A DNA stretch of 63,942 bases, counting the filler, from an uncultured Ignavibacteriales bacterium (GTDB lineage Bacteria > Zixibacteria > MSB-5A5 > GN15 > JAAZOE01): assembly GCA_964611355.1 (NCBI GenBank). It is 3 parts of 3 records of this genome, joined end to end, with 100 filler letters (N's around TTAATTAATTAA, not from the genome) between each part and the next. Parts side by side here need not be neighbours in the genome. Positions count along the whole stretch, not along the records: positions 1 to 26,202 come from CAZSYD010000032.1; 2 more parts are not named here. The stretch is one strand, 5' to 3'. Shown piece by piece: positions 1 through 63,942 of this stretch (the first letter of the stretch is position 1; the number at the start of each line of letters is the position of its first letter). A program made the translations under genes and the position numbers. The notes beneath the pieces were generated by a model, which was not told where the DNA came from, did not search any database, and was given only the letters and a program-made list of their open reading frames with translations.

Positions 1-24
1 TCCCGCCTTCCGCATAAAAAAGAT

Positions 25-58
25 AACCCGCAGGTTCAATAAATCTGCGGGTTTTTTT
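25..58. terminator. Intrinsic terminator, possibly bidirectional
   Basis: AACCCGCAG/CTGCGGGTT stem followed by a T-tract, with an A-tract upstream. Confidence 0.7.
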
Positions 59-142
59 ATTATACGGTAGTATGGATTATAGGCGAAGCTCCAACGGATC
101 GAAGCGAAAAACACGACAACCGATTTCATCAAGCCGTCCGGA

Positions 143-529
143 TCACCGCGACCCTATTTCACGTACGCTGACAGTTATTACGTCGGATTTGGTGTTATTT
201 CCGGCGCGGTCGAACGCACGGGCAAAGAGCGTATGGGCTCCGAGCGGGGTAAGTTTGTTGACGCTCCAGAAAGCCTCGTACGCCGAGTCTGAATCGGAAG
301 AAAGGAAAGCATCGTCAATATAGAAATCGACCTTGGAAACCGCGACATTATCGCCGGCATCGGCGGTAATTTCAACCAGCGTCGCAATACCTATAAGGCT
401 GCCGTCAACCGGCGAGGTTATCTCCACCGTCGGCGGCTCTCCGTCAACCTCCGGATTGTTAATTATTTCGTCGTCGCATCCGATAAGAATGAATGCGCCG
501 ATGAAAATCAGCAAGAGATATTTTTTCAT
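143..529 (-). CDS. Lipoprotein with bacterial Ig-like domain
   Basis: Lipobox ILIGC; PPTVEITSP...KVDFYID...ARAFDRAGN Ig-like pattern; start placed at MKKYLL. Confidence 0.75.
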   Translation of the reverse strand: MKKYLLLIFIGAFILIGCDDEIINNPEVDGEPPTVEITSPVDGSLIGIATLVEITADAGDNVAVSKVDFYIDDAFLSSDSDSAYEAFWSVNKLTPLGAHTLFARAFDRAGNNTKSDVITVSVREIGSR

Positions 530-693
530 ATTTTCCCGCACAATTTATACTACCGCTATAATATAAGACGATCATAGTCCCACGCAAGGCCAATAATATA
601 AATCATACAAAGTGCGCGGTTCACAGCCTTTTTCATCTTGACAAGCGGTCGTTCAAAGACAAGTTTGGTCGGAGTTGCGAAAGGGCAAAAGAA

Positions 694-2208
694 TTGATCA
701 GGTTTATCAGGTCTCATCCGTTGGCGTTCGTATTGATCGTCGCTTTGGCGGTTCGGCTGGTGGCGGTAATTTATTCCCGGGGGTTTATCCAATCCGACGA
801 TTATTACGACACGGTGGAAGTGTCCTACGACTGGCTCCGCAACGGACTCCGGGACGAGAGCGGCTGTTTGCACTGGAAAGAGCAGCCCGCAACCACCATT
901 GTCCGCTTTCCGCTATATACTTTATTTTTATATGTCGTTATGAAGCTGCATTACATCGTCGGGATTACCGCTCTCGACAGGATGATGTACGGTATCCGGC
1001 TGCTTCATGCGCTTATTTCATTGTTGCCAATCTGGGCGGTGTTTCGTTTGACGCAGAGAATCACCGGGAAAAACAATTGGGCCGTCTTCGGCGGGTTGGC
1101 GGTCGCTTTGCATTTCGCCATGCCGTTTCTGGGAGTGCGCAACCTGATCGAAATGGTCGGCGGCAATATCTGGATTGTGGCTATCTATTATTTCTACCGG
1201 CATCAGGAAGATAAGCAGACAAAATGGCTGTACCTTGCCGGGCTGATGACCGGCCTGGCCTGGATGATTCGTTTTCAACTTGCCTTTGCCGTTCTGCCGA
1301 TTCCATTGATATTATGGTATGAAAGACGAAGCATCAAACCGGCCTTTCACTACTGCATGGCCGTATTCATAATGCTTGTCATATCCGCCGCAGCGGATAA
1401 ACTGCTCCTCGGCTATTTCGCCGCTTCAACCATAAATAATCTGACTCTTAACACCGGCCTCGGAGCAAGATACACCACTATTCCATTTATGTATCCGCTT
1501 TTGATGCTTGGGTATTTCATTCCGCCGTTGTCAGTTTTACTTATGTACCTCGGTTGCCGGTTATCTTTCATACGAAGGCACGGATTATTGATCGCCAGTT
1601 CGCTTTGCTTTGTCGTCTGCCATATGATTCACCCCAATCAGCAGGAAAGGTTTATGATTCCCATTGTACCGGTATTGTTCCTGATAGCGATACTGGCGCT
1701 GTATCATCAATATCAAAGGAAAGGTTATATTCTAAAAAGCAGGAAAGCATTTGCCGTCATTACCATTGTAACGCTTGTTGTAAATTTCATTTTGCTGCCG
1801 CCGTTAACTTTCGGTTACGGGCACCGGGGGTTGATCGAACCGCTTATATCGTTTGAACGGATGAACCCCCGGCCGAAGGTGATGTTTATTCAGCCGGGCA
1901 TGCACCGCTGGATACCCGAAGCTTATGCCGGTTTTGAGCCGCTCCCTCGCGTCTATATACGCGCATGGGATGATCTCAATCGCCTGCCTCCTCAGGATCG
2001 GCGAAAAGACGCCTTTGACTATTTTCTGCTTTATCCCCTTCATGAGCAAGATTTACAGGCATATCTCGATTCAATACAAACTCGTTACGGCCTGCTCGAA
2101 AAAGTTAAGTGCATTAAACCGTCAACTTATGACATGATATTCCATGAATTGAATCCAAACCATTATCGAACCTATGAAGCATTTGTGTATAAGCCGAAGG
2201 GGATATAG
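694..2208 (+). CDS. GT-C fold membrane glycosyltransferase (ALG9/PIG-B-like)
   Basis: Many TM helices; acidic SDDYY motif in the first loop; QERFMIP motif. Confidence 0.7.
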   Translation: MIRFIRSHPLAFVLIVALAVRLVAVIYSRGFIQSDDYYDTVEVSYDWLRNGLRDESGCLHWKEQPATTIVRFPLYTLFLYVVMKLHYIVGITALDRMMYGIRLLHALISLLPIWAVFRLTQRITGKNNWAVFGGLAVALHFAMPFLGVRNLIEMVGGNIWIVAIYYFYRHQEDKQTKWLYLAGLMTGLAWMIRFQLAFAVLPIPLILWYERRSIKPAFHYCMAVFIMLVISAAADKLLLGYFAASTINNLTLNTGLGARYTTIPFMYPLLMLGYFIPPLSVLLMYLGCRLSFIRRHGLLIASSLCFVVCHMIHPNQQERFMIPIVPVLFLIAILALYHQYQRKGYILKSRKAFAVITIVTLVVNFILLPPLTFGYGHRGLIEPLISFERMNPRPKVMFIQPGMHRWIPEAYAGFEPLPRVYIRAWDDLNRLPPQDRRKDAFDYFLLYPLHEQDLQAYLDSIQTRYGLLEKVKCIKPSTYDMIFHELNPNHYRTYEAFVYKPKGI

Positions 2209-2224
2209 ATAATATTTTGCAGGA

Positions 2225-3091
2225 TTAATCGGTCAGATACAGGTCGAGAAAAGTTGCGATGCCCTTTTCGTATTTATCCGCCGATAATATATAGCCGTCA
2301 TTATGCGAACCGGAAATCTCAAGGAAATGTTTTGGTTCACCGGCCAGATCATAAAGCTTTTTCCCGTGCCTGAACGGCACGATTTCATCGTTCGGGCTGT
2401 GGATTATTAGAATCGGCACATTTACTTTATTGATATTTTCTTTTGAATCATAGCTGAATCGGCTCAGCCATCTGACCGGCAAAAACGGATAATGATGCGC
2501 GGCGATGTCAGGGATAGACGTAAAAGACGACTCTACGATCAGTACTTTCGGCTGATGCTTTGCCGCCAGCCGGGTGGCGACGCCGCCTCCAAGCGAACGA
2601 CCGAAGGTGATTATTTCGTCGGGGATAATATGCCGATTACCGGTCAAGTACCGCCAAGCGGCCTCCGCGTCAAGATAGGTTCCTTTCTCGCCGGGTTTTC
2701 CTTCACTTTTCCCGTAACCGCGATAATCGAAAATAAAGACGTTCAGATTGAGTTTATTAAATTGGGCAATTGATTCGAGACGATTCGAAATATTTCCGGC
2801 GTTTCCATGGCAGAAAAGAAGCGTCGCTCGCGCCGAATCAGCCGGAACAAACCATCCGTGAAGCCTGACGCCGTCTTCGGTTTCAAAGGCTATGTCTTCG
2901 TAGGGCATTCCGAACTGATCCGGGGTGGCGTCTATATGACGCGAAGGGAAATAAATCATCTTTGGCTGGGCCAGGTACATAAACAGGATGACCGCCAGAT
3001 AAATTGAAGCGATTATTGCCGCTATCCACCAGACCATGCTGGGTATTTTTCCCTTTCGTTTGTTCACACTGCTCTCGTCAGGATGGGGCAA
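2225..3091 (-). CDS. Membrane-anchored alpha/beta hydrolase
   Basis: HGNAGNI, DYRGYGKS, GRSLGG nucleophile elbow, DEIVP, SHN; true start may be the ATG at 3037. Confidence 0.9.
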   Translation of the reverse strand: MPHPDESSVNKRKGKIPSMVWWIAAIIASIYLAVILFMYLAQPKMIYFPSRHIDATPDQFGMPYEDIAFETEDGVRLHGWFVPADSARATLLFCHGNAGNISNRLESIAQFNKLNLNVFIFDYRGYGKSEGKPGEKGTYLDAEAAWRYLTGNRHIIPDEIITFGRSLGGGVATRLAAKHQPKVLIVESSFTSIPDIAAHHYPFLPVRWLSRFSYDSKENINKVNVPILIIHSPNDEIVPFRHGKKLYDLAGEPKHFLEISGSHNDGYILSADKYEKGIATFLDLYLTD

Positions 3092-3225
3092 ATAGAAATT
3101 ACACAGGAAAGCAATCCCGGCGATATTCTGCGAAATAAAGATATTTTACTTACCTGAGTCAAACAGAAACCGAGCCGAAAAATGTTTTAATTGACATCGA
3201 CAATCCCAAAACCTAACAAAAACGT

Positions 3226-4158
3226 ATGAAACACCTGTTATATATTGTCGTTTTCTTCCTGTTTCTCCTTTTGCCATCATCCGTCACGCCGGCGCAGGAC
3301 AAGCCGGCCCCTGTCCAGAGCACACAAATCGACAAGCAAATATGCATCACTTTCGACGATATGCCGGTAGTGCGGGTGCACGATCGTATTCAACGTTTGA
3401 TGATTACCGACGAAATATTGGGCACGCTGGATGAGTTCGGCGTTAAGGCGGCCGGTTTTGTCATCGGCGATAATATCGGGGGAGACAAGGATATTCTGGA
3501 AGCCTGGCTGGCGGCGGGTCATATTCTCGGTAATCATACCTATTCGCATCCCGATCTCAACGAAGTGCCGACCGCGCTGTATCTGCACAACGTTGAGAAA
3601 TGCCGGGACATCATGGAGGATATGCTGAAAGAATTCGGGCAGAAAGAACGCTATTTTCGCTATCCATACCTTCATTATGGAAATACCTACAAAATAAGAA
3701 CGGCCGTGGCCGACTATTTACGGAACCACAGTTACATTATTGCTCACGTCTCGATAGATACCGACGATTTCGCCCATAATCTTCAGTTCGAAAAACTGTA
3801 TGAAGCGGCCGATTCGATTGAATTCGTCCGCTTGGGCAACGAGTATATCGACCATATAATCGAGAGACTGGAGGCGGCCGAAAAGCTGGCTGATGAAATC
3901 TTGGGCCACCCCGTCAGGCATATTTTGCTGCTCCATGCAAACCGGCTCAATAGTAATTTCCTGGCCGATCTGCTGGCCGATCTTAAATTTCGTCAGTACC
4001 GTTTTATCACTCTTGACGTTGCTTTGGCCGACCCGGTTTATTCATTGCCGGAATCTTATGTCGGCGCCAAAGGGTTGTCCTTTCTGGAGCGGTTGGCCAA
4101 AACCGATCCCGACCTGCTCCCCGCACGAGAAGGCTTCTCAAAAAAGAAGTCCCGCTAA
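3226..4158 (+). CDS. Secreted polysaccharide deacetylase (CE4)
   Basis: Signal peptide; TFDD, GNHTYSHP, RYPY and LLLH motifs. Confidence 0.9.
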   Translation: MKHLLYIVVFFLFLLLPSSVTPAQDKPAPVQSTQIDKQICITFDDMPVVRVHDRIQRLMITDEILGTLDEFGVKAAGFVIGDNIGGDKDILEAWLAAGHILGNHTYSHPDLNEVPTALYLHNVEKCRDIMEDMLKEFGQKERYFRYPYLHYGNTYKIRTAVADYLRNHSYIIAHVSIDTDDFAHNLQFEKLYEAADSIEFVRLGNEYIDHIIERLEAAEKLADEILGHPVRHILLLHANRLNSNFLADLLADLKFRQYRFITLDVALADPVYSLPESYVGAKGLSFLERLAKTDPDLLPAREGFSKKKSR

Positions 4159-4390
4159 ATTACTTCGCTGTGGCTCAAGCAGGCATAAGATGTCCTGTTA
4201 TATATTCTTTATCGGATTACAGGAACTGTTTTTCAGAAACTGCTTTTGCTTTTTGATTAATATAGTATATGACTTTAAGTAAATACCGCATCATAATGTA
4301 TTACAGTATGTTGTAAGCACTATATATTATATAGTCTTCGTTCCGAAAATCATATCAAAAATATACCCGGCAATAGAAAGCAAGGATTAT

Positions 4391-4408
4391 TAGTGATTAT
4401 TTTCACAA
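4391..4408. promoter_or_regulatory. Rex-like or CRP/FNR-like operator upstream of the redox operon
   Basis: TAGTGAT-TATT-TTCACAA versus Rex consensus TTGTGAA-N4-TTCACAA; TTGACT follows at 4416. Confidence 0.55.
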
Positions 4409-4524
4409 TTGTCCCTTGACTTTTTTAATGGTGCTTTAGATATTAAATCCGCTGTAGAAAGGATATTTAACGCAACATCGGTTATGGTCTGCGATTGGCG
4501 GCCGGGACCGCTGGCGGTTTTGAA

Positions 4525-5289
4525 ATGTCGACACCTCTGGATATAATGGAATCTTTCAATATGGCAGATTCTATCGACATTCGTTATCCATTGATTTCAA
4601 AACCGGTTATCGCTATAGTCGGCGGCTTCGGTAGCGGGAAAACGGAAGTCTCCGTCAATCTGGCCAAATACTTCGTGTCATCTCGGCAATCTCCGGTAAC
4701 TATCGCCGATTTCGATCTGGTAAATCCTTATTTTCGGACGCGGGAAGTAATTGCGGAAATTGAGGCGCTTGGTATTCGAGCTATAGCTCCACGGGGAGGG
4801 CAGTTCTACGCTGATTTGCCGATTCTTCTGCCGGAAATCAAAGGCGCCATCGAAAAACCGGAAGGGATGCTTATCCTGGATGTTGGAGGAGACGACCAGG
4901 GGACGCGAGCGCTCGGTTCGCTTTCCGATGGATTTGTCGCCGGCAGGTATGAAATGCTTATGGTACTCAATAGCCGTCGCCCATTAACTTCCGACGTAGC
5001 CGTTTGCTTAAAAACGATGACCCGAATCGAACGTGCGGCCAGGCTGCAATTCACCGGACTCATTTCCAACAGCCATATGATTGATGAAACCGATTTGGAG
5101 GTCATACTGGAAGGATATTATCTTGCCGGAGAGGTGAGCCGCGAAACCGGTCTTCCCCTGACATTTATCAGCGTCAAACAAGACATCCTTGATCTTATTG
5201 ACATAACCGTTTTCGATTGCCCGATTCTTCCGCTGACCCGATCGATGCTCAAACCCTGGGAAAGAAAGGCCGGCCCGGCTGGAAATTAG
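4525..5289 (+). CDS. P-loop NTPase heading the 2-oxoacid oxidoreductase operon
   Basis: GGFGSGKTE Walker A, DLVNPYFR, LDVGGD; start uncertain (4495-4561). Confidence 0.75.
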   Translation: MSTPLDIMESFNMADSIDIRYPLISKPVIAIVGGFGSGKTEVSVNLAKYFVSSRQSPVTIADFDLVNPYFRTREVIAEIEALGIRAIAPRGGQFYADLPILLPEIKGAIEKPEGMLILDVGGDDQGTRALGSLSDGFVAGRYEMLMVLNSRRPLTSDVAVCLKTMTRIERAARLQFTGLISNSHMIDETDLEVILEGYYLAGEVSRETGLPLTFISVKQDILDLIDITVFDCPILPLTRSMLKPWERKAGPAGN

Positions 5290-5313
5290 CCGGTCAGGAT
5301 AAAGGACGAGTTC

Positions 5314-5547
5314 ATGCCCGGTATAGAAATAGATAAAGACTACTGCAAAGGTTGCGAGCAATGCGTCAGGGTTTGCCCGATGCAGATACTGGAGATGTCA
5401 AAAGAGATTAACGTCAAGGGATATTTCGTTGCTCAATTGAAGGAACCGACCCGGTGCATCGGCTGCCGGATATGCGCCATAACCTGTCCGGAGGTAGCTA
5501 TCAAAGTACACGCGCACGGAACACGGTTCGCTTTATTCGAATATTGA
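5314..5547 (+). CDS. 2[4Fe-4S] ferredoxin, delta subunit of 2-oxoacid:ferredoxin oxidoreductase
   Basis: Two CxxCxxCxxxCP motifs; operon context. Confidence 0.9.
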   Translation: MPGIEIDKDYCKGCEQCVRVCPMQILEMSKEINVKGYFVAQLKEPTRCIGCRICAITCPEVAIKVHAHGTRFALFEY

Positions 5548-5563
5548 TAGAGAGAAAATCGAG

Positions 5564-6637
5564 ATGCCCAAGAAATTGATGAAAGGCAACGAAGCGATCG
5601 GCGAGGCGGCTGTCGCCGCCGGGGCCAGGCATTATTTTGCCTATCCGATAACTCCCCAGAGCGAAGTGGCTGAGTATCTCTGCTGGCGGCTTCCGGAGGT
5701 CGGCGGCGTTTTTGTCCAGGCCGAATCGGAAGTGGCCGTGGGCAACATGTTATTTGGCGCGGCGTCTTCCGGCAAGAGGGTGTTTACGACCTCTTCCAGC
5801 CCCGGTATAAGCTTGATGCAGGAGGCGATATCATACATTGCGGGTGCCCATTTGCCGGTGGTTTTTGTCAATATCATGCGCGGCGGGCCGGGCCTTGGCG
5901 GTATTCTGCCGGCGCAGTCCGATTATATGCAGGCTGTCAAGGGCGGCGGACACGGCGATTATAAATTAATTGTTCTGGCGCCGTCATCGGTTCAGGAAGC
6001 GGTTGATCTGGTTATCCTGGCCTTTGATCTGGCTGAAAAGTACCTCGTCCCGACGATGATTATCGGCGACGGTATGATTGGGCAGATGATGGAATCGGTT
6101 GAATTTCCCGCCAAATACCGCGAAGCATCCACGCCAGAAGGTAAGGATTGGGCGCTGACCGGCGCCAAAGATCGCAAGGCGCGCATTATCAAATCGCTGT
6201 TTCTCGATCCGAAGCAGCTTGAGGATAACTGTCTTATACTGGCGCAAAAGTATAAACAGATAAAGGAGAATGAAGTCCGATACGAGTTGTACAAGGTTGC
6301 CGACGAAAACGAAATCCTGATCGTCGCGTATGGCACTGTGGCACGCATCTGCCAGACGTCAATAGATGAATTGGAAAAGGAAGGCATCAGCGTTGGCCTT
6401 TTCCGTCCCATCAGCCTTTTCCCGTTCCCCGAAAAAGAGATATTTACCGAAGCGGCCAAAAAGAATATCAAAAAGGTTTTAACCGTTGAGATGAGCGTGG
6501 GCCAGATGGTCGAGGATGTCGAAAGATGTGTCAGGGGCAAAAAACCGGTCGAATTCTACGGCCGTACCGGCGGGGTTGTCCCGAGCCCCGACGAGGTTAA
6601 GGATAAGGTTCGGGAACTCCTGAAAAGAAAGAAGTGA
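5564..6637 (+). CDS. vorB: 2-oxoacid (2-ketoisovalerate-type):ferredoxin oxidoreductase alpha subunit
   Basis: KGNEA, YPITPQSE, QAESE, RGGPGLG, KGGGHGDY. Confidence 0.85.
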   Translation: MPKKLMKGNEAIGEAAVAAGARHYFAYPITPQSEVAEYLCWRLPEVGGVFVQAESEVAVGNMLFGAASSGKRVFTTSSSPGISLMQEAISYIAGAHLPVVFVNIMRGGPGLGGILPAQSDYMQAVKGGGHGDYKLIVLAPSSVQEAVDLVILAFDLAEKYLVPTMIIGDGMIGQMMESVEFPAKYREASTPEGKDWALTGAKDRKARIIKSLFLDPKQLEDNCLILAQKYKQIKENEVRYELYKVADENEILIVAYGTVARICQTSIDELEKEGISVGLFRPISLFPFPEKEIFTEAAKKNIKKVLTVEMSVGQMVEDVERCVRGKKPVEFYGRTGGVVPSPDEVKDKVRELLKRKK

Positions 6638-6661
6638 TGGTCAAAATCGAACGGGGATAGG

Positions 6662-7423
6662 ATGTCAGACGATACAACGATAATATTTGATAGGCCGAAA
6701 GCCTTAACCGGGAACATCACCCACTATTGTCCCGGATGCACGCACGGCGTCATCCATCGGCTTGTGGCCGAATCTCTGGACGAACTGGGCTTGCGCGATA
6801 GGGCGGTGGGAGTTGCGCCGGTCGGATGTTCGGTCCTGATATATAATTATTTCAATGTCGATTTCATGGAAGCGGCGCATGGCCGCGCACCGGCGCTGGC
6901 AACCGGTTTTAAGCGGACTCGTCCCGACATGATCGTTTTTACCTACCAGGGTGATGGCGATCTGGCCTCGATCGGTACGGGCGAAATCGTCCATGCGGCC
7001 AATCGCGGCGAAAAGTTTACCACTATTTTTGTCAATAACGCCGTTTACGGCATGACCGGCGGCCAGATGGCTCCAACCACGATGCCGAATCAGAAAACGA
7101 CAACTTCGCCTGAAGGCCGCGACGTGTCTCTGGCCGGGTATCCGATCCGCATGGCCGAGCTGTTATCCACCCTGCGGACGCCGTCCTTTATCGCCCGCAC
7201 GGCGGTACATACACCGATGCACATCATCCGGTCAAAAAAAATCATCAAAAAAGCGTTCCGGCTCCAGATGGAAGGTAAGTGCTTCTCGCTGGTTGAGGTT
7301 CTTTCCACTTGCCCAACCAACTGGGGAAAGAGTCCCGAAGAGGCCTGCAAGTGGATCGCCAGTGATATGGAACCGTATTATCCTCTCGGCATTTTTAAAG
7401 ACCCTGAAGAGGAGGAAACCTGA
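6662..7423 (+). CDS. 2-oxoacid:ferredoxin oxidoreductase beta subunit (TPP-binding)
   Basis: YCPGC, YQGDGD...NN TPP motif, GMTGGQ, CPTNW. Confidence 0.9.
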   Translation: MSDDTTIIFDRPKALTGNITHYCPGCTHGVIHRLVAESLDELGLRDRAVGVAPVGCSVLIYNYFNVDFMEAAHGRAPALATGFKRTRPDMIVFTYQGDGDLASIGTGEIVHAANRGEKFTTIFVNNAVYGMTGGQMAPTTMPNQKTTTSPEGRDVSLAGYPIRMAELLSTLRTPSFIARTAVHTPMHIIRSKKIIKKAFRLQMEGKCFSLVEVLSTCPTNWGKSPEEACKWIASDMEPYYPLGIFKDPEEEET

Positions 7424-7425
7424 TT

Positions 7426-7980
7426 ATGGCCGACCAGAAGGAAGTGGTGTTCGCCGGCTTTGGAGGCCAGGGCGTCATGACGATTGGGCAACTTCTGGCC
7501 TATACGGCAATGGATGAGGGTAAACAGGTCTGCTGGATTCCTTCCTATGGTCCCGAAATGCGGGGTGGAACGGCCAACTGCACCGTGGTGGTTTCCGATC
7601 AGCGAATCGGCTCGCCGATTATCGGCAACCCGTTATCGGCCTGTGTCTTTAATCGCCCCTCGCTGGACAGGTTCGGCCCGATGGTTCGCCGGGGCGGGTT
7701 GCTTTTGATCAACAGCTCTCTGATTGACGTCACTTCCGGCCGCAACGATATCACCGAAATGCTTGTCCCTGTCAACGACATGGCTATGAAGCTCGGCAAC
7801 CTCAGGGTGGCCAATATGATCATGCTGGCTGCCTATGTTGAGGCTACCCGTATGGTCACGTTTAAGACTCTGGGAAGGATGCTTGACGATAAAATGGGCA
7901 GTCGGAAAAAAGAACTATTGGAGATAAATCACGGGGCTCTCGATGAAGGCCGCAAATTCGCCCGAAAGTCAGCGGCATAG
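7426..7980 (+). CDS. 2-oxoacid:ferredoxin oxidoreductase gamma subunit
   Basis: AGFGGQG, SYGPEMRGGTA. Confidence 0.9.
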   Translation: MADQKEVVFAGFGGQGVMTIGQLLAYTAMDEGKQVCWIPSYGPEMRGGTANCTVVVSDQRIGSPIIGNPLSACVFNRPSLDRFGPMVRRGGLLLINSSLIDVTSGRNDITEMLVPVNDMAMKLGNLRVANMIMLAAYVEATRMVTFKTLGRMLDDKMGSRKKELLEINHGALDEGRKFARKSAA

Positions 7981-7990
7981 AGGCACAAAG

Positions 7991-8449
7991 ATGACGCCAA
8001 AGATATCAGCAAGGCTGAATAAAATATTTGACAGTAATTCTCGCGAGCCGGGGTCGCTTATTGCCGTGCTTCAGGATATTCAGCGCGAATTTCATTACCT
8101 GCCGTGTGATGCGTTGACGGAAACGGCGAAAGCGCTGGATGTTCCGTTGAGCAAGGTCTTCAGCATTTCAACCTTTTATAATGCCTTCAGTCTGACGCCG
8201 CGCGGAGAAAAGATTATCCGCATCTGCAAAGGCACTGCCTGTCATATTAAGGGAGCCGACCTTGTTTTGGAACAGGTTGAATCGGGTCTCAATATCAAGG
8301 CCGGAGAGACCACGTCGGATTCGAAATTCACCATTGAGACTGTCAACTGCGTCGGCGCCTGCGCCATGGCTCCCGTGATGATCGTCGACGGCAAATATCA
8401 CGCCAACGTCCGTTGCGATCAGGCGATGAAGCTGGTGAAGAAAGGCTGA
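7991..8449 (+). CDS. NuoE/HydC-like [2Fe-2S] subunit
   Basis: CKGTAC...CVGAC cysteine pattern; TFY motif. Confidence 0.9.
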   Translation: MTPKISARLNKIFDSNSREPGSLIAVLQDIQREFHYLPCDALTETAKALDVPLSKVFSISTFYNAFSLTPRGEKIIRICKGTACHIKGADLVLEQVESGLNIKAGETTSDSKFTIETVNCVGACAMAPVMIVDGKYHANVRCDQAMKLVKKG

Positions 8450-8450
8450 G

Positions 8451-10307
8451 ATGATAATCGATACCGTTGACAAACTGGAAAAACTGCGGGCCGGTAGCCG
8501 AAAAAAGCTTGCCGCTCAGAAGAAAAAAGTACTCGTCTGCCTCGGCCCGGGATGTTTGGCCGGTGGTTCGGACGAAATTCTGGCCGAGTTCAAAAGGATA
8601 TTAAAAAGAAAAAAGATAAAAGATATTTCGCTGGAAGCTGTTAAGCAAACCGGCTGTCACGGTTTTTGCGCTCAGGGGCCCTTGGTGATTATTGAACCGG
8701 AAGGCATATTTTACACCAGGGTCAAAAAGACGGATGTAAAAGATATCATCGAGAAAACGCTTCAGAAAGGCGAGTTGATCGAAAAACTGCTGTATAGCGA
8801 TCCTGAAAACGGAAAGAGGAAAATCGCTACATACGGGGATATTCCTTTTTATGCGCGCCAGAAAAAGATTTCCCTGCGCAATGTCGGCCGGGTCGATCCC
8901 CATCAGATAACCGACTATATTGCCGCCGGCGGTTATGCGGCCATGGCTAAAGCCTTAACCCGCATGACGCCTCAGAAGGTTATCGACGAGGTTTCCAAAT
9001 CGGGATTGCGCGGCCGGGGCGGAGCCGGTTTCCCGACCGGCAGGAAATGGGCGACCTGCGCCAAAGCCGAGTCGGAAATCCGGTATGTCATCTGCAACGG
9101 CGACGAAGGCGACCCGGGCGCCTTTATGGATCGCTGCATTATGGAAGGCGATCCGCATTCGGTTCTGGAAGGGATGATTATTTGCGCCTATGCCGTCGGC
9201 TCGACGCAGGGTTATATCTACGTTCGCGAAGAATATCCCCTGGCCGTGGTTAACCTGCGGAAAGCGATTGATGCGGCCCGTGAGTACGGACTTCTCGGTG
9301 AAAATATCCTTGGGAGCGGTTTTAGCTTCGATATCAGGATAAGCGTTGGCGGCGGCGCTTTTGTTTGCGGGGAGTCGTCGGCTTTGATGAAATCGGTTGC
9401 CGGTGACGTCGGCGAACCGCGCGCCAAGTACATCAGGTCGGTTCTCAGGGGCCTGCGTGATAAACCGACGGTGCTCAACAACGTCGAATCATTTGCCACC
9501 GTGCCGGTTATTATGGAAAAAGGCGCCAGGTGGTTCACTTCGATTGGCACCAAAAAAAGCGCCGGCACCAAGGCGTTTTCGCTGGCCGGAAAAGTGAAAA
9601 ATACGGGTCTGGTCGAAGTTCCGATGGGAATCAGTCTGCGCGAGATTATTTTCGATATAGGCGGCGGTATTCCCGACGGCCGCGAGTTCAAAGCGGTACA
9701 GACCGGCGGACCATCCGGCGGTTGCCTGCCTGCCGATAAGCTCGATTTGCCGGTCGATTTCGATAGCCTCACCGAGGCCGGTTCGATGATGGGTTCGGGC
9801 GGCATGATTGTCATGGATGACCGCACATGCATGGTTGAGGTGGCGCGATACTTCCTCGAATTCCTGATGAAAGAATCGTGCGGTAAATGCGTCCCCTGCC
9901 GGGAAGGGCTGTATCAGCTTTATCGTCTGTGCACGAAAGTAACCGAGGGTGAGGCCACAGAGGAAGATCTTGACCTGATGGAACGGCTGTCCAAAGTAAT
10001 TCAGGTCGCTTCGTTATGCGGACTGGGACAATCGGGGCCGAATCCGTTCCTCAGTACCCTCAAGTATTTCCGTGATGAGTACCTGGCCCATGTTCGCGAC
10101 AAGAAATGCCCGGCCGGAGTCTGCCGCAAACTGATTACCTACGTTATCACGGACAACTGCACCGGTTGTATGGCTTGTCTCAAGGTTTGCCCGGTGGACG
10201 CCATATCGGGAGAGAAAAAGGAATTGCATGTTATCGACCAGGATAAATGCAATAGATGCGGGTCATGTTACGCCGTTTGTAACTTCGAGGCCATTGAAAT
10301 CAGATAA
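8451..10307 (+). CDS. NuoF/HydB-like FMN/NADH-binding subunit with N-terminal [2Fe-2S] and C-terminal 2[4Fe-4S] domains
   Basis: GRGGAGFPTG, GDEGDPGAFMD, ESCGKCVPC, CPAGVC, two C-terminal CxxCxxC motifs. Confidence 0.92.
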   Translation: MIIDTVDKLEKLRAGSRKKLAAQKKKVLVCLGPGCLAGGSDEILAEFKRILKRKKIKDISLEAVKQTGCHGFCAQGPLVIIEPEGIFYTRVKKTDVKDIIEKTLQKGELIEKLLYSDPENGKRKIATYGDIPFYARQKKISLRNVGRVDPHQITDYIAAGGYAAMAKALTRMTPQKVIDEVSKSGLRGRGGAGFPTGRKWATCAKAESEIRYVICNGDEGDPGAFMDRCIMEGDPHSVLEGMIICAYAVGSTQGYIYVREEYPLAVVNLRKAIDAAREYGLLGENILGSGFSFDIRISVGGGAFVCGESSALMKSVAGDVGEPRAKYIRSVLRGLRDKPTVLNNVESFATVPVIMEKGARWFTSIGTKKSAGTKAFSLAGKVKNTGLVEVPMGISLREIIFDIGGGIPDGREFKAVQTGGPSGGCLPADKLDLPVDFDSLTEAGSMMGSGGMIVMDDRTCMVEVARYFLEFLMKESCGKCVPCREGLYQLYRLCTKVTEGEATEEDLDLMERLSKVIQVASLCGLGQSGPNPFLSTLKYFRDEYLAHVRDKKCPAGVCRKLITYVITDNCTGCMACLKVCPVDAISGEKKELHVIDQDKCNRCGSCYAVCNFEAIEIR

Positions 10308-10318
10308 CCAGGTGAGAT

Positions 10319-11095
10319 ATGGTACATATCACTATAAATGGAAAAGTCGTCAAAGCCGTAGAAGGGGAGATGCTCCTGGCGGTTATTCGCAGGGAAGGGA
10401 TTGATATTCCCGCTCTATGCGACCACCCGGCGATTGAACCGGCCGGGAATTGCCGGCTCTGCATGGTGGAAATTACCAAAGAAGGATGGGGTGGCCGGAC
10501 AAAGTATGTTACATCCTGTCTTTATCCGGTTGAGGATGGCCTGATAGTCAGCACGCATACGCCGCAGTTGATCGAGATTCGCAAAACGATCCTTGACCTA
10601 TTGCTGGCCCGCAGTCCCAATTCCGAAGTCATTCAGAAAATGGCCGAGGAGTACGGCATATATAAAACCAGTTATGAAACCATCCCTGACGGCGACAACT
10701 GTATCGCCTGCTATGCCTGTACTCGCATCTGTGAAACGCTCGGCAAAAATGCTATCTCGGCGGTACTCCGCGGCCATGACAAGAAGATCGGGCCGCCGTT
10801 TGACGAACCGCCGCCCGACTGCATCGGCTGCCTTGCCTGTGCTCATATTTGTCCCACGGGTGTTATAAAGTGGCACGATAAAGACAATATCCGCACTATC
10901 TGGAACAAAGATTTTGAACTGATATCCTGCAGGTTGTGCGGCAAAAAAATCATCACCCGGGATTTTGCCGATTACCTGATCGAACAACGAAATATCCCCA
11001 AAGACTATTTTGATACCTGTGACGACTGTAAACGAGTGGAGCTGGCCGCGAAAATGGGCGGCATCGTCAATCAGGTTGAGGAGGCGGCGTCATGA
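10319..11095 (+). CDS. NuoG/HydA N-terminal-like Fe-S protein without a catalytic domain
   Basis: N-terminal [2Fe-2S] (IPALC...CRLC...TSC), two CxxCxxC motifs; no H-cluster or molybdopterin domain. Confidence 0.85.
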   Translation: MVHITINGKVVKAVEGEMLLAVIRREGIDIPALCDHPAIEPAGNCRLCMVEITKEGWGGRTKYVTSCLYPVEDGLIVSTHTPQLIEIRKTILDLLLARSPNSEVIQKMAEEYGIYKTSYETIPDGDNCIACYACTRICETLGKNAISAVLRGHDKKIGPPFDEPPPDCIGCLACAHICPTGVIKWHDKDNIRTIWNKDFELISCRLCGKKIITRDFADYLIEQRNIPKDYFDTCDDCKRVELAAKMGGIVNQVEEAAS

Positions 11096-11505
11096 TGACC
11101 TTCCGTTTGGAAATCAACCCGGCTTTATGCACCGGTTGCCGCACCTGTGAATTGGCCTGCGCCTTCACTCACACAAAAAACCAAAAACCGGGTCGAAGCC
11201 GCATCTATCCGATCGCTTACGCCCCCGATAAGTATGTTCCGGTAACCTGTCTTCAGTGCGACGATCCCGCCTGCGTCAAGTCGTGTATGTTTGACGCTCT
11301 CAGGCGGAATGAACAGACCGGCGCCATTGAACGAGATATGGAACGTTGCGTCAAATGCGGGGCCTGCGTGGCCGCCTGTCCGTTCGGCTGTGCGCTCGTG
11401 GATGACGTCCACGACGAGATTGTCAAATGCGACCTGTGCGGTGGAGATCCCGCATGCGCCCGATTTTGCCCGACAAAAGCGCTGGAATACAAGAGAATCG
11501 CCTGA
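11092..11505 (+). CDS. Multi-[4Fe-4S] electron transfer protein (DmsB/CooF-like)
   Basis: CTGCRTC, CLQC, CVKCGAC, KCDLC...CPT. Confidence 0.9.
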   Translation: MMTFRLEINPALCTGCRTCELACAFTHTKNQKPGRSRIYPIAYAPDKYVPVTCLQCDDPACVKSCMFDALRRNEQTGAIERDMERCVKCGACVAACPFGCALVDDVHDEIVKCDLCGGDPACARFCPTKALEYKRIA

Positions 11506-11697
11506 ACCGACTTAACCGTCAAAGCCCTTTAATCCAAGCGGCGTTTTTTCCAACCGGCCTTTTCTCATGGAAAGACATTACAGGAATAAGGCAATAGCAG
11601 GCTTTTTCTATGGTTGACGGCGGCGCCAAAAGAATATAGATTTGATGACTGATAATTTATCGATTTCGAGAATAGATTACGCGGTGAGGATACAGAC

Positions 11698-12537
11698 TTG
11701 CCCGAAAAGTTTAATACAGGCCTGAAAAGAACGATAAGGTATACCGGAGCATTTCTTTTGGCGCTGATATTCTGCGTCTTTATCCTTGTTTCCTGCGGAA
11801 AAGATAAACCGAAAATCGATCCCTCCGGTTATGACGGATGGCAGGATTACAGCTATGGCCATTTCAATTTTCATTTTTCACCCGATTCGCGCTGGCTGAA
11901 AGATAAAGAAGAACTGGCCGAAGGTTATGAGCGCTTCCTGAAAGAACTCTGCGAGGTTTTGGAGATGCCTGTTCCGGAAGATATAATTGATCTTTATGTT
12001 TATACTCCCGGCATGGAAGCGTATGAGATCACCGGACGGGACATCCCTTTTTCCACCGAGAACGAAATCCACTGGGGCGGCCGGACTCCGTATGGCTATC
12101 AACTGGCCAAGTTCCTGCTGGAAAAAAAGGGAATTGGGCCGGGCCGATTCCATGTCCTCAACGAAGGCATTCCTCACGTGCTGGATTATTCCGGTATCAA
12201 CTACTATGACAAACTAAATCGGATAAACAATTCCGGCATGTTTATCGGCGTTGTGGAGTTGGGAAATAACGCCGGGTTTGATTCACTTGATTATCATATC
12301 CTGCGGTCCGAGTCGGCCTCGTTATGCGGGTATATTATGTATAACTACGGTATTGATCGACTGTTTATGCTGTGGAAATCAAGCATTGGTTGGCAGCGTT
12401 CCATCGAGACTATCTTTCAATTGCCGGTCGATGAATTCGAGAAAAGCTGGCTCGACTTTGCCCGCTCTCAGACCGACAGTCCGGACGGAACGATTGAAGA
12501 TGATACCACCAAAACCATGAGGTTAATCGTAGAATGA
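11698..12537 (+). CDS. Hypothetical lipoprotein, possibly peptidase MA-like
   Basis: Lipobox LVSC; LNEG motif but no HExxH. Confidence 0.6.
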   Translation: MPEKFNTGLKRTIRYTGAFLLALIFCVFILVSCGKDKPKIDPSGYDGWQDYSYGHFNFHFSPDSRWLKDKEELAEGYERFLKELCEVLEMPVPEDIIDLYVYTPGMEAYEITGRDIPFSTENEIHWGGRTPYGYQLAKFLLEKKGIGPGRFHVLNEGIPHVLDYSGINYYDKLNRINNSGMFIGVVELGNNAGFDSLDYHILRSESASLCGYIMYNYGIDRLFMLWKSSIGWQRSIETIFQLPVDEFEKSWLDFARSQTDSPDGTIEDDTTKTMRLIVE

Positions 12538-13304
12538 GCGAAGATAAATGGCCGACAGGCATAACCGAAATCGGCCCCGGAAAAATACGAGTGCGCGGAT
12601 ATGATATCACCGAGATGATGGACAAGCTCTCCTTCGCACAGGCAGTATATCTGATTCTCAGGGGTGATCTTCCCGATGAAAAAGAAGCGCGGATGATGGA
12701 AGCGATTCTGGTTTCCTCCATCGATCACGGTGCTTCTCCGCCGTCGGTTCTGGGCAGCCGCAACGTCATCTCCGGCGGGAATTCGCTCAATGCCGCCGTG
12801 GCCGGAGGCGTCCTCGTCATCGGTGACAGCCACGGCGGGGCCATAGAGCAATCGGCCCGCATAATGCAGGAATGGGCAAAGAGAGAGGGCGATCCTGAAA
12901 AGCTGGCCGCCGAATTGGTAACTGAGTTTCGTGCCAAAAAGAAAAGGATGCCGGGATTCGGCCATCGCCTGCATAAAACCGATCCACGAACGATCAAGCT
13001 GTTTGAAATAGCCGAATCGCTTAAGTTTTCCGGTCGGCATACGGAACTGGCCAAAGCAGTAGAAATGGAACTGGAAAAGGTTAGCGGACGAAAACTACCG
13101 ATAAACGTCGACGGCGCTATCGCTGCCGTTATCTCCGATATGGGTTTCGACTGGCGGCTCGGGAAAGGCTTTTTCATCATCTCGCGCGTGCCCGGCTTGA
13201 TAGCTCACGCCTACGAAGAGATGACCACGCAAAAGCCGATGCGTAAACTGGGCAACACGAATTTTGAATACACCGGACCGCCGGAACGAAACATTCCTGA
13301 GTAA
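12534..13304 (+). CDS. Citryl-CoA lyase-like protein (citrate synthase family)
   Basis: DHG, HGGA, PGFGHR and NVDG motifs; 256 aa. Confidence 0.85.
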   Translation: MSEDKWPTGITEIGPGKIRVRGYDITEMMDKLSFAQAVYLILRGDLPDEKEARMMEAILVSSIDHGASPPSVLGSRNVISGGNSLNAAVAGGVLVIGDSHGGAIEQSARIMQEWAKREGDPEKLAAELVTEFRAKKKRMPGFGHRLHKTDPRTIKLFEIAESLKFSGRHTELAKAVEMELEKVSGRKLPINVDGAIAAVISDMGFDWRLGKGFFIISRVPGLIAHAYEEMTTQKPMRKLGNTNFEYTGPPERNIPE

Positions 13305-13423
13305 TAAATCCGTTGCCGGTTATTGGCCTTTGATTATGAATCATTACTGCAGATTGTAGACATAAAATAGTTGAAACCGGTGGTGAGACAGCCGTCGATA
13401 CCCCTCGGCAATAAGGATAAGCA

Positions 13424-14269
13424 ATGAAAAAAACAGTTCTGCTGTCGGCAACGTACGTTTTAATCGGATTTATGGTGATCTCTTGCGGTCCGTCCGGGCG
13501 AGTCGGTTTGGATGAGAGCAGACTATGTATCCCGCGTGATTTGCAAATTGATTCTGTCGGCAACCGTTATGCAAAAATCGCTTGGGACCCCGGCTGCCCC
13601 GGTACGCGAATCATGCGCGGATTTGATATATACTTGTCGCCGGTTCCTTTAGTCGATAAATATTCCGGTCGGGAATTCTCCAACAGCATTAAACCTCATA
13701 ACCATGAGCTCTATCCCGGCGACGCCGAAGGAAATCCGGATCGAGAAACTTATGAAATCGAAAATATCTCTAACGCCACCAGATATTTCGTGCATGTTCG
13801 GGCGGTTTACAACGACGGATCGTTTTCAAAGCCCTCCAACGAGATCGATTTGATCTGCTATCCCCAGGGGATACTTGAGCTGGCCGTTTCATATTCGGGC
13901 GATCAGGCCGGATTCAGTTTCGCCGAGGATCGTTATTGCCGCACTAACAACCTTGAAAATGACATTTATTTCTATCACAAAGACGGCAAAGATTTTCTTT
14001 GCTCTCCCTCGCGGTTGGGGGCAGTCAATCGTATGACCAAAATCTATCCTGCTGGCAAAGGGGTCACGCCCCCTTACCCGGAAAAACTGCAACGTGTTGG
14101 CGAAGCGTCTGAGAAAATTGAAATACTGCCCGGCCGAAATATAGTTATTGAAACCGAGGATGGCTATTATGCCGGATTGTATATCAGGCAATTGGAACGC
14201 TCGGGCGATGACCGCAGGGCAATAATCCAGTATTTCTACAGGCCGCCGGTTGCCGAACCTGTGCCCTGA
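13424..14269 (+). CDS. Lipoprotein with fibronectin type III-like domain
   Basis: Lipobox VISC; W...Y...VRAV...SKPSN FN3 pattern. Confidence 0.65.
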   Translation: MKKTVLLSATYVLIGFMVISCGPSGRVGLDESRLCIPRDLQIDSVGNRYAKIAWDPGCPGTRIMRGFDIYLSPVPLVDKYSGREFSNSIKPHNHELYPGDAEGNPDRETYEIENISNATRYFVHVRAVYNDGSFSKPSNEIDLICYPQGILELAVSYSGDQAGFSFAEDRYCRTNNLENDIYFYHKDGKDFLCSPSRLGAVNRMTKIYPAGKGVTPPYPEKLQRVGEASEKIEILPGRNIVIETEDGYYAGLYIRQLERSGDDRRAIIQYFYRPPVAEPVP

Positions 14270-14757
14270 TCAACAATAACAAATCCGTTTAGTTTCAGAC
14301 GATCGGTGACAGCCGTGATATGCGTGCCCGACCAGTAAACCCTCTTGCAGGCCGGACACTGACGGAATTCATCGTGGGTTTTATAGGTGAAGGGATAGAC
14401 CAAATCCTTTATTTCTTTCTTCTCAACGGGAACGATAACGGTATTATCCTCCAGGCACCGAATAAACATCCTTTCTTTCTTGAATTGCAACCCAAAATGA
14501 TTCATAACCGCCCGAAGCTGATCCGGCCACAGGTTGTTTTCAATCAAAAAGTAATCGCGAACGAGCGTCCGTTCGATCAGGCGATGGTCGCGAGTCAGGA
14601 TATGGCGTTGTTCATCCAGCGAGATTTGTATAAGGTTACTGTCGGTGATATTTTTATCAAAGATGGTATCAAAGCCGCCCACCCGCAGGTATCGGGCCAA
14701 CTTGCCCAGGTTGTCGTCGCAGACAAAGCGCGGTTCGATATTTATTATAGATATCAT
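14236..14757 (-). CDS. Mut7-C RNase domain protein
   Basis: LGKLARYLRxxGFD, LTRD, CxxC-RVYWxGTH. Confidence 0.9.
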   Translation of the reverse strand: MISIINIEPRFVCDDNLGKLARYLRVGGFDTIFDKNITDSNLIQISLDEQRHILTRDHRLIERTLVRDYFLIENNLWPDQLRAVMNHFGLQFKKERMFIRCLEDNTVIVPVEKKEIKDLVYPFTYKTHDEFRQCPACKRVYWSGTHITAVTDRLKLNGFVIVDQGTGSATGGL

Positions 14758-14891
14758 TTCAGCTTCCGGGAAACAATCGGGTTGCCTGATTCCGGTTTAG
14801 CTTTCTAACTTAATATATAGCCTGATCTAATGGTTACAAAATCAAAATCGTCTCCAACGACGGGGTGGATTATTCTCATGATAGAAACAGC

Positions 14892-14919
14892 TTGAAATTA
14901 ACCTGAGATACATTATACT
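14892..14919 (+). promoter_or_regulatory. Sigma70-type promoter of the DUF1573 gene
   Basis: TTGAAA-N16-TATACT. Confidence 0.5.
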
Positions 14920-14976
14920 GAAACCGTTGCAGCCGATATCGGTAAAATAAGCATGCCCGCTCAGTTGGAGGATAAA

Positions 14977-15711
14977 ATGCAAAGAACCCTTTGGCTTGCT
15001 TCTCTGATTATTGTTGCTCTCTTTTTCTTTTCTTCTTTAGTATCAGCTCAGCCAAAAATGTCTATTTCGGGGGATTATTTCGACTTCGGCTACGTTCCTC
15101 AGGAATCCAAGTTATCCCATACTTTCTGGATAAAATCGGTCGGGACAGACACCCTGAAAATTATCGACATAAAACCCGGGTGAAGCTGCACCAAGGCTCC
15201 CGTAGAAAAAAGGGAGCTTGCTGTCGGTGACAGCACCGGTGTCGAAATTATATACACGCTGGGCAGACGGGTCGGAATTTCAAGCAAGAAACCGACTATT
15301 ATAACCAACGAAGGACCGACTCGCCGGAGAGTTACAATTGAAGCCAACGCTGTTCGCGCACCGGATTCCACATATCCGATTATCATAAAACCCTATAAAA
15401 TTTATGTCTCGAAAGCGGGCGAGATTGAAGTGGATATGGGGGAATTTACGATAAGAAACGTTTCGCCCGAAAACCTTGAAATCAAAGTTGTCAGTCAACC
15501 TTACGGATATTTCAAACTGGACATTCCCAAAGAGGTCAAGGCCGACCAGGCGATCAAATGCAAATTGAAAGTCAACAAGGATAAATTAAAGGAAGAGTTT
15601 CAAAAGTCGATTACCATCGAGCTAAACGATGCCGCCAAAACCCGGTTTACAATTCCCGTGATAAGGCGGTTTATCGGTGTCAAACCCGGCGGCCAATCAA
15701 CTTCAAAATAG
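14977..15711 (+). CDS. Exported DUF1573-family protein, probable selenoprotein (UGA at 15181-15183, PG-U-SCT)
   Basis: GGAGG RBS; signal peptide; FDFGYV...GTDTLKI DUF1573 pattern; frame stays open after TGA and joins ORF 15430-15711; TGA occupies the first Cys of the family CxC motif. Confidence 0.8.
15192..15220 (+). promoter_or_regulatory. Putative bacterial SECIS element
   Basis: GCTCCC/GGGAGC stem extended by CAA/TTG; the loop starts with G, 18 nt after the UGA. Confidence 0.65.
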
Positions 15712-15720
15712 CTGTAACCT

Positions 15721-15747
15721 CCCCGCCTGGCTCAAACTCAGGCGGGG
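15721..15747. terminator. Hairpin between convergent genes
   Basis: CCCCGCCTG/CAGGCGGGG 9-bp stem. Confidence 0.65.
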
Positions 15748-15753
15748 TACAAT

Positions 15754-16674
15754 TCATTTCTTATCAAGATTCATCATTAGGGCGTACCAGAACGGAAATA
15801 TAGCTTCGCCGGAAAAGTTGGACTGGTAAAACCTGCCGTCAGGGCCGGTGAATATTATCAGATTGTAATCAATAATATATGGCTTTTCGTATCGCGTCGT
15901 GTCGATATGCGTGGAAACGCCTGAACCGATTTCGCCGGAAAATACATGGTTTATGGTTTGAGTTTTCACGGCATAAGTAAGTCTTCCGATAAGCGGCTCA
16001 AACGTCGGCCAGCGGGGGAATTCAAACAATTCCAGATGGCCGATATTAAAAATCGTATCGGGCTGATTGTCTGAAATATCATTTTTTACGATATGATATG
16101 TATTGACCGCGCCGCTTGTATCTTCGATTAAATATACAAGGGTATCAGGCGCAAATAAAGTCGGGTCCCAGCCTGAGGTGAAAAAGTCCACGGTTCCGGC
16201 GGTTTCGTTCAGCAAAAATATAGAATTATAGCGACAGGCGGCCAGCAGGCTGTCGTTGACAAACACAATCGATTCAAAACCGTCTGTCACGCTTGATTTC
16301 CACCTGCTTTGATCCGAAAGCCGGAAGTAATTTATCTTTGCCGATTCCAGAAACGCCAGGGTATTGTTATCCGGCGACAATGTCGGGCTGTGGAATCCTT
16401 GCCCCATCAGGACTTCTTCTCTAACCGGTTTTTTGGCCTTTGCCCGATAGATGCCGCTTTTGGCGGTATTCGAATTATCGGTTGTGATGTAGTATATATA
16501 ATTTCGATTGGGCGTAAGCGTCGGCTCGGTTTCGATTCGATACCGATCCGGCCCGCCATTCGGCGTTGTCGGCGCTACCCCTGTATCGTTATCGCAGGAC
16601 AAAATAAACGCCGCGATTATTATCAAGCCCGCAATCGCCGCCGATCGCTGATATGTCTTTTTTCCGATAAACAT
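15754..16674 (-). CDS. Lipoprotein, TolB-like beta-propeller
   Basis: Lipobox ILSC; repeated PTLSP/PTLFAP/PTFEP PD40-like units. Confidence 0.6.
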   Translation of the reverse strand: MFIGKKTYQRSAAIAGLIIIAAFILSCDNDTGVAPTTPNGGPDRYRIETEPTLTPNRNYIYYITTDNSNTAKSGIYRAKAKKPVREEVLMGQGFHSPTLSPDNNTLAFLESAKINYFRLSDQSRWKSSVTDGFESIVFVNDSLLAACRYNSIFLLNETAGTVDFFTSGWDPTLFAPDTLVYLIEDTSGAVNTYHIVKNDISDNQPDTIFNIGHLELFEFPRWPTFEPLIGRLTYAVKTQTINHVFSGEIGSGVSTHIDTTRYEKPYIIDYNLIIFTGPDGRFYQSNFSGEAIFPFWYALMMNLDKK

Positions 16675-16835
16675 GCCTGAGAAGCGGAGTATTATTGCCA
16701 ATTTCAAACTATATGCAGAAATAAACTCATTGTCAATTGACAATTTACCGCGTATTGAACGATTTTCGAACGACTCGCTTCACCTTTAAGCATTGACAGA
16801 CCCGCAAAATGATACATGAATACCCAATTTAGTTT

Positions 16836-17447
16836 CTATTTTTTCCGTAGGATTCGAGCCTTTAATTCCTCATAGCTGGTGAGTTTATTCGCTCTATTTG
16901 GGTGTCGAAATGGCACAACCCATGCTCCGGTCTGGCCATGACGAACAGTATACTCAAAAGGATTGAAGGGGTCGATATCCAGTTCGAGAAGCCATGCCAG
17001 AATCTCAAAAGTACCACAACCAACAATGTAATGCGGCTGAATATCTTGAATTTGGCGCCTCAGGAGATTCCTGTCGCGCAAGGCAAAAGCACCAACTATC
17101 GATATATCAGCAACAGCAGCACCTGTTAGCTTCTTGAGGTTTATGGCCGCTACCTGACAGAGCGCTGCCTTCATCCTGTCCTTTGTAATTTCCTCATAGG
17201 CCGGAAATTCTTCCAAAATGCCCACGGCCCAAAGTGCGACCGTATGCTACATTTGATATACCGGTCCGTTTTTTAGGTGTTCTCGAAGGTCTAACCCAGG
17301 TGCCTTGTTCATGTCTTTGAGTACAAACAAAATGCGTGGATTGGCTTGACTGTAAGCATTTTCATCAAGTATACCATCCTTGCATATTTCTTCAGAACCA
17401 AGTCCAAGCGCACGGTAATGTTCTTTCCAGCTATCCCAGATTTCCAT
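16836..17447 (-). pseudogene. Uracil-DNA-glycosylase-like gene interrupted by an in-frame TAG (17247-17249)
   Basis: ORFs 17247-17447 and 16836-17225 share a frame and read YQM*HTVALWAVGIL; ILFVLK, INLKK and HP motifs. Confidence 0.6.
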
Positions 17448-17473
17448 TTCTTTCTCCTTTCAATTGAAAATTA

Positions 17474-17547
17474 TACCCCCGGCAGGACTCGAACCTGCTA
17501 CCCTCTGCTTAGAAGGCAGATGCTCTATCCGCGTGAGCTACGGGGGC
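17474..17547 (-). tRNA. tRNA-Arg(TCT)
   Basis: Cloverleaf; TCTGC-CTTCTAA-GCAGA anticodon arm; GGTTCGAGTCC T-arm; no encoded CCA. Confidence 0.95.
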
Positions 17548-17701
17548 AATTTTTACTACCAGTAAACTAAATATTAAGAGAAAGCAAAGCCAAAGCAACA
17601 AAATAATCGGCATAAGAGGATATGTTGAAAACCCTGAGGTTACTTGCCGAAGGGTCGAAGATGCTGAGGCCGAAGGTCGAAGAAAACCTCCGATAAATAA
17701 A

Positions 17702-17776
17702 TCGGGGTGAGAGGATTTGAACCTCCGACATCATGCTCCCAAAGCATGCGCGCTGACCAGGCTGCGCTACACCCCG
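17702..17776 (-). tRNA. tRNA-Pro(TGG)
   Basis: CGGGGTG acceptor; CATGC-TTTGGGA-GCATG anticodon arm; GGTTCAAATCC. Confidence 0.95.
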
Positions 17777-17834
17777 AATCGACGGCTTAATCTATTTTAC
17801 GAAATCATAAAAGTCAATAGACTGTGCGACCCGG

Positions 17835-18446
17835 CTAATCATCTTTCAGTCTTTCGGACAAAAGTTCTTTCGCCTTCAGCAGGGCTTTGCCACGGTGGGA
17901 GACTTTGTTCTTTTCTCCGAGGCTGAGTTCGGCGAATGTCTTTCCAAGCGGGGGATAAAAGAAAACCGGATCGTATCCGAATCCGCCGGTCGCTATCGAT
18001 TTCCTTTCGGCAATAAAGCCTTCCGCCTGACCTTCGACCACCTGCGTGTCGTTTTCTCCAAAACATATCGCGATGACACATCGAAAACGAGCCGTGCGTT
18101 TTTCTTTGGGCACATCGGTCATTTCTTCCAGCAACTTGCGATTGTTATCATCATAAGTGCATCCCGGCCCCGCATAGCGCGACGAATAAACTCCCGGCGC
18201 GCCGTTCAGATAATCGACTTCCAGCCCCGAATCGTCCGCCAGCGACTGCAGGCCGGTTGCCTTGTATATACCTTCGGCTTTGATTATTGCGTTCTGTTCA
18301 AGTGTATCTCCGGTTTCTTGGATATCGGGGAAAATACTAAAATCAGTCGAGGTCAGTATTTCAATCCCCGTCCCGTCGAGCAGGTTTTTTATTTCCCTTA
18401 TCTTATCTTTATTGTTTGTAGCGAGGACGAGTTTCATAGCGGCCAT
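17835..18446 (-). CDS. rdgB: dITP/XTP pyrophosphatase
   Basis: ATNNKDK, ADDSGL, GFGYDPVF, SHRG. Confidence 0.95.
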   Translation of the reverse strand: MAAMKLVLATNNKDKIREIKNLLDGTGIEILTSTDFSIFPDIQETGDTLEQNAIIKAEGIYKATGLQSLADDSGLEVDYLNGAPGVYSSRYAGPGCTYDDNNRKLLEEMTDVPKEKRTARFRCVIAICFGENDTQVVEGQAEGFIAERKSIATGGFGYDPVFFYPPLGKTFAELSLGEKNKVSHRGKALLKAKELLSERLKDD

Positions 18447-18510
18447 TTTCTCCTCGATGACTTTTGGTATAAATGGTGTGCGCGGTATAAGTTCCTGTTG
18501 AGTTTTACAT

Positions 18511-19320
18511 TCAATACTTCGTTATATCCACCCGGATAATGTTATTCATCCGCCTGCCGAGAAAACGTTCGGCGACGGCGGCAAACTTATCCGGAACATC
18601 CGAAACGTAGAATTTATGATTGGTCTTTTTGCCGTTGGCTCTGAGCAAATCCTTGCGCTCAAGATATTCTTTAATCTCTCCGGCGGTAGCAGTCGCCGAA
18701 TCGATCAATGTAACATTGTCGCCGACAACCTCCTGAATCATATCTTTCAGCAGCGGATAATGCGTGCAGCCAAGCACAAGCGTATCTATACCGTTTTCCT
18801 TCAATGAACTGAGGTAATCTTCCGCTATCAGGTAAGCCGCCTTGCGCCCTTGGTATCCTTCTTCGGCTAAAGGTACAAACAGGGGACAGGCCAGCGAAAA
18901 GACTTTGATTTTGGCATCGATCTCGTGAATCGCCTTCGGGTAAGAATTGGAAGTGATGGTGGCGTGGGTGCCGATGATACCGACTTTACCGTTTTGCGTG
19001 GCCGCCACCGCCGCTCGCGCCCCCGGCGCGATAACTCCCAGCATATCGATATTATTTTCAGCGGCGACCGTTTCCAGCGCTACGGCCGAGGCGGTGTTGC
19101 ATGCGGCCACGATGAATTTGACCTTTTGTTCGAGAAGAAAGGCGATATCCTGCCGGGTGAATTGCAGAATAATGTCTTTTGAACGGGGGCCATACGGGTA
19201 TCGGCCCACATCGCCGAAGTAAATGACGTTTTCGCCGGGAAGCTGGCGGAATATTTCGGCCGCAACGGTCAACCCGCCTACTCCGGAATCAAAAAGACCG
19301 ATCGGTTTATCCCGCATCAT
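18511..19320 (-). CDS. murI: Glutamate racemase
   Basis: FDSGVGGL, ACNTAS, LGCTHYP. Confidence 0.97.
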   Translation of the reverse strand: MMRDKPIGLFDSGVGGLTVAAEIFRQLPGENVIYFGDVGRYPYGPRSKDIILQFTRQDIAFLLEQKVKFIVAACNTASAVALETVAAENNIDMLGVIAPGARAAVAATQNGKVGIIGTHATITSNSYPKAIHEIDAKIKVFSLACPLFVPLAEEGYQGRKAAYLIAEDYLSSLKENGIDTLVLGCTHYPLLKDMIQEVVGDNVTLIDSATATAGEIKEYLERKDLLRANGKKTNHKFYVSDVPDKFAAVAERFLGRRMNNIIRVDITKY

Positions 19321-20792
19321 ATCCTTTCGTATTTGGCTTTAAATCTTTTGGCGGCTTTATAAATAGCCTCGGCGACCTTTTTGCGGAATTTTTTGCTGCG
19401 AAGAAGTTTTTCCTCTTTTTCATTGGAGATAAAAGCCGCCTCTACCAGTATCGAGGGCATATACACCCGATTTAGCACGAAAAAGCCGGCGTGATCGATG
19501 CCGCGTGATTTGATTTTCAGTTTTTTTCGCATTTCCATATCTGTCATATAAGCCAGATCAGCCGATTCGGTGATAAACTCCGTTTGAATCATATCGTTGA
19601 GGATAAAAGCTATGTCATCGTGGTCGTTTCTGTGTACGGCCGGGTCTTCCAGAAGGAAGGGAGCGTTTTCAAACTGGGCCACGGCGCGGGCGGCGTCGCT
19701 TTTAGCTGGCGCCAGGTAAAACACCTGTAAACCGTGGGGCGAAGTTTTGGTCGATGAATTACAGTGAATCGAGATAAACAGGTCGGCGCGGGCGTCGTTG
19801 GCGATTTTTGCCCGTTCGTCGAGCGAAACATAGACGTCTTTGGTGCGGGTCATGATCACCTTGAACTGCTTCTCCTTGCGAATAAGTTTTGCCAGTTGTT
19901 TGGCTATCTCCAGGGTTATTTCTTTTTCGCGGGTTCGCTTGTGGCGACCGATTGCTCCATAATCTTTCCCCCCGTGACCCGCATCGATTACAATAACGTC
20001 GATTTTTTCATCGGGGCCGATCCGGCCGGGCCGCGCAAGCGTTGAATCGGGAACAAATGATTTATCTTCAATGGAAATCTGCAAACGTCCCGGATTAGGC
20101 TTGAAGGTGTAATGATACTTTTCGAAGCTGCGCCTCATCCGCAATGATATCTGGGCGGAATTTTCAAACTGGAAGGCGTTAATCTTGCGGACGAGGGTTC
20201 TGTTAATACCGGCCAGTATCTTACTACGGTTAATTCGGCCCCCGGGAAAATCGAAATTCAGCCAGTTTCCTTCGCTTTCATAGACCTCGAACTTCAGTGG
20301 CGAGCTCATGAAAATTTCGATTAAGATACCGTTCTCTTTCCTGTGAACGGTCAGGTCGGTGATGTTGAACCATTCCGCGTCTATCCGAAGCGTCTGACCG
20401 TCCTCGTCCCAGACGATATTTTCCGGGCGGGCCAGATTCAACAGGGGAGAAAACGTCCCGGCCGGAACGAACAGGGCGCCTTTAATAATCTTAACCGGCA
20501 GGATAAGATTATACGCGGTCCTGTTGAAGTTGACATATGGCGAACCTGCGGAAAAGATGAAGCGATGGGTATCCAGGGTGAACTCGATTGAATAACCCGG
20601 CTGTATCCATTCGATTTTACCTCCCAGGATATCGTCCAGCTCGCAAAGATTGTAATAATATGAATCGCCTTCGCGAAGGCATTCGATCTTTGCCGTTCCA
20701 CCGGAGGTCTTAACCTTGATTTCATCGGCCACACCGGCGCCGGATGACAGCAATAAAAGAAATAGACCGATATAACAGACGACCTTTTTCAT
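19317..20792 (-). CDS. N-acetylmuramoyl-L-alanine amidase (Amidase_3)
   Basis: Signal peptide from MKKVV (ATGA overlap with smpB); DAGHGG, E, SIHCN, LVE. Confidence 0.92.
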   Translation of the reverse strand: MKKVVCYIGLFLLLLSSGAGVADEIKVKTSGGTAKIECLREGDSYYYNLCELDDILGGKIEWIQPGYSIEFTLDTHRFIFSAGSPYVNFNRTAYNLILPVKIIKGALFVPAGTFSPLLNLARPENIVWDEDGQTLRIDAEWFNITDLTVHRKENGILIEIFMSSPLKFEVYESEGNWLNFDFPGGRINRSKILAGINRTLVRKINAFQFENSAQISLRMRRSFEKYHYTFKPNPGRLQISIEDKSFVPDSTLARPGRIGPDEKIDVIVIDAGHGGKDYGAIGRHKRTREKEITLEIAKQLAKLIRKEKQFKVIMTRTKDVYVSLDERAKIANDARADLFISIHCNSSTKTSPHGLQVFYLAPAKSDAARAVAQFENAPFLLEDPAVHRNDHDDIAFILNDMIQTEFITESADLAYMTDMEMRKKLKIKSRGIDHAGFFVLNRVYMPSILVEAAFISNEKEEKLLRSKKFRKKVAEAIYKAAKRFKAKYERI

Positions 20793-21265
20793 CGATGGGA
20801 ATTCCTCATCTTCCGTTCGATCTCCCTGTCGGCTTCGCGTTTGGCTATGGCTTGTCGCTTGTCGTATTTTTTCTTTCCCCGGGCGGTGGCGATTTCCACC
20901 TTGGCGTATGGGCCTTTGAAATAGATTTTCAGTGGGATAATAGTAAACCCCTTCTCGTTGGCGGCGCCCCACAATTTCCTGATTTCCCGCTTGTTAAGAA
21001 GAAGTCGCCTCTTTCTGGTCGGATCATGATTTTCGTGGCTTGCCATCTCGTACGGATTGATGTGCATGTTGATCAGAAAGACCTCGCCGCCTTCCACCAT
21101 GGCGTAAGCGTCCGCCATCTGGACTTTGCCAAGCCGCAAAGACTTGACCTCCGAGCCGACCAGCGACAACCCCGCTTCGTAGCGATTAATAATTTCATAA
21201 TCGCGGAAAGCCTTGCGGTTGGTGATAATGACCTTTATCTTTTTTTCCGGTTCCGCCATCGCCAT
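20789..21265 (-). CDS. smpB: SsrA-binding protein
   Basis: NRKA, EAG...GSEVKS, ARGKKKYDKR. Confidence 0.97.
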   Translation of the reverse strand: MAMAEPEKKIKVIITNRKAFRDYEIINRYEAGLSLVGSEVKSLRLGKVQMADAYAMVEGGEVFLINMHINPYEMASHENHDPTRKRRLLLNKREIRKLWGAANEKGFTIIPLKIYFKGPYAKVEIATARGKKKYDKRQAIAKREADREIERKMRNSHR

Positions 21266-21357
21266 GAAAATAGGAATGCCCTGACTCTATCGCAATATAA
21301 TTATTACCCCGAAGGCGGTGCATCGGCTCTATTTAATTTCATGCCTGCGAGGAAGAA

Positions 21358-22143
21358 ATGAAACTCGGTATCCTGCAATTCAGCCCGGCGTTGGGGCGAG
21401 TGGACGAAAATCTGAAAACGATACGTAGATATCTGATTCGGCGCAAATTCGATCTGGCCGTTTTGCCGGAACTGGCCACGACCGGCTACAATTTCGCCGA
21501 TCGGAAACAACTGAGTACGGTGGCTGAAAATAAAAGCGGTAGTTCATTTCGGCTTTTTGAGGAACTGGCCGTCAAAACCGGCGGCGCTATCGTCTGGGGC
21601 GTGGCCGAAAAGGCCGCCGGGAATATTTATAACTCCGCTGTTTTGACCACTCCCGAAGGCGATCACCATATCTATCGCAAAACGCATTTGTTTTACCGGG
21701 AGAAGCTTATTTTTGATCCCGGACGTACAGGCTTTAAGGTTATTCGCTGGAGGGGGGCCAGAATCGGTCTGATGATCTGTTTTGACTGGATATTCCCCGA
21801 AGCCGCCCGAACGCTGGCCCTGAAAGGATGTCAGATTATCTGTCATCCGTCGAATCTGGTGATGCCGTATTGCCAGGACGCCATGATTACCCGATCGGTT
21901 GAAAACCGGCTGTTTTGCGCCACTGCAAACCGGACAGGACGGGAGATAAACGCAGGCCATAGTTTTATCTTTACAGGGCTGTCACAGATAACCAGCCCCA
22001 CCGGGGAACGACTTCTTCGTTTTACCCGTACCGAACAAGCCTTCAAAACAGTAAAGATAAACCCCGAAATATCCGATACCAAAAAGGTGAACCGGTTTAA
22101 CGACCTTTTTGCCGATCGTCGGGCCGGTTATTATACGCTTTAG
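21358..22143 (+). CDS. Nitrilase-family carbon-nitrogen hydrolase
   Basis: LPEL, YRKTHLF, ICFD catalytic triad. Confidence 0.92.
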   Translation: MKLGILQFSPALGRVDENLKTIRRYLIRRKFDLAVLPELATTGYNFADRKQLSTVAENKSGSSFRLFEELAVKTGGAIVWGVAEKAAGNIYNSAVLTTPEGDHHIYRKTHLFYREKLIFDPGRTGFKVIRWRGARIGLMICFDWIFPEAARTLALKGCQIICHPSNLVMPYCQDAMITRSVENRLFCATANRTGREINAGHSFIFTGLSQITSPTGERLLRFTRTEQAFKTVKINPEISDTKKVNRFNDLFADRRAGYYTL

Positions 22144-22157
22144 CTTGGGGGAGTTGC

Positions 22158-22559
22158 ATGGAACCCAAATCAGCTGTCAGGGCGGCCACGATTCTGGTTG
22201 TCGACGACGAACCTGAAATAACCGAAATCATAGAAGCGTTCCTTGAAAACGCCGGTTATAACGTCAGGGTGGAAAACCAGCCCCATAACGCAATTCAGTT
22301 GGCTCGCGAACTCAAACCCGACCTGATCCTTCTCGATATCATGATGCCCGGCACGGACGGATACCATATTTGCAACCAGATTAAAGAAGATCCCGATATG
22401 TCGGAAACGCCGGTTATCTTTCTCACCGGCAAGGATACCAAGGACGACCAGGGGAAATCATTCCAGGTCGGGGGAGATATGTTCATAAAGAAGCCTTTCA
22501 GTTGTGAACGGCTTCTGGAAATCGTCAATATCGTTCTTCTGTCAGTAAGAAAAGGGTAA
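22158..22559 (+). CDS. Single-domain response regulator
   Basis: VVDDE, LLDIMMP, T, KP. Confidence 0.95.
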   Translation: MEPKSAVRAATILVVDDEPEITEIIEAFLENAGYNVRVENQPHNAIQLARELKPDLILLDIMMPGTDGYHICNQIKEDPDMSETPVIFLTGKDTKDDQGKSFQVGGDMFIKKPFSCERLLEIVNIVLLSVRKG

Positions 22560-22600
22560 AATATTTTATAAGAATTCCGGCCTCGAACCGGCGATTTTTA

Positions 22601-22628
22601 TTGACATTATTGTGCGGTGCACTATATT
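22601..22628 (+). promoter_or_regulatory. Sigma70-type promoter with a PhaR-like TGC box in the spacer
   Basis: TTGACA-N16-TATATT; TGCGGTGCA at 22613-22621; ATG 5 nt after the -10 box. Confidence 0.6.
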
Positions 22629-22633
22629 AAGGC

Positions 22634-23206
22634 ATGATAGTCATTAAACGATACCGCAACCGGCGCCTTTATCATACCAGCCTCAAGTCGTTTATCGTCC
22701 TCTCCGATCTGGAAGAAATGATTCGGCGCGATGAACGATTCAAAGTCATGGATACCGCCACCGGGAAAGATATCACCCTGTCCGTATTGACGGCGATAAT
22801 CAGCGAGCAGGTGGGTGGCTGGCGGGACGCGGCCGGATCCAAAGAACTATTACGGGCGTTTATAAAAGCCGGAGGTAATAAATCGATGAGTATTCTGAAA
22901 AACACAGTTCTGGCGGGGATCGGATTTGCCTCGCTGACCAGGAAAAAAGCCGAGGAATTGACAGATTATCTTATCAAGTCGGGAGAGCTGACCAAATCCG
23001 AAAAGAAAAAAGCCATTATGGAGCTTATGGCCAAAGTTGAAGCCGGTACCAAGGACGCCAAAACCAAAGTTGCCAGAATTACGACTGATGTTGAAAAGGC
23101 GTTGAAGAAAATCAGCATGGCCAAAAGGACTGACGTCGAGGCCCTGTCGAAAAAGATCGACAAGCTGACCCGAACTGTTGGCAAGCTGGAAAAGAAACTG
23201 GAGTAG
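22634..23206 (+). CDS. PhaR-type DNA-binding domain fused to a phasin-like domain
   Basis: IKRYxNRRLY...TGKDIT PhaR N-terminus; LAGIG...KAEE...SGEL...KIDKL phasin-like C-half. Confidence 0.8.
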   Translation: MIVIKRYRNRRLYHTSLKSFIVLSDLEEMIRRDERFKVMDTATGKDITLSVLTAIISEQVGGWRDAAGSKELLRAFIKAGGNKSMSILKNTVLAGIGFASLTRKKAEELTDYLIKSGELTKSEKKKAIMELMAKVEAGTKDAKTKVARITTDVEKALKKISMAKRTDVEALSKKIDKLTRTVGKLEKKLE

Positions 23207-23250
23207 TAGCGTTAAACCGGCGGCAGTCTCTTTATTGCCCGGGCCCCGGT

Positions 23251-23445
23251 CTATCCGTAGATATCCAGCAGCGACCTGGCCATCTTGTCGCTGACCCGGA
23301 TGACGGTTATATTGGCTTGAGCCTGTCTGACCGCCCTCTGCATATCCAGATATCCTTCCGGGATTTTGTCCCGATTAACCTTATCAGCCCCCTTGTTCAA
23401 AAGGGCCAGGGCGTTATGAATTGCATTGACCGAATTAATATACAT
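23251..23445 (-). CDS. Small protein resembling the flagellar rod/hook C-terminal helix
   Basis: QAQANITVIRVSDKMARSLLDI; AAGGA RBS. Confidence 0.6.
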   Translation of the reverse strand: MYINSVNAIHNALALLNKGADKVNRDKIPEGYLDMQRAVRQAQANITVIRVSDKMARSLLDIYG

Positions 23446-23547
23446 AACTAAATCCTTCGCCTTATACGTCGGTATAATCTTTAAGTAATCTTAGACCAAT
23501 TTTTGAACTTGCCGGTTTTGTATCCGGCGCTTAAATTACAACGACTT

Positions 23548-24639
23548 ATGGATCAAAAAACAAATCTCTGCGGCATGACCTGTTCAGAATTGGAACAGCT
23601 GATGGTTGATCTGGGAGAAAAGCCTTTCCACGGACGACAGATTTACAAGTGGATTTACAATAATAGGGTCTTCGATTTCAACGAAATGAGCGACCTGCGC
23701 AGAAAATTAAGATCGCTTTTGATTGATAAATGCTGTATTTGCCTGCCTGAAGTTGTCGCCCGGCAAAAATCCGGCGACGGAACCGAGAAATTTCTATTTG
23801 AGGGATTGAGTCATATTTCTCACGGTGAAGGAGATTCCGCCAATACGGATACTCAGAAGAAAAACCTTTTTGAGTCGGTCCTGATTGAGGATGAAAACTC
23901 AGGCCGTATGACGCTTTGCGTGTCATCCCAATCCGGATGTTCCCTGAAATGCAGGTTTTGCGCCACCGGTTATCTTGGCTATGTGCGCGATCTTACGGTG
24001 GGGGAGATTGTTGGTCAACCGCTGGTCATTCGCCGCCTGTACGGCGATAATGCCTTTGACAACCTCGTCTTTATGGGGATGGGCGAACCTCTTCTTAATT
24101 ATGAAAACGTGATGGCCTCGATTGAGATAATGACCGATTCCGCGGGTCTTATGCTGGGAGCCAAAAAAATCACCGTTTCGACGGCCGGTGTCGCGCCGGG
24201 TATCCGTAAACTGGCGGCGTCAGGCTCAAAGGTTAAACTGGCCCTTTCGCTGAATGCCGCCAACGACAGACTGCGCCGGCAGCTTATGCCGATTGCCAGG
24301 TCCTATCCCCTTGATGAGGTTATGGCCGCCGTCAAGGAATGGACCGCAGTTAGAAAACGACGGGTTTCTTTTGAATATATTTTGTTTAAAGGAATAAACG
24401 ACGGCGATGACGATGCCATGGAACTGGCCCGGCTGGTTCAGGGAATTCCCTGCAAGATAAATCTTTTGGCATACAATCCGATAAACGGCGTCGAGTACGA
24501 GCGGCCCGACGACGAAGATGTTGACCGTTTTGCGAAACTATTATATCCCCGGACGCCGGCGGTCACCGTTCGTAAAAGCCGGGGAAGAGATATTGCCGCT
24601 GCCTGCGGGCAGTTGGCCGGGAAGAAAGGTTATCGATGA
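23548..24639 (+). CDS. rlmN: 23S rRNA A2503 C2-methyltransferase
   Basis: CxxxCxxC, MGMGEPL, DIAAACGQL. Confidence 0.95.
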   Translation: MDQKTNLCGMTCSELEQLMVDLGEKPFHGRQIYKWIYNNRVFDFNEMSDLRRKLRSLLIDKCCICLPEVVARQKSGDGTEKFLFEGLSHISHGEGDSANTDTQKKNLFESVLIEDENSGRMTLCVSSQSGCSLKCRFCATGYLGYVRDLTVGEIVGQPLVIRRLYGDNAFDNLVFMGMGEPLLNYENVMASIEIMTDSAGLMLGAKKITVSTAGVAPGIRKLAASGSKVKLALSLNAANDRLRRQLMPIARSYPLDEVMAAVKEWTAVRKRRVSFEYILFKGINDGDDDAMELARLVQGIPCKINLLAYNPINGVEYERPDDEDVDRFAKLLYPRTPAVTVRKSRGRDIAAACGQLAGKKGYR

Positions 24640-25985
24640 AACGTCAAATTAACAGTATCCTGGTCATTTCTTTTTTGATTGTAATCCTTTTCGATACCGC
24701 CCCGGCGGATAATCTTTCGGTCGGCGATATGGAGTTTGACAGGGTAAAATGGGGCATGATGGATTTGACCGTGCCGATTGACAATCCCCGGAATGATACC
24801 GCCCGAGTCAGCGTGAACATCCTGACGCTTTTTCATGAACATTATCTGTCCGGCCTGGAAAGGTTTCCGACCGACACATCGATTGCCGTCGCGCCTTTGT
24901 CCGAGGAAACGTATAAAGTACCGTTTGAAATGCCCGCTTCGTATGGCACGGCGGTCGTGCGCGTTAAAATCTATTGGCGTTTCGATAGCCCGGAACCCGA
25001 CGACTCGGAGGTCGATTCGGTCGGTCAGACGTTTCGAGCTTTTCTTAAGATTCCGGAACCAGCCGCCAAATATATCAATCAAAAGCATTCCATCGGGCCG
25101 GTTTACTCGATGCTGGATCACGAACTGATTATGCTCGAATTCCCGCGCCTTCTTCTTTACCTGCGATCTCGCGGTGTGTCGTTGAACAAGATAGCTTCCA
25201 CTTTTGAAGTAGAGACCGATTACGCCGAGACTATCTATCAACGCCTGAAAAACGACGGCTTTTTCCCGCTGGCCAAGGACAGCCTGGCCCCCGGGATTCT
25301 GGCCGTCACGGAACAGGAAGGGTACATCGTAAGAGCCAGATTAAACGCCGCCGTCCGAATGTTCGCTTCGTGGTATGACAGACAGGGGCATGATGAACTG
25401 GATCAAATCATGAACCGGGCCGGGGTGGATGAGTTTGCCCGTCGGCTGCCCGCCCTGCAAATGAGCATCCTCCTGAATCTGCTTGGTCACAGGTGGGTGG
25501 CTTCGGAAAGCGGCTTTGATATGGCCCGTTTCCAAAATATCGAAAAAGACCTGAAAAATCTGAATCGGCCGCGCTGGATTGTTGAGGGAGGTGAGTTTTT
25601 TCTGCCAAAGTTATGCCTGGCCGCGTTCGAAGAAGATGGAACGCTCCATTTGGCAACCTTCAGTCCCGATCCTGACCTTCCGTACGACAAGGCGCCTGTT
25701 TTTAATATGCGCAAGACGGTGGAAGAATCGGCAGGTTCAACTCCCATAATCGACGCTTCACAGATTCAGGAAATTATTAAATCGGCTGAAGAAATAAATC
25801 TATTAAATGATATCGCCGACGATCTGAGATCGTTTATCTTGACAGTGCGGCCTGAAATCAAAAAATTCAAAAGGTATCAGGCGCCATATCTGGCGGATTA
25901 CGCATATCGGTTTGTGCTGGGCGAATATTTTAGTCAGCATAAACCGGATCAGGACTGGATTGATTGTGTTCGGATCAGGTATTAG
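24636..25985 (+). CDS. Hypothetical exported protein
   Basis: 449-aa ORF with signal peptide; ATGA overlap with rlmN. Confidence 0.7.
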   Translation: MKRQINSILVISFLIVILFDTAPADNLSVGDMEFDRVKWGMMDLTVPIDNPRNDTARVSVNILTLFHEHYLSGLERFPTDTSIAVAPLSEETYKVPFEMPASYGTAVVRVKIYWRFDSPEPDDSEVDSVGQTFRAFLKIPEPAAKYINQKHSIGPVYSMLDHELIMLEFPRLLLYLRSRGVSLNKIASTFEVETDYAETIYQRLKNDGFFPLAKDSLAPGILAVTEQEGYIVRARLNAAVRMFASWYDRQGHDELDQIMNRAGVDEFARRLPALQMSILLNLLGHRWVASESGFDMARFQNIEKDLKNLNRPRWIVEGGEFFLPKLCLAAFEEDGTLHLATFSPDPDLPYDKAPVFNMRKTVEESAGSTPIIDASQIQEIIKSAEEINLLNDIADDLRSFILTVRPEIKKFKRYQAPYLADYAYRFVLGEYFSQHKPDQDWIDCVRIRY

Positions 25986-25987
25986 CT

Positions 25988-26202
25988 GTGAAAACTGCGT
26001 ATAGGCTTGTCATAATTCTTCTTGCGGTTTCTGCGCTTTTTGGCTGTGAACGCAAAAAGAAACTGTCCCGCGAGGAGATACCGGCCATCAAAGAAACCAT
26101 CGTCGCTTTTGAACAGGTTATCAAAGCGCGCAATACGGTTTATTTTGATTCCATCATATCAGGTGATGCGGCCAAAGTCGGCACGACGCCCGAATCGGTT
26201 TT
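25988..26202 (+). CDS. Lipoprotein, truncated by contig end
   Basis: Lipobox LFGC; runs into the N gap. Confidence 0.6.
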
Positions 26203-26302
26203 NNNNNNNNNNNNNNNNNNNNNNNNNNNNNNNNNNNNNNNNNNNNTTAATTAATTAANNNNNNNNNNNNNNNNNNNNNNNNNNNNNNNNNNNNNNNNNN
26301 NN
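26203..26302. other. Artificial contig linker
   Basis: N44-TTAATTAATTAA-N44 stop-codon linker. Confidence 0.95.
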
Positions 26303-26485
26303 TGGCTGTTCAAAAAACAGTTTCCAGATCATTATCAGGCCTGCCGCCTTTCGTAATCACCACAAAATATGTAGCGCATACTTTTAAATATGACGAAACA
26401 AACCCATTTCCGCCTATCTGATTGCAGGATAGCACAATACACGGATTTTTCAACGAAACCGGCGGTGGGCAATCCAACCTGTGGT

Positions 26486-28030
26486 TTATTCCCACTCGAT
26501 CGTCGCCGGGGGTTTGGAGGAAATGTCATAAGTTACCCGGTTGACGCCTTTGACCTCGTTGATGATTCGATTCGATATTCGGGCCAAAACGTCTTCCGGT
26601 ATCTTCGCCCAGTCGGCGGTCATGCCGTCGGTCGAAGTCACCGCCCGAAGAGTAATAACGTTTTCATACGTCCGGTGATCGCCCATAACGCCGACCGACT
26701 GAACCGGCAAAAGTACCGCAAAGGCCTGCCAGATTTTATCGTACTGTCCGCTTTCTTTAAGCTCGGAAATATAAATTGCGTCCGCCTCGCGAAGAACATC
26801 CAGCCTGCTTTCGGTGATCTCGCCGATAATCCTGACCGCGAGCCCCGGCCCGGGAAACGGATGCCGCCCGATAAAGTTTTCGCCAAGTTCAAGCCTGCGT
26901 CCCAGCGCGCGGACTTCATCCTTGAACAGTTCCCGCAGAGGCTCGATAATCTTAAGATTCATCTTTTCCGGCAAACCGCCGACGTTGTGATGCGATTTAA
27001 TCGTCGCCGAAGGACCCTTGAAACTGACCGACTCGATCACGTCCGGATAAAGCGTCCCCTGCACCAAAAACCGAACGTCGCCGACCGATTCGGCTGTTTC
27101 CTCGAATACCTCGATAAAGGTCTCGCCGATAATCTTGCGCTTTTTCTCCGGGTCGATCACGCCGGTCAGACGGTCGAGAAATCTTTTTGAAGCATCAACC
27201 GGTTTTAGATTTATGCCGAGGGTTTTGTATGATTCGATAACGTTTTCGTATTCGTTCTTGCGCAGAAGACCGTTGTTGACAAAAATCGCGGTCATGTTAT
27301 CGCCCACGGCCCGGTGAAGCAGCACCGCCGTCACGGTCGAATCCACCCCGCCGGAGATGCCGAGGATAACCTTATCGCTTCCGATTGTCCGGCGAAGCGA
27401 GGCTATCGATGATTCGATAAACGATTCGGTCGTCCAGTCGCCCGACAGCGCACAGACATCAAAGAGGAAGTTGCGCAGGATCTTTGTTCCTTCGCGAGTA
27501 TGAATAACCTCCGGGTGAAACTGGACGCCAAAGTAGTTTTTTTCGAGGTTTGCAACGGCGGCATACGGAATGTCGGCGGTTGAAGCCAGCTTTATAAATC
27601 CTTGCGGCAGCGTATCCAGGGCGTCGCCGTGGCTCATCCAAACCTGGCCGGGAGAAGAAACGTCTTTCAAAAGCTTGTCTTCATTGATCACATCAATCAT
27701 CGCCCGGCCGTACTCGCGTTTTCCCGACCGCCCAAGGCTTCCGCCCAGCTTTTTAACCATCAACTGCATGCCGTAACAGATACCAAGCATCGGCAGCGGC
27801 GACCGGAAAAATGAAGCCGGCAGCATGGGTGAGCCGGCATCCAGCACCGAAGCCGGCCCGCCGGAAAGAACATATCCCTTTATATTATGATCGAGATATG
27901 TTTTCAGATCGACGTTGAACGGGACTATTTCGCAGTAAACATTCTGTTCGCGTATCCGCCGCGCGATAAGCTGGGTATATTGCGAGCCAAAATCGAGGAT
28001 TAGAATTGTTTCATGCCTTTCAGGCATCAT
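26486..28030 (-). CDS. guaA: GMP synthase
   Basis: DFGSQY, GICYG, QFHPE, SGGVDS, KPPATIEWE. Confidence 0.98.
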   Translation of the reverse strand: MMPERHETILILDFGSQYTQLIARRIREQNVYCEIVPFNVDLKTYLDHNIKGYVLSGGPASVLDAGSPMLPASFFRSPLPMLGICYGMQLMVKKLGGSLGRSGKREYGRAMIDVINEDKLLKDVSSPGQVWMSHGDALDTLPQGFIKLASTADIPYAAVANLEKNYFGVQFHPEVIHTREGTKILRNFLFDVCALSGDWTTESFIESSIASLRRTIGSDKVILGISGGVDSTVTAVLLHRAVGDNMTAIFVNNGLLRKNEYENVIESYKTLGINLKPVDASKRFLDRLTGVIDPEKKRKIIGETFIEVFEETAESVGDVRFLVQGTLYPDVIESVSFKGPSATIKSHHNVGGLPEKMNLKIIEPLRELFKDEVRALGRRLELGENFIGRHPFPGPGLAVRIIGEITESRLDVLREADAIYISELKESGQYDKIWQAFAVLLPVQSVGVMGDHRTYENVITLRAVTSTDGMTADWAKIPEDVLARISNRIINEVKGVNRVTYDISSKPPATIEWE

Positions 28031-29624
28031 CAAATTCCTGCTTTCTTAAGACGGTATCCTTTTTCCAGTTTGTATCATCGGTCTCGGGATAATCGACTAT
28101 GTAGTGCAAACCGCGCGATTCCCTGCGCCGCGAAGCCGATTCGATCATCAGGGCGGCGACGGTGACCATGTTCCGCAACTCAATACCGGGATATGATAAT
28201 TGATGGGTGAAGAAATAACGGTGGACGCTCTTATTGATTGAATTGATTCTTTCGGCGGCCTCCGCCAATCGATAACCGGAACGGACAATACCGACGCAAT
28301 CCCACATCACCCGCTTTAGCGCGCGCCGGTTGTAAGTTACGATAACTCGTTCCCGGGGATGTTGCGCCGCTTCCGGATGAGGAAATTCAAGCTTGGGCGG
28401 CTCCGGAGGATATCCCGATTTGAAATCACTAATCGATCCCGCGGCCGCAAAGTGAGAGGTCGCCACCGCCTCCAGAAGAGAATTTGACGCCAGCCGATTG
28501 GCGCCGTGCATACCGGTGCAGGCGGTCTCGCCGCAAACGTACAGCCTTTCGATTTCGCTGCGGCCGTTGACATCGGTTACTACGCCGCCGCATATATAAT
28601 GCGCCGCCGGCACCACCGGAACCCAGTCGCGGGTGATATCGATTCCGGCTTCAAGACAATGGATATATATGTTGGGAAAACGGCTCCTGATATAATCAGC
28701 CGAAATACTCCTTAAATCCAAAAAAACATTATCATCACCTGATTTCTTCAACTCGGTATCTATCGCCCGGGCTACAATATCGCGCGGAGCCAGGTCTTTC
28801 ATCGGATGGTATTTCTCCATAAAAGCCTTACCATCGGCAGTTCGCAGTATGGCTCCCTCACCTCGAACCGCTTCCGAGACAAGAAAAGTGCGTTTGCCGA
28901 TCTGAGACAATGTCGTCGGATGAAACTGCACGAATTCCAGATTGGCTATGCTCGCTCCGGCGCGAAACGCCATCGCCACGCCGTCGCCGGTGGCGATCCG
29001 GGGATTTGTGGTATGTCTATACACCTGCCCCGCCCCGCCGGTGGCCAGCATGGTTACAGCCGCCCGAAACGCTGTCCGATGCTGGTTTTGCGGGTTAAAA
29101 ATATATGCTCCACCGCAATGTATTTTCCCCTGATGTTCGTATGAAATCAGGTCAATGGCGAAATGATTCGCAAAAATGGAAATGTTATTATGTTCCAGAC
29201 AGTTGTTCAAAAGAGCCAGTTCAATTGCCCGCCCCGTCACATCGGCGGAATAGACAACCCGACTGTGCGAATGGCCTCCCTCGCGACCAAGCGATAATTC
29301 ATCACCGCTTTTACTCCGGGTAAAATTCACGCCCATATCGATCAGTCTTTGAATGCAGGCCGGACCTTCCCTGATAATTTTTTTGACCACTTCTTCGTGA
29401 CACAATCCGGCGCCGGAGGTAAGCGTATCGTTCAGGTGATCGTCAAAACTGTCGGAGGGCGACATGACCGAGGCAATTCCTCCCTGAGCGTAGTTGGTGT
29501 TCGATTCGGTCGCTTCTTTTTTGGTAATTATCGCCGTACGGCCATAGTCAGCCACTTCAAGCGCGTACGACAGCCCGGCTATACCCGAGCCGATAACCAA
29601 AAAATCGTATTGATCGCTGTTCAT
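28020..29624 (-). CDS. nadB: L-aspartate oxidase
   Basis: GSGIAG, AQGGIA, QFHPT, HGANRLASNSLLE. Confidence 0.95.
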   Translation of the reverse strand: MNSDQYDFLVIGSGIAGLSYALEVADYGRTAIITKKEATESNTNYAQGGIASVMSPSDSFDDHLNDTLTSGAGLCHEEVVKKIIREGPACIQRLIDMGVNFTRSKSGDELSLGREGGHSHSRVVYSADVTGRAIELALLNNCLEHNNISIFANHFAIDLISYEHQGKIHCGGAYIFNPQNQHRTAFRAAVTMLATGGAGQVYRHTTNPRIATGDGVAMAFRAGASIANLEFVQFHPTTLSQIGKRTFLVSEAVRGEGAILRTADGKAFMEKYHPMKDLAPRDIVARAIDTELKKSGDDNVFLDLRSISADYIRSRFPNIYIHCLEAGIDITRDWVPVVPAAHYICGGVVTDVNGRSEIERLYVCGETACTGMHGANRLASNSLLEAVATSHFAAAGSISDFKSGYPPEPPKLEFPHPEAAQHPRERVIVTYNRRALKRVMWDCVGIVRSGYRLAEAAERINSINKSVHRYFFTHQLSYPGIELRNMVTVAALMIESASRRRESRGLHYIVDYPETDDTNWKKDTVLRKQEFDDA

Positions 29625-29626
29625 GC

Positions 29627-30739
29627 CTACTCCAAACCGATTATTCCATCCACCAGCGCACCATCGTCCGGCCGGGCCGCCAGGTTAAGACAATAAAGCG
29701 GCCGGTCAAATGACTGGTGCGCCAATTTAACCAGATCCTTGGCGGTTGTCAAATAACAGTCAGCCCCGGCATCGCCGGCCAGGTTTCGCAAATGATCAAT
29801 ATCTAATTTATCGTACTCATAGTGATCTCCAAACCTGTAATAACCGGACAGCTTGATCCCGGTGTCTTCAATCATAGTCAGCAGTCGTTCAAATGATCCG
29901 ATTCCGGCAAATAGAAAAGGTTTGCCTTCCTTTATCCGATTCAGATCAACAGGCGCGCCGTTCAGTTCCGCCCCTTCGAAAAACAGCCGCCAGTTCACTA
30001 ACTGAGCCTTGCTGTCGTATCTTTCGACTTTTGATGACAACCTCTCGCCTGCTTTATCACTACCTGCATTAACCACAAAAACGGCATCGGCTCTTTCAAG
30101 CGTTTCCGGCCGTTCGCGCAGTATTCCGCCCGGAAACAGACGCAGACGCCTCCGGCGACGTTTTTCCCCCTCGCCCGAATGATTGTTGAAAAACAGGTCT
30201 GACAAAGCTGAATTTACCACCGCAATATCGACATCCTTTTTAATATCAAGTCGCTGGTAACCGTCATCAATAATTATAACGTCAGGACTCAGGTCTTGAT
30301 CGGCCAGGGCGACCATTCTTTTCTTATCCCGCCCGACGGCAAACCCGGCCTGCGGAGCAAGCCGCGTCATCATGGCAACCTCGTCTCCGGTCTGATCGAC
30401 CGAATAATCATCGCCTCGATTGTAACCGATCAAACAATCGAATTTGCTTTTTCTACCGTAACCAGAGTGAACAATGACAACACTTTTGCTTTTCGCGATA
30501 AATCTGCCGGCAAGCTCGATGACAACCGGCGTCTTTCCGGAACCGCCGACGGTAATATTGCCGACGGAAATCACTTTTGCCTTCCATCCACCGGAGCAAC
30601 GGGCTTTTCTGCGCCGCAGGTTCCATTGCGACAAGGCTTGATACGGAGGGGTAATCAACCGAAACAGAAACAGAAAAGGGAAACAGTAAAAGCGGTCAGC
30701 CCCGCGGGCATTGACTACCAGTTCCCAGAACCGTTTCAC
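29627..30739 (-). CDS. lpxK: Tetraacyldisaccharide 4'-kinase
   Basis: VGNITVGGSGKTP, GDE, DDGYQ, DH, TTAKD. Confidence 0.92.
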   Translation of the reverse strand: MKRFWELVVNARGADRFYCFPFLFLFRLITPPYQALSQWNLRRRKARCSGGWKAKVISVGNITVGGSGKTPVVIELAGRFIAKSKSVVIVHSGYGRKSKFDCLIGYNRGDDYSVDQTGDEVAMMTRLAPQAGFAVGRDKKRMVALADQDLSPDVIIIDDGYQRLDIKKDVDIAVVNSALSDLFFNNHSGEGEKRRRRRLRLFPGGILRERPETLERADAVFVVNAGSDKAGERLSSKVERYDSKAQLVNWRLFFEGAELNGAPVDLNRIKEGKPFLFAGIGSFERLLTMIEDTGIKLSGYYRFGDHYEYDKLDIDHLRNLAGDAGADCYLTTAKDLVKLAHQSFDRPLYCLNLAARPDDGALVDGIIGLE

Positions 30740-32043
30740 AACCCCAGCTCCCTTATTATTATCCGAGCTGTTTTTCGGGCAATGGAGTCCTCTGAATCTT
30801 CATATCCTGATTCAGAAACATTATCTTCCATTCGGAATTGAAGATCGCCTTTGGCAAACTGCTCAATGGCTTCCGCCAGTTCGTCAGCATTTTGAACCAT
30901 GAGTCCCTGCTTTTTTTCAAGAATCTTGTCCGCCGCTTCTTTGACGTTGAAAACGGACGGTCCGAATAGCACCGGCGCCCCGGCCGTTACCGGCTCCATA
31001 ACATTATGCCCCCCCAGATCGCCCAGCGTCCCGCCGACAAATGCCAGGTCTGCGCCGTAAAACAATTCCACCAGAATTCCCATCCTGTCCATAATTATTA
31101 CCGGTTCCGGAAACTCTGCTCTCAACTTAATCCTGCTATACAAGACGTACGAATATTCATGCTTTTTCAGCGTTGCAAATACCTCGTCAAGTCGCTCCAG
31201 ATGTCGCGGCGCCAGCAAAACCGTTATCTCATCCGGGAATCGCGAAACCGCCTTCAACGCCCGGCAGATTATCTCTTCCTCTCCCGGGCGAGTGGACGCC
31301 GCGATCAGGAACAATTTATCATCAGGAATTCCCAAAGACCTCCGGACCTCGGCCCGTTTCGCCTTCGCATCAGATACGTTGACAAAATCATGCTTGATAT
31401 TTCCCGTCACGACCACTCTTTCCGGCTCAGCGCCTATGCTTATTATTCTCCGCGCATCAGCTTCCGTTCGCATGGCGAATTTTCCATACGTCCTCAGAAG
31501 CGGCGCCAGAGACCGGCGAAAAACCTTGTACCAACGAAAAGACCTATCCGATAAACGTCCGTTTGTTAGAACAAGGGGAATGTTCTTTCGGCGGCAAAAA
31601 TCCAAAAAATAGGGCCAGATTTCGGTTTCGACCATAACGATCCCATCAGGCCGCAAATGACCGAATAACCGTTTCAGGGGGAAATAGCAATCGAGCGGAA
31701 AATAAAAGACCGCCTCCGCCTGCGGAAACAGCCTATGCGCAAGGGCCAGGCCGGTTTTGGTATAGGTCGAAATGCAAAATCTGATATTCGGCCTTATATC
31801 CCGCAAAGCATCTATTAAACGCGCCAACACCCGGACTTCCCCCATCGACGAAGCGTGTCCCCACAGGAGGGGCGCTTGACTGTTCTCATGCCGGGCTTGG
31901 GTATGTTTTACCGGCAGGAAGTTTTTAGGATTGATGCACCGACGCTGATTCCATTCGTCTTTCGCCTTTACTCGTTTGAAAATAAATAACGGCCGGAAGA
32001 TGAAATACGCCGTATTGACCAATACCTTGTAAAGAGTCAGCAT
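30736..32043 (-). CDS. waaA: Kdo transferase
   Basis: HASSMGE, ETEIWP, TGNIK, APRH, GGHN. Confidence 0.93.
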   Translation of the reverse strand: MLTLYKVLVNTAYFIFRPLFIFKRVKAKDEWNQRRCINPKNFLPVKHTQARHENSQAPLLWGHASSMGEVRVLARLIDALRDIRPNIRFCISTYTKTGLALAHRLFPQAEAVFYFPLDCYFPLKRLFGHLRPDGIVMVETEIWPYFLDFCRRKNIPLVLTNGRLSDRSFRWYKVFRRSLAPLLRTYGKFAMRTEADARRIISIGAEPERVVVTGNIKHDFVNVSDAKAKRAEVRRSLGIPDDKLFLIAASTRPGEEEIICRALKAVSRFPDEITVLLAPRHLERLDEVFATLKKHEYSYVLYSRIKLRAEFPEPVIIMDRMGILVELFYGADLAFVGGTLGDLGGHNVMEPVTAGAPVLFGPSVFNVKEAADKILEKKQGLMVQNADELAEAIEQFAKGDLQFRMEDNVSESGYEDSEDSIARKTARIIIRELGL

Positions 32044-33176
32044 AGAGGAACCAGTTCCTGTACGGCATCAAAGGCCCGCCGTCCTGCATTTCCCGAACCA
32101 AGCTTGTCCCGAACCTGCTGCAATTCCCGAATAATTTTATCGTATCGGGATTGATTCTGCAAAATCTCTACGGCATGCGAAGCGATTGAGGACGCCGTGG
32201 CCTTGCGCTGAATAAGCTCAGGAACGATGTTCCTGCCCGCGACGATATTAACCATCCCGATTGAATCGAGCTTGATCAGCCGTCTGGCGATGCGGTAAGT
32301 TAAAAATCCGGTCTTGTATATCACAATCATCGGCCTGGTAAAATAAGCGGCTTCAATCGTGGCCGTCCCTGACGAGGTAATGACCAGATCCGAAGCGCAG
32401 ATTGCTTCCGGCGTTTTTCCGGAAACGATTGTTATTTCCCGGCCGCCGATTATTTTAGCGTATATCTCTGTTCCGATGCTTTCCACCGCGGCCACGATAA
32501 AACGCACATTATTGATTTTTTGGCGAATTATTTCCGTAGAGTCCGCCATCACCGGCAACATCCGCTTTACTTCCTGAATCCTCGACCCGGGCAAAAGGGT
32601 GATAATTTTACCGTCCATGCCGGGAGCGACCTTTTCGCGACAGGTCTTTTTATCAGGAACCGACTCGAACCGATCCATTATTGGGTGGCCGGTAAACCGG
32701 GCGGCAATACCGCGCTTTTTATAAAATTTTTCCTCAAAAGGAAAAATCACCAGCATCAGGTCAACCAGTTCTCTGATAGTCCGAATCCTTTTTCCCCCCC
32801 ATGCCCAGATCTGCGGAGAAATATAATATATGATCGGGATGCCAAGAGGCTTCACTCGCGCCGCCAGGCGAAGATTAAATCCGGGATAATCAATCAGAAT
32901 TACCGCCTTCGGCCGCTTTTCCTTGATAAGGTTTACCGATTGCTCAAGGAGCCGGCGAAAGAAAAAACAGCGTGGGATGACTTCCCAGAAACCCAGCACG
33001 GCCAGTTTCTTGTGGTCAGCCAGAGGCTGAAGGCCCGCTTCCTGCATCAGTGGCCCGCCAAGGCCGGGTATTTCGATCTCCGGGCAAGCGCGCTTTATTT
33101 CATCAATGAGGTTTTTCCCGGGAAAATCGGCCGACGGGTCACCGGCTGAAATAAATATCGAACCGCTACCGCTCAT
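32037..33176 (-). CDS. lpxB: Lipid-A-disaccharide synthase
   Basis: IDYPGFN, PQIWAW, LLPGSR, SGTAT; start placed at MSGSG. Confidence 0.93.
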   Translation of the reverse strand: MSGSGSIFISAGDPSADFPGKNLIDEIKRACPEIEIPGLGGPLMQEAGLQPLADHKKLAVLGFWEVIPRCFFFRRLLEQSVNLIKEKRPKAVILIDYPGFNLRLAARVKPLGIPIIYYISPQIWAWGGKRIRTIRELVDLMLVIFPFEEKFYKKRGIAARFTGHPIMDRFESVPDKKTCREKVAPGMDGKIITLLPGSRIQEVKRMLPVMADSTEIIRQKINNVRFIVAAVESIGTEIYAKIIGGREITIVSGKTPEAICASDLVITSSGTATIEAAYFTRPMIVIYKTGFLTYRIARRLIKLDSIGMVNIVAGRNIVPELIQRKATASSIASHAVEILQNQSRYDKIIRELQQVRDKLGSGNAGRRAFDAVQELVPLC

Positions 33177-34158
33177 CGGCCTTAAACGCAGCAGCAGCCC
33201 TTTGACTTTCGGTGATAATTTCCAGCGCCACCGCCAGCGCCTGCCGTCCCTCCTCGCCGGAAATCGGCGCCGGTTTGTTTTCAATAATCGAAGCCGTGAA
33301 AGCTTCCAATTCGGCCTTAAGCATATCTTTTGTCTTGTCGCCGGTCTTATAGTAGCCCAGTTTCCTGCCTGATGCTCCCAGCGGAATGCAAAGTTCTCCA
33401 TCGCGCGGAGAACCGTCAAGCAATCGGTACAGATCGGCCTGCTTTTCGGTCAGATCAAGCGAAAAATACCCGGACGACTGAAAGATACGCAGTTTTCTCA
33501 TCGGCCGGAGCGATATTCGGCTGGCGGTCAGATTGGCCACGGCGCCGTTTTCAAAAGTCAGCCGGGCGTTGGCGATATCCTCTGTCTCGGAAACGACGCC
33601 TACGCCGGAAGCAGCTATATGTTTAACCGGCGATTTAATTACATGCAGTGCAAGATCGATATCATGAATCATCAGGTCAAGCACAACGGCCACATCGGCG
33701 CCGCGGGGGTTGAATTCAGCCAGCCGGTGAGCCTCAATAAAGCGCGGACGAATATCATATCCTTCCAAAGCCTGTACGGCCGGGTTGAATCTCTCGATAT
33801 GTCCCACCATCAGCTTGACGCCTTTACTATTTGCAGCAGTAACAATCCGGTCGGCTTCGTCAAGCGTTCCGGCAATCGGTTTTTCGACCAGCAGGTGGCA
33901 ACCGGCTTCGATCGCTTTCAAAGCCGCCTCGCAATGACCGGACGTTGTCACCGCCACCGTAACGGCATCACAGTTTTTGACAAGTTCATCGGGCGACGCA
34001 AACGCCCGGCAATCAAGTTCAGCGGCCATGTCCTCGGCCCGGTCCGGTTTTATATCGGACACTCCGGCCAGATCAAGGCCGTTAATCATCTTCGCCCAGC
34101 GGGCGTGATGCCTGCCCAGAGCGCCGACTCCGATGACGCCGTATCTGACTTTATCCAT
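33166..34158 (-). CDS. Gfo/Idh/MocA oxidoreductase, GnnA-like
   Basis: GVGALG, EKP, GHIERFNP, DLMIHD; lies between lpxA and lpxB. Confidence 0.85.
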   Translation of the reverse strand: MDKVRYGVIGVGALGRHHARWAKMINGLDLAGVSDIKPDRAEDMAAELDCRAFASPDELVKNCDAVTVAVTTSGHCEAALKAIEAGCHLLVEKPIAGTLDEADRIVTAANSKGVKLMVGHIERFNPAVQALEGYDIRPRFIEAHRLAEFNPRGADVAVVLDLMIHDIDLALHVIKSPVKHIAASGVGVVSETEDIANARLTFENGAVANLTASRISLRPMRKLRIFQSSGYFSLDLTEKQADLYRLLDGSPRDGELCIPLGASGRKLGYYKTGDKTKDMLKAELEAFTASIIENKPAPISGEEGRQALAVALEIITESQRAAAAFKADER

Positions 34159-34226
34159 TATCGTACCGTATAAAAAAAACCGCCTGCCGGGAACTTACCG
34201 TGGGTAGTCGGCTGACGCATATCGGG

Positions 34227-34994
34227 CTATTTTATCAATCCCCGGCTGGAATCTTTTATAAAGGTTATAATCTCTTCCACCTCGGGAATGATTTCCACAT
34301 CCTCTTTTATTTTTTCCAGCGCCTGGCTGGTATTGAGATCGGAGAAAAACAGAATCTTAAAAACCTGCCGAAGGACGGCAATCGTCTCGCGAGGGAAACC
34401 TTTTCGCTTAAGCCCGATCAGGTTCAGCCCGATCACTTTCAGCGGATAACCGCCCAAAAGAGCGTAAGGGCAAACGTCGCGGGGAACTCGGAAACCGCCG
34501 CCGATCATCGAATAGGCTCCGATTTTGACAAATTGATGCACCGGCACGATGCCGCCGATAATGGCATAATCTCCGATATGAACATGGCCCGCCAAGTTGA
34601 CCGAATTAGCCATAATAACATGATGGCCCAGTTTACAGTCATGGGCGATATGCGCATAAGTCATTATCAGGCAGTCCTGCCCGACGTCGGTCGAACCGCT
34701 CTCGCTGGTGCCGCGATTGATGGTGGCATACTCCCGCACGACGGTATTATCGCCGATATTGGCTGTCGTATCCTCGCCCTCGAACTTTAAATCCTGCGGG
34801 ATGGAGCTGATAACCGCGCCGTGAAAGACCCGGACATTTTTGCCTATTCGAGCTCCTGAAGCGATTAATGCCATTGAACCGATTCGGCTTCCTTCGCCGA
34901 TGACAACGTCATCTTCGATGATAGCGAAAGGGCCCACTTCGACCGATTCGTGCAACTTCGCCTTTGGGGATACTATTGCCGTTTTATGAATCAT
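34227..34994 (-). CDS. lpxA: UDP-GlcNAc acyltransferase
   Basis: Hexapeptide repeats, PQDLKF, HIAHDC, HQF. Confidence 0.96.
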   Translation of the reverse strand: MIHKTAIVSPKAKLHESVEVGPFAIIEDDVVIGEGSRIGSMALIASGARIGKNVRVFHGAVISSIPQDLKFEGEDTTANIGDNTVVREYATINRGTSESGSTDVGQDCLIMTYAHIAHDCKLGHHVIMANSVNLAGHVHIGDYAIIGGIVPVHQFVKIGAYSMIGGGFRVPRDVCPYALLGGYPLKVIGLNLIGLKRKGFPRETIAVLRQVFKILFFSDLNTSQALEKIKEDVEIIPEVEEIITFIKDSSRGLIK

Positions 34995-36382
34995 CTGTCC
35001 ACTATGACGGCCATCAGCTTCGCTTCGGTCACCAGCGTTTCGTCGACAAACGCCTTGCCCTGCATCCGGCAGGTGTTGCGTCGAAACGACAGCATTTCCA
35101 GTTCAAACCGGATCTGGTCGCCGGGCGCCACCGGCCGGCGGAATTTTACGTCGTCGATCGACATGAAATAGACGATCTTGGATTCGGGATCTTCGACGGC
35201 GTTGAGCAACAGTACGCCGCCCGCCTGAGCCATCGCCTCGACAATCAACACACCCGGCATTATCGGGTGACCGGGAAAATGCCCGTTGAAAAACGGTTCA
35301 TTAATGGTTACGTTTTTGATGGCCACGACTTTTTTCTCAGGCTCCAGGTCAATAATGCGATCGATCAATAGAAACGGATACCGATGCGGCATGATTTTCA
35401 TTATGCCGTTGATATCGAGGAAAGCTTCCGATTTCTGCTTCTGGAAACGGCTGGCGATCTGTTTTTTATGATACAGCGAACGGAGTTTCTTCACCAAGGC
35501 GACGTTAGCCTTATGCCCGGAACGGGCGGCAAGAACATGACCTTTGAGCGGCACGCCGATCAGCGTCAGATCGCCGATCAGATCAAGCGCCTTGTGCCTT
35601 ACCGGTTCATTTGGAAAGCGCAGAGGGATATCGTTGATTATGCCGGTTTTGCCGACAAACGCTTCGCCTTTGATATCCAGGGCGTTCTTAATCCTGTCGA
35701 CTTCTACCTGACCGCCTTTGAGATCGTAGATAACGACGGCGTTATTCAGGCTGCCGCCCTTGACCAGGCCCTGGTCTTTGAGCATCTCCACTTCGGAAAG
35801 AAAACAAAACGTCCGCGCGGGAGCAAACTCCTCGGCAAACTCGTGTTCCAAGTCCACCAGAGAAGTATATTGCGTCCCCAGGGCCGCATTGGCGTAATCG
35901 ATCATGAAGGTTATACGGAAATCGTCCGATGGCGTAACCACGATATCAACCTTGCGATCCGGTTCCGAATAAGACGTAGGAGTATCGACTTCGAGATATT
36001 CCTTATCCTCGTCAAATTCCCTGAATCCCGCATCCTGCAGCACCCGGACAAACGGCAGGGCCGAGCCGTCTCCCACCGGCGGTTCCGGCCCCGACATCCT
36101 TATCAGCACGTTGTCGATTCCCAGGCCGGTGAGCGCCGCCAGGACATGCTCGACCGTATATACCCTGATCTCGCCGATGGCGATAGTCGTTCCGCGGGCG
36201 ATATCAACAACGTGGTCGATATCAGCCGGAATCGGCTCCGCACCCGGAATATCCGACCTTAAAAACTTGATACCATGATCCGGATCGGCTGGAATAAACG
36301 TAATGGTGCATTTTTCGCCGGTATGCAGACCGGTTCCGCTGTAACTAATTTCGCGACCAACGGTTCTTTTCTTGATATACAT
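34991..36382 (-). CDS. lpxC: Bifunctional LpxC/FabZ
   Basis: TVEH and RHKALD (LpxC); PHRYPFLL and GHFPGHPIMPGVL (FabZ). Confidence 0.96.
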   Translation of the reverse strand: MYIKKRTVGREISYSGTGLHTGEKCTITFIPADPDHGIKFLRSDIPGAEPIPADIDHVVDIARGTTIAIGEIRVYTVEHVLAALTGLGIDNVLIRMSGPEPPVGDGSALPFVRVLQDAGFREFDEDKEYLEVDTPTSYSEPDRKVDIVVTPSDDFRITFMIDYANAALGTQYTSLVDLEHEFAEEFAPARTFCFLSEVEMLKDQGLVKGGSLNNAVVIYDLKGGQVEVDRIKNALDIKGEAFVGKTGIINDIPLRFPNEPVRHKALDLIGDLTLIGVPLKGHVLAARSGHKANVALVKKLRSLYHKKQIASRFQKQKSEAFLDINGIMKIMPHRYPFLLIDRIIDLEPEKKVVAIKNVTINEPFFNGHFPGHPIMPGVLIVEAMAQAGGVLLLNAVEDPESKIVYFMSIDDVKFRRPVAPGDQIRFELEMLSFRRNTCRMQGKAFVDETLVTEAKLMAVIVDR

Positions 36383-36614
36383 AGCTTGCCTAAAAACTCA
36401 AGTGCCGCAAAATAGGCAAATCGGTTTCCCTTTTCAAGGGAAAACTTCCAGCCTTAATCAACGTCTTGGCGCCTTATATCAGATATACCTAGGAAATAAT
36501 TCGACAAATATTCGATATTTTCGTGTATAATAAAGATACAATTCAAGCGAATAGCCCGGCAACCGATGAATCGAAGTAATCTCTACTGTTCACCGAGTCA
36601 TACGGGAGGGCGCC

Positions 36615-37406
36615 ATGCCGCATAAAGTAAGCAAGTTCTTTTGCAGTCTGTTGACGTACGCTTTATGCTTCAATTGCGTTATGGCGGCGGCAGAATCATC
36701 AGACGCTCCCTCATCCGGAATAGACTGGCGCAGTCCGGATATCGCTCGTATTTCCAAAAGCGATTCAAAGCCATGGAAATTCGCTGTGCAGATTGCCGGT
36801 GATTTAGGCTCCCCCTTTAAGGATAAGAGATACACTGACGTAACCGGCGGACTTGGTTACGAAGCAAATATATTGGCCGCCATTACCAACCGTTTAGCCC
36901 TTCGCCTGACGTTTGGGCGTTCCGGGCTGCACGAGGCCGACCTTTTCCGCTACCAGACAAATGCCGGCGAAACCGCCCCGCTGCCGCCGTACATATACGT
37001 ATTAACGGATAGAACTGAACTGTCAATCACCCGGTATTTTCTTTCGGGTCAGTTTAACGCTCCACCCCTTGATCTTTACGTTACCGACGCTTTCTTCTAT
37101 CTTTACGCCGGACTGGGAGCCGTCAATCATAATACGACTCTGGTGGTAGAGACTTACAATGACTCCACCGGGGCCGGATATACCTCTGTAGATCAAGCAT
37201 CCATCACCAGGTTCGCGAATACATTCGGCGGGGGGATGTTGTTTATGCTTACCCGCGATATTGGTCTTGATTTCTCGCTTGGCTGCGACCTGGTTTACGC
37301 CGGTGAGCAACCGGTATACGCCGCACAGGACTTATATTCGCACCGCAGGGCCTATAACTACGACGGCACGTTTAACGTCAAATTGGGTCTGATGGCATTA
37401 TTGTAG
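36615..37406 (+). CDS. Outer-membrane beta-barrel protein
   Basis: Signal peptide; amphipathic strands such as YLYAGLG and FGGG. Confidence 0.65.
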   Translation: MPHKVSKFFCSLLTYALCFNCVMAAAESSDAPSSGIDWRSPDIARISKSDSKPWKFAVQIAGDLGSPFKDKRYTDVTGGLGYEANILAAITNRLALRLTFGRSGLHEADLFRYQTNAGETAPLPPYIYVLTDRTELSITRYFLSGQFNAPPLDLYVTDAFFYLYAGLGAVNHNTTLVVETYNDSTGAGYTSVDQASITRFANTFGGGMLFMLTRDIGLDFSLGCDLVYAGEQPVYAAQDLYSHRRAYNYDGTFNVKLGLMALL

Positions 37407-37481
37407 TCTTTCTGGTCCAATTTTCTATCAAGCGGTTTTTATTTATTGTGATAGTCCTACTAAGACTGGTATTTGACGCCG

Positions 37482-37988
37482 TTATTCCAGCGCCCGAATG
37501 GCTTTGATCACATCGTACGGCTCTTGGGCCGTCATCAGCTGTTCGGCAAGGCCGTCAAACATAACCAGTTCCGAGATAGCCTTAAAAACCTTCAAATAGA
37601 GACTATCGTCATACGGCGGCGCGGCCATGATAAAGAAGAAATTGACCGGATTGCCGTCGATGGCGTCATAGTCGTAACCCTGCCGGCTACGGCCGAAAGC
37701 GATCATAAAATCCCTGGCCTGCATCGACCGAATATGCGGGATGGCAAACCCCGAACCGATGCCGGTGGAAGCTTTCCGTTCCCGATTGAGGAAATCAACC
37801 AGCAATTTTTTCCGGTTGCCGATTTTGCCCAGCGGGTCAAGAACCTCCAAAAGCTCCGACAACAGCATTTCCTTGAGAGTGAAAAGCCACTTGGTCGAAT
37901 TACCGTTATCCGGCATCTCCGGCGGAACAGTATTCATTTCGAGCTTGATAAGCTCGGGTGCCATATGTCGTGAGATGTTAAATCCCAT
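37482..37988 (-). CDS. PTS EIIA (Ntr/Fru-type) domain protein
   Basis: RE...STGIG...AIPH phospho-His motif. Confidence 0.9.
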   Translation of the reverse strand: MGFNISRHMAPELIKLEMNTVPPEMPDNGNSTKWLFTLKEMLLSELLEVLDPLGKIGNRKKLLVDFLNRERKASTGIGSGFAIPHIRSMQARDFMIAFGRSRQGYDYDAIDGNPVNFFFIMAAPPYDDSLYLKVFKAISELVMFDGLAEQLMTAQEPYDVIKAIRALE

Positions 37989-38234
37989 TGTACTATTTAT
38001 CGGTTGCGACCATCCAAAAATTTATTAAAATACACCCAATGCCTTGCCCGGTCAATACCCATTCAATAAACATTTGTAATAAATCATCGTTCCCGAAAGA
38101 CGGGCATCGCACTTGACATTATCTTTAATATTGGATAGCTTTTTGCGTTAAATTGCGATTTGAAATCGGTTAACCTTGGACGTCATTGTTCCGATTTTAG
38201 TATAAAAGAATATTGCCACACCGGAGAAAAGTAT

Positions 38235-40070
38235 TTGGGTAGATTTTCCGAGTTTAAAAGAACCGTCACCTGCGGGGAACTGAGCGACAAGGAGATCGGG
38301 AAAAAAGTTACTCTCAACGGATGGGTACAGGAATACCGCAATCTGGGAGGCATACTTTTTATTGATCTGCGGGATCGCTACGGCGTTACTCAGGTTGTCT
38401 TTCATCCCGAGCATGTTTCCGGGGAAGCCATGGACAGCGCCGCCGCCTGCCGGCACGAATATGTCATCGCGGTCAAAGGCGAGGTCCGCTCCCGACCGGA
38501 AGGCACGGTTAATACAAAAATGAAAACCGGCGCTATCGAGGTCGAGTGTTCGGAAATCGAAATATTATCGGAAGCGGAAACGCCGCCGTTTGAGATCGCC
38601 GACGAAATCAACGCCAGGGAAGACCTGCGTCTTGAATACCGTTATCTTGACCTGCGCCGCAAGCCGCTCCAGGAAAGAATCCGTATCCGCCACGAAGCCG
38701 CCATGGCCGTGCGCGAGTATTTGACAAGTCGCGGCTTTTACGAAATCGAAACGCCGATGCTTATCCGTTCCACACCGGAAGGCGCGCGCGATTACGTCGT
38801 CCCCAGCCGGGTGCAACCGGGAAGATTCTACGCTCTGCCGCAGTCGCCGCAGCTTTTGAAACAGATTTTGATGATATCCGGATTCGACCGATATTTCCAA
38901 CTGGCCCGCTGCCTGCGCGATGAAGACCTGCGTACAGACCGCCAGCCGGAACATACCCAGATCGACATGGAAATGTCGTTTGTCACGCCGGAAGACGTCT
39001 TCGAGGTCGCCGAAGGAATGCTGGCTTACCTCTGGGAAAAGGTTCTTGGAATCAGGATTACCACCCCTTTCCCGCGTTATACGTACCGTGAGGTAATGAA
39101 CCGCTGGGGTATCGATAAGCCGGATGTTCGTTTCGATATGGAGATTGTCGATTTATCGGACGAGGTGGCCGGATGCGGATTTAAGATATTTACCTCCACC
39201 CTCGAAAAGGGCGGATGCGTGAAAGCGATAATATTTCCCGGCGGCGCCAACCTGTCCCGCAGGCAGATTGGCGATCTCGAAAATCTGGCAAAAGAGCATG
39301 GCGCCGGGGGGCTGGCCTGCCTGCTGCGCACCAAAGATGACGAAATCAAAGGCCCCGTTCTGAAATTCATCGGTCAGGACATGGCGCGGAAAATCCTTGC
39401 GAAAACCAAAGCCAACCCGGGCGATGCGGTACTTATCATCGCCGACAGGCCGCTTAAAACCGAATCGATTCTTGGTCAACTGCGCCTTCATCTGGGCAAA
39501 ACCGGCGGATTGATTGATACCTCGCGCTGGGGATTTCTCTGGGTGACCCGTTTTCCGCTTTTTGAATATGACGAAGAGACCGGCGCCTTTAACGCCATGC
39601 ATAATATCGTTTCCAGCCCGTGCGAAGAGGACCTCGATCTGCTGGAGGAGGGATTCGCCACAGATTTGAAACCTTCCGATCCCGGTCACCCCTGGCAAAG
39701 AGTTCGGGCCGAACAGTATGATTTGGTCCTAAACGGCAGCGAAATCGCCTCCGGCGGCATTCGTATCCATAAAAGCGAACTGCAGAAAAAGGTTCTCAAT
39801 ATCCTTGGTTTATCGGATGAACGGGCCGAAAAGATGTTCGGTTTTCTTCTGCGTGCGCTCAAGTACGGCGCTCCGCCGCACGGCGGCCTGGCGCCCGGTT
39901 TTGATCGCATCGTCGCTTTGATGACCGGCACCGACTTGATTCGCGAAGTTATCGCCTTTCCCAAAACGACCAACGCCTCCTCGCTTATGGATGGCGCTCC
40001 ATCGGAGATCGAACCGGAGCAGTTAAACGAACTGGGGCTTTCAATCGTAAAAAAATCGGAAACTCCATGA
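38235..40070 (+). CDS. aspS: Aspartyl-tRNA synthetase
   Basis: FIDLRD, STPEGARD, LPQSPQ, GAPPHGG...DR; TTG start after GGAG. Confidence 0.97.
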   Translation: MGRFSEFKRTVTCGELSDKEIGKKVTLNGWVQEYRNLGGILFIDLRDRYGVTQVVFHPEHVSGEAMDSAAACRHEYVIAVKGEVRSRPEGTVNTKMKTGAIEVECSEIEILSEAETPPFEIADEINAREDLRLEYRYLDLRRKPLQERIRIRHEAAMAVREYLTSRGFYEIETPMLIRSTPEGARDYVVPSRVQPGRFYALPQSPQLLKQILMISGFDRYFQLARCLRDEDLRTDRQPEHTQIDMEMSFVTPEDVFEVAEGMLAYLWEKVLGIRITTPFPRYTYREVMNRWGIDKPDVRFDMEIVDLSDEVAGCGFKIFTSTLEKGGCVKAIIFPGGANLSRRQIGDLENLAKEHGAGGLACLLRTKDDEIKGPVLKFIGQDMARKILAKTKANPGDAVLIIADRPLKTESILGQLRLHLGKTGGLIDTSRWGFLWVTRFPLFEYDEETGAFNAMHNIVSSPCEEDLDLLEEGFATDLKPSDPGHPWQRVRAEQYDLVLNGSEIASGGIRIHKSELQKKVLNILGLSDERAEKMFGFLLRALKYGAPPHGGLAPGFDRIVALMTGTDLIREVIAFPKTTNASSLMDGAPSEIEPEQLNELGLSIVKKSETP

Positions 40071-41077
40071 CCCTGACAGGCACAAACATAACGCGCACAT
40101 TCGACCTTCATGACGTCGATCAGCGGGCTCTCTTCGGACAGAGCAATATCAACATCCGCCTGATCGAGTCCCAATTCGATGTCAAGATTGTTGCCCGCGG
40201 TGACGCGATTATCCTGGAAGGCGACAAGCAGGAAGTGGAAAACGTTATTCGCCTGCTGGGAGATATAATTACCCGGATCAATCTCGGCCATGAAATATCG
40301 GAGCAATACCTGTCATACGCCATCAGCATGGTCAAGGAGGAAGGACACGGGCCGGCTGATATTCTAAACGAGAAAGTCAACGGGCGGGCGCCGTTGTTTG
40401 TACCCAAGACCGTGGGACAAAAGGATTACCTTGAAGCTATAGATACACACGACATCGTCTTCTCCATCGGGCCGGCCGGAACCGGTAAGACCTTTCTGGC
40501 TGTGGGCCGGGCAGTTGCCGATTTGAAGGCCAAACGCAGGAAAAGAGTTATCCTGGTCAGGCCCGCGGTCGAAGCAGGCGAGACTCTCGGTTTTCTCCCG
40601 GGCGATATAAAGGCCAAGGTTGATCCGTACCTGAGGCCGGTTTACGACGCTTTGCACGAACTGATGCCGGCCGATAAAATTTCCAGGATGATCGAGTTGG
40701 GAATAATCGAGATCTGCCCGCTGGCGTTTATGCGCGGCCGGACTCTGAATAACTCGTTCGTAATCCTGGATGAAGCTCAAAACACTACCGTCGCCCAAAT
40801 GAAAATGTTTCTCACCCGCCTGGGAGAAGGTTCCAAGGCGGTCGTTACCGGCGATATCACCCAGATTGATTTGGACGGGAATACCGCCTCGGGGCTGGTC
40901 AAAATCCAGCAAATCCTGACCGGTTTAAGGGAAATCAAGTTTGTCTATTTGTCCGATAAGGATGTTGTGCGGCACCGTTTGGTTCAGGATATCATCAAGG
41001 CCTATGAACGTTACGAAAGCCGGATCGGCGGAAAAAGCGGAAAAGGCCGAGGGAAAGGGGGCCGGAAGGCGAAGTAA
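40067..41077 (+). CDS. phoH: PhoH-family ATPase
   Basis: GPAGTGKT, LGFLPGD, MRGRTL, DEAQN. Confidence 0.93.
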   Translation: MTLTGTNITRTFDLHDVDQRALFGQSNINIRLIESQFDVKIVARGDAIILEGDKQEVENVIRLLGDIITRINLGHEISEQYLSYAISMVKEEGHGPADILNEKVNGRAPLFVPKTVGQKDYLEAIDTHDIVFSIGPAGTGKTFLAVGRAVADLKAKRRKRVILVRPAVEAGETLGFLPGDIKAKVDPYLRPVYDALHELMPADKISRMIELGIIEICPLAFMRGRTLNNSFVILDEAQNTTVAQMKMFLTRLGEGSKAVVTGDITQIDLDGNTASGLVKIQQILTGLREIKFVYLSDKDVVRHRLVQDIIKAYERYESRIGGKSGKGRGKGGRKAK

Positions 41078-41082
41078 AAGGT

Positions 41083-43323
41083 ATGCTCAAGCCGCTTCTA
41101 AAAATAAAAAGGACGATCAAACGCCTGCTGAAGATCAAAGAGGATATCGACCCGGTCGCTTCCCGCAAACGCAGCCGCATCCTAATAAAGTACCTGATGG
41201 CCGTTGCCGGCGTGGTTTTGATTACTCTCCTTTACCCCAGGGCCGACCTGTTTGGACCTCTGGATGTTCCCCGCGAAGGAGAGATTGCCACCCAGAATAT
41301 CATCGCTGATTTTCCCTTTAATATACTTAAAAAGCGGTCGGAACTGGATGAAGAACGGCAACTGGCTTTCCTCAGCACCCCGCTTTATATCAACCATAAC
41401 GATGAGATTGCACAAAACGCCCGTACGAATTTCAAGCGCTTTCTAAAAGACATCGATTCCCTGCGAACGAATAAAGATAAAGAACCTGTCGACAGTATGG
41501 CCGAACATCTCAAAGAAAAATACCCGATGATATCCCCTGATTGGCTCAAACGAGCAATCCGTGCCGATTCACTGAACGAAATAGCGCGTGAACTCGATTC
41601 TATTCTTAACGACTACATTTATTATTACGGGGTGCTAAATGATCTTTCCCCGCTGCCGCCGCCGGAGTTTAACTCTATCGTCGTCCGGAAAAAACGCCGG
41701 GAACTGCTCATGGTACGCAATCAACTGATAGACCGGCAGCGCGCCTATAATATACTCCTGGATAAATTGAACGACTTGGATTCCCGGATTGATATAGACG
41801 TCGAACTTTACTATGAAATCGGCCGCCATTTTATCCTTCCCAATGCGACTTATAACAAAGAGGTAACCGAAGCGGCCCGCGACAGCGCCGTGGCGACGAT
41901 TTCCAGCGTCGAAACGGAAGTCACCGCCGGGGATCTGCTCATCACGCGGGGCACGAGAGTTGACGGCGCCAGGGCCCGCCTCCTACAGACCTACGCCGGG
42001 AAAATGCAAAAACTGGCCGCCGCCAGAGGCTGGCCACAAGCCGCTTTGCCCGTCCTCGGCCGCCTGATACTGATAGGAACATTTATACTGCTTATTCTTA
42101 TGTTTCTATACAATTTCCGCCCGGATATTTACTGGTCCAACAACAAGCTTTTTGCCCTGTTTATTATCATTGGATTGGAGCTGTTCCTTGTTAATTTTGT
42201 CGCCGTCCAATTGGTGCACACCGTTTACCTTTATCCGGTTGCCATTTTGTCGATTCTTGTCACGATTCTTTTCGACGCCCGCCTCGGGGTAGTCATGACT
42301 TTACTGATAGCGCTCCTTCTGGGGATTTTGAGCCGGTTTAACTTTACCATTACCCTGATTACGGCAGTGGCGGGAAGCGTCGCCTGTTTCTCGGCCGGTG
42401 AAATACGCCGGAGAAGTGAATTCTACCGTATTATCATTTTTTTATCACTGGCGTATGTTGTTATCGCCTTTGTCGTGGAATCGCTCAAACTCTCGCCCGC
42501 CGGGGACGTGCTTACCTTCTGCGGCTACGGTCTGGTCAACGGTTTCGTCTCACCGATCCTGACAATCGGAATCCTGCCGATATTCGAATCGCTTTTCGGC
42601 TTTTCGACCAATATTACCCTGCTGGAACTGGCCGATCTCAATCAGCCTTTGCTTAAACGCCTGTCAATGGAAGCTCCGGGTACTTATCACCATTCCATCA
42701 TCGTCGGTACGCTGGCCGAGGCCGCAGCCAAAGAAATCGGGGCCAATCCGCTTCTGGCGCGGGTCGGGGCATACTATCACGACATCGGCAAAGTTGAAAT
42801 CCCCGAATACTTTGTAGAAAACCAGTTGGGAATAAAATCGAAGCACGAATCGCTCAACCCTACTATGTCGGCACTGGTGCTGGCTTCGCACGTCAAGAGA
42901 GGGCAGCGCCTCGGCGAAGAGGCCGGCTTGCCGGACAGCGTCATTAACTTCATTAAAGAACACCACGGCACAACCAGGATGACCTATTTTTATAATAAAG
43001 CCAAGGAAATGGGCCTGCCGATCAACTCTGAAGATGAATTCCGTTATCCGGGACCAAAACCCCAGTCAAAAGAAACGGCCATCCTCATGCTGGCCGACTC
43101 TACCGAAGCCGCCAGCCGAACCCTGGATAACCCTACCTCGACAAGGATCCGAAGCCTGATTCAAAAAATTATAAATGATAAATTCAGTTCCGGCGAGCTA
43201 ACCCAGTGCGATCTGACTCTCAAAGACCTTAACGATATCAGGGAAGCTTTTGCCTTAATTCTAATTGGCGTCTTCCATCAGAGGGTAGCCTATCCCAAAG
43301 AGGAGGGAAAAGAAGTAACGTAA
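41083..43323 (+). CDS. 7TM HDIG-domain phosphohydrolase (PgpH-like)
   Basis: Large extracytoplasmic domain, TM bundle, APGTYHHS, YYHDIGK, EHHGT, YPGPKP. Confidence 0.9.
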   Translation: MLKPLLKIKRTIKRLLKIKEDIDPVASRKRSRILIKYLMAVAGVVLITLLYPRADLFGPLDVPREGEIATQNIIADFPFNILKKRSELDEERQLAFLSTPLYINHNDEIAQNARTNFKRFLKDIDSLRTNKDKEPVDSMAEHLKEKYPMISPDWLKRAIRADSLNEIARELDSILNDYIYYYGVLNDLSPLPPPEFNSIVVRKKRRELLMVRNQLIDRQRAYNILLDKLNDLDSRIDIDVELYYEIGRHFILPNATYNKEVTEAARDSAVATISSVETEVTAGDLLITRGTRVDGARARLLQTYAGKMQKLAAARGWPQAALPVLGRLILIGTFILLILMFLYNFRPDIYWSNNKLFALFIIIGLELFLVNFVAVQLVHTVYLYPVAILSILVTILFDARLGVVMTLLIALLLGILSRFNFTITLITAVAGSVACFSAGEIRRRSEFYRIIIFLSLAYVVIAFVVESLKLSPAGDVLTFCGYGLVNGFVSPILTIGILPIFESLFGFSTNITLLELADLNQPLLKRLSMEAPGTYHHSIIVGTLAEAAAKEIGANPLLARVGAYYHDIGKVEIPEYFVENQLGIKSKHESLNPTMSALVLASHVKRGQRLGEEAGLPDSVINFIKEHHGTTRMTYFYNKAKEMGLPINSEDEFRYPGPKPQSKETAILMLADSTEAASRTLDNPTSTRIRSLIQKIINDKFSSGELTQCDLTLKDLNDIREAFALILIGVFHQRVAYPKEEGKEVT

Positions 43324-43742
43324 TGGACGAAAGCCGATTATTCTCCGGTCAGCGCGGCCGACTTCCCCGCCGGAAAGCGATCGCACTGGCCGATATGATC
43401 TTGAAAGGCGAAAAACGGAAACTGCCGGTAAATATCGTTTTTTCCGACGACAGGCACCTGAGAAAGCTCAACTACAGATTTCGAGGGAAAAGACATCCCA
43501 CCGACGTACTCGCTTTCCCCACCGATCCTGACCTTTATATTCTCGGAGAAATCTATATTTCGATCGATGCCGCGCGACGACAGGCCAGGGAGTATAAGGT
43601 AACCATTGGTGAGGAAATACTGAGACTCGTCTGCCATGGGACGCTTCACCTCTGCGGTTACAACCATCACCGCCCAACCGACACTGCCCGCATGAGAAAA
43701 CGCGAAAATCATTACCTGTCCGGGTTTGCCAAAAATGTTTGA
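43323..43742 (+). CDS. ybeY: rRNA maturation RNase YbeY
   Basis: PTDVL, HGTLHLCGYNH. Confidence 0.93.
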   Translation: MDESRLFSGQRGRLPRRKAIALADMILKGEKRKLPVNIVFSDDRHLRKLNYRFRGKRHPTDVLAFPTDPDLYILGEIYISIDAARRQAREYKVTIGEEILRLVCHGTLHLCGYNHHRPTDTARMRKRENHYLSGFAKNV

Positions 43743-45003
43743 ACTGGCAATATATTTGGCGATAGCGGCAATACTGCTTCTTATCGGATACGTTGTTTCT
43801 GTCCTTTCCAATGCCGTTTATATCGACCCGGAAGAGATTGGGACGATCTTTCCGGAGCTGTCGGAAGGCCGAAAACGGCAACTGGAAAAATTCACTTCTG
43901 ATCCCCGGGCCATCTTTCAGGTAGCTTTTCTGGTAAGGATAACATCAGCCATCGGGCTTGGCATTCTTGCCCAGATAAGCGCTCAACAGATTACAAAATT
44001 TGGAATTTTGCCTGTTCCGACCGTATATATCATGGCGTTTGCTCTCTTCTGGGGAGCCGCAATTACAATGTTTGTTTTTCTGCCGCGCCGAATCCCGCAT
44101 CAAAAGGCGAGAAGGCGACTGATACGTTTTCTCCCACTCATCAACCTGATACACCGCCTTAGTTCACCCGCCGCGACCGTCATGAAAAAAATCTCCTCAC
44201 CCAGAGAAACCAAAGAGATACCCGAAGATCAAAAGGATGACATCGTGGAAAGGGCGATCGAAACCCTGGCTGAGTCGGCCGGAATAGCAACTCCCATAAT
44301 CGAGGAAGATGAAAAGGAGATGATCCACCAGATCTTCCAACTCGATGTTACCAAGGTTGAGGAAATCATGATCCCTCGAGTTAATATAATCGCTTTTGAG
44401 GAAAACACCGGTCTCGACACAATCCGGGAAACAACCAAACAATACGGCTATTCCCGTTATCCCGTTTACCACGAAACGATTGACAATATCCTCGGCATCC
44501 TAAAAGTCAAAGACCTTCTTCAGCTAAGGGAAAGACAACAGGAGGATTTCAAACTGACCGACCATGTGCGAGAACCGGTACGCGTCGGTAAACACAGAAA
44601 AATCGACCAGCTTCTGGCCGAATTCAAAAGGGCCAAGACCCATATGGCGATTGTGCTGGATGAATTCGGCGGCACCGCCGGACTGGTAACCCTTGAGGAT
44701 ATCCTGGAAGAGATCGTCGGCGATATCCACGATGAAGACGATACCGGAGAAGAACCGGATATTATCCGGCTCGACGACGGGAATCTCGAAGTCACCGGGT
44801 CATGCCCGTTGGAAGATCTGGTAGAAAAGCTGGGTTTTGAACTGGAGCAGGAAGAGTTTGAAACCGTGGGCGGCCTGATCTACGATCTGGTTGGTTCGGT
44901 GCCGATTGAAGGAACCACCCTCTCGTGGAAAAACAGAAAAATCAAAGTCCTCAAGGTAGATGGCCAACGTATCAAAAAAGTACTGGTTATTCCCATAACC
45001 TGA
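43735..45003 (+). CDS. CNNM/CBS/CorC family Mg2+ transport protein
   Basis: TM region, CBS pair (YSRYPV, DEFGG, TLEDILEEIVG), CorC domain. Confidence 0.9.
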   Translation: MFELAIYLAIAAILLLIGYVVSVLSNAVYIDPEEIGTIFPELSEGRKRQLEKFTSDPRAIFQVAFLVRITSAIGLGILAQISAQQITKFGILPVPTVYIMAFALFWGAAITMFVFLPRRIPHQKARRRLIRFLPLINLIHRLSSPAATVMKKISSPRETKEIPEDQKDDIVERAIETLAESAGIATPIIEEDEKEMIHQIFQLDVTKVEEIMIPRVNIIAFEENTGLDTIRETTKQYGYSRYPVYHETIDNILGILKVKDLLQLRERQQEDFKLTDHVREPVRVGKHRKIDQLLAEFKRAKTHMAIVLDEFGGTAGLVTLEDILEEIVGDIHDEDDTGEEPDIIRLDDGNLEVTGSCPLEDLVEKLGFELEQEEFETVGGLIYDLVGSVPIEGTTLSWKNRKIKVLKVDGQRIKKVLVIPIT

Positions 45004-45189
45004 GCGTCTGAAGCGACAGTATCAGAGGCTAAAGCGAAAAATAATACAACTTAAAGGGACTGACGAGCGTAGAAGGTATGGTAATGATTCTGGAACTGTC
45101 GAGGGAACGGATAGTAGAATGTTAGTGTAATATTGGCTTGAATAGATATTTGGGCAATACTAAAAAGTAATAAAAATATAGGGAATAGC

Positions 45190-45218
45190 TTGACAAAAGG
45201 ACAATTTTTGTTTATTAT
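45190..45218 (+). promoter_or_regulatory. Sigma70-type promoter of degP-sigma
   Basis: TTGACA-N17-TATTAT. Confidence 0.6.
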
Positions 45219-45249
45219 ATATGGTTTTCCGGTTTTTGGAGGATAATAC

Positions 45250-46755
45250 TTGGGCTCGACAATAAATGGCCGCAGTCGGCGTTTTCTATCTTCTCTTCTC
45301 TTTGCCGTTTTATTCATATTGGTCGGCGTAATCATAGCCTCCATGCTTGATCTTCCCGCAACCCCTGTGGCCGGGGAACGTCCTAATCCCATCGAAAGCG
45401 CCACGCTGACTGATCGGCCGGAGGATTTTTCAACACCGTTTATCAGGGTAGTGGCTATGGCCCGGGATGCCGTGGTGAATATAACCGCCGAATCGGAAGG
45501 CAGTTATCGAGGAACCCGTCTTGACGAATATTTCCGTTTTTTCGGGCTTGGTCGTCCCATGACGCAGCGTTCATACGGCACTGGCTTTATCTTTCGGAAA
45601 GACGGTTATATCTTGACCAATAACCACGTCATCAGCGGCGCCGAAAGGGTACAAGTAACCCTGTCGGATGACGAATCTTACTGGGCCAAAGTAGTCGGCA
45701 CCGACCCGGCTACCGATTTGGGCGTGCTGAAATTCGAACCAAAGGGAGATGTGCCGATTATCCCTTTCGGGCATTCGGATGAACTGCAGATCGGCGAGTG
45801 GGTCGTAGCTATCGGCAACCCGTTCCCGCAGCAAGGACTGGACAGAACCGTCACCGCCGGGGTAGTTTCGGCCAAAGGGAGGAAAAACCTTCGTTTTGCT
45901 GACGGCAACGTGATATACCAGAATTACATACAGACCGACGCCTCGATCAACCCCGGCAATTCCGGAGGGCCACTTCTCAATCTCCAGGGTGAAGTAATTG
46001 GAATTAACGCCGCCATATCCTCACCAACCGGCGGTTCGGTTGGAATAGGCTTTGCTATCCCGATCGATTTTGCCCGGGCCGTTGTCCCGGACCTGATCGC
46101 CCATGGAGAAGTCTCCCGCGGATGGCTGGGAGTGTCCGATATTCGCGATGTGCCCAGGGAAGTATTGGAGGAATCGCATCTTTCGACGTCCGCTATTACG
46201 TTTGACAAGGTTTTGCGCGGTTCTCCGGCGGCTGCCGCCGGGCTGAAACCACTTGATATAATATACGTATATGACGGCAAAACATTCGAAGACGCCAATG
46301 ATTTCCGTTTCCTGGTGGCCACCACGTCGATCAACAAAAAGATTGAACTGAAACTTATGCGTAGCGGCAAACCCATGACGATCAACGTCGGCATTGGCGA
46401 CCGTTCGGAGGCTCTTCGCGCCATGCAGTCGCCACGGCAGCTTCCCTATTCGGACGAATACTGGCTGGGAATGGAGGTTTCCGAATGCACGCCGGAACTG
46501 GCTTATCGACTGGGGGTCGATTGTCATGCGTCGGGCGGGGTTATTGTTACCAATGTGATTCCCGGGTCACCGGCATATAACAGAAATGTCATGCCCGGCG
46601 TAATTATTGTTGAAATAGATAAGTATAAAATAAAAGACCTGAGCGATTACCGCGAGGCGGTAGTCAACATGAAAAACAGAAAGAAATCGATCTCGTTTAT
46701 CATCTATGATACTGAGGGGAATACCCGATGGGTTGGCATCGACCCGCGCGGTTGA
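45250..46755 (+). CDS. HtrA/DegP serine protease with two PDZ domains
   Basis: TNNHV, D, GNSGGPL; GGAGG RBS. Confidence 0.95.
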   Translation: MGSTINGRSRRFLSSLLFAVLFILVGVIIASMLDLPATPVAGERPNPIESATLTDRPEDFSTPFIRVVAMARDAVVNITAESEGSYRGTRLDEYFRFFGLGRPMTQRSYGTGFIFRKDGYILTNNHVISGAERVQVTLSDDESYWAKVVGTDPATDLGVLKFEPKGDVPIIPFGHSDELQIGEWVVAIGNPFPQQGLDRTVTAGVVSAKGRKNLRFADGNVIYQNYIQTDASINPGNSGGPLLNLQGEVIGINAAISSPTGGSVGIGFAIPIDFARAVVPDLIAHGEVSRGWLGVSDIRDVPREVLEESHLSTSAITFDKVLRGSPAAAAGLKPLDIIYVYDGKTFEDANDFRFLVATTSINKKIELKLMRSGKPMTINVGIGDRSEALRAMQSPRQLPYSDEYWLGMEVSECTPELAYRLGVDCHASGGVIVTNVIPGSPAYNRNVMPGVIIVEIDKYKIKDLSDYREAVVNMKNRKKSISFIIYDTEGNTRWVGIDPRG

Positions 46756-46799
46756 TTCCCACGTTGTTTTTGATAGATAAAGGAGGACGCAAAGGGTAA

Positions 46800-47654
46800 G
46801 TGGCTAAACAGTCAAGACGGTATCGGGACGAGGATCGTTCCCTCGACCTGTATCTCCGTGAAATAGGTGCAACGCCTCTCATTGACGCCAAGGAAGAAGT
46901 AAGACTGGCCCGACTTATCCGTCAGGGCGATCAGAGTGCTTTGGAACAGTTGACCAAGGCTAATCTGCGCTTTGTCGTCAGCGTGGCCAAAAACTACCAA
47001 AATCAAGGTCTCTCCCTGGCTGATCTGATAAATGAGGGAAACATCGGCCTGATCAAGGCCGCGAAAAGGTTTGATGAGACCCGCGGCTTTAAGTTTATCT
47101 CATATGCCGTCTGGTGGATTCGGCAGGCGATTTTACAGGCTCTTGCAGAACAGAGCCGTATCGTTCGCCTTCCGCTCAACCGGGTCGGCACTCTGCACAA
47201 GATCGGAAAAATCTCCTCCTCCCTTGAACAGACTTACGGACGAATCCCGTCACCCGACGAGATCGCCAAGGAGCTGGAGCTTTCCGAAAGCGAGGTGTCT
47301 GATACGCTGAAAATCTCCAACTCACATCTTTCGCTGGATCAGCCCTTTTCCGTATCAGAGGACAATTCCCTGATTGATATCCTCGAGGATGAATTTCAGC
47401 CGGGCCCGGATGAGGCCCTTCTGGATATGTCCCTTCGGCTGGAGATAGAAAAGGCGCTCGACACGCTGACGCTTCGCGAGGCCGAGGTTATCAATCTTTA
47501 CTTTGGCCTGCGCGCCGAAAAAGCCCTGACGCTGGAAGAGATCGGCGCCCGCTTCAGCCTGACCCGCGAACGGGTTCGTCAGATCAAGGAAAAGGCTATT
47601 CGTCGTCTTCGTCACGCTTCCCGCAGCCGATCGCTTCGAGCCTATCTCAGTTAG
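46800..47654 (+). CDS. RpoD/SigA-family sigma factor (short form lacking region 1.1)
   Basis: [31 protein letters not shown]. Confidence 0.93.
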
Positions 47655-47693
47655 GAGATAGTAACCGGGAAAGAGATATCACGTTTTTTCTAC

Positions 47694-47721
47694 AAGCCCC
47701 GCTCGATGCGGGGCTTCTTTT
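47694..47721 (+). terminator. Intrinsic terminator after the sigma gene
   Basis: AAGCCCCGC/GCGGGGCTT stem then CTTTT. Confidence 0.8.
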
Positions 47722-47862
47722 ATGCCATGACATTATTATTAAACATCAACATAAATTAAACATCCGGGTTTGTATTCCGAATAGGGGCTTGCGCGTCCAA
47801 AATATCGCATTATATTGACGAATGCTTTGAACTTTTTTGTTTCGAAATTGTTATATTAGATG

Positions 47863-47998
47863 GAAAAGGTGTCCTATAAATCCCACTGGGCCATAAGCCC
47901 CTCATGGCCCACCGTCGGGCGCAGCTTGTACATGCAACATGAAAACCCGACGTACGGCGGTCGCTAGCCTCCCCCCCTGCCTGCGACCGCCTTCTTTT
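47863..47998 (+). ncRNA. Candidate three-hairpin small RNA with C-rich loops
   Basis: TGnTATATT promoter, three GC-rich stems, terminal U-tract; family not recognised. Confidence 0.55.
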
Positions 47999-48105
47999 AA
48001 TGCAACCCCGCATTGTTTCTTCTCTCACAAATGTCCTTGTTCATCATTTTTTATCCGGGAATAAAGCCATTGACCGCGGTCCGCACAGGTCATATCATGA
48101 CATAA

Positions 48106-48996
48106 ATGAGTCGGACTTTCCTTTACCTTTCGCTGGCGGTCGCCACCGTAGCGGTAAGTTGGGCGGCTATTTTTATCAGGATGGCCGACGCCGATCCGAT
48201 ATCGATCGCCTTTTATCGCATGGCTTTCTCCACCCTGCTTTTTGCTCCGTTTGCCGCAGGAGGAATAACGGAAAGCCTGCGCCGCCTGTCCCGTCTTGAT
48301 CTCGCAATGCTTACCGGTTCGGGAATTGCCCTGGCGCTTCATTTCGCCTTCTGGATAGCGTCGCTTTTTTACACTACCGTCTCCAACTCAGTTATCCTCG
48401 TCTCCACGCAACCCTTCTTTATCGCCGTAATAGAGGGTCTTATCTGGAAGGAAAAAATCTCATCCCGGGCGATCCGGGGGATGATTCTGGCTTTTGCGGG
48501 AATGGTTATCATTTCGCAGGCCGACTTTCGGCTTGAAGGCAATCATCTGCTGGGCGATATCCTGGCGCTTATTGGCGCCTTTTGCGCCGGAGCCTATCTT
48601 TTGCTTGGCAGAAAACTACGCCAAAAGCTGAATAACAGGCATTATGTTTTCCCGGTTCACCTGATCGCTGCGCTAACCCTTTTGATAATCGTCCTCTTCT
48701 TCGGCTCACCCCTGACCGGCTTTCCGCAAAGGACCTGGATTTTGTTTTTCCTTTTAGCGCTGATTCCAACTGTAATAGGACACAATTTATATAACTATCT
48801 TCTCAAATTCATCCGCGCCCATCTGGTAGCAATAACGATTCTGGGCGAACCGATCGGCGCCACGATTCTGGCGGCGCTGATATTTGCCGAATATCCGCCG
48901 ATACCGACCTATATCGGAGGCGGTTTGATTATAACGGGTATCCTTCTGGCGCTGGCCATAACGAAAAGAGATGTTGTCGCTGCCGAAACCGCTTGA
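48106..48996 (+). CDS. DMT/EamA family transporter
   Basis: About 10 TM helices in two EamA repeats. Confidence 0.9.
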   Translation: MSRTFLYLSLAVATVAVSWAAIFIRMADADPISIAFYRMAFSTLLFAPFAAGGITESLRRLSRLDLAMLTGSGIALALHFAFWIASLFYTTVSNSVILVSTQPFFIAVIEGLIWKEKISSRAIRGMILAFAGMVIISQADFRLEGNHLLGDILALIGAFCAGAYLLLGRKLRQKLNNRHYVFPVHLIAALTLLIIVLFFGSPLTGFPQRTWILFFLLALIPTVIGHNLYNYLLKFIRAHLVAITILGEPIGATILAALIFAEYPPIPTYIGGGLIITGILLALAITKRDVVAAETA

Positions 48997-49046
48997 TTTT
49001 TCCGATCTGTGTCATAAATTACCAAGTCTGAATGCGTGAGTAAAAT

Positions 49047-49119
49047 GGGGCTGTAGCTCAATTGGGAGAGCGGTACGTTCGCAACGTACAGGTCGTCGGT
49101 TCGATCCCGATCAGCTCCA
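49047..49119 (+). tRNA. tRNA-Ala(CGC)
   Basis: GGGGCTG acceptor with G3:U70; GTACG-TTCGCAA-CGTAC anticodon arm. Confidence 0.95.
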
Positions 49120-49258
49120 TTTTGTGATGTATGCGAATCCGCAGGTATGTTTGTTCTCGACCTTCGGAATAATACCTGTGGCTTATTCGGCTGGTTATTT
49201 TATACGGGAACGATTGGCGCGATAAGTGTCGTATAACTTATGAGGGAATAGCAAAAGA

Positions 49259-49405
49259 TTGGACTGATACCGGCCGGCTGTCTTACGGGTCCTGTACAGC
49301 GGCTGCCTGCCGAACCCCGTCAGGACCGGAAGGTAGCAGCGGCAGGCAACGCAGTCGTGTGATGCAGTTTCGCCTGTCGAGACCATCCGGCCGGTATCAA
49401 TCCAA
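49259..49405 (+). ncRNA. ffs: SRP RNA
   Basis: TCAGGACCGGAAGGTAGCAGC domain IV; long closing helix; upstream of dnaX. Confidence 0.9.
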
Positions 49406-49437
49406 CAACACCGACCGGTAATCCCGGTTTTTTGATT

Positions 49438-51168
49438 ATGGCTTATCAGGTGCTGGCATTAAAATATCGACCCCTCATCTTCGAGGAAGTTATTGCGCAG
49501 GAGCATATCACCAAAACGCTTGCCCGCGCCGTCGAAACCGGCAGGGTGGCGCACGGGTACCTGTTTGCGGGGCCGCGCGGCACCGGCAAAACCACCACGG
49601 CCCGTATCCTGGCCAAAGCTCTCAACTGCGTTGAAGGCCCGACACCGACTCCCTGCAACAAGTGCCCGATCTGCAGGGAGATAATGGCCGGATCGTCGCT
49701 TGACGTTCTTGAAATCGACGCCGCCTCGAACACAGGCGTCGACGACGTCCGCACCCTGCGCGAAAATATCCGCTACCTGCCGACATCCGGCAAAAAGCGA
49801 ATCTTTATCATTGACGAAGTTCACCGCCTTTCCGGATCGGCCTTTGATGCTCTTCTGAAAACGCTCGAAGAACCGCCCGATCACGCCGTTTTTATCTTTG
49901 CCACCACCGAACCGCACAAGGTTCCGCAGACTATCCTGTCGCGCACCCAGCGCTACGATTTCCGCCGGATTAAAACGACCGAACTGGTGGCGCACATGAA
50001 AAAACTGGCCGAACTGGAAAAAATCGAGGTCGAAGAGGAAGCGCTTTATCTTATGGCTCGCAAGGGCGAAGGTTCGGTGCGCGACGCCCTTTCGCTTTTT
50101 GACCAGATGATTGTCCTTTCCGAAGGCAAAATCACCCGGGAGGTAACGGCTCAAACATTGGGTATTGTCGACCGTCGGCTTTTCGTAAAACTACTTGGGA
50201 TTATAGCGGCCGGAAAGACCGAACCGGTTTTTGAACTGGTCGGTTCGCTTTTTGATTCGGGAGCCGATATTACCGAATTTGTCAACGATTTTATCGACTA
50301 CCTGCGAAACCTGCTAGTGCAGAAATCGGCATCCGACCCGGACATTTTTCTCGACGTCTCAGCCCGGGAGAAGGAAGCCCTTGTTACGCAAACCGCTTAT
50401 TTCACCGAGGCCGACATCCTGCGGATGATTCAGATTCTTTCCGAGCTGTTGTCGGAACTGAAGCGAGGTTACGACCAGCGGATATTCCTTGAAATCTGCC
50501 TGGTACGCCTGACCCGGATGGAATCGAGCATAACACTGCAGGAGGTGATCGAAAGGCTCAATCGACTGGCGACCGCCGCGAGCGGGGGTCAGCCGCCGGG
50601 TACGTCTTCTGCGCCGAGGTCGCTGTTCAATAATGTAAAGCCTGCATCTCCTCCGTCGAAATCGGATTCATCAGGGTATCCTGCCGCAACCGGAGCCGAT
50701 TTTCATCACCCCGCGCCGCCGCCGGCAACCGATCAGGGAGATATGACGCTGGAATCCGGCAAGCCGCTCAATCTTCCCAAGGTGCAGATGAACTGGAAAA
50801 AATTCCTCGATTCTCTTAAAAACCGCTCGCAGATGCTGGCTTCGATGTTAGCGATGGCGCAGGTTCGTTCGGTGGTTGATAATAAAATCACGGTTGCTTT
50901 CAGCGCAAACGCCGGTACCAACAAACAGGTAGCCGAAAAATCGGACAATTACACCATCATTACCGACACGCTGCGTGAATTTTTCAAACTGCCCGTCCGC
51001 GTGGAATTTATATTGCTTGAGGATGAGCAAATACCCGCCGCAGGCGTGGATATGACGGAAAAACAGCCGGTCAACGCCAATGACCTTTTTGAAAAAGACC
51101 CCGGACTGAAAAAAATGGTCGAACAGATCGACGGCGAAATTATAAGTCGCAAAAAAATCAAAGAATAG
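49438..51168 (+). CDS. dnaX: DNA polymerase III subunit gamma/tau
   Basis: [27 protein letters not shown]. Confidence 0.97.
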
Positions 51169-51185
51169 AAATACAGGAGGCAAAG

Positions 51186-51503
51186 ATGGCCAAAGGTATG
51201 GGCGACATGATGAAACAGGTCGCCAAGATGCAGCAGAAAATGGAAGAGGTACAAAACGAACTGGCCGCAAAAGAAGTCGAAGGATCCGCCGGAGGCGGCA
51301 TGGTTAAAGTTAAAGCCAACGGCAAACAGGAAATCCTTTCCATAAAGATTGAAAAGGAAGTCGTCAACCCTGACGACGTTGAAATGCTGGAAGACTTAAT
51401 CCTCAGCGCCGTCAACCAGGCGCGCGAAAAAGCGGCCGAACTGCAGTCTCAGTCGATGAGCGCTCTGACCGGCGGCCTGAACATTCCGGGGTTACCATTC
51501 TGA
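51186..51503 (+). CDS. ybaB: YbaB/EbfC nucleoid-associated protein
   Basis: [13 protein letters not shown]; position between dnaX and recR. Confidence 0.93.
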
Positions 51504-51504
51504 T

Positions 51505-51875
51505 ATGTTCCAGTCATCGGAATCACTGGCCAGACTGGTAACGCTGCTTTCCCGCCTGCCGGGAGTGGGAAGAAAAACCGCCGGCCGTCTGGCTTTTCAT
51601 ATTCTCAAAACCAGCAAGGAAGAAGCCGGAGAACTGGCCGAGGCGATACTGGCCGTCAAGGAAAAAGTCGGCGTTTGTTCAATATGCTGCAATATCTCCG
51701 AAACCGACCCTTGCGCTGTATGCACGGACGAAAGAAGAGATCGGTCAATTATCTGCGTCGTCGAAGAAGCCAGCGACGTGGTCGCCCTGGAAAAGGCCGA
51801 AGATTTCAACCCGCTATATCATGTCCTTGGAGGGCGGCTCTCGCCGCTTGACGGAATCGGCCCCGACGATCTGAA
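51505..51875 (+). CDS. recR: RecR, truncated by contig end
   Basis: LPGVGRKTA, Zn-finger cysteines, YHVLGG-LSP. Confidence 0.95.
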
Positions 51876-51975
51876 NNNNNNNNNNNNNNNNNNNNNNNNN
51901 NNNNNNNNNNNNNNNNNNNTTAATTAATTAANNNNNNNNNNNNNNNNNNNNNNNNNNNNNNNNNNNNNNNNNNNN
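51876..51975. other. Artificial contig linker
   Basis: N44-TTAATTAATTAA-N44. Confidence 0.95.
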
Positions 51976-52069
51976 ACTCTTGCCTATCGCAAGCTTGGAC
52001 GGGCACAGCAATTGTGAATACAAGGCCTAAGACTACAAACAGACCTATCTTACTGCATAGCTTACTCAC
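51976..52069 (-). CDS. 5' end of an exported protein, truncated by contig end
   Basis: AAGGAG RBS, GTG start, MSKLCSKIGLFVVLGLVFTIAVPVQA signal-like sequence; absent from the ORF track. Confidence 0.5.
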
Positions 52070-52211
52070 TCGATCTCTCCTTTAACTTAAAGTTACGCCG
52101 TGTTCGACTTCTGGCTGTCCTGTCTTGGATTGTTGTACCTGTTTCCAAGTTAGTTCATTCATGAGCGTAGCGCCGGGTCATTCAACATTCTGTAGATATA
52201 TAGCCAATTCA

Positions 52212-53108
52212 TCACTCAATGGGCGCAATAAAATATCGACGGGAAACGCCCTCGATGTCGTGATGAAAATAAAAGCAGTTGGGATCTGAGAGTTCGATGA
52301 CATCGATCAATTTCCGTAGTTCATCATGGGTAATAATCGTTCTCACCATCCAAAACGATTCGCCACTATGGCCTCCCATACCCTGTTGCACTGTGTAAGT
52401 ACGATGGTTGAAAGTCATTGTGATAGCTTCTGCCACGGTCCTATATGTTCTGGTAATGATCACGACCATTGTAATCTTGAATTTGCGATAGAGGTTATTA
52501 AGAGTTGCGGCTGAAGTGAAAATATAAATACACGTATACATCAGAGTGTTGACAGTGGCTTCGAATTCTCCTGTCTTCATGAAATCCGTGATTAGGCCGA
52601 AGGTCGTAGAACCCACAGCCGCAAAGATGGCAATTGAGCCCACAGGCTTTAGATATTTGATAGCGAAGTAGGCGCCAATAATGTCCTCATCGCCTGTCGA
52701 TCCACGATTCCGGAAAGCAATAGCTTTGGCTACACCTGCTAAGAGTCCGCCGAATATTACCAATACCATGCGCTCATTCTGAGGTTCTGGTTGTGCAAAT
52801 CGCAAATCGGGTAAGAAAGCCAGGAAGATAGCAACCGTTGCTATGACTATAAGAGAACGCACCGCGAAAGTCTTGCTGACTCGCACAAAAGCGAACACCA
52901 GGAGTATTGTCTGAAATATCAGATATAGTACTATGAACAACCGGTAACTATCGAAGTAATAAGAAAGAGCTGAGGCGATGCCTTCCGTTCCCGTCAGAAT
53001 CACTCTAGAAGGCAGCACAAAGTACTTCAACGCCACGGCATAAAGTGCGCCAGCACCCATTGTTGTCATGAAATCCACAAACCACCATCGCATTGATTTC
53101 TGCTTCAT
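52212..53108 (-). CDS. YitT-family membrane protein
   Basis: TM helices, GSTGDEDI, C-terminal DUF2179-like domain. Confidence 0.85.
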   Translation of the reverse strand: MKQKSMRWWFVDFMTTMGAGALYAVALKYFVLPSRVILTGTEGIASALSYYFDSYRLFIVLYLIFQTILLVFAFVRVSKTFAVRSLIVIATVAIFLAFLPDLRFAQPEPQNERMVLVIFGGLLAGVAKAIAFRNRGSTGDEDIIGAYFAIKYLKPVGSIAIFAAVGSTTFGLITDFMKTGEFEATVNTLMYTCIYIFTSAATLNNLYRKFKITMVVIITRTYRTVAEAITMTFNHRTYTVQQGMGGHSGESFWMVRTIITHDELRKLIDVIELSDPNCFYFHHDIEGVSRRYFIAPIE

Positions 53109-53111
53109 AGT

Positions 53112-53228
53112 TTATCCTTTTACCGTGTAACAGTTGTTCTTGCCCCGACAGACCTCGCCCATATCGCCGGCACTGGCAGGAGCTCCTATCTCGTAAGGTA
53201 CGAGCCGTTGACCTTTCTCAAGCGTCAT
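53112..53228 (-). pseudogene. Degenerate N-terminal remnant of a Hanks-type Ser/Thr kinase
   Basis: MTLEKGQRLVPYEIGAPASAGDMGEVCRGK resembles RLGPYEI...GAGGMGEVYRA; GGAGG RBS. Confidence 0.65.
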
Positions 53229-53425
53229 TTGCCTCCGTCTCTCCGGTCTGCTCTTTGCGACTTGCCCTTATCCGCAGTCAGCTTCTTCCGTATCAATTCT
53301 GCTACAACACTTTGGATCGTCCCACCGCTCGAAACAGCATAGACCTTCAACTCGCGATGTGTCTTCTCGTCGAGGCGAACGTGAATCATCGGGCCACGCG
53401 GTAGCTCTTTCTTTTTCCTTGGCAT
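53225..53425 (-). CDS. Ribbon-helix-helix (Arc/CopG-like) DNA-binding protein
   Basis: MIHVRLDEKTHRELKVYA...TIQSVVAELI; AGGAG RBS. Confidence 0.75.
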   Translation of the reverse strand: MPRKKKELPRGPMIHVRLDEKTHRELKVYAVSSGGTIQSVVAELIRKKLTADKGKSQRADRRDGGK

Positions 53426-53447
53426 GTTCACGCTCCTATCTTAGTGG

Positions 53448-53485
53448 TCGGTTATAAATATAACCGATCTGGATTGAGGGGTCAA
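53448..53485 (-). promoter_or_regulatory. Promoter and overlapping inverted-repeat operator of the RHH gene
   Basis: TTGACC-N17-TATATT; TCGGTTATA-AA-TATAACCGA covers the -10 box. Confidence 0.65.
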
Positions 53486-53522
53486 CAATAATGTGCCTTG
53501 ATGTTTCTGCTGCCGATTGAGT

Positions 53523-53551
53523 GTGACCAAACTGTGACCAAATCGTGACCA
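53523..53551. repeat. Three GTGACCA(AA) direct repeats, integrase arm-site-like
   Basis: 11-bp period, next to the gap that abuts the tmRNA 3' end. Confidence 0.65.
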
Positions 53552-53651
53552 NNNNNNNNNNNNNNNNNNNNNNNNNNNNNNNNNNNNNNNNNNNNNNNNN
53601 NNNNNNNNNNNNNNNNNNNNNNNNNNNNNNNNNNNNNNNNNNNNNNNNNNN
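53552..53651. other. Scaffold gap
   Basis: 100 N. Confidence 0.95.
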
Positions 53652-53652
53652 A

Positions 53653-54012
53653 TGGAGGTGGGGGGAATCGAACCCCCGTCCGAAGAAGGCGTCAAATCAC
53701 CGTCTACACGCGTAGCCGCTCTTTAGCGTCTCGCCCACGACCCTGCCAAGCGGCAGGCAAAAGACCGGGAGCCAGCCTGTTTATTTAAACCCCGAATCCA
53801 GACTCATCGGGATCGAGCCTCCTTTTCCGGCGCCTTGTCCGGGCGTTGGAGACAAAACTCCCGGCAAGACGGGTCTGCCTCAAATTAATCAGGCAGCCAT
53901 GGCGTATTCAAAGTCGCCATTTACGATTGGTCGCCGGATATTTTACGAGTTATCCGACAATCTCGGCGCGCAAGCGATTCCCCGCCAACCCCGTCGAAAC
54001 CTGGTCACCCCC
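53653..54012 (-). ncRNA. ssrA: tmRNA; tag peptide (A)GDFEYAMAA at 53889-53918
   Basis: 5' GGGGGTGA...TTCGAC; 3' TTCGATTCCCCCCACCTCCA; tag frame ends GCT GCC TGA. Confidence 0.95.
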
Positions 54013-54284
54013 ATGTTTGACGAGACAGACTCGGGGAGTCTGCATATTTCAAAGAACCTAAAGCTTAAAATCGGCACAAAGACTCAACAACAAGATATCA
54101 AAAAAAACAGAATCTGTCAATATGTCCGGCCAATAGCTTAAACGGAATAAGTACCGGTAGGTTTCCCTTATGAGGAAAAATCCAATCGACCGAAAATCAG
54201 GTTTTGGGAGAATGAAACGGCCGTTGGTATTTACTTGCCAAAATTTTTGGATTTGCCTTTTTTGGTTCCGGGAGAAATATAACC

Positions 54285-55352
54285 ATGGAAATTCTGGAAT
54301 CGTTTCTTCAGGGCTTGAAACTTGCGCTGCCGACCGCTATCGCTCTGGCAATTGTCCTGATAGTCCTTTTTGTCGTCAGGTACACCATTGACAAACGTTA
54401 TGCGGGCGCGCCCGGATACCGGTTTCGGCGGCAGGTGATAACTCTGATCCTGTCTTTTGCCGGTTTGCTGGCTATCATAATGGTTCTGCCGATCAGCGAC
54501 AGTACCCGGGGACAACTTCTGGGACTGATTGGGATTTTGCTTTCGGCGGCGATCGCCTTGTCTTCCGCAACGCTGATAGGTAATGCCATGGCCGGGTTTA
54601 TGCTTCGGGCGGTGCGTAATTTCCGCCCGGGTGACTTTATACAGGTTGGCGATCATTTCGGACGGGTCTCGGAGCAGGGCTTATTTCACGTCGAAATTCA
54701 GACCGAAGACCGCGACCTGACAACTATGCCGAACCTGTACCTGGCTTCTAATCCGGTCAGGGTAATTCGATCGACCGGGACAATTATTTCAGCCGAGGTT
54801 TCTCTTGGGTATAACCTGCCCCGTACCAGGATTCGGGAACTGCTGCTTGAGGCCGCCCAGGAGACGGGCCTGGAAGATCCATTCGTGCATATCCCAAAAC
54901 TGGGCGATTACGCTATCACCTATCGCGTTGCCGGTATGCTTTCCGAAGTAAAGCACATCCTTTCGGTCCGGTCGCGGCTGAGAGAGATCATGCTGGATAA
55001 ACTCCACCAGGGAGGTATCGAAATAGTCTCGCCAACCTTTATGAACACGAGAGCTATTGCGGAGGGAAAGCAGTTTATCCCGCCGATGGGCGAATCGTCG
55101 GTTGCTCCTGCCGCGTCGGCGGCGCCCGAGAAAATGGTCTTTGATAAGGCGGAGCAGGCCGAGTCGCTGGAAAAGCTCCGGGAGGCCTTTGAATCTGCAT
55201 GCCGGGAAATCGAGGAGATAAAAAAGCAGCGGCAGCAAACAGACGATGAGAGCATCAGGCAAAAACTCCAATCTCAACAGCAGATTCTGGAAGAAAAGCA
55301 GAAGAGAATCGGCGATGTTATCAAATGGCGCGAGGAGAGAAAAGAAACCTGA
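54285..55352 (+). CDS. MscS-family mechanosensitive channel with C-terminal coiled coil
   Basis: 3 TM helices, FRPGDFI...GRV...PN. Confidence 0.88.
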   Translation: MEILESFLQGLKLALPTAIALAIVLIVLFVVRYTIDKRYAGAPGYRFRRQVITLILSFAGLLAIIMVLPISDSTRGQLLGLIGILLSAAIALSSATLIGNAMAGFMLRAVRNFRPGDFIQVGDHFGRVSEQGLFHVEIQTEDRDLTTMPNLYLASNPVRVIRSTGTIISAEVSLGYNLPRTRIRELLLEAAQETGLEDPFVHIPKLGDYAITYRVAGMLSEVKHILSVRSRLREIMLDKLHQGGIEIVSPTFMNTRAIAEGKQFIPPMGESSVAPAASAAPEKMVFDKAEQAESLEKLREAFESACREIEEIKKQRQQTDDESIRQKLQSQQQILEEKQKRIGDVIKWREERKET

Positions 55353-55428
55353 TAGCAGTTGGTTTGGATCGATGCCTCGGGAGCAGAGATTTCTTTGGTA
55401 TTTGCCTATTCGTTTGTCAGGCCTTCCT

Positions 55429-56079
55429 TCAAGCTTTTAACCGGTTAATGTCGGCACGTTTGCCGAGAGCCACAAGAATGTCGGATTCTTCTATCCTGAA
55501 ATCGCCACCGGGGCCAAAATCGAGTTCGCCTGAAGAGCCATCCTTGACAGCGATGAGTTGAATTTCATGTTTTGTCCGAAGTTTTAATTCGGCAAGCGAC
55601 TTACCCACAAATCTTGACGGCGTCACCAGTTCGGCCACGCAGTATTCGCCGGTCAGAGGCAGGTAATCGATCAGGTTCGATTCAGCTTGTGAGTGGGCCA
55701 GCCTGACAGCCATTTCCCGTTCGGGAATAATGGCCTCGCTGGCTCCCACCTTTTTCAGGATTTTGGCATGGTCGTCGGAATTGGCCTTGACAATAATTCT
55801 TTTAGCTCCCAGTTCTTTCAAGTAAAGACTGATGAGAATTGACGCATGAGAATCTTCTCCGGTTGAGATGATAAAACAGTCGAATTTCTCAACATCAAGA
55901 TTTTCCAGAAAAGCGCGTTCGGTGGCGTTGCCAAGGATCGCCAGGTGAACGCAATCCTGAAGCGATTGCACGCGCGCTTTATCGATATCGACGGCGGTAA
56001 CACGACAATTTAGCTTGGTAAGCTCTTCGGCCACGGTAGCCCCGAAATTTCCCAAACCTATCACGATAAATTCTTTCAT
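55429..56079 (-). CDS. ktrA: KtrA/TrkA K+ uptake regulatory subunit
   Basis: IGLGNFG, IPEREMA, RCK_C domain. Confidence 0.88.
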   Translation of the reverse strand: MKEFIVIGLGNFGATVAEELTKLNCRVTAVDIDKARVQSLQDCVHLAILGNATERAFLENLDVEKFDCFIISTGEDSHASILISLYLKELGAKRIIVKANSDDHAKILKKVGASEAIIPEREMAVRLAHSQAESNLIDYLPLTGEYCVAELVTPSRFVGKSLAELKLRTKHEIQLIAVKDGSSGELDFGPGGDFRIEESDILVALGKRADINRLKA

Positions 56080-56088
56080 GGTTCCCTA

Positions 56089-57435
56089 CTACCCAATCAT
56101 TACCAATTCATCAGGATACACGATTTCGCCCGGTCGGGGAGGACGCGCCAGGGCAAAAGCCAGCGTTAATAATCCTACTCGCCCGATAAACATTGTTACG
56201 ATCAGAATAAGCTTACCCAAATAGTGCACATGAGAGGTTATACCCAGCGATAAACCGACCGTACCGAAGGCCGATACAGTTTCGAACAAATTGTCGACAA
56301 ACCAGCCATGACTCAGCATATGCGAAACCGGTTTTTCCTCGGCAAACATCAACAGGGTGAATATACTCACGATTACCAATACCGCCAACAGAATAACGGT
56401 AGCAGCGCGAACGATTGAGTCGGGATTTACCGATCGGTTAAAGACGCGTACCGATTGACGACCCAGAAAGCGGTTAAAAACCAGGAGGAGAATTACGGCG
56501 AATGTTGTTGTCTTTATACCGCCGCCGGTTGATCCGGGGCAAGCGCCGATAAACATTAAAATGAGTGTTATCAGCAAACTCACTTCCGTTAAGGCGGACT
56601 GAGGGATAGTGTTAAATCCGGCCGTTCGAGCCGTTACCGCCTGAAAAAAGGCGTTGGCTATACTTTCGGTCAGGCCCTTACCGGCGAATATATTTTCCTT
56701 TTCGGCTATCAGAAAGGCAACCATACCTACAAAGAGGAGAACCGCTGAGGTCGTCAAACAGATTTTGGAGTGCAGGGATAATTTGGCGTTCTTGCGTATT
56801 AACAGGTTGAAGAGCTCGTGAATTACGACAAATCCCAGACCGCCAAAAATAATCAAAATCGAGAAAATAGTGATAATCAGGATATTGGCCTGGTATCCTT
56901 CGAGGCCGCCCGAAAAGGTCGAAAAACCGGCGTTGCAAAATGCCGAAATGGAGTGGAAAACGGCATGAAACAAAGCCTGACCTGGCGGAAACGCATGTCT
57001 GAAGTTCAAAAACAACATTAAAGCGCCTACCAACTCGAAGGTAAAAGTAGTAATAACGATGGCCAGAATCAGATGCCCGGTTTTTATCATGGTACCGTTA
57101 CCGAAGGTCTGCAAGACTCCCAGCCTGTCGAGATGAGGTAATCGTGCCCCCGCCATCATCAAGAGTCCCGTGGCAAACGTCATTATCCCCAGCCCGCCCA
57201 GTTGTATAAGAAGCATGATTACCACCTGCCCGAAAGCCGAAAAGTCTTTCTGCGTATCAAGGACTGTTAATCCCGTTACACAAACCGCGGAAGTGGCGGT
57301 AAAGATAGCGTCAATAAACGTTACCGGCTGCCGTCCCGCACTTATCGGAAGCAGCAAAAGGATAGTGCCAATACCGATAGCCAGTAGAAAATATGATATT
57401 GCCTTGCGGCCCGGTCTGGCCCCGAGTAATTCCAT
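56089..57435 (-). CDS. ktrB: KtrB/TrkH K+ uptake membrane subunit
   Basis: CVTGL, CNAGF, RTAGF and GTVGLS pore loops. Confidence 0.92.
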   Translation of the reverse strand: MELLGARPGRKAISYFLLAIGIGTILLLLPISAGRQPVTFIDAIFTATSAVCVTGLTVLDTQKDFSAFGQVVIMLLIQLGGLGIMTFATGLLMMAGARLPHLDRLGVLQTFGNGTMIKTGHLILAIVITTFTFELVGALMLFLNFRHAFPPGQALFHAVFHSISAFCNAGFSTFSGGLEGYQANILIITIFSILIIFGGLGFVVIHELFNLLIRKNAKLSLHSKICLTTSAVLLFVGMVAFLIAEKENIFAGKGLTESIANAFFQAVTARTAGFNTIPQSALTEVSLLITLILMFIGACPGSTGGGIKTTTFAVILLLVFNRFLGRQSVRVFNRSVNPDSIVRAATVILLAVLVIVSIFTLLMFAEEKPVSHMLSHGWFVDNLFETVSAFGTVGLSLGITSHVHYLGKLILIVTMFIGRVGLLTLAFALARPPRPGEIVYPDELVMIG

Positions 57436-57573
57436 GGTTATTTTGGTATCCTTTATATGAACTATAAGTGAATTTTGGCTTTTTGTGCGGTATTGTCAAC
57501 ATTTCTTATATTGATTCGGCGATTATTGACATGTCCCGTTAGACTAAATGGTGAAGGAAAAACGAGGATGCTC

Positions 57574-57609
57574 AAAAAAAAACGGCCCCTGACAGGAGCC
57601 GTTTTTTTT
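57574..57609 (-). terminator. Intrinsic terminator
   Basis: CGGCTCCT/AGGGGCCG stem flanked by A- and T-tracts. Confidence 0.85.
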
Positions 57610-57626
57610 AGCCGCAAAAACTCGGT

Positions 57627-57968
57627 TTACCATCTGGTGCGGCGATTGTTCCGGCGGGTCTTAGCCCAGCGAACGCTCTTCCGCGGACGGCTTGGTTTCC
57701 GGGTCTTGGTCTTGGAAACAAAGACAACCCTTTTGCCGGGGTTTTTCCAGTGCGACGGACTGGTTTTGCGGATACTCAAATCGCTGGCTTTATAGCGAAT
57801 CGAGTATACGGTACGACCGAGCTGACGAGCGCACCAGGAGGTGTCATGGTTACGATAGTACTTGCGCAGAAAATTGATTTCCTCGCGAGTCCAGGGACGA
57901 GCAGTCTTGCCGTAGCGAGTTGCATGCGGTCTTGGACTGGCTTTACGAGTTCTACGCCGTGTCGCCAT
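57627..57968 (-). CDS. Highly basic small protein with Myb/SANT-like HTH core
   Basis: AAGGAG RBS; WTREEINFLRKYY...ARQLGRTVYSIRYKA; Arg/Lys-rich tails; own terminator. Confidence 0.8.
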   Translation of the reverse strand: MATRRRTRKASPRPHATRYGKTARPWTREEINFLRKYYRNHDTSWCARQLGRTVYSIRYKASDLSIRKTSPSHWKNPGKRVVFVSKTKTRKPSRPRKSVRWAKTRRNNRRTRW

Positions 57969-58065
57969 GTGAAACTCCTTTCGTAAGAAGCTAAGTTAAT
58001 TTGGGTTCTAACATTTGAATGCAGAACCGTGAAAATGATACAGTTTACAATTCAATCTGGTTTGA

Positions 58066-58092
58066 TTATCGGTGTATTCCGGTCATCCTTAA
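58066..58092 (-). promoter_or_regulatory. Sigma28-like promoter
   Basis: TTAA-N15-ACCGATAA versus TAAA-N15-GCCGATAA. Confidence 0.45.
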
Positions 58093-58349
58093 CGCGAATT
58101 TAGCCGTTACGCCCGAATGACTTAAAAAATGTTCCGCCAAAGACGTTTTTGACCTTTTTTTGAACATCAAAAGCAAAAAATCGCAGGAATTTACCTATGC
58201 GGCGTAGATAGAAAACGCCTGATAAAGGCGAAGACAACGGCGTAAACGCTTTCCCTGGCCGTTGCCGAATGGCAAAACGCTGTCCGGTTACTATTGTTTT
58301 CGCTTGCCGAAAATGCCCAAATCGCCTTTAATCACGGCAGGAGGATTTT

Positions 58350-59090
58350 ATGTCGACTTACAACCGTTTCGCCTACGTATATGACAGGATGGGATCGGAT
58401 AATTTTTCGGTGCGTATGTTCGGTTACACGCAGAAGATCCTTTCCCGCTTGCGGTATCGTCCCCGGGCGGTTCTTGATCTGGCCTGCGGCACCGGCAGCG
58501 TCGCCGTGATGTGGGCCAAAAACAACCTCTCCGTATTTGGCGTCGACGGATCGACGCATATGCTGGAAATGGCCGGAAAAAAAGCGCGCAGGGAAAAGGT
58601 TAAGATAAAGTTTTCGCGGCAACCCCTGACGTCATTTTCCCTGCCGCAAAAGGTTGACCTGGCCACCTGTTATTTCGATTCGGTCAATTACCTTTTGACA
58701 ATAAATGATCTCGTCGATTGCTTTAGAGCGGTCAACCGGGTACTTTATCCGGGCGGCTATTTTATTTTTGATGCAAACACGCCAGAGGCCATGAAGGTAC
58801 TCTGGGGCTCTCAAACCTATGCCGACGAAACGGATGATATGGCCTGGATATGGAAAAACTGCTATTATCCAAAAGCCAAAAGAGCCGAAATAAAAGCGGC
58901 TTTTTTTGTCCGGAAAGGGAAAAACTGGGAACGTTTTGATGAAATCCATACCGAGCGCGGATACACAGTAACCGAAATTAAAAAGGCCTTAAAATCCGCT
59001 GATTTGAAGATTGTTCACATATATGAATGCTTGAAGTTTGCCAAACCCGACCGGAAAACCATGCGAATAGCGGTGGTTGCTCGGAAATGA
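58350..59090 (+). CDS. Class I SAM-dependent methyltransferase
   Basis: VLDLACGTG, DSVNYL, PGGYFIFD. Confidence 0.92.
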   Translation: MSTYNRFAYVYDRMGSDNFSVRMFGYTQKILSRLRYRPRAVLDLACGTGSVAVMWAKNNLSVFGVDGSTHMLEMAGKKARREKVKIKFSRQPLTSFSLPQKVDLATCYFDSVNYLLTINDLVDCFRAVNRVLYPGGYFIFDANTPEAMKVLWGSQTYADETDDMAWIWKNCYYPKAKRAEIKAAFFVRKGKNWERFDEIHTERGYTVTEIKKALKSADLKIVHIYECLKFAKPDRKTMRIAVVARK

Positions 59091-59156
59091 CCGGCTATAT
59101 TTGCGAGCAGGACTAATGTTTCGAACATATTTGAATTACTATCAACGAATATATAA

Positions 59157-61319
59157 ATGACAGACAGATCAGCTTCTTATCGGGCTTTGACGCTCACAGG
59201 CCGGCTTGTTTCATCGACCGGATTTATACTGGCGGCGGCAGCCGTCATTTCGTTCGTGGTTTACTGCCTGACCTGCTTTCCGACTATTACCTGGTGGAAA
59301 AGCGCAGTCTACAGCCTGACAGCCGCCGATCTTGGAGTTGCGCATCCTCCCGGTTCTCTTCTGACGACTATACTGGGCTGGATGGTTGCCAAACTGGCGG
59401 TTTGCGGTAACGTCGCTTTGGCTCTCAATCTCTTTTCCGGTCTTTTGGCGGCGCTTACGGCCGCCATGGTCATCGCTATCGCCGCCGGGCTTCCGCGGCA
59501 GATTGATGTTTCCTTCAGCGGAACCCGGGCGGTGCACACGGCGATATTGGTCGGAGCCGGCATCGGCGGGCTTACTCTGGCCTTCAGCCGAACCTTCTGG
59601 TTATATGCCACGAAATTTACACCGTATATGCTGACGGCCTTTTTTACCGGGCTTATCCTGGCGGCGATAATCGGCTGGTGGAACCAGGCTGAGAAAAGAA
59701 ACTCCCTCCGGTGGCTAATTCTGGTTACTTTTCTGTTTGGCCTTGATTTCAGCGTCCATCGAACCAACCTGCTGATGGCGCCGGGGTTTTTCATTCTTAT
59801 ACTTATGCGTCGGCCCGCCGCTTTGGCTTCGATTAAAACATGGCTGCTTGGTGCGCTTGGCCTGGCGGCCGGCTTGTCGTTTCATTTTCTTCTTATTCCG
59901 ATGGCGGCCGGCAACCCTTTCCTGAATTCCAACGATCCAGGCACATTATCCCGCTTTTGGAATTATGTTTCCCTGAAACAGTTCGGCGGCGGTTTTCTGG
60001 TAGACATCTTCCCGCGGAAAGCGCCCTTCTGGCGGGTTCAGGTTGCCGATTACCTGAAGGCGTTTTCCGTAAATCTATTTGGCTGGCAGGGTAAGCTTCC
60101 GTTTCTGGGACTTTTCCCCGCCATATTCGGCCTTTTGGGTCTGGGCGGTATCTGGCGCCGGAACCGGCGTTTTGCCGTCGGAATAGTAATTCTATTTGTG
60201 ACGACCAGCCTTGGAGCGATAATATACTTCAACGTCCCGGAAAATTTCTTCCGCTCAATGTATCGCCATTACCTGCCGTCATTTTTTATTTTTTCGGTTT
60301 GGATCGCCTGTGGCGTCGGTTCGGTTCTTCTATGGAGCATAAAGTTTTTCAGACGGCGTATATGGGTATCGTATGCTCTGGCGCTCCTGCTTCTTGTGGC
60401 GCTGCCGGGATATCAACTGGCGTCAAATTATAAATTAAGGGATGCTTCAAAGGACTACTTTGCTTATGACTACGCGCAGAATTTCTTCCTGACCCTGCCG
60501 GAAAACGCTATCCTGTTCACCTATGGCGACAACGACACCCATCCGCTCTGGTACCTCCAGGTCGCCGAAGAATTGCGAACCGATGTTACCGTCTTAAATG
60601 TGTCGCTTCTGAATACTTCCTGGTACGTCGGTCAGGTTATTGAAAGAGATATAAATCTGCCTCTGAAACTTGACGAGTCCGGCCTGAACGGCATCAGAAT
60701 GCGTCCATGGAGCGATACGACAATTGCTATCCCCGCCAAAATCGACCGGAGCGTTTTTCGAATTCCCGAAGATATTGAGATTCCCGATTCGGTCTTTCTG
60801 CGGGTTTCGCCCGATATCGCCGACAGGTTTCTGCTGCCGCAGCACCACGTAATGCTTGACATCATAAAGAATAATAATTGGCAAAGGCCGATTTACTTTT
60901 CAACGGGCGGTCACGGGCGGTTCCCGCCCTGGATAAGAGATTACCTCAGACCGGAAGGGCTGGCTTTCCGATTGATTCCTGTTCCGTCGCCGCCGGAAAA
61001 CATGGAGATTCTCAAGGAGAATCTGCTTGAACGGTATTCGTATCGCGGTTATGCCGATGATGATATTACTCCGGATGATGTGTCGCGACAAAACGGCTTT
61101 AATTATTTGTCCGGATTTCTAAAATTGGCTCAAACATCGCTGGAACGGGACGACACTGATGTATTTCAGCGGGTAAAAAAGAAAATCATAGAATTTCTTC
61201 CGCCTGATCGTCTGCGCCCCCTTCCTAATGGCCTGGAAAAGGCGGTTAAGCAGTTGCTTGAGGGAGGCGCGTCCGCTTCCGGCGATAAGCTGCAGGGTTT
61301 AACCGATCAGGGACAATGA
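59157..61319 (+). CDS. DUF2723 (TMEM260-like) membrane glycosyltransferase
   Basis: LGVAHPPG, TM bundle, FTYGDNDT-PLWY, R-DV...LLNT-WY. Confidence 0.85.
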   Translation: MTDRSASYRALTLTGRLVSSTGFILAAAAVISFVVYCLTCFPTITWWKSAVYSLTAADLGVAHPPGSLLTTILGWMVAKLAVCGNVALALNLFSGLLAALTAAMVIAIAAGLPRQIDVSFSGTRAVHTAILVGAGIGGLTLAFSRTFWLYATKFTPYMLTAFFTGLILAAIIGWWNQAEKRNSLRWLILVTFLFGLDFSVHRTNLLMAPGFFILILMRRPAALASIKTWLLGALGLAAGLSFHFLLIPMAAGNPFLNSNDPGTLSRFWNYVSLKQFGGGFLVDIFPRKAPFWRVQVADYLKAFSVNLFGWQGKLPFLGLFPAIFGLLGLGGIWRRNRRFAVGIVILFVTTSLGAIIYFNVPENFFRSMYRHYLPSFFIFSVWIACGVGSVLLWSIKFFRRRIWVSYALALLLLVALPGYQLASNYKLRDASKDYFAYDYAQNFFLTLPENAILFTYGDNDTHPLWYLQVAEELRTDVTVLNVSLLNTSWYVGQVIERDINLPLKLDESGLNGIRMRPWSDTTIAIPAKIDRSVFRIPEDIEIPDSVFLRVSPDIADRFLLPQHHVMLDIIKNNNWQRPIYFSTGGHGRFPPWIRDYLRPEGLAFRLIPVPSPPENMEILKENLLERYSYRGYADDDITPDDVSRQNGFNYLSGFLKLAQTSLERDDTDVFQRVKKKIIEFLPPDRLRPLPNGLEKAVKQLLEGGASASGDKLQGLTDQGQ

Positions 61320-62641
61320 AAGAATCTATTCTACTAAAGCATGCCGACCTCTTCGACTCGCTCCGGGGAGAACTGAAGCCCGATATTGACGTTTTTATTG
61401 AGGGTGGCGTAATCAAAGAAACAGGCAAAATCGATAAGACCGACTCAACCGACATAAAACAGATTGACTGTTCGGGCAAATATGTTCTGCCCGGTCTGTC
61501 TGAATGCCACGCTCATCTCGCCATCCTTACCAACCAGGATAATGAGGTAAGAGAGAAAATCCTGCAGGAATGTTCAATTGACGGCGAAGATACCGGCGAC
61601 GGGCTGGAAGGACAAGTGCTGGAAGCTTTCGTAAGGCGGGGAATAACCCAGATACGCGATGTCGGCGGCCCGGTCGAAACTCTCAAGAGTATAAAAGAAG
61701 ATATTTCGCGGGGCGATTATCCCGGGCCCGAGATATTTTATTCCGGCCCGATGCTCGAAAAAAGCCCTTTAACGGGTGAAGGGAATAACAAACGCTGGCC
61801 TGGATTTACCGTCGCGGTTGACACCCGACAGGACGCCGAAGATATTGTCCGCATGCTTTCAGACAAGGGGGCAAATCTTGTAAAGACCTTTTCCAAATTT
61901 GACCACGAAGTAATTAAGCATCTGATCGAAGCGGCCGGTAGAGTCAACCTTCCGGTTACGCATGATCCGGGACCGACGTTTTTCCATTCAATACCAATGG
62001 ATACAGGAATAGAGCTGGGAATCAAATGTTTCGAGCACGGCAAGTCACCCTGGTGCGTTGTCCTGAAGGACGACCTGAAAGCCGAACATGAGCGGTTGAA
62101 AAATGCTGAGCCGGAGATAAAACAGGTCTTTATTGACAAGATGCTGTCGATTGGAAAAAATTCAATTGATGTCGACAAGATGAGTTCGCTGGCGGAAAAG
62201 ATGAAAGCTAATGATGTTTTTTTCTGTCCCACCCTGCACGTTTTCAAAGACTACGTCGAGCGGCCGGAAGTTTACCGGGAAGAAGACACGGATAAGTACC
62301 GAGAGATTTTCAGGGTTCTATTTGAAGTAAGCCGGTTTATTACGGGTGAAATAGTCAAACACGGAGTCAAGATTCTTGTCGGTCAGGATGGGTGGAATCC
62401 CACTTTTACTTTGAATGAAATGATCCTGCTGAGCGAGATCGGCCTGTTGAGATCGGAAATAATTAAAGGCGCAACAATCTACCCGGCTCAATGGCTTGGT
62501 GTGGACGATCAACTTGGCTCTGTTTCACCCGGTAAACGGGCCAATATTCTTATACTCGATAAAAACCCGCTTGAAGATATTCGGAATATCGGGAATATCC
62601 ATACAGTTTTAATAAACGGGCGAATAGTATTTCAAAATTGA
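61316..62641 (+). CDS. Amidohydrolase family protein
   Basis: PGLSECHAH, EHG, GQD, G-V-PGKRA. Confidence 0.88.
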   Translation: MKESILLKHADLFDSLRGELKPDIDVFIEGGVIKETGKIDKTDSTDIKQIDCSGKYVLPGLSECHAHLAILTNQDNEVREKILQECSIDGEDTGDGLEGQVLEAFVRRGITQIRDVGGPVETLKSIKEDISRGDYPGPEIFYSGPMLEKSPLTGEGNNKRWPGFTVAVDTRQDAEDIVRMLSDKGANLVKTFSKFDHEVIKHLIEAAGRVNLPVTHDPGPTFFHSIPMDTGIELGIKCFEHGKSPWCVVLKDDLKAEHERLKNAEPEIKQVFIDKMLSIGKNSIDVDKMSSLAEKMKANDVFFCPTLHVFKDYVERPEVYREEDTDKYREIFRVLFEVSRFITGEIVKHGVKILVGQDGWNPTFTLNEMILLSEIGLLRSEIIKGATIYPAQWLGVDDQLGSVSPGKRANILILDKNPLEDIRNIGNIHTVLINGRIVFQN

Positions 62642-62758
62642 CCGTTTACGGCAGTTACTATCTAAAAAAACGTCGGCGAAAACTGCCGCAACCATATATT
62701 TCTTCCTTTTATTCAATAAGACACGTTCTTTGTTCACGACAAATTAACCGCTGCCTGC

Positions 62759-62953
62759 TCAGGTAAAACCGCCGGTCGAACAGGAAGATGATGATGATCT
62801 TTTGCCGGTGTTAGCGGCAAAAGTGGAGAAAAGCCTTTCGCAGCTTTCCGAGCCGCAGTGGGGGCAAAGCGGGGTTTTCTCGAGGACTGTCTTGCCGATC
62901 AGTTCTTCGAATTTCGTGTTGCAATCCCGGCATCTGTACTCATACAGCGGCAT
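62759..62953 (-). CDS. FmdB-family zinc-ribbon protein (possible Sec read-through to 62744)
   Basis: MPLYEYRCRDC...CPHCGS; ends GGFT-TGA-AGSG-TAA. Confidence 0.85.
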   Translation of the reverse strand: MPLYEYRCRDCNTKFEELIGKTVLEKTPLCPHCGSESCERLFSTFAANTGKRSSSSSCSTGGFT

Positions 62954-63014
62954 GCGATATTCCTCGCTGTTTATCCGTAGTGGCGGGGTCAAGACTATGT
63001 TCCAAATTCTTCTC

Positions 63015-63431
63015 CTATTCCTCCACAATCCTGTAACTGCTCGTAATCTCCACGTTCCCCGACATTGAAGCGCTGACCGAACAATATCTCTCCTCGGAAA
63101 GAGCAATCATCTTCTCCACTTTAGCCGGCTCAAGGTTTTTGCCGGTGAAGATATACTCTATGTGCGCTTTGGTGAAACTTCGCGGATGCTCGTCGCGCTG
63201 CTCAGCCTTAATATTTATTTTCAGTTTGTTGACCTCCTGGCGCATCTTTTGCGCAATGCAAATAACATCGATACCGGTGCAGCCGACCAGCGAAAAAAGG
63301 ACCAGTTCCATCGGCAGATAGCCGTCTTCATTGCCCCCGACTTTTTTTGCAGCATCAATCGATATTCTGTGCCCGAACCGGGAGGTTCCGCCAAATTTCA
63401 ATCCTCCCTGCCAGTCCATATTGATTTCCAA
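63015..63431 (-). CDS. OsmC family protein
   Basis: PMELVL...GCTGID...YCSV. Confidence 0.92.
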   Translation of the reverse strand: MEINMDWQGGLKFGGTSRFGHRISIDAAKKVGGNEDGYLPMELVLFSLVGCTGIDVICIAQKMRQEVNKLKINIKAEQRDEHPRSFTKAHIEYIFTGKNLEPAKVEKMIALSEERYCSVSASMSGNVEITSSYRIVEE

Positions 63432-63629
63432 TTTACAACCTCTTGTTTTGGCTTTTGTTTAGATGTTAATAACCTCAAAAAGACTAATAAGTTCAACGAT
63501 TTTTTAAAAATAGTTGGAAATTGGCGTGTAATAAAGAGGAAATAACCTGTCACAGCTTGAGAATAAATTCCGGTAATGCGGAATATCCTGACCGGTTTTC
63601 TTATTGGCCGCGAAAAAGCAGGGTGGCCG

Positions 63630-63717
63630 AAAAAAGAACCGGCCAGAGGGGACCCGGCCGGTCTTTCCGATATGGATGCGGTTTCACTATGTGCATCCGG
63701 GTATATTTTACCCTATC
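63630..63717 (-). ncRNA. Candidate three-hairpin small RNA
   Basis: TTGCCA-N16-TATATT promoter; three stems, the last followed by a U-tract. Confidence 0.45.
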
Positions 63718-63942
63718 ATAATTAATATATATCAAATATCAATTTTGGCAATAGTTTTATTCCAAATACCCAAAGGTTTTGTCCGTCGAACTGCCTCAAG
63801 TTAAATGTTACCGACCGGGGTACTATATGTCTCTTCGTTTTTTTAAAATATATCATTAGGGCATATATTGGAGATTTTCCCGCAAATTGATAATGTCCTA
63901 TTTAAGCAAAGTAGAAATATCCTGTTGAGAGGCTATAATACC

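Follow-up and report, generated by a model that had tools for sequence, protein, structure and literature searches.

A DUF1573 selenoprotein gene of Zixibacteria with a putative, displaced two-hairpin SECIS element

Introduction

In the genome of an uncultured member of the Zixibacteria, the reading frame of a predicted exported protein is broken by a single TGA codon. Does this codon end the protein or is it read as selenocysteine (Sec), and, in the latter case, which of the hairpins that follow it would be bound by SelB, and what might the protein do in the cell envelope? The gene was studied in a stretch of DNA of 63,942 nt, here called the window, which consists of several contigs joined with N spacers, contig C32 accounting for positions 1-26202 only. 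All positions below are window positions unless a locus name precedes them. A sequence-only reading of the window had taken two open reading frames, 14953-15183 and 15430-15711, for the halves of one hidden selenoprotein gene with a SECIS-like hairpin just 3' of the UGA.

One reading frame interrupted by a single TGA codon

The gene and its immediate surroundings comprise the following features:

14892..14919, + strand: sigma-70-like promoter match from a promoter scan (TTGAAA, 16 nt, TATACT; 10/12)
14967..14972, + strand: Shine-Dalgarno sequence GGAGGA, 4 nt upstream of the ATG at 14977, from the sequence
14977..15711, + strand: gene of 244 codons for a two-domain DUF1573 protein with presumed Sec at residue 69
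15181..15183, + strand: in-frame TGA, presumed Sec69, placed by the model in a turn between strands 60-66 and 71-76
15187..15189, + strand: Cys71, the partner residue in the U-x-C motif, invariant among 79 aligned proteins
15721..15747, + strand: GC-rich 9-bp inverted repeat, probable terminator, from the sequence; a convergent WD40/PD40 gene lies beyond

The sole interruption of the frame 14977-15711 (+) is the TGA at 15181-15183, codon 69 from the ATG at 14977. Read as U, it yields one frame of 244 amino acids with IKPG-U-SCTK around residue 69, ending at the TAG at 15709-15711. The proposal of a single frame broken by TGA alone is borne out, and the coordinates of the two split open reading frames agree with it. 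The promoter match is weak, because the scan gave four promoter-like sites against 2.0 ± 1.4 in shuffled sequences, and the inverted repeat is absent from the output of a terminator scan. The gene is flanked by a Mut7-C gene on one side and the WD40/PD40 gene on the other, an arrangement that forms no informative operon. Further upstream, positions 5314-11505 contain 2-oxoacid:ferredoxin oxidoreductase genes, then NuoE/F/G-like or bifurcating-module genes and a gene for a 4Fe-4S protein, all named from their translations.

The codon is also found in contigs from three of four other runs (X2, X3 and X4) with no alternative letter, the fourth (X5) having no coverage; this agreement is one of assembled contigs, not raw reads, and the runs may share one sampling campaign. 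The six runs that contain at least half of the stretch are salt-marsh metagenomes, one of them a possible source of it, and no RNA run is among the 24 runs listed, a result with no bearing on expression.

Selenocysteine at codon 69

The residue-69 column was compared across 158 distinct homologous sites of Zixibacteria, that is, the loci fetched, with fetching favouring the best hits. It holds TGA at 68 sites, TGC at 66, TGT at 19 and another codon at 5, and TAA or TAG at none of the 158. The pairing of UGA with Cys that a selenoprotein family should display is present (68 TGA and 85 Cys copies), and the TGA copies have no further stop, their frames being intact on both sides. The motif is U-G-C in 67 of the 68 TGA copies, the window copy having U-S-C. 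Among the 79 aligned proteins C71 is invariant and C69/U69 nearly so; five divergent paralogues have N, S or G in place of the first Cys. A homologue occurs in every genome sampled from the order (151/151) and from the phylum (121/121), and TGA copies extend to each of the order's four families and to four more families outside the order. The named relatives of the window protein are Zixibacteria, with few records labelled otherwise.

The machinery for Sec insertion, which the sequence-only reading had named as a check, is complete in the genome itself (G000). It encodes selA (509 bits), selB (343.5 bits), tRNA-Sec (73.4 bits), the product of selC, and a selD with a TGA of its own; selA and selB are adjacent on contig C10, which also carries the tRNA-Sec gene, and selD lies on C13. 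The selB search also returned two near-equal EF-Tu-like matches on one contig (G000:C16:22341-23225 and 38184-39068). Across the wider sample, selA scores above the cut-off in 141/151 genomes of the order and 116/121 of the phylum sample. No selA or selB and no tRNA-Sec above the cut-off turned up in two draft genomes that have TGA copies, G025 (93% complete) and G173 (100% complete by markers), and G162 has tRNA-Sec without a selA or selB hit. As G025 carries a TGA-bearing selD and PrxU, a missing contig is likely there. The own genome also encodes a PrxU peroxiredoxin selenoprotein (L100:599-1198 (-) = G000:C78; 363.6 bits versus 270), whose SECIS loop lies at 17 nt. A coding-score scan for its selenoproteome was noisy, with SelD and a paralogue on contig C5 missed among the matches listed, and provides no census.

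Judged from sequence comparison, three marks of a UGA-encoded selenoprotein are found here: a column in which UGA alternates with Cys, the sel genes and a stem-loop conserved in the UGA copies only. The stop codon at 15181-15183 is very likely decoded as Sec.

Two hairpins downstream of the UGA

Two hairpins follow the codon:

15194..15219, + strand: hairpin H1, 8 bp with a 10-nt loop; likely a spacer, its stem selected and covarying and its loop sequence free
15220..15234, + strand: hairpin H2, 6 bp with a GGU triloop at 15226-15228, 42 nt past the UGA; likely the SelB-binding SECIS loop

Both are present as first described: the core of H1 pairs GCTCCC (15196-15201) with GGGAGC (15212-15217) around a 10-nt loop that opens with G 18 nt past the UGA, and H2 (GCTGTC/GACAGC) lies directly 3' of it. 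The folding z-score is -3.25 for 15181-15250 (1/200 shuffles as good) and -3.69 for 15184-15250 (0/200 shuffles as good). To judge which hairpin carries the signal, the 68 TGA copies were set against 41 Cys copies with the motif C-[GS]-C-T-[KQR]-[AVIMT]-P, 49 other non-TGA sites being excluded as too divergent. H2 is fully paired in 67/68 TGA copies versus 3/41 of these close Cys copies, and random synonymous recoding leaves it paired in a mean of 2.9 and a maximum of 9 of 68. Its loop reads GGU in 56 of the TGA copies, GGC in 8, GGA in 3 and GGG in 1, and it stands at 42 nt in 63/68 TGA copies passing the filter. The H1 core is fully paired in 48/68 TGA versus 8/41 Cys copies (recoded mean 5.2), and one H1 pair shows two-sided change in 11 cells, a value reached in 0/500 shuffles, which treat related sequences as independent.

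There are no two-sided pair changes in H2, because H2 is nearly invariant. Its support is constraint at synonymous sites, and the encoded A-V-G-D-S could also be selected in the protein; among six Cys copies that still encode AVGDS, three use other codons and have lost H2. RNAalifold recovers H2 and not H1, proposing a weak 4-pair 5' stem instead. A long stem between the bases after the UGA and the H2 region, which appears in some single-sequence folds, was rejected, being neither conserved nor returned by RNAalifold. The same arrangement recurs in metagenomes. A pattern of UGA context and H2, with the spacer free between 27 and 33 nt and H1 left out, matched at least 125 stretches. All but one of the 80 fetched belong to the DUF1573 clade, with a spacer of exactly 30, and these 79 are 32-61% identical to P0001. 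Of the 69 copies that are new and distinct, 60 keep the covarying H1 pair (U-A 38, A-U 11, G-C 6 and G-U 5).

Two other accounts of the codon and its context were weighed against these data. An ordinary SECIS, with H1 as the SelB site and H2 kept by protein constraint or ribosome pausing, was in essence the first proposal, and it has the position of the H1 loop in its favour, 18 nt past the UGA and within the consensus range of 16-37 nt, with G first in the window copy; the H1 stem is also under selection in TGA copies. That G, however, opens the loop in only 1/68 TGA copies and 3/69 metagenomic copies, which rules it out as a conserved SelB site, the conserved G-loop being that of H2, and the window H1 loop has 10 nt where the consensus model has 3-9. 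When H1 is extended, a G-loop hairpin in the consensus range can be formed in 26/68 TGA copies (38%), but this is little enriched over the Cys copies (11/41, 27%), and in the window copy no hairpin qualifies at 16-37 nt. Together with the loss of H2 from Cys copies that keep AVGDS, these counts make an ordinary SECIS unlikely. A genuine stop, whether by pseudogene, split gene or sequencing error, or a UGA read as Cys or Trp, is hardly credible. Public gene calls do stop or restart at this site, and tRNA-ReC systems exist in which UGA, accompanied by a SECIS, is read as Cys, as the available part of PMC13582414 describes; against this, the TGA is kept in 68 copies phylum-wide with no TAA or TAG, three other assemblies carry it, and the only UCA-anticodon tRNA that ARAGORN finds in the own genome is the tRNA-Sec, alongside a normal tRNA-Trp(CCA). 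The sequence data rather argue for Sec insertion through H2, which probably binds SelB, with H1 acting as a spacer that takes up 26 nt.

Two Ig-like domains behind a predicted signal peptide

The encoded protein divides into three parts:

14977..15048, + strand: predicted signal peptide of the Sec pathway, covering residues 1-24, with cleavage at V-S-A/Q and without a lipobox Cys, judged by general rules
15052..15348, + strand: Ig-like domain 1 (DUF1573; ASH/PapD-like fold), residues about 26-124, from Pfam and the match to 2qsv
15373..15672, + strand: Ig-like domain 2, residues about 133-232, from the model and fold comparison

With 82.8 bits the protein scores above the gathering cut-off of Pfam DUF1573 (PF07610), 26.1. 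Hydropathy peaks at 3.0 at the N-terminus and reaches at most 1.18 past residue 30, giving no other hydrophobic segment after the signal peptide; the modelled N-terminal helix covers residues 2-19, and the N-termini of homologues also support a signal peptide. The AlphaFold model, built with C in place of U from an alignment of 79 sequences, has a mean pLDDT of 93.2 and shows two beta-sandwiches after the N-terminal helix; residue 69 sits in a turn that precedes strand 71-76. The mature protein contains one His, two Met and only one further Cys. PDB sequence searches with the protein gave no useful match (best E 0.91 and 0.45), and a search of the ESM Atlas returned nothing beyond DUF1573/ASH clusters.

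The signal-peptide-like N-terminus, taken with the Sec column and machinery, supports the proposed 244-aa selenoprotein with a signal peptide. That standard annotation would split such a gene also holds: 39/117 database homologues are shorter than 200 aa, and nearly all of these begin just past the Sec site. At the other extreme of length, the proteins P0120, P0137, P0166, P0227 and P0240 have 1771-5376 aa, with 11-19 profile-matching stretches each.

Paralogues and the origin of the window copy

The genome encodes two paralogues of the window protein, both on contig C5, one with TGA (G-U-G-C, 57% identical) and one a distant Cys copy; the count of further TGA-bearing DUF1573 genes, which the sequence-only reading had left to be made, is one. 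This second Sec copy (L067:6085-6849 (-) = G000:C5:21084-21848; H2 loop GGC) occupies the ancestral locus, the one typical of the relatives, which faces GWxTD and MacB-type ABC genes in convergent orientation and is often preceded by lexA; in these neighbourhoods the ORF caller often picked an opposite-strand frame instead of the split gene. In a tree of 156 proteins (FastTree, unrooted, with long branches) the window copy is sister to the C5 copy (support 91). Since it is isolated from that neighbourhood and sister to the C5 copy, the window gene is likely a lineage-specific duplicate that moved off the ancestral locus.

Sec and Cys copies interleave on the tree, with 23 changes, at least 18 of them forced by starred branches, and Cys copies often stand in tandem with, and are sister to, a Sec copy. 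L031, L077 and L090, three Cys copies nearest to Sec copies, still have an intact H2 and are likely recent Sec-to-Cys reversions. The family has likely undergone repeated duplication and Sec-to-Cys reversion, a direction read from the leftover hairpin, as the tree is unrooted. Young Cys copies that still carry the hairpin, repeated duplication and likely reversion would together offer a dated series of SECIS decay. At three loci, L064 (G022:C1:2434084-2437422), L069 and L092, tandem arrays of three to four paralogues mix Sec and Cys forms.

Proposed mechanism and function

We propose that SelB binds the GGU triloop of H2, 42 nt downstream of the UGA. H1 would fold 26 nt of coding sequence aside, so that H2 then begins approximately where the SECIS stem of SelD begins; this recoding geometry, with H2 bound by SelB and H1 as a fold-out, is probably correct in the light of the conservation data. 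Decoding of the UGA would yield an exported protein of two Ig domains whose U-x-C loop is a periplasmic selenol/thiol redox site. After export, U69 and C71 would cycle between selenol/thiol and selenosulfide; the PapD-like Ig domains may hold envelope proteins whose oxidised cysteines are thereby reduced or rearranged. Such a periplasmic redox role is a tentative prediction, to which we give slightly less than even odds. The overall explanation, combining Sec69, a displaced SECIS, the predicted redox role and a relocated duplicate, is the one we favour, with a probability of about 60%.

The surroundings of some relatives touch on the same subject. Five loci of a Cys paralogue clade (L043-L047) place the gene between signal peptidase I and ccmA-B-C...F, in a dxr-rseP-lepB operon; at a sixth (L048) the Cys paralogue follows signal peptidase copies in the same order. 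One Sec copy (L095) adjoins a thioredoxin-like gene. Elsewhere in the own genome, L099:3761-4723 (-) = G000:C7:36760-37722 encodes a predicted exported thioredoxin-fold and TPR protein with W-U-x-x-C, whose TGA is shared by members from three of the order's families, other members having no stop, and whose SECIS loop lies at 23 nt. It reached no NCBIfam cut-off, and is possibly an unlisted envelope selenoprotein; it could be a redox partner of the DUF1573 selenoprotein.

Other functions can be read from the same protein. U69 and C71 may bind a soft metal or metalloid (As(III), Cu(I) or Hg), which the protein would trap in the periplasm or pass to a transporter. This reading draws on two Sec copies of other orders that stand within ArsR operons, one (L083) with ArsR, LMWPc-type ArsC, MacB-type ABC genes, the Sec gene, an Acr3/SBF transporter and Usp, the other (L095) with ArsR, the Sec gene, the thioredoxin-like gene, MacB-type ABC genes, ArsR and ArsP. 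Both copies are on long branches and possibly mobile. An ArsR context is confined to 2/48 relatives' loci in neighbourhood clustering, however, the usual locus being that beside GWxTD and MacB genes, and the mature protein has few residues with which to bind a metal, so that a metal site appears somewhat unlikely. Alternatively, the protein could be a structural envelope component or an adhesin-like spacer, in which U69-C71 merely provides a stabilising selenosulfide. Its nearest folds are indeed non-enzymatic Ig domains (Hydin, CEP192, VesB, S-layer), and proteins as long as 5376 aa contain the domain in extended tandem arrays. But keeping a Sec codon has a cost and as a rule points to a reactive residue, and here codon and two-hairpin signal are kept phylum-wide; moreover, a bond that joins residues only two positions apart is strained and contributes little to stability. 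A purely structural role is quite improbable on these grounds, and the redox site remains the reading that we prefer.

As to the RNA, we somewhat favour the view that a phylum-wide clade uses a distinct SECIS class, in which 14 codons separate the UGA from the SelB hairpin, and the latter is brought within reach by an adapter hairpin, free in its loop, that folds away the coding sequence in between. If so, such genes escape consensus SECIS searches, and the constraint on amino acids beside the Sec site is loosened. Should a hairpin be able to act as a spacer and so displace the SelB loop, a second model would be required in SECIS finders, and the design of Sec insertion would gain an option. 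The protein itself, the product of a core and mostly mis-annotated gene of Zixibacteria, adds range only; of greater use is the RNA signal.

Comparison with known selenoproteins and SECIS elements

The novelty implied by the sequence-only reading does not stand, and published listings of DUF1573/OS_HP2 rule out a new family. OS_HP2 was reported in 2007 from Olavius symbionts (PMC1976440) and tabulated in 2008 as pfam07610 with UxC (PMC2398784), and a 'DUF1573 domain-containing protein, UGC' appears in tables of two reviews (PMC9312934, PMC13188914); further related papers are PMC4607533 and PMC10434189. In the available parts of these sources OS_HP2 is a predicted selenoprotein only, with no function assigned, as is the case for the window clade. 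The window gene is very likely, on sequence grounds, a real selenoprotein gene of this listed and so far only predicted family, and supplementary selenoproteome tables in the literature may already list Zixibacteria. OS_HP2 (NCBIfam NF041425) shares with the clade DUF1573 and U-x-C, 67/68 of the clade's TGA copies being U-G-C as listed, whereas the window copy has U-S-C, a comparison made through the listed motif only. The hosts also differ, deltaproteobacterial symbionts of Olavius as against Zixibacteria. At 65.3 bits the window protein is below the NF041425 cut-off of 100, as are all 44 homologues shorter than 290 aa (best 84.0), and five long repeat proteins pass only through summed domains. 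Because of these sub-cut-off scores the window protein is OS_HP2-like, yet not filed under that model.

Selenoproteins with a signal peptide have likewise been described in bacteria. SaoC and SaoX resemble the window protein in carrying a signal peptide and in being truncated in databases; in contrast to it they have unrelated folds and motifs and, in the available part of the source, are mostly Firmicutes lipoproteins of a nine-gene system (bioRxiv 10.1101/2022.07.06.499078). In structure, the closest likeness is to P. gingivalis 2QSV, with which the beta-sandwich is shared (2qsv_A: Z 13.3, rmsd 2.2, 101 aligned), and the ASH/PapD-like domains of Hydin, CEP192 and VesB match the model at Z 11-12. 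However, 2QSV, Hydin, CEP192, VesB and MSP are at most 21% identical to the window protein, none is a known selenoprotein, and the Ig fold reveals no function. A thioredoxin-fold oxidoreductase (Trx fold with CxxC or UxxC) differs from the window protein in both respects, the model being all-beta with two domains and the motif U-x-C.

The bacterial SECIS consensus, in the available part of a 2026 review, has a loop of 3-9 nt, a stem of 4-16 bp, a G in the first two loop positions, a distance of 16-37 nt from the UGA and an energy of at most -7.5 kcal/mol (PMC13188914), the same UGA-to-loop spacing being given in PMC10778597. H2 agrees with it in loop size, stem (6 bp), G and energy (-9.5), but its spacing, fixed at 42 nt, falls outside the range, with a covarying hairpin between UGA and loop; H1 of the window copy differs in its longer loop and in a G that is not conserved. 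An Rfam scan of the window locus found no family, and a two-hairpin SECIS displaced in this way is not described in the open-access literature searched. The form of H2 is familiar, nevertheless: the 7-bp/GGU form is that of the SaoC SECIS (bioRxiv 10.1101/2022.07.06.499078) and of the order's own SelD SECIS, a GGU, GGC or GUU triloop on about 7 bp. The SelD loop, however, lies 20 nt past the UGA (in 26/28) instead of 42 nt; those of PrxU and the thioredoxin-TPR gene in the order lie at 17 nt (18/19) and 23 nt (7/8). The same review states that some genes fail the consensus model and that other SECIS classes may exist (PMC13188914). The arrangement proposed here, with 137 distinct natural variants (68 + 69), would be a concrete case of such 'other classes'.
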